A stretch of 14,538 bases of DNA from Octopus sinensis (taxonomy: Eukaryota), in the NCBI RefSeq assembly GCF_006345805.1, contig NW_021825789.1, forward strand, positions 1-14,538. Direction: 5' to 3'. Each line of letters begins with the position of its first letter. Within the stretch, counting starts at the first letter, position 1. Shown in pieces: positions 1 through 14,538 of this stretch. The translations under genes and the position numbers were made by a program. The notes beneath the pieces are model-generated. The model saw only the letters and a program-made list of their open reading frames with translations. It was not told where the DNA came from and ran no database searches.

Positions 1-50
1 CAAAACAATAGCATAGGATTCAGTAACTCCATACGGATTAGCAACTTTAA

Positions 51-594
51 GGTTGATTACTGTAAATCCTCGAGTATAATCCACATTTTTCCCCCAAAAT
101 GCCCGAGTCTCTATTTGCTGTCCGGCAATGTTTATTCAGACGCATTTTGTGATGTCGGGCGCGAAAATACCTTAAGCTGAGCCTGAAAGCAATGAAGTCA
201 TAAAAGAATCACCCATAACTTGCAGTAAGCAACATTTATTAAAATAAAAGTATTCAGAACACAGAATAACATGTGACAAAAACAATTTGCAAACATATTT
301 ACATTCCCATATAACAGTTAAGAACATCACTATTATTGTATTACACATGCGAGGAAGTGTTTGTTCGACTAGGTGCTACTGGCTTAATTACGTACGCCTC
401 AAGTTAGAAAAAGGGTGCGTATTATACACAAGGTTTGGGTTTTTCAGAAGTACAACCCCCTAAAAATCCCCTGCGTATTATACTCAAGGGCGGACTATCC
501 TCGAGGATCTACGGTATACTGCAGCGACTTTTCATCAGACTTGCATCAAAGTTTGATACAAATCTGATGAAAAGCTGCTGCAATGTAACCAGCC
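51..594. repeat. 87-bp palindromic (hairpin) mini-element interrupted by the MITE at 60-514
   Basis: 520-550 pairs with 552-582 (27/31, 1-nt centre G551). Removing the MITE and one TA joins 51-59 to 517-550, giving a 43-bp arm that matches the reverse complement of 552-594 at 35/43; all mismatches are transitions. Confidence 0.7.
60..514. mobile_element. Non-autonomous Tc1/mariner-superfamily (pogo/Tigger-like) MITE, 455 bp
   Basis: Imperfect 25-bp TIRs: CTGTAAATCCTCGAGTATAATCCAC (60-84) vs reverse complement of 490-514 CCGTAGATCCTCGAGGATAGTCCGC (20/25). TA on both sides (58-59, 515-516). Subterminal direct repeats TGCGTATTATAC(A/T)CAAGG at 416-433 and 472-489. No transposase ORF. Confidence 0.8.
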
Positions 595-713
595 GCTAAT
601 ATTACATAACTTCGCATGAAACCATTTATGTTTTTAACGAAGTGGTGCTGAAACAAATGAAACTAGAATTAAGATGTGCTAAACCGATTCATCGTCTTCT
701 TTTTTTGGAATAC

Positions 714-716
<3 letters not shown>

Positions 717-748
<32 letters not shown>

Positions 749-960
749 GCAGCAAAAGCGCCAAGGTACTCACACACATACCCACACTCACGCACACATA
801 AATGCACCCATACACACATCTACATATCCACACACACATATACTCATCTCCTCCATGGACTGTGCAGATATATACACGCACGCGTGCGTACTCCACCCAC
901 ATAAATACTCGCATCACCAAACAAGTACACACATATTTGCACTCCCACACACGTACGTGT
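717..960. repeat. (CA)n microsatellite (717-746) and degenerate CA-rich low-complexity tract
   Basis: Directly visible. Confidence 0.9.
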
Positions 961-997
961 ATCGTTTCTAATATATAACTATTTCGTGGTGGCCGAA

Positions 998-1610
998 GGC
1001 GGCGAGCTGGCAGAAACGTTAGCACGCCGGGCGAAATGCTTAGAGGTATTTTGTCTGCCCTTACGTTCTGAGTTCAAATTCCGCCGAGGTCGACTTTGCT
1101 TTTCATCCTCTCAGGGTCGATAAATTAAGTACAGTTACGTACTGGGGTCGATGTAATCGACTTAATCCCTTTGTATGTCTTTGTTTGTCCCCTCTATGTT
1201 TAGCCCCATGTGGGCAATAAAGATATGAGAAACGTTAGCATACCGGGCGAAACGCTTAGCGGTATTTCGTCTGCCGCTATGTTCTGAGTTCAAATTCCGC
1301 CGAGGTCGACTTTGCCTTTCATCCTTTCGGGGTCGATTAAATAAGTATCAGTCACAGACTGGGGTCGATATAATCGACTTAATCCGTTTGTCTGTCCTTG
1401 TTTGTACTCTCTGTGTTTAGCCCCTTGTGGGTAGTAAAGAAATAAGGTATTTAGTCTACCGTTACGTTCTGAGTTCAAATTCCGCCGAGGTCGACTTTGC
1501 CTTTCATCCTTTCGGAGTCAATAAATTAAGTACCAGTTGCGTACTGGGATCGATCTAATCGACTGGCTTCCTCCCCCCAAATTTCGGGCCTTGAGCCAAG
1601 AGTAGAAAAG
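998..1610 (+). mobile_element. Head-to-tail trimer of a tRNA-derived SINE (units ~998-1227, 1228-1445, 1446-1610)
   Basis: Three copies of ...GTTCTGAGTTCAAATTCCGCCGAGGTCGACTTTGC(C/T)TTTCATCC... A-box-like TGGCAGAAACGTTAG and B-box-like GAGTTCAAATTCC. Units 2 and 3 are progressively 5'-truncated. Flanked by AACTATTTCGTGGTGGCCGAA (977-997) and AACTATTTCCTGGCCGAA (1611-1628). Confidence 0.9.
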
Positions 1611-1990
1611 AACTATTTCCTGGCCGAAAGTGCAATACAAACCAGGTTGCTGCCAATTATAAATAGTGTAATATGAAGAGAATAAAGTTAGTCGTACTGC
1701 ATAACAGCACATTACTTAACTGCATAACTAAATGTACACATATGCACATATAAAAAATGCACACACACACAAAGAGAAATACGAACATAAATATATATTA
1801 TACATATAAATACATGTCACATACATAAACTTACATATACACATTCAAAATTACCAAGAAGACAGTTTAACGGCTGTTGATGAATCAACCAACCACACAT
1901 TAATTCAGCGGTGGTAGGAGACAAACAACACAGATGCGCGTATTGATATGAACAGACTTTAAAGCACAGAATGAGTTGAATTTTACTAAA

Positions 1991-2301
1991 AATAAAGGAA
2001 TTCGCGAACGCAGAATAGCTGTGAAAACAGCTCAGATGATCGAATAAATATCTTTAGGAGACGGGAAAAAGTGGACAGCAAGCCGCTACATAGAAATCGA
2101 ACCTTGTACTTCAAAAGACGGTGCCTGTTGTCAGGGGTCGCATAGCTAAATAGTACTGAATGCTCAGCCGAAACTCGAGAGATACAGGGTTCGATTCTCG
2201 GTAGCAACTTGCTGACCATTTTTTTTGTCGTCTTTTAAGGGTATTTACCCGATCATCTAAGCTGTTTACACAGTCATTCTGCGTTAGAGATTTCCTTTAT
2301 T
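1991..2301. mobile_element. Fold-back / MITE-like element with ~119-bp inverted arms containing tRNA-like sequence
   Basis: 1991-2109 aligns with the reverse complement of 2183-2301 at roughly 75-80% by eye (AATAAAGGAA...AACGCAGAAT..CTGTG.AAACAGCT.AGATGATCG...AATCGAACC.TGTA). Confidence 0.8.
2136..2209 (+). pseudogene. Degenerate tRNA-like cassette (Pol III A/B boxes) inside the fold-back element
   Basis: A-box-like TAGCTAAATAGT (2143-2154), B-box GGTTCGATTC (2188-2197), partial T-stem CAGGG/CTCGG, imperfect acceptor stem, GAA at the anticodon position, and a T8 run at 2219-2226. Stems are too mismatched for a functional tRNA. Confidence 0.6.
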
Positions 2302-2306
2302 CTATA

Positions 2307-2378
2307 AAGGTGCGGCACAGTGGAACTAAACCAAGACCACATAGGAAACAAGCTTGTTATCGATTCAGCCACGCCTGC
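2307..2378 (-). mobile_element. 5' head fragment of a second tRNA-derived SINE family
   Basis: Minus strand reads GCAGGCGTGGCTGAATCGATAACAAGCTTG...GTGGTCTTGGTTTAGTTCCACTGTGCCGCACCTT, with degenerate A and B boxes. Resembles a common octopus SINE head as I recall it. Confidence 0.55.
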
Positions 2379-2455
2379 AGACTGGAGAAATATTTTTTCT
2401 CCAAAACTTTTGAATACTACGGGTAGGTGTCTGGCATTTGTGTCAATATATGTGA

Positions 2456-2659
2456 GGTGGCAGAAACGTTAGCACGCCGGGCGAAATGCTTAGCAGTATT
2501 TCGTCTGCCTTTACGTTCTGAGTTCAAATTCCGCCGAGGTCGACTTTGCCTTTCATCCTTTCGGGGTCGATAAATTAAGTACCAGTTGCATACTGCAGTT
2601 GATCTAATCAACTGGTCCTCTCCCACAAAATTTTGGGCCTTGTGCCTAGAGAAGAAATG
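2456..2659 (+). mobile_element. Monomeric tRNA-derived SINE, same family as 998-1610 (tail type of unit 3)
   Basis: Near-identical to the head and body of 1008-1150 and to the tail of 1520-1610. Perfect 11-bp TSD AATATATGTGA at 2445-2455 and 2660-2670. Confidence 0.92.
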
Positions 2660-2974
2660 AATATATGTGAATCTTTTTGTTTAGTTTTCTGTATAGCATA
2701 TATTTGCGTATAATTAAGTTAAATGAAACATCTGTAGAATTAACTGTACTCAAGTTTGTAGATATTGTTATTTTAAGTTAGCAAAATACTTTTTTGATCT
2801 CACAACGTGAGATATTCAGCAACAGTACTTTGTAATAAAGCTTGTTTGCCAACATAACATGGCAGTCCTAGTTTAGGACTAATATTGCTGTAATTTAGCC
2901 CCAGGAGACATCGTCTCCAGCTGGCTATACGACACGATCTGTGTCCTTATATTTTCGAACAAGGGAATCTACAA

Positions 2975-3144
2975 GCATACATACCTGAACACATATTTGT
3001 ATACATACATGCACACATATTTACATAATACATACATACATACACAGATACATACATACATACATGCATACAAACATACATACATACATACATACATACA
3101 TACATACATACATACATACATACATACATACATACATACATGCA

Positions 3145-3177
<33 letters not shown>

Positions 3178-3216
3178 GCATACATACATACATATATACA
3201 TACACATATACATACA

Positions 3217-3249
<33 letters not shown>

Positions 3250-3365
3250 GCATACATATATACATACACATATACATATATACACATATCTAAATACATA
3301 CATACACACATATGTGTACATACATACATGCATATATACAGGCATGCATCATGCACACATACATA
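2975..3365. repeat. (CATA)n microsatellite with degenerate flanks
   Basis: Directly visible. Confidence 0.95.
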
Positions 3366-3990
3366 CTTGTGTATGTATATGAATAAATATTTATAAGAAT
3401 AAAATGCATATATATAATCTTTAATATATACATATATAAGTGTGTGTGTGCGTGTCTCCCTGCAGTGTGTATATATTAAGCTGCTGATGTTGAAACTACA
3501 GCATATATTTGTGCATAAAGTTCGATGGCATAGCATACTTTCAATGCTTGCTATTCAGATGATTTCGAAGCTGTTGAGCGAAAAAGAGCTTTTACACATC
3601 AGTTCTATTATTAAGAAGGAATATCATATTTATTTGAAAGTAAATGATAAATACAATTGTTGCTCCCTCTGTTGCTCTAGTTCTGACTTCCTTCATTCGC
3701 ATGACAATAAAATAAATTATATCACTAAATGTCAGACTTGTTGAGTCAAAGTTTGTTTTAAATACCATACAACAATTGATGATATGAAAAGTACGAGGAA
3801 TATTACTGAGGTTGTCTCTTCAATGAAGATATATATCAGCAGTCAGTTGACCTTAAAGAAAATAGAAAGGAGAATGAATTTTCGTATAAATATATCCCAA
3901 CAATGTAATATGCATGGATTACATCTTTCGGGCCCTTTGTCGCTTGAACAATATGTATGGCTAACATACAAACAGGACTGTAAATGTCAC

Positions 3991-4031
3991 GTATGTATGT
4001 ATGTATGTATGTATGTATGTATGTATGTATG

Positions 4032-4062
<31 letters not shown>

Positions 4063-4108
4063 TGTATGTATTAATGTATGTATGTATGTATGTATGCATG
4101 TATGTATG
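3991..4108. repeat. (TATG)n microsatellite abutting the 3' end of LINE copy 1
   Basis: Directly visible. Confidence 0.95.
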
Positions 4109-4109
4109 T

Positions 4110-6344
4110 CTCTTCTGCTTTTTAATTATTATAAATCTTCCACTGAGGAGGCAGCCGGTTTCCAACAAAGATACAAGGCTCCATCTTTGGGATGTAATTA
4201 ACACAGAGAAATTCACATTTGGAACTTGCGAAAAGTCTTGCATACTTTTACTGTTCCACTCACAGATTGAACTTGTAATGTACGAATTAGCCGGTCGATT
4301 TCTCTTTCTGAAAATCTCAGTGTATCCAGATTTTTCTTTAAGCATTTACTAACAAAACCTAGCACTCCAATTATTATTAATATGAATGTGAATTAATAGT
4401 CTGAATATAGAAGCTGGCGATTTCGAAGAAGTTGTCTATAGATATCCTCTTTGTCTTTGATTTTCAAAGATATATTTATATTTGCAGAGCAGCTGAGCTC
4501 TATGACGGTACATACTTTTGCCCGTCTGTCTCAAATAACAATATCCGGCCTGTTATGCTTATATTTGACAGAAGTTTTGATGGAAATATTCCCCCAATAT
4601 TCCTTGAGTTGGTTTTTATGAATGTATTCCATAACAGAGGGAATTTCCAAGTTTATTTCAGGGCAGTCTCTTTTGCGGATGGCGTTGTAAATTGTTTTAG
4701 CAACAACATCGTGCCGCATAGGGAGGTAGTACCGAGACGATATTTTAGGACAGCTGCTAATCACATGCGTAATGTTTTCCACAGAAACATGACATGGCCT
4801 ACACATGCGGTTGCACCTTGGGATTACAAGAGCATCATTGTCTCTCTTGTTCATCAGGTACTTTGTGGCAATCTCCTGTTCCTGGATTGCAAACGCACAG
4901 CCTTCAAAGTGTGATGTGATGTAGTGGCCTTGTGTCCAAGAGAGGCTGCGCTTTGTGTCAATTCTACTGTCTTCTTCAAGCTTCCGGGCAGCATATCCAT
5001 GCATGGTCTTTTTTTTGTATGCTGAGTGCTTTCCATCCAGGTTTCTCTGAGTTAAGAGAGTCTAGCTATGTTGGGGCTGTGTAGAAGATTATCAGCAAGA
5101 GAGTGTTTCTTGAGGAGTTCACTGCCAACTCGTACAATGTTGCTCACTTGACTTTCAGGACTACATTAATATATTTATGTTTGCTGTTACTGTTTAGCAG
5201 GTGCTGCCTGAGTGATACGATACGGCATTCGAAGGCCGTCTGCACTGATTTCATGGCCTCTACCACCTTCATTTCTTCTTAAGCAGAGCCTGTCAACATC
5301 ACTGTTTTGTGGAAGTTCCCAGATGTCAGGATTTTGCGGGTTTTGATATATATATATATGAAGTGGATTTCCTTTTCGGACCAATCAAGTATCCCAAATG
5401 TTGGGATCAGCACTGGTACTGCAAATGCATAGTGGGATATCGTTTTGTTGTAAGAGGAGAGTTCCGACTGCCATATTTTCCTAAGTCTGGTGTAATATTC
5501 TCGGGTCACTCTATCTTTATTCACAGAGTCTTCATATGGTACATGTTCGTCTATGCCTAGGTGCTTGTAACATTCTTTGTGTGGAATAGGGGAGATAGAG
5601 AGACCGTTGATGCACAGGTTTTGGGTTTGGGGAACTGATTTTCCTCGTTCTGTAACCAAATATGAACATTTCTTTTGACGAAATTCCATGCCTATGTCAG
5701 CCGAAAATGTCACTAATTCCAGTTTATTTTATTTGCATTGTTAACACGTTTAGCATAAATCTTCAGGTCATCTACAAAGAAATTATGGGTTACATTGATA
5801 TTTCTGGCAGTTGAAAATCCTAACTTATAACCATTTGTTTTCTGTAGTTGGAACGATAATGGATTCAGTGCCAAAATGAAAAGAAGTACAAAAGGACTAT
5901 CTCCCTGGAATATTCCCTTTGTAATGCCTATACTATTAGAAACAATTATTCTGTTCTCAGTTGTAAGGTTAAGAATAGTTGTCCATGTCTTAGTGAGTCT
6001 CTCTAAAGCAGCAATTAAGGTAGTAGGTACCTTTGCCAGATGTAGGCACTTCAACAGTCATGAATGAGGGATAGAGTCGGATGCCTTCTTATAGTCAAGC
6101 CATACTGTCACAAGGTTTCTGCGTTGTTTTCTTACTTCAGACAGTACAGCTTTGTTTATTAAAAGTTGTCCGGCACATCCCCACACTCTCTTCTCTCCAC
6201 CAGCCTGTTCACCAGTCACAATGTTTTTCGACTCACAATGGTCATGGATGAATTGGTTGAGGCAACTTGTGTACAGTTTAGGCAAGCAATGGGCCTGTAG
6301 TTTCCTCGGTGATTTCATTTTTGGCAACAAGATTTGTCCTTGCT
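4110..6344 (-). mobile_element. 5'-truncated, decayed R4/Dong-like non-LTR retrotransposon (RT + CCHC zinc knuckle + restriction-like endonuclease), copy/family 1
   Basis: Collinear frameshifted minus-strand pieces: NYRPIACL (~6290), WLDYKKASDSIPHS (ORF 6058-6330), GIFQGDS...LNPLS...HNFFVDDLKIYA (5713-6054), DIGMEF...KKC...YKHLGI (5279-5713), DRLCLRRNEGGRG (5187-5384), CRPC..VENITHVISSC, RHD and HNRPDIV (4531-5004). The last frame continues through stops as DRRAKVCTVIELSC...IIIGVLG...VSGTVKVCKTFRKFQM* (stop 4213-4215), followed by a ~100-nt 3' UTR. Confidence 0.92.
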
Positions 6345-6425
6345 GTATGTATGTATGTATGTATGTATGTATGTATGTATGTATGTATGTATGTATGTAT
6401 GTATGTATGTATGTATGTATGTATG
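6345..6425. repeat. Perfect (GTAT)~20 array separating the two LINEs
   Basis: Directly visible, no interruptions. Confidence 0.95.
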
Positions 6426-7757
6426 TTCTCTTTCCCTTTTTAATTTAGGGTAAATTTCGTCCGGCCACCGACTTGGTAGCGAGGTTGTGAAAGGAAGTAC
6501 CTTGTTTTAAATATCATCCTTAACTCTTAAGGTCTTGCAGATTTTTATAGTCCCAGATACTGTGTTCATTTGTAGTGAATGAATTAAGTATTTGTGTTCT
6601 CTCTCCAAGATTTCAAGTTAAACCATACTTTTCTCCCGACGGGTTGGTATGTATCTTGCCGCTCCGTTAATAATAGGTATGAAGCTGAAAGTGTACCTTA
6701 GGTACTGGATTTGCAAACTCCTTATCAATGGTCTATAGATGTCCCCTTTCTATTGTAATTTTCTAACCACATTCAGAGGGCAGCTGATTTCCACAACAGA
6801 ACATATCTTTTCCTTGAGGCCCCACACAACAATATCTATCTAACCTGTTGCGTTTTAACCTGATGGTAGTTTTAATTTTTAAGTTCCACCAATATTCATT
6901 TAACCCATTGATCTCAATATTGTCAACTTCTTCTGTAGGTGTTTCCTTTTCTGTTCCATAGCGTTCTGGCCACCTCATGGGAAGATTATATCTAGAAGAT
7001 ATTCTCTCACAATAGACGATAATGAGGTTGATGTCTTCAGTCTCGGTTTTGCAAAGTCTAAATTTGTTGTCTGTTAATGTTTTCTGCCTTTTATGCTGTA
7101 GATACTTGAATGGCATCACTTGTTCTTGGATTGCATGGATGTAGCCTTCAATATGAGATGTCCACACCAAGCTTGTCGGTACTCCACACCAAGCATTTGA
7201 CATGATCAATCTCTTTTATGATCCGTGTTTTTCGTGCCAAGTACCCATATACTATCTTCTCAATGAACTGGTCTGTTTTATTTTGTTCTGATGATAAATA
7301 GATTTTACCAATGTTCTCTGGGGAGAGATCTCTATCAGCTCTTATTTCATGTCTCTTCTCAAGTTCATTAGCTATCTTAATTATGTAGCTGATTTTATGG
7401 TCACAAACTAGGGCAAGATAGTTTTACTGGTCTCTTTTCTCTGCTGTAAGATGTTTCCCTATCACACACAACACGTAATCCATATGACATTAAGACAGAT
7501 TTGAGACCACGACCACCTAACCGTGCGTGGGAAGTATAGCCTGTCTACGTATTTATCGATATTGAAATTTCCTGTAACGCTCAGCAGCTTGTGAATTCGA
7601 AGGACTATCTTACTGAGTTCTTGAAGTAAGCAATTCAGAAGGCCAAACGCAGGTGTGAGGATAAACAGTGCAAAGTTGTTGTGGACAACAAGCGTTCTGT
7701 AAACTGAGAGTTCTGATGACCATATTCCTTTACTTGCGGAGGTATTCATTCTGATTG
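6426..7757 (-). mobile_element. 5'-truncated, more decayed R4/Dong-like non-LTR retrotransposon, copy/family 2
   Basis: Minus-strand peptides homologous to copy 1: KGIWSSELS...FALFILTPAFGLLN...VDRLYFPR (7462-7755), SHIEGYIHAIQEQ...RLCKTETEDINLII..CERISSRYNLPMR...YWWNLKIKT (6763-7209), and C-terminal VSGTIKICKT (~6530-6560). The 3' UTR differs from copy 1 except for the terminal motif. Confidence 0.88.
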
Positions 7758-7758
7758 T

Positions 7759-8132
7759 GTATGTATGTATGTATGTTATGTATGTTATGTATGATGTAGT
7801 ATGTATGTATGTATGTATGTATGTATGTATGTATGTATGCATGTATGTATGTATGTATTTATGTATGTAGTATGTATGCATGTATGTATGTGTATGTATG
7901 TATGTATGATGTATGTATGTATGTATGTATGTATGTATGTATGTATGTATGTATGTATGTAGGCTGCATGCCGTATGTATGTATGTATGTATTTATGTAT
8001 GTATGTATGTATGTATGTATGTATGTATGTATGTATATCATGCATGTATTATTATGTATGTATATATTTATGTATGTATGTATATATGTATGTGCGTGTG
8101 TGTATGCATGCATGCATGCATGTATGTATGTA
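7759..8132. repeat. Degenerate (TATG)n microsatellite abutting the 5' end of LINE copy 2
   Basis: Directly visible. Confidence 0.95.
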
Positions 8133-8440
8133 CATTCGTTCAAACCTACCAACCTACCTACGACGAAGGGTTTAAAAAGCGTAAAAATATTTTCTTTCTC
8201 AACTTACTCAAGATCTTTTGTTGTTTATAAATGGGAGAGAGATAGATAGAGAAAGATAGAGAGTAAGAGAAAGCGAGCGAAAGTCTACTATCTTCCCTCG
8301 CCGCCTTCGACAGCGCTGTCACACACTCTCTCTATGTCTGTCTGCATTCATAGAGAGAATTATCATCGTCACAACCACCACACAATCATGAGAACAAATA
8401 TTATGAATCAGATATTTTTGGGTTAATTTATGTGTGTGTT

Positions 8441-8496
8441 CTATATATAAAATATGTATATATGATGTATATATACAAAGTGTAAATATCTGTACT

Positions 8497-8535
<39 letters not shown>

Positions 8536-8642
8536 GTATACATTTATATATATAATGCGTACACATACGCACACACACACATACGTACACACACCACACA
8601 CAACATACACACCCACACACACACACACAACACACACACACA

Positions 8643-8685
<43 letters not shown>

Positions 8686-8690
8686 ATGTG
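8441..8690. repeat. (TA)n and (CA)n compound microsatellite
   Basis: Directly visible. Confidence 0.9.
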
Positions 8691-8916
8691 TGCATATGTG
8701 GTCGGTTGAGCTGAAAATATGCACACCTACGTTAAAGTGGTGGCGAGTTTGCATGGCAAAATATTTTTTCCCTCAAATGAAAGGCGTGACCTCTAGGACA
8801 AAATTCCTCATCTTATAAAATGTGCCGAGTAGACCCGAATGAAATCGGGTTAATAACCAAAATGTGAAAATGGGTCTAAATGGGGCTGGAAAGGGATTAT
8901 TAAATTTACAGGAGCG

Positions 8917-9172
8917 GGTGTTTAGGAATTCTCTGTTACATCAAGCTAAAAAATTTGCGCCAGCCTTTTAATCGTCAATGTGTTGCCGTCCATGATGAAG
9001 AAGTTTTGAATGCTTGCCATGGTGAGTCTACTGTCGTGAGAAAGAATCACTTCAAAGCTTGGTGTTTAGGAATTTTCTTTTACATCAAGTTCAAAATTTT
9101 ACGCCAGCCGTTAAACTGCCACTACGTTGCTGTCCGTCGTTAAGAAATGCCAGCCATGGTGACTCTACTATC
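8917..9172 (+). repeat. Diverged tandem duplication, period 144 bp (8917-9035 / 9061-9172)
   Basis: GGTGTTTAGGAATT....TTACATCAAG...CGCCAGCC...GTTGC.GTCC...GCCATGGTGA.TCTACT shared by both units. Confidence 0.8.
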
Positions 9173-9490
9173 CTCACATTCTATCCCTTCAAACTTTGGT
9201 TTCCAATATTTCATTATTTTTATTCAGCTCGCAAGTTCGTCTGTCCCTTTTAAATGTTAGTGTTTTGCTGTCTGCCTTGAAGCAGACCTTTTCGTTGTCA
9301 CTGCCTGATATTTATGAGTGATCTTTGAAAATATTTACTTTCTCAACTTACTCAAGATCTTTTGTTGTTTATAAATGGGAGAGAGATAGATAAAGATAGA
9401 GAGTAAGAGAAAGCGAGGGAGAGTCCGAGAGAAAGGAAGAGTAAGACAGTGGGAAAGTTAGAGAGAAAGGAGAGAGAAACAGAGAGGGAG

Positions 9491-9491
<1 letters not shown>

Positions 9492-9560
<69 letters not shown>

Positions 9561-9858
9561 GTTCAACGTCCGTTTTCCGTGCTAGCACGGGTTGGACAGT
9601 TTGACCGGGGTCTGGGAAGCCAGGAGGCTGCACCAGGCTCCAGTCTGATCTGGCAGTGTTTTTACAGTTGGATGCCCTTCCCAACGCCAACCACTCCGTG
9701 AGTGTAGTGGGTGCTTTTTTCGTGCCACCGGCACAGGTGCCCGGGGGGGGGGCTGGCAGCGGCCACGATCGGTTGGTGCTTTTTACGTGCCACCGGCACA
9801 GAAGCCAGTCTGGGCAGCGCTGCCATCGGTCACGTTCGGATGGTGCTTTTTACGTGCC
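9492..9858 (-). mobile_element. 5'-truncated SINE/LINE-tail repeat with a (GAT)23 3' tail and three ~66-bp internal subrepeats
   Basis: (ATC)23 at 9492-9560. Minus strand GGCGTTGGGAAGGGCATCCAACTGTAAAAACACTGCCAGA...CCAACCCGTGCTAGCACGGAAAACGGACGTTGAAC(GAT)n. GGTGCTTTTT(A/T)CGTGCC recurs at 9710, 9775 and 9842. Simple-repeat tails of this kind are typical of RTE-dependent SINEs (family assignment from memory). Confidence 0.75.
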
Positions 9859-9902
9859 GAAAGGAAGCAACAGAAAGTAACAACCACACTCTTACCCGCG
9901 CG

Positions 9903-9907
<5 letters not shown>

Positions 9908-9936
<29 letters not shown>

Positions 9937-9994
9937 TGTATGTATGTATGTATGTATGTATGTATGTATGTATGATATGTATGCATGTATGTAT
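9908..9994. repeat. (TATG)n microsatellite
   Basis: Directly visible. Confidence 0.95.
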
Positions 9995-10043
9995 GTAGGT
10001 AGGTAGGTTGGTAGGTTTGAACGAATATACATACATACATACG

Positions 10044-10440
10044 TGTGGTGAGGCTTAGATTCGAAGCCGTGTATATTTAGTAGCTAGGATTAGGCCACAC
10101 ATTATTTACACACATACCGTTCAGAGTTGGTTTAAACATGGGACAGCAGGCAGCGTAAACTTCATACCAACTAATCAAGACCAATTCTATTCAGTCTGAC
10201 GATGTTGAGCCGACGTTCAAACGTACGTTCGACATTGGTATTACCCGACGTTTAAACAAGCTATCAACATACTAACTTTCGTTGATAAAGAAAGGCCAGA
10301 GAATGAATATATTATGATTTGGCGACCGCCGACATCTAACTTTACAACTTTTACATTGCCGACCCCCCGCCCAAATTCTACAATGTAAACCTCGATGCGA
10401 GGAATGGCAGTCAAATCAAGCCACATTCGCAATCAACGTC
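10044..10440 (+). mobile_element. Ty3/Gypsy relic: internally deleted 5' LTR (family A), degenerate PBS, gag N-terminal fragment
   Basis: Starts TGT. 10044-10100 matches 12748-12804 (43/57) and 10115-10207 matches 13178-13270 (~82%, ungapped). TGGCGACCGCCGAC (10320-10333) resembles the tRNA-Trp PBS TGGTGACCCCGAC. 10367-10437 translates with a frameshift as PPKFYNVNLDA....QI.ATFAIN, like the LPxFW..P..WF.Q.EA.F gag start. Confidence 0.6.
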
Positions 10441-11058
10441 TTTCCAGCCAGCGAATCGATGACCAGCCTGACACTTGACATGGCAGCCAAAAGCAACCAG
10501 CGAGATAACTCGACACCTGGCATTCAACTACAATAAACCTGTAGTGACCCCTGGCGGTCAAGCAGGAAAGCAAAACGAAAAAGTGATCGGATCTTTTCTA
10601 AAAGATGGACAGAATTTCTACTTAACTAAATAATTTGAAACTTCGTATACTGCTGGAATGTGTCAAAAGAAAACATTAATTTCAACTAGTTTTTTTGAGA
10701 AAATTGTATTTTGTAACTTTTATGTAATTTAATTCTTCGAATTTTAACCAATGAAATCCCAGCATTTGAGCTAAATTCATTTGCTGCGTCTAAGTAAACA
10801 GCAGACACATACACACGCACACGTGTTATTCATCCATCACTTCTGTCTTCTGCCTTCTGCAGGTGCTAGAAATAACAGCTATATCTCTTAAATCGATGAA
10901 TTTCGTCGTCCAATAAAAATATTAACGATATTTTGTGGACTTTTAAAACATGTTCGTATTCGTTCCACTTTCGCAGGACATCAATTTTTTTTTGCGGTTT
11001 CCACGCATTGTCTTGTTATTTCCTATAAAGTCATGCCTAACGCACCACTTACATACTT

Positions 11059-11236
11059 CACACGCACACACATACAAAACAAAAACACACACACACGCAC
11101 ACACGCACACATACACAACAAAAACACACACACACACACATACACAACAAAAAAAAACACACACACATACTCAACACACACACACACAACAAACACACAC
11201 ACGCACACACATACACAACAAAAACACACACACACA
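11059..11236. repeat. Compound minisatellite of (CA)n-TACACAACAAAAA units
   Basis: About 5 imperfect units visible. Confidence 0.85.
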
Positions 11237-11320
11237 GGTAATCGTTCCGTAAGTCAGGGATGACATTGAAATAAACATGGGTACCTGTGTGTGTTTTTGT
11301 TGTGTATGTGTGTGCGTGTG

Positions 11321-11711
11321 ATCTAACGAGAGTACTCTCCTTCAACCTTTTCGAAAATTCTCGAACATTCTAGAAGCTTCCAATTGACTTCCGGATGACG
11401 TGGAAGTCAGGGACTTCCGGTTTATCTCTTATATAAAGGAACACATTCTAATTTCGCGCCACTCTTGCCTGTCGGATCCTAGACATGCAATGAGTCACGC
11501 CACTGGCATATACAGCTGCACGCGCGGATGTTCGCCATATTTGTTTTGAGACATGTGGTTGCAAAATATATTCATGTGATGTAACAATCTTTTCCCTTCA
11601 GTTAACCTTATATGTTAACGCATTACATCCAGTAATAAATATATTATGGCTTATTACAAACGTCTCACAAATTCTTATTTTCTTGTCGTTTACGTACAAG
11701 ATGGTGACCCC
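11321..11711 (+). mobile_element. LTR (family B) with adjacent tRNA-Trp primer-binding site; 5' boundary uncertain (~11240-11321)
   Basis: TATATAAA 11430-11437, AATAAA 11634-11639, terminal ...CGTACA ending at 11698, then TGGTGACCCC at 11702-11711 (first 10 nt of the tRNA-Trp PBS TGGTGACCCCGACGTGAT). Confidence 0.7.
11352..11381. promoter_or_regulatory. Perfect six-unit heat-shock element (HSF-binding nGAAn array)
   Basis: cGAAaaTTCtcGAAcaTTCtaGAAgcTTCc: alternating GAA/TTC at exact 5-bp spacing, ~50 bp upstream of the TATA box. Confidence 0.75.
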
Positions 11712-12264
11712 TCTTTCTCGCATGCAATTATAAAAATTATAGGATGTCACTTACTGACGTTCACTATAAACTGCTGAATTCAACAGCGTAAGAGCCACTC
11801 AACAAACTTCCAAGCGATAAACCACGATGAACATACAAATTATTGCAGTTTACTATTCGATATGCTTCTTTACAAAGCACACTATTCAAATGATTAAGAC
11901 TTTCACGCCGTCAACGCCGACACCACTACGACAATGGGTTAACTTCGATATCGGCATTAACAAAACAACTCGTCTCCAGCCGACAACAACGAGACGACTG
12001 ATCTGTTAAGCTAACACGGACCAAACGGTCAAATTACGCGCTCAATTGCGACCGAGGACACAAACGAATTGCAACCAAATGGTTTTGCATACTTGAGTTC
12101 GCAGAAGGGACACCGAAAAACTCTCTTTTCGCATGTATATAAATTTATATTTCATTTCGTTCTAGTTTAAAAATTTTTTTTGTTCTCTCTCTTTTTACTC
12201 CATTTATATCTTTGCAAGTCAGCCATGTCCAAAGTTAATGTTTTTTAGTTTGTTTTTGCAGGAT

Positions 12265-12460
12265 CCACTCGCAGATAAATTCACATGTCACATTCAAACC
12301 CAACAAATGCACATGCAGATAATTTCAGACAGAAGGAATACAACCATGCTTTTCTGCGCCTTGTTTCCAACCATCTATTTTTATCTATACAACCTCTCCC
12401 TGGTTATGTTGATATCAAAATAGGCCTAAATGGCTTAGCACATCCAGCGTCTCGCACTTT
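12265..12460 (+). pseudogene. Ty3/Gypsy pol relic (end of RNase H to start of the integrase zinc-binding domain), heavily deleted
   Basis: LADKFTCHIQ / TNAHADNFR resembles the F...I.H..G..N..AD.LSR motif, and LNGLAHPASRT resembles LH.L.HPG.RAT. Short motifs only. Confidence 0.5.
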
Positions 12461-12699
12461 CCTTCAATATGCACACAGTACTGTTCTTGAAATTTCCATT
12501 TCAGGGACATTTCAGGAACTATTTTCTCTTTCGTATTTTTTATATTTCAGTAATTTAACATTACGAACTTTCAAATTCGTTGTATTTGCTATCACCTTGT
12601 TATACGCATTTTGCATTTTTTAGTTACATTCTTCTAGTGTTTTGCATGCTAATTCCTTGTTTTGTATTGCCTGTGAGTTTTTGCTACAGTTTTTGTTTT

Positions 12700-13270
12700 G
12701 GCTCTCGTTCGCTTTCCTTCTCGAACGCACTAGGGGATGGAGTGTAATGTTGCAAGGCCTAGATTCGAAACCGTGTTGGTTTTGTAACGAGGATTAGACC
12801 ATATCAGACCAGGTGACTACACTACTACCCTTGTAACAATATCACCCCTCTTATCGAATGTTTAAATGTTCTCTCGTAAATTGGGATTGTAAAAGCGAAA
12901 GCGTGGTCAAACACACCAGAGAGGCATATAGATTACACAGACAACAAGTCCCTTCGAAAACTGTTTCTTGGTTGCAACACTCGACCCTGGGTTATAGGAT
13001 TTAGCGACTATAATAAACGGAATATTTTCCCGCCTCTCACTCGAAGCCATTCTTATCGCTTATTAATTTGTCTATGCGCTCCAGTTATACTGGCAGACCG
13101 CAATATAACCCTGGTAAGCATCCGTATTATTATGTAAATATTGTGATGCGCACATGTATAAATAACTGCGTGTTAAATACTGTTCGGAGTTGGTTGTGAT
13201 ATGGGACAGCACGCAGCCTTAACTTCACACCAACTAATCAAGCCCCATTCTATTCAATCCAACAATGGTG
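12700..13270 (+). mobile_element. Ty3/Gypsy 3' end: integrase C-terminus, polypurine tract and 3' LTR (family A); LTR 3' boundary uncertain
   Basis: LVRFPSRTH* (~12704-12733) resembles the R.VR.P.R terminal motif. Purine tract AGGGGATGGAG (12732-12742) lies just before TGT at 12748. Homologous to 10044-10207. TATAAATA near 13157. Confidence 0.65.
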
Positions 13271-13329
13271 GCCCACGAAGATCATACAACCACACGCGTG
13301 CTGCGTAAATATTTACCCCACCTATGAAA

Positions 13330-13715
13330 TTAAAGCGTTGTACTCAAAGACGGTCATCCAATGAACCAGACACACAGAAGTCAAAGAGTACCAAATTCGG
13401 GTTGGATAGTGGATGAAGAACCACTAACAAGCATAATTTGCTGATTACCTGATTTTTTTTTTTGTCAAAGATTTGTTGGGTCGCGTAGTGTCTCAATGCA
13501 CCGCTCGTCATTCACGGCACAGCCACTATCCAGAAAATCAATAAGAATGACGCCCATGACATCTTAAAGAAACATTGTCTATGACTTTCTGTGCCTAATG
13601 TTATATCTTGAACTTATTGGGCTTGGGATGAAAAATAAGTCACCATTCATGGACTGGACCTTCGTTTCCACATCATAAAAATACGTTCATGTTTGATATC
13701 CTATCACCAGATCTA
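13330..13715 (-). pseudogene. Mariner (DD34D) transposase relic, catalytic-domain fragment with internal deletion
   Basis: Minus strand with stops and frameshifts: LVIGYQT*TYFYDVETKVQS (cf. IVTGDETW.YYDPETK.QS), PKPNKFK...QKVI, GVILIDFLDSGCAVNDERCIETL, HPLSNPNLVLFDFCVSGSLDDRL*VQRF (cf. HPPYSPDLAPSDF.LFG.LK..L.G.RF). The HDNA segment is missing. Confidence 0.85.
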
Positions 13716-13764
13716 AAAATAAAATGTGTCTTCATTGATTTTGAAAAGCTTCCAGCAAGTCAGA

Positions 13765-13765
<1 letters not shown>

Positions 13766-13816
<51 letters not shown>
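13766..13816. repeat. (TG)n microsatellite
   Basis: Directly visible. Confidence 0.95.
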
Positions 13817-13817
<1 letters not shown>

Positions 13818-14538
13818 GGGTGTGCGAAGGCGCGTTTGGTTAAGATTTCGATGTTATATTGTGTTCTTCAACTTTTGTCAACTCAGCTATAAACGTGTAA
13901 CCCTTTTGGGTGGGTAACTGTTGTGTAGAGAGCAGTAACTTCATCCACTTTACCGCTACCACGATTGTTTATTTGAAGCAGCCATTTAAAATTGATTTTC
14001 CAATAGCGCTACCTTCGGTAGTTGGAAACTAATTGGAATGGAAAATTCGACGCACAGATGAGTTTTGACTTGTAACCCGCTTTAAAATTCTGCCTTCCAA
14101 CATAGAAGTTACACCACGAACATGGCCTGTTGCTTCCTTGTACTAATAAAGCAATAATTCTTACACATAAGTTCTTCAATCAGACAACTCCAAGATTATT
14201 TATCTCTATGGACAACACTTGCATTCTGTTCTGGGGGAATGTTGGCCTGCGCCGCCTACTCTGTTGTGTGGCATCATTCGAAGGCTGCAACAATGCGTGA
14301 AAGAGCTTTGTGACCGTGTAACAATATCCGATAGTCTAGTCAATACAGCGATACAATGATACACACACGCACACATATGACTCCGAATAAGTCATTACAT
14401 ATATTTTGCAGTTCCGTTTCATCAAACTATTGGTGTTTCCTCTGCATGGGTTCTATTTTGGGAGTAGTGGTCTAACTCTCTCCAGGCAGAACGACAACAT
14501 TGGTACACACATCTGATGATAATCTATATATATAAAAC

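Follow-up and report, generated by a model that had tools for sequence, protein, structure and literature searches.

R4/Dong-like LINEs in CATA microsatellites of an octopus genome: a probable tetranucleotide-targeting branch beside TAA-targeting Dong

Do two retrotransposons that stand in tandem within one tetranucleotide microsatellite owe their position to a preference of their own insertion machinery for that repeat? The question is raised by the window analyzed here, which is the whole of a 14.5 kb contig from the 2.72 Gb genome of Octopus sinensis. The choice of microsatellite targets by LINEs has been called poorly understood (PMC3812793). Dong is reported to target TAA and Waldo to target ACAY microsatellites (PMC3812793), with TAA being the Dong target in most insects, molluscs and cnidarians (PMC7998251). 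Our findings confirm the feature as real and point to a tetranucleotide-targeting branch existing beside TAA-targeting Dong, one that is probably broader than first proposed.

Two truncated elements between three CATA tracts

The window contains two tandem elements, A and B, which three (CATA)n tracts separate and border (Table 1). As had been predicted from the sequence, both lie in the same orientation, on the minus strand, with repeat at their 5′ and 3′ junctions, and all four junctions directly abut it. On the plus strand the tracts were detected by TRF as (TATG)n arrays, with TATG unit counts of 25, 20, and 67 in order; CATA does not occur in them on this strand, so that all three are (CATA)n on the strand of the elements. 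The proteins of A and B share 41-60% identity across seven collinear tblastx blocks, bar one at 33%, while their nucleotide similarity is almost nil (best blastn E 0.002); they are thus homologous but far diverged, and the pair is not a local duplication, as originally argued.

Table 1. Repeat tracts, elements, and recognizable motifs in the window
Feature	Position	Strand	Remarks
(CATA)n tract	3991-4109	-	3′ flank of A; ACAT opens the tract right after the end of A
Element A	4110-6343	-	family A; 5′-truncated, decayed RLE-type non-LTR retrotransposon
Stop codon and 3′ UTR of A	4110-4215	-	a short motif recurs in family C's distal 3′ UTR unit (by eye)
Restriction-like endonuclease core of A (NRPD ... 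IELSC)	4489-4554	-	stop codon interrupts between the motifs
Zinc-knuckle (CCHC-type) motif of A	4750-4803	-	
Reverse transcriptase motifs of A (NYRPI, LDYKKA, QGDS, FVDD)	5761-6302	-	one frameshift and one stop
(CATA)n tract	6344-6426	-	near-perfect, 20.8 units; flanks B on its 3′ side and A on its 5′ side
Element B	6427-7757	-	second family; 5′-truncated, more decayed than A; post-RT region and 3′ UTR
Eroded RLE of B	6777-6852	-	
Eroded zinc knuckle of B	7009-7065	-	
(CATA)n tract	7758-8132	-	long, imperfect, 95 units (TRF); adjoins B where it is 5′-truncated

Alignment to P0128, an intact relative of 1164 aa, spans residues 479-1164 for A and 747-1159 for B, indicating that both are 5′-truncated, and both carry stops and frameshifts. 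A retains reverse transcriptase (RT), zinc-knuckle and endonuclease motifs, and B begins downstream of the RT. The order in A, RT followed on the C-terminal side by a zinc knuckle and a PD-(D/E)-K endonuclease, is that of elements with a restriction-like endonuclease (RLE), and the same order is present in eroded form in B. Pfam returned only a weak RVT_1 match on the window's own fragments (E 0.006); on another copy, L077, the match to RVT_1 was strong in E value (7.5e-22).

Since the middle tract serves both as the 3′ flank of B and as the 5′ flank of A, the window alone offers a single 5′ junction, that of B, which is not explicable as the tail of another element. The original prediction had counted two independent 5′ truncation points in the repeat; the window yields one that is unambiguous, and across the genome the pattern is above chance (see below). 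No empty allele of the window site was found, its left flank being single-copy and its right flank part of another repeat.

CATA at the junctions of genomic copies

Searches of the genome with the element sequences returned first-look candidates for A (4227), B (2031), and a third family, C (6365), of which 40 per family were scored; of 11784 candidates from a search with an RT peptide, 150 were scored. Subsets of these loci were fetched, and the copies surveyed are the top tens by score among thousands rather than a random sample. Junctions were called by chaining alignments onto natural reference copies; an all-versus-all procedure was dropped because it was confounded by other repeats. The counts exclude the window's two loci, three B loci that were refetched at greater length, and one duplicate C locus; the 5′ counts further exclude five copies reaching the edge of the locus or reference, and the 5′ junction of L062 was placed manually. 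A tract counted when 11/12 positions matched the repeat between -40 and +15 relative to the junction. By this measure, 4000 background windows, drawn from 20 stretches of 10 kb at round coordinates, gave CATA rates of 2.25% in the sense and 1.98% in the antisense direction.

Sense CATA is strongly enriched at 5′ junctions in all three families: 36 sense and 3 antisense tracts at 66 junctions of A, 17 and 0 at 36 of B, and 24 and 2 at 37 of C. For A and B together, 53/102 junctions have sense and 3 have antisense CATA (binomial p 6e-59 against the 2.25% background), and the orientation bias of 53:3 has a p of 8e-13. Additional long B copies gave 7 sense and 0 antisense tracts at 19 5′ junctions, one paralog of the 20 having been dropped. 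Among A copies with a complete 5′ end, for which 30 loci were found, the figures were 24 and 0 of 27. At the 3′ junctions of A and B, sense CATA was present in 60 and antisense in 5 of 90. The signal is local, as CATA upstream of the elements falls from 73/139 in the first 50 nt to 4-9 of ~135 past 300 nt. CATA-flanked A copies with both ends (n = 26) span 621 to 3455 nt, a spread indicating that many separate truncations terminate in the repeat. These results agree with the original prediction that enrichment and orientation would be found at genomic copies, and the flanks of A, B, and C bear out its view that the lineage kept its target while it diversified.

The phase of insertion, on which that prediction could also be examined, is fixed at the 3′ end of A, where ACA follows the terminus in 25/28 copies with an intact terminal motif, and blurred in B (6/25). 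Perfect CATA runs are short, with medians of 9 nt (3′ ends) and 6 nt (5′ ends), so a few repeat units seem sufficient. Nor is the flank universal. By our criterion a CATA tract is missing at 62/139 5′ junctions of A, B, and C, only 16 of which are accounted for by another dispersed repeat; among A and B copies, CATA is present at one end or more in 70/87 and at both ends in only 30/87. Target-site duplications were observed in 2 cases, against 2.5 expected in a shuffled null. TAA was found in none of the A, B, and C junction windows (0/139 at 5′ and 0/128 at 3′ ends), and CTTA tracts were found at 0/139 5′ and 0/90 3′ junctions in this genome. Family C also has a CATA tract within its 3′ UTR, beyond which 26/38 copies carry a distal unit; its 3′ junction count of 36/38 is left unused, as it scores that internal tract, part of which was contained in the query itself. 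All three families look dead in this genome, with no intact copy among those fetched.

Other repeats of the same genome served as controls. A search with a protein of the octopod Argonauta led to young families having long open frames: of 40 loci fetched, 34 belong to two Dong-like families, D1 and D2, four are copies of A or C, and two are unassigned. D1 and D2 are young and intact, being 92-100% identical to a reference copy and having ORFs of up to 1348 aa. Their 5′ junctions carry TAA in 29/34 and CATA in 1/34 cases, and their 3′ junctions in 33/34 and 0/34. Two SINE-like repeats had left-flank CATA in 0/129 and 4/63 matches. Arrays of TAA and of CATA are about equally common in this genome (47 and 48 per 200 kb), and those of CTTA numbered 0.

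Intact relatives, protein anatomy, and RT trees

Among 120 listed protein matches, the Argonauta hians protein P0025 is a close relative (50% identical). A metagenome scan yielded 427 confirmed loci, of which 80 were kept and 40 had their ends inspected. The seven closest full or near-full loci (L222-L228) are 38-49% identical to P0128. One of these, the intact L224, is bordered on both sides by (CATA)n running in the same orientation. (CTTA)n was seen on both sides of L223, 5′ of L222 and L226, and 3′ of L228. L225 and L227 have no repeat at their ends. The more distant loci (27-33%) that reach an end mostly have (TAA)n, apart from one with (TAAA)n and two with (TC)n.

In RT trees, every CATA and CTTA row lies on one side of a branch with 100/100 support. 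We rooted a tree of 36 rows (LG+G4) on five R2-like copies from the same genome, an outgroup flagged for odd composition; rooting on two distant antisense RT fragments had placed the root on a gappy row. In the rooted tree, A, B, and C form one clade (100/99) with L224 (CATA) and with L222, L223, L226, and L228 (CTTA), and this clade, on a stem of ~0.44 changes per column, joins TAA lineages and a Bombyx protein in a basal polytomy. Within it, A and C are sisters and B goes with the Argonauta protein; the octopus-type families are not grouped together, and CATA and CTTA rows interleave with no separate subclades resolved. The CATA/CTTA and TAA-flanked Dong-like rows together stand apart from the R2-like rows (100/100) in this tree, whose rows include no named Dong, nematode R4, NeSL, HERO, or CRE element. 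The RT of the clade member P0128 is 34-43% identical to TAA-flanked elements vs 22-26% to R2-like ones. Membership of the CATA lineage in R4/Dong appears likely. The original prediction of a cephalopod R4/Dong lineage holds in its R4/Dong-like anatomy, but the restriction to cephalopods is probably wrong: the CATA flanks of the metagenome element L224, the close CTTA relatives and the scattering of octopus-type families in the tree suggest that the lineage probably extends more widely.

The intact relatives have one ORF of ~1130-1200 aa, vs 1200-1350 aa in D1 and D2. Pfam scans found RVT_1 in 18/18 of them, zf-RVT, mostly weak, in 17/18, and no APE family. At the N-terminus, a part that the window copies do not have, they carry a three-helix, Trp-rich domain alignable with the Bombyx protein P0098. 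In an AlphaFold model of P0128 (mean pLDDT 79) this domain occupies residues 25-78; the model as a whole matches R2 proteins best in structure (Foldseek E 8e-34), and these are the closest by sequence too. Pfam gave no Myb match in the intact relatives; in the Atlas, the first 90 residues have neighbours of Myb type (Myb_Rap1, score 0.84), which we treat as a lead only. A SANT/Myb-like domain at the N-terminus, with no zinc fingers there, is described for R4/Dong (PMC7998251), and the predicted Myb-like N-terminus of the relatives agrees with that description.

Explanations of the CATA target and comparison with known systems

We consider it likely that A and B are broken LINEs from a branch within R4/Dong that inserts in CATA repeats in a fixed direction, probably by means of the predicted Myb-like domain and the endonuclease. 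The evidence comprises the anatomy of the elements, the enrichment and orientation of CATA at both ends and at many truncation points, the fixed 3′ phase of A, the contrast with TAA-flanked Dong-like families, and the single CATA/CTTA clade. Relatives embedded in CATA in the same orientation point further to a Dong-family branch that likely switched from TAA to CATA or CTTA. To the full statement, that an undescribed and widespread R4/Dong sub-clade moved from TAA to C(A/T)TA microsatellites, has intact CATA and CTTA members and coexists with TAA-targeting Dong, we give about even chances. By analogy with R2, the predicted Myb-like domain and the endonuclease would bind the (CATA)n/(TATG)n repeat, and the nick made by the endonuclease in the TATG strand would have a fixed phase. 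Recognition of the repeat by the endonuclease itself, and use of the repeat as a safe harbour, both put forward in the original prediction, would be conjectural. The cut TATG end would then prime reverse transcription, as in the target-primed reaction known from R2 biochemistry, and where synthesis stopped early the 5′ end of a truncated cDNA would be joined back into the repeat. Family B appears older, since its best 39 other copies are 75-82% identical and those of A 88-90%; B would accordingly have inserted first, and A probably entered the tract at the 3′ side of B later.

The simplest alternative is that there is no targeting, the elements making their own CATA tails and the 5′ tracts of a common repeat arising by chance, passive build-up or later expansion. 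CATA arrays are indeed abundant, ~45% of 5′ junctions lack a tract, and passive accumulation near CA repeats has been reported for Drosophila Waldo-A/B (PMC3812793). A tail, however, cannot yield tracts that are sense-only at 5′ truncation points unrelated to one another (77 sense vs 5 antisense over the three families), and the SINE-like and TAA-Dong controls have no such enrichment; the orientation bias largely refutes this reading, and we regard it as very improbable. Somewhat less remote, though still improbable, is an enzyme with one loose C(A/T)TA specificity rather than two tetranucleotide specificities, whose flank would be whichever array is common in the host. The absence of separate CATA and CTTA subclades and the ratio of 48 CATA to 0 CTTA arrays in 200 kb of this genome fit such an enzyme, but the metagenome contigs that include both ends (L223 and L224) carry a single repeat type at both, and CTTA is absent from every junction scored for it here, a zero for which the rarity of CTTA could itself account.

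A third possibility, unlikely in our judgment but less so than the other two, assigns the choice to the RNA: transcripts would continue into the repeat downstream, a relaxed endonuclease would nick at many sites, and priming would work well only at nicks where the CAUA tail finds its partner in the TATG strand. The target would then be inherited via the tail, and a one-base switch would be possible without any change in protein. The tract inside the 3′ UTR of family C keeps this possibility alive, and 12/38 C copies have no distal unit, as if primed at the inner tract, although that unit could also vanish by later insertions or deletions. The fixed 3′ phase and short 3′ runs are compatible with pairing of a tail, and the interleaving of CATA and CTTA rows in the clade likewise favors it. 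Against it, the targets of D1/D2 and of A, B, and C stay separate in one genome with equal numbers of TAA and CATA arrays, and target class follows the protein tree with one change. Pairing of the tail and recognition by the Myb-like domain and endonuclease can act together.

The CATA lineage resembles several known systems and differs from each of them. Dong of Bombyx mori, DongAg, DongBg, and further elements from the R4/Dong clade likewise have a single ORF with RT and a C-terminal restriction-like endonuclease, and insert in microsatellites (PMC7998251, PMC3812793). The CATA lineage behaves like Dong but falls outside it under the strict target definition, its repeat being (CATA)n, or (CTTA)n in relatives, and not (TAA)n; it also differs from the TAA Dong-like elements in forming a separate RT clade and in its shorter ORFs. 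Waldo elements (WaldoAg1, WaldoAg2, and WaldoFs1) target the same repeat class (PMC3812793), because (ACAT)n is equivalent to (CATA)n and is covered by ACAY. They are APE-type insect elements of the R1 clade (PMC3812793), unlike the CATA lineage with its C-terminal RLE and no APE in Pfam, which makes the common target a convergence of unrelated elements. The R2 proteins R2Bm and R2Tg are the closest solved structures, by sequence and fold, to P0128, but R2 has N-terminal zinc fingers and a 28S rDNA target, and the R2-like copies of this genome are a distant outgroup.

The original prediction knew of no described CATA-specific family. For R4/Dong this agrees with our search, as no description of a CATA- or CTTA-targeting family was found in the literature covered, including the available text of PMC4640811, PMC13580325, and PMC5753468, with Repbase and Dfam outside the comparison; CATA as such is not a new LINE target, however, given the ACAY target of Waldo (PMC3812793). 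Dong-R4 elements are abundant in coleoids (PMC8967140), and in Octopus vulgaris 51 families occupying 92.7 Mb, five of them recently active, are reported (PMC13282606). A-, B-, and C-like families may be among the consensus sequences catalogued there, but the available text of these two papers, including the supplement of the latter, gives neither a target site nor a TAA/CATA split for octopus Dong-R4.

Microsatellite targeting by LINEs is already known, and the window's own copies are dead. If the proposed switch is true, its interest would lie in a natural series for mapping how a retrotransposon with a Myb-like domain and an RLE is retargeted, and the large octopus Dong-R4 class would split into at least two target guilds. 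Intact CATA and CTTA members beside TAA relatives provide material for swaps of domains or RNA tails that probe what sets the target. The mining of R2-like elements for new specificities is a stated aim of work on retrotransposon-based gene insertion (PMC13586686).

We also considered whether the repeat acts as a transcription initiator located 27 nt before a conserved GGAYGT motif. By hand count the spacing fits L222, L223, and L224, but the idea was unsupported by 22 5′-complete A copies, 12 of which have T as the predicted +1 base, five A, and five C. An HDV-like ribozyme is reported at the 5′ end of Dong and R4 (PMC3774820). Rfam gave no ribozyme match on a 5′-complete A copy or on D1/D2, and the structure predicted for the 5′ end is a small hairpin only.

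Insertion sites of Dong-like and R2-like elements

In the octopus genome containing the window (G000), the two young Dong-like families D1 and D2 insert into (TAA)n and retain long open frames (loci L182-L221). Their copies are often adjoined by other truncated copies in nested arrangements. Both families are likely members of the recently active Dong-R4 class. Among the Dong-like metagenome elements, L246, L249, and L230 terminate in either (TC)n or (TAAA)n repeats, a hint of more target switches within the Dong-like group.

A motif search for the 28S R2 site returned 31 exact matches across many G000 chromosomes (loci L352-L393). In approximately 24 of the 30 matches inspected, the motif follows diverse R2-like 3′ ends rather than lying in 28S sequence, which suggests that several R2 lineages moved to dispersed sites together with their 28S 3′ flank. 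The long ORFs of two R2-like loci, L385 and L393, encode three zinc fingers.

Conserved and variable element ends

The motif GGAYGT recurs close to the 5′ end in elements flanked by CATA, CTTA, and TAA (loci L062 and L322-L351; metagenome elements L222-L224; D1 and D2). It may act as a downstream promoter element, or it may form part of an RNA structure. Its spacing to an initiator that the microsatellite would supply is kept in three intact metagenome elements and is not kept in family A.

At the opposite end, the 3′ UTR of the CATA-flanked family C contains an internal, expandable CATA tract (e.g., L096, L161, and L202), followed 3′ by a unit of ~110 nt similar to the family A 3′ UTR. This distal unit is missing in 12 of 38 family C copies.

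Other repeats in the window

Young Dong-like families and additional repeats
Feature	Location	Remark
D1, young Dong-like family	G000, L182-L192, L206, L207, L220	
D2, young Dong-like family	G000, L193-L201 and others within L182-L221	
Dispersed repeat copy	window 8160-9904	repeat often clustered; 1876 candidates
42-bp inverted repeat	window 8120-8161 and 9999-10040	98%; flanks dispersed repeat
SINE-like repeat	window 1004-1612 and 2454-2661	four clustered copies
Two additional CATA/TATG arrays	window 3001-3366 and 9902-10005	

Neither additional CATA/TATG array has an A, B, or C element beside it, and the array at 3001-3366 lies in the opposite orientation. The copy of the dispersed repeat is broken by (ATC)23 and by a SINE-like element at ~9560-9858, and the arms of the inverted repeat continue into TATG/CATA tracts. 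The clustered SINE-like repeat has many copies in other loci.
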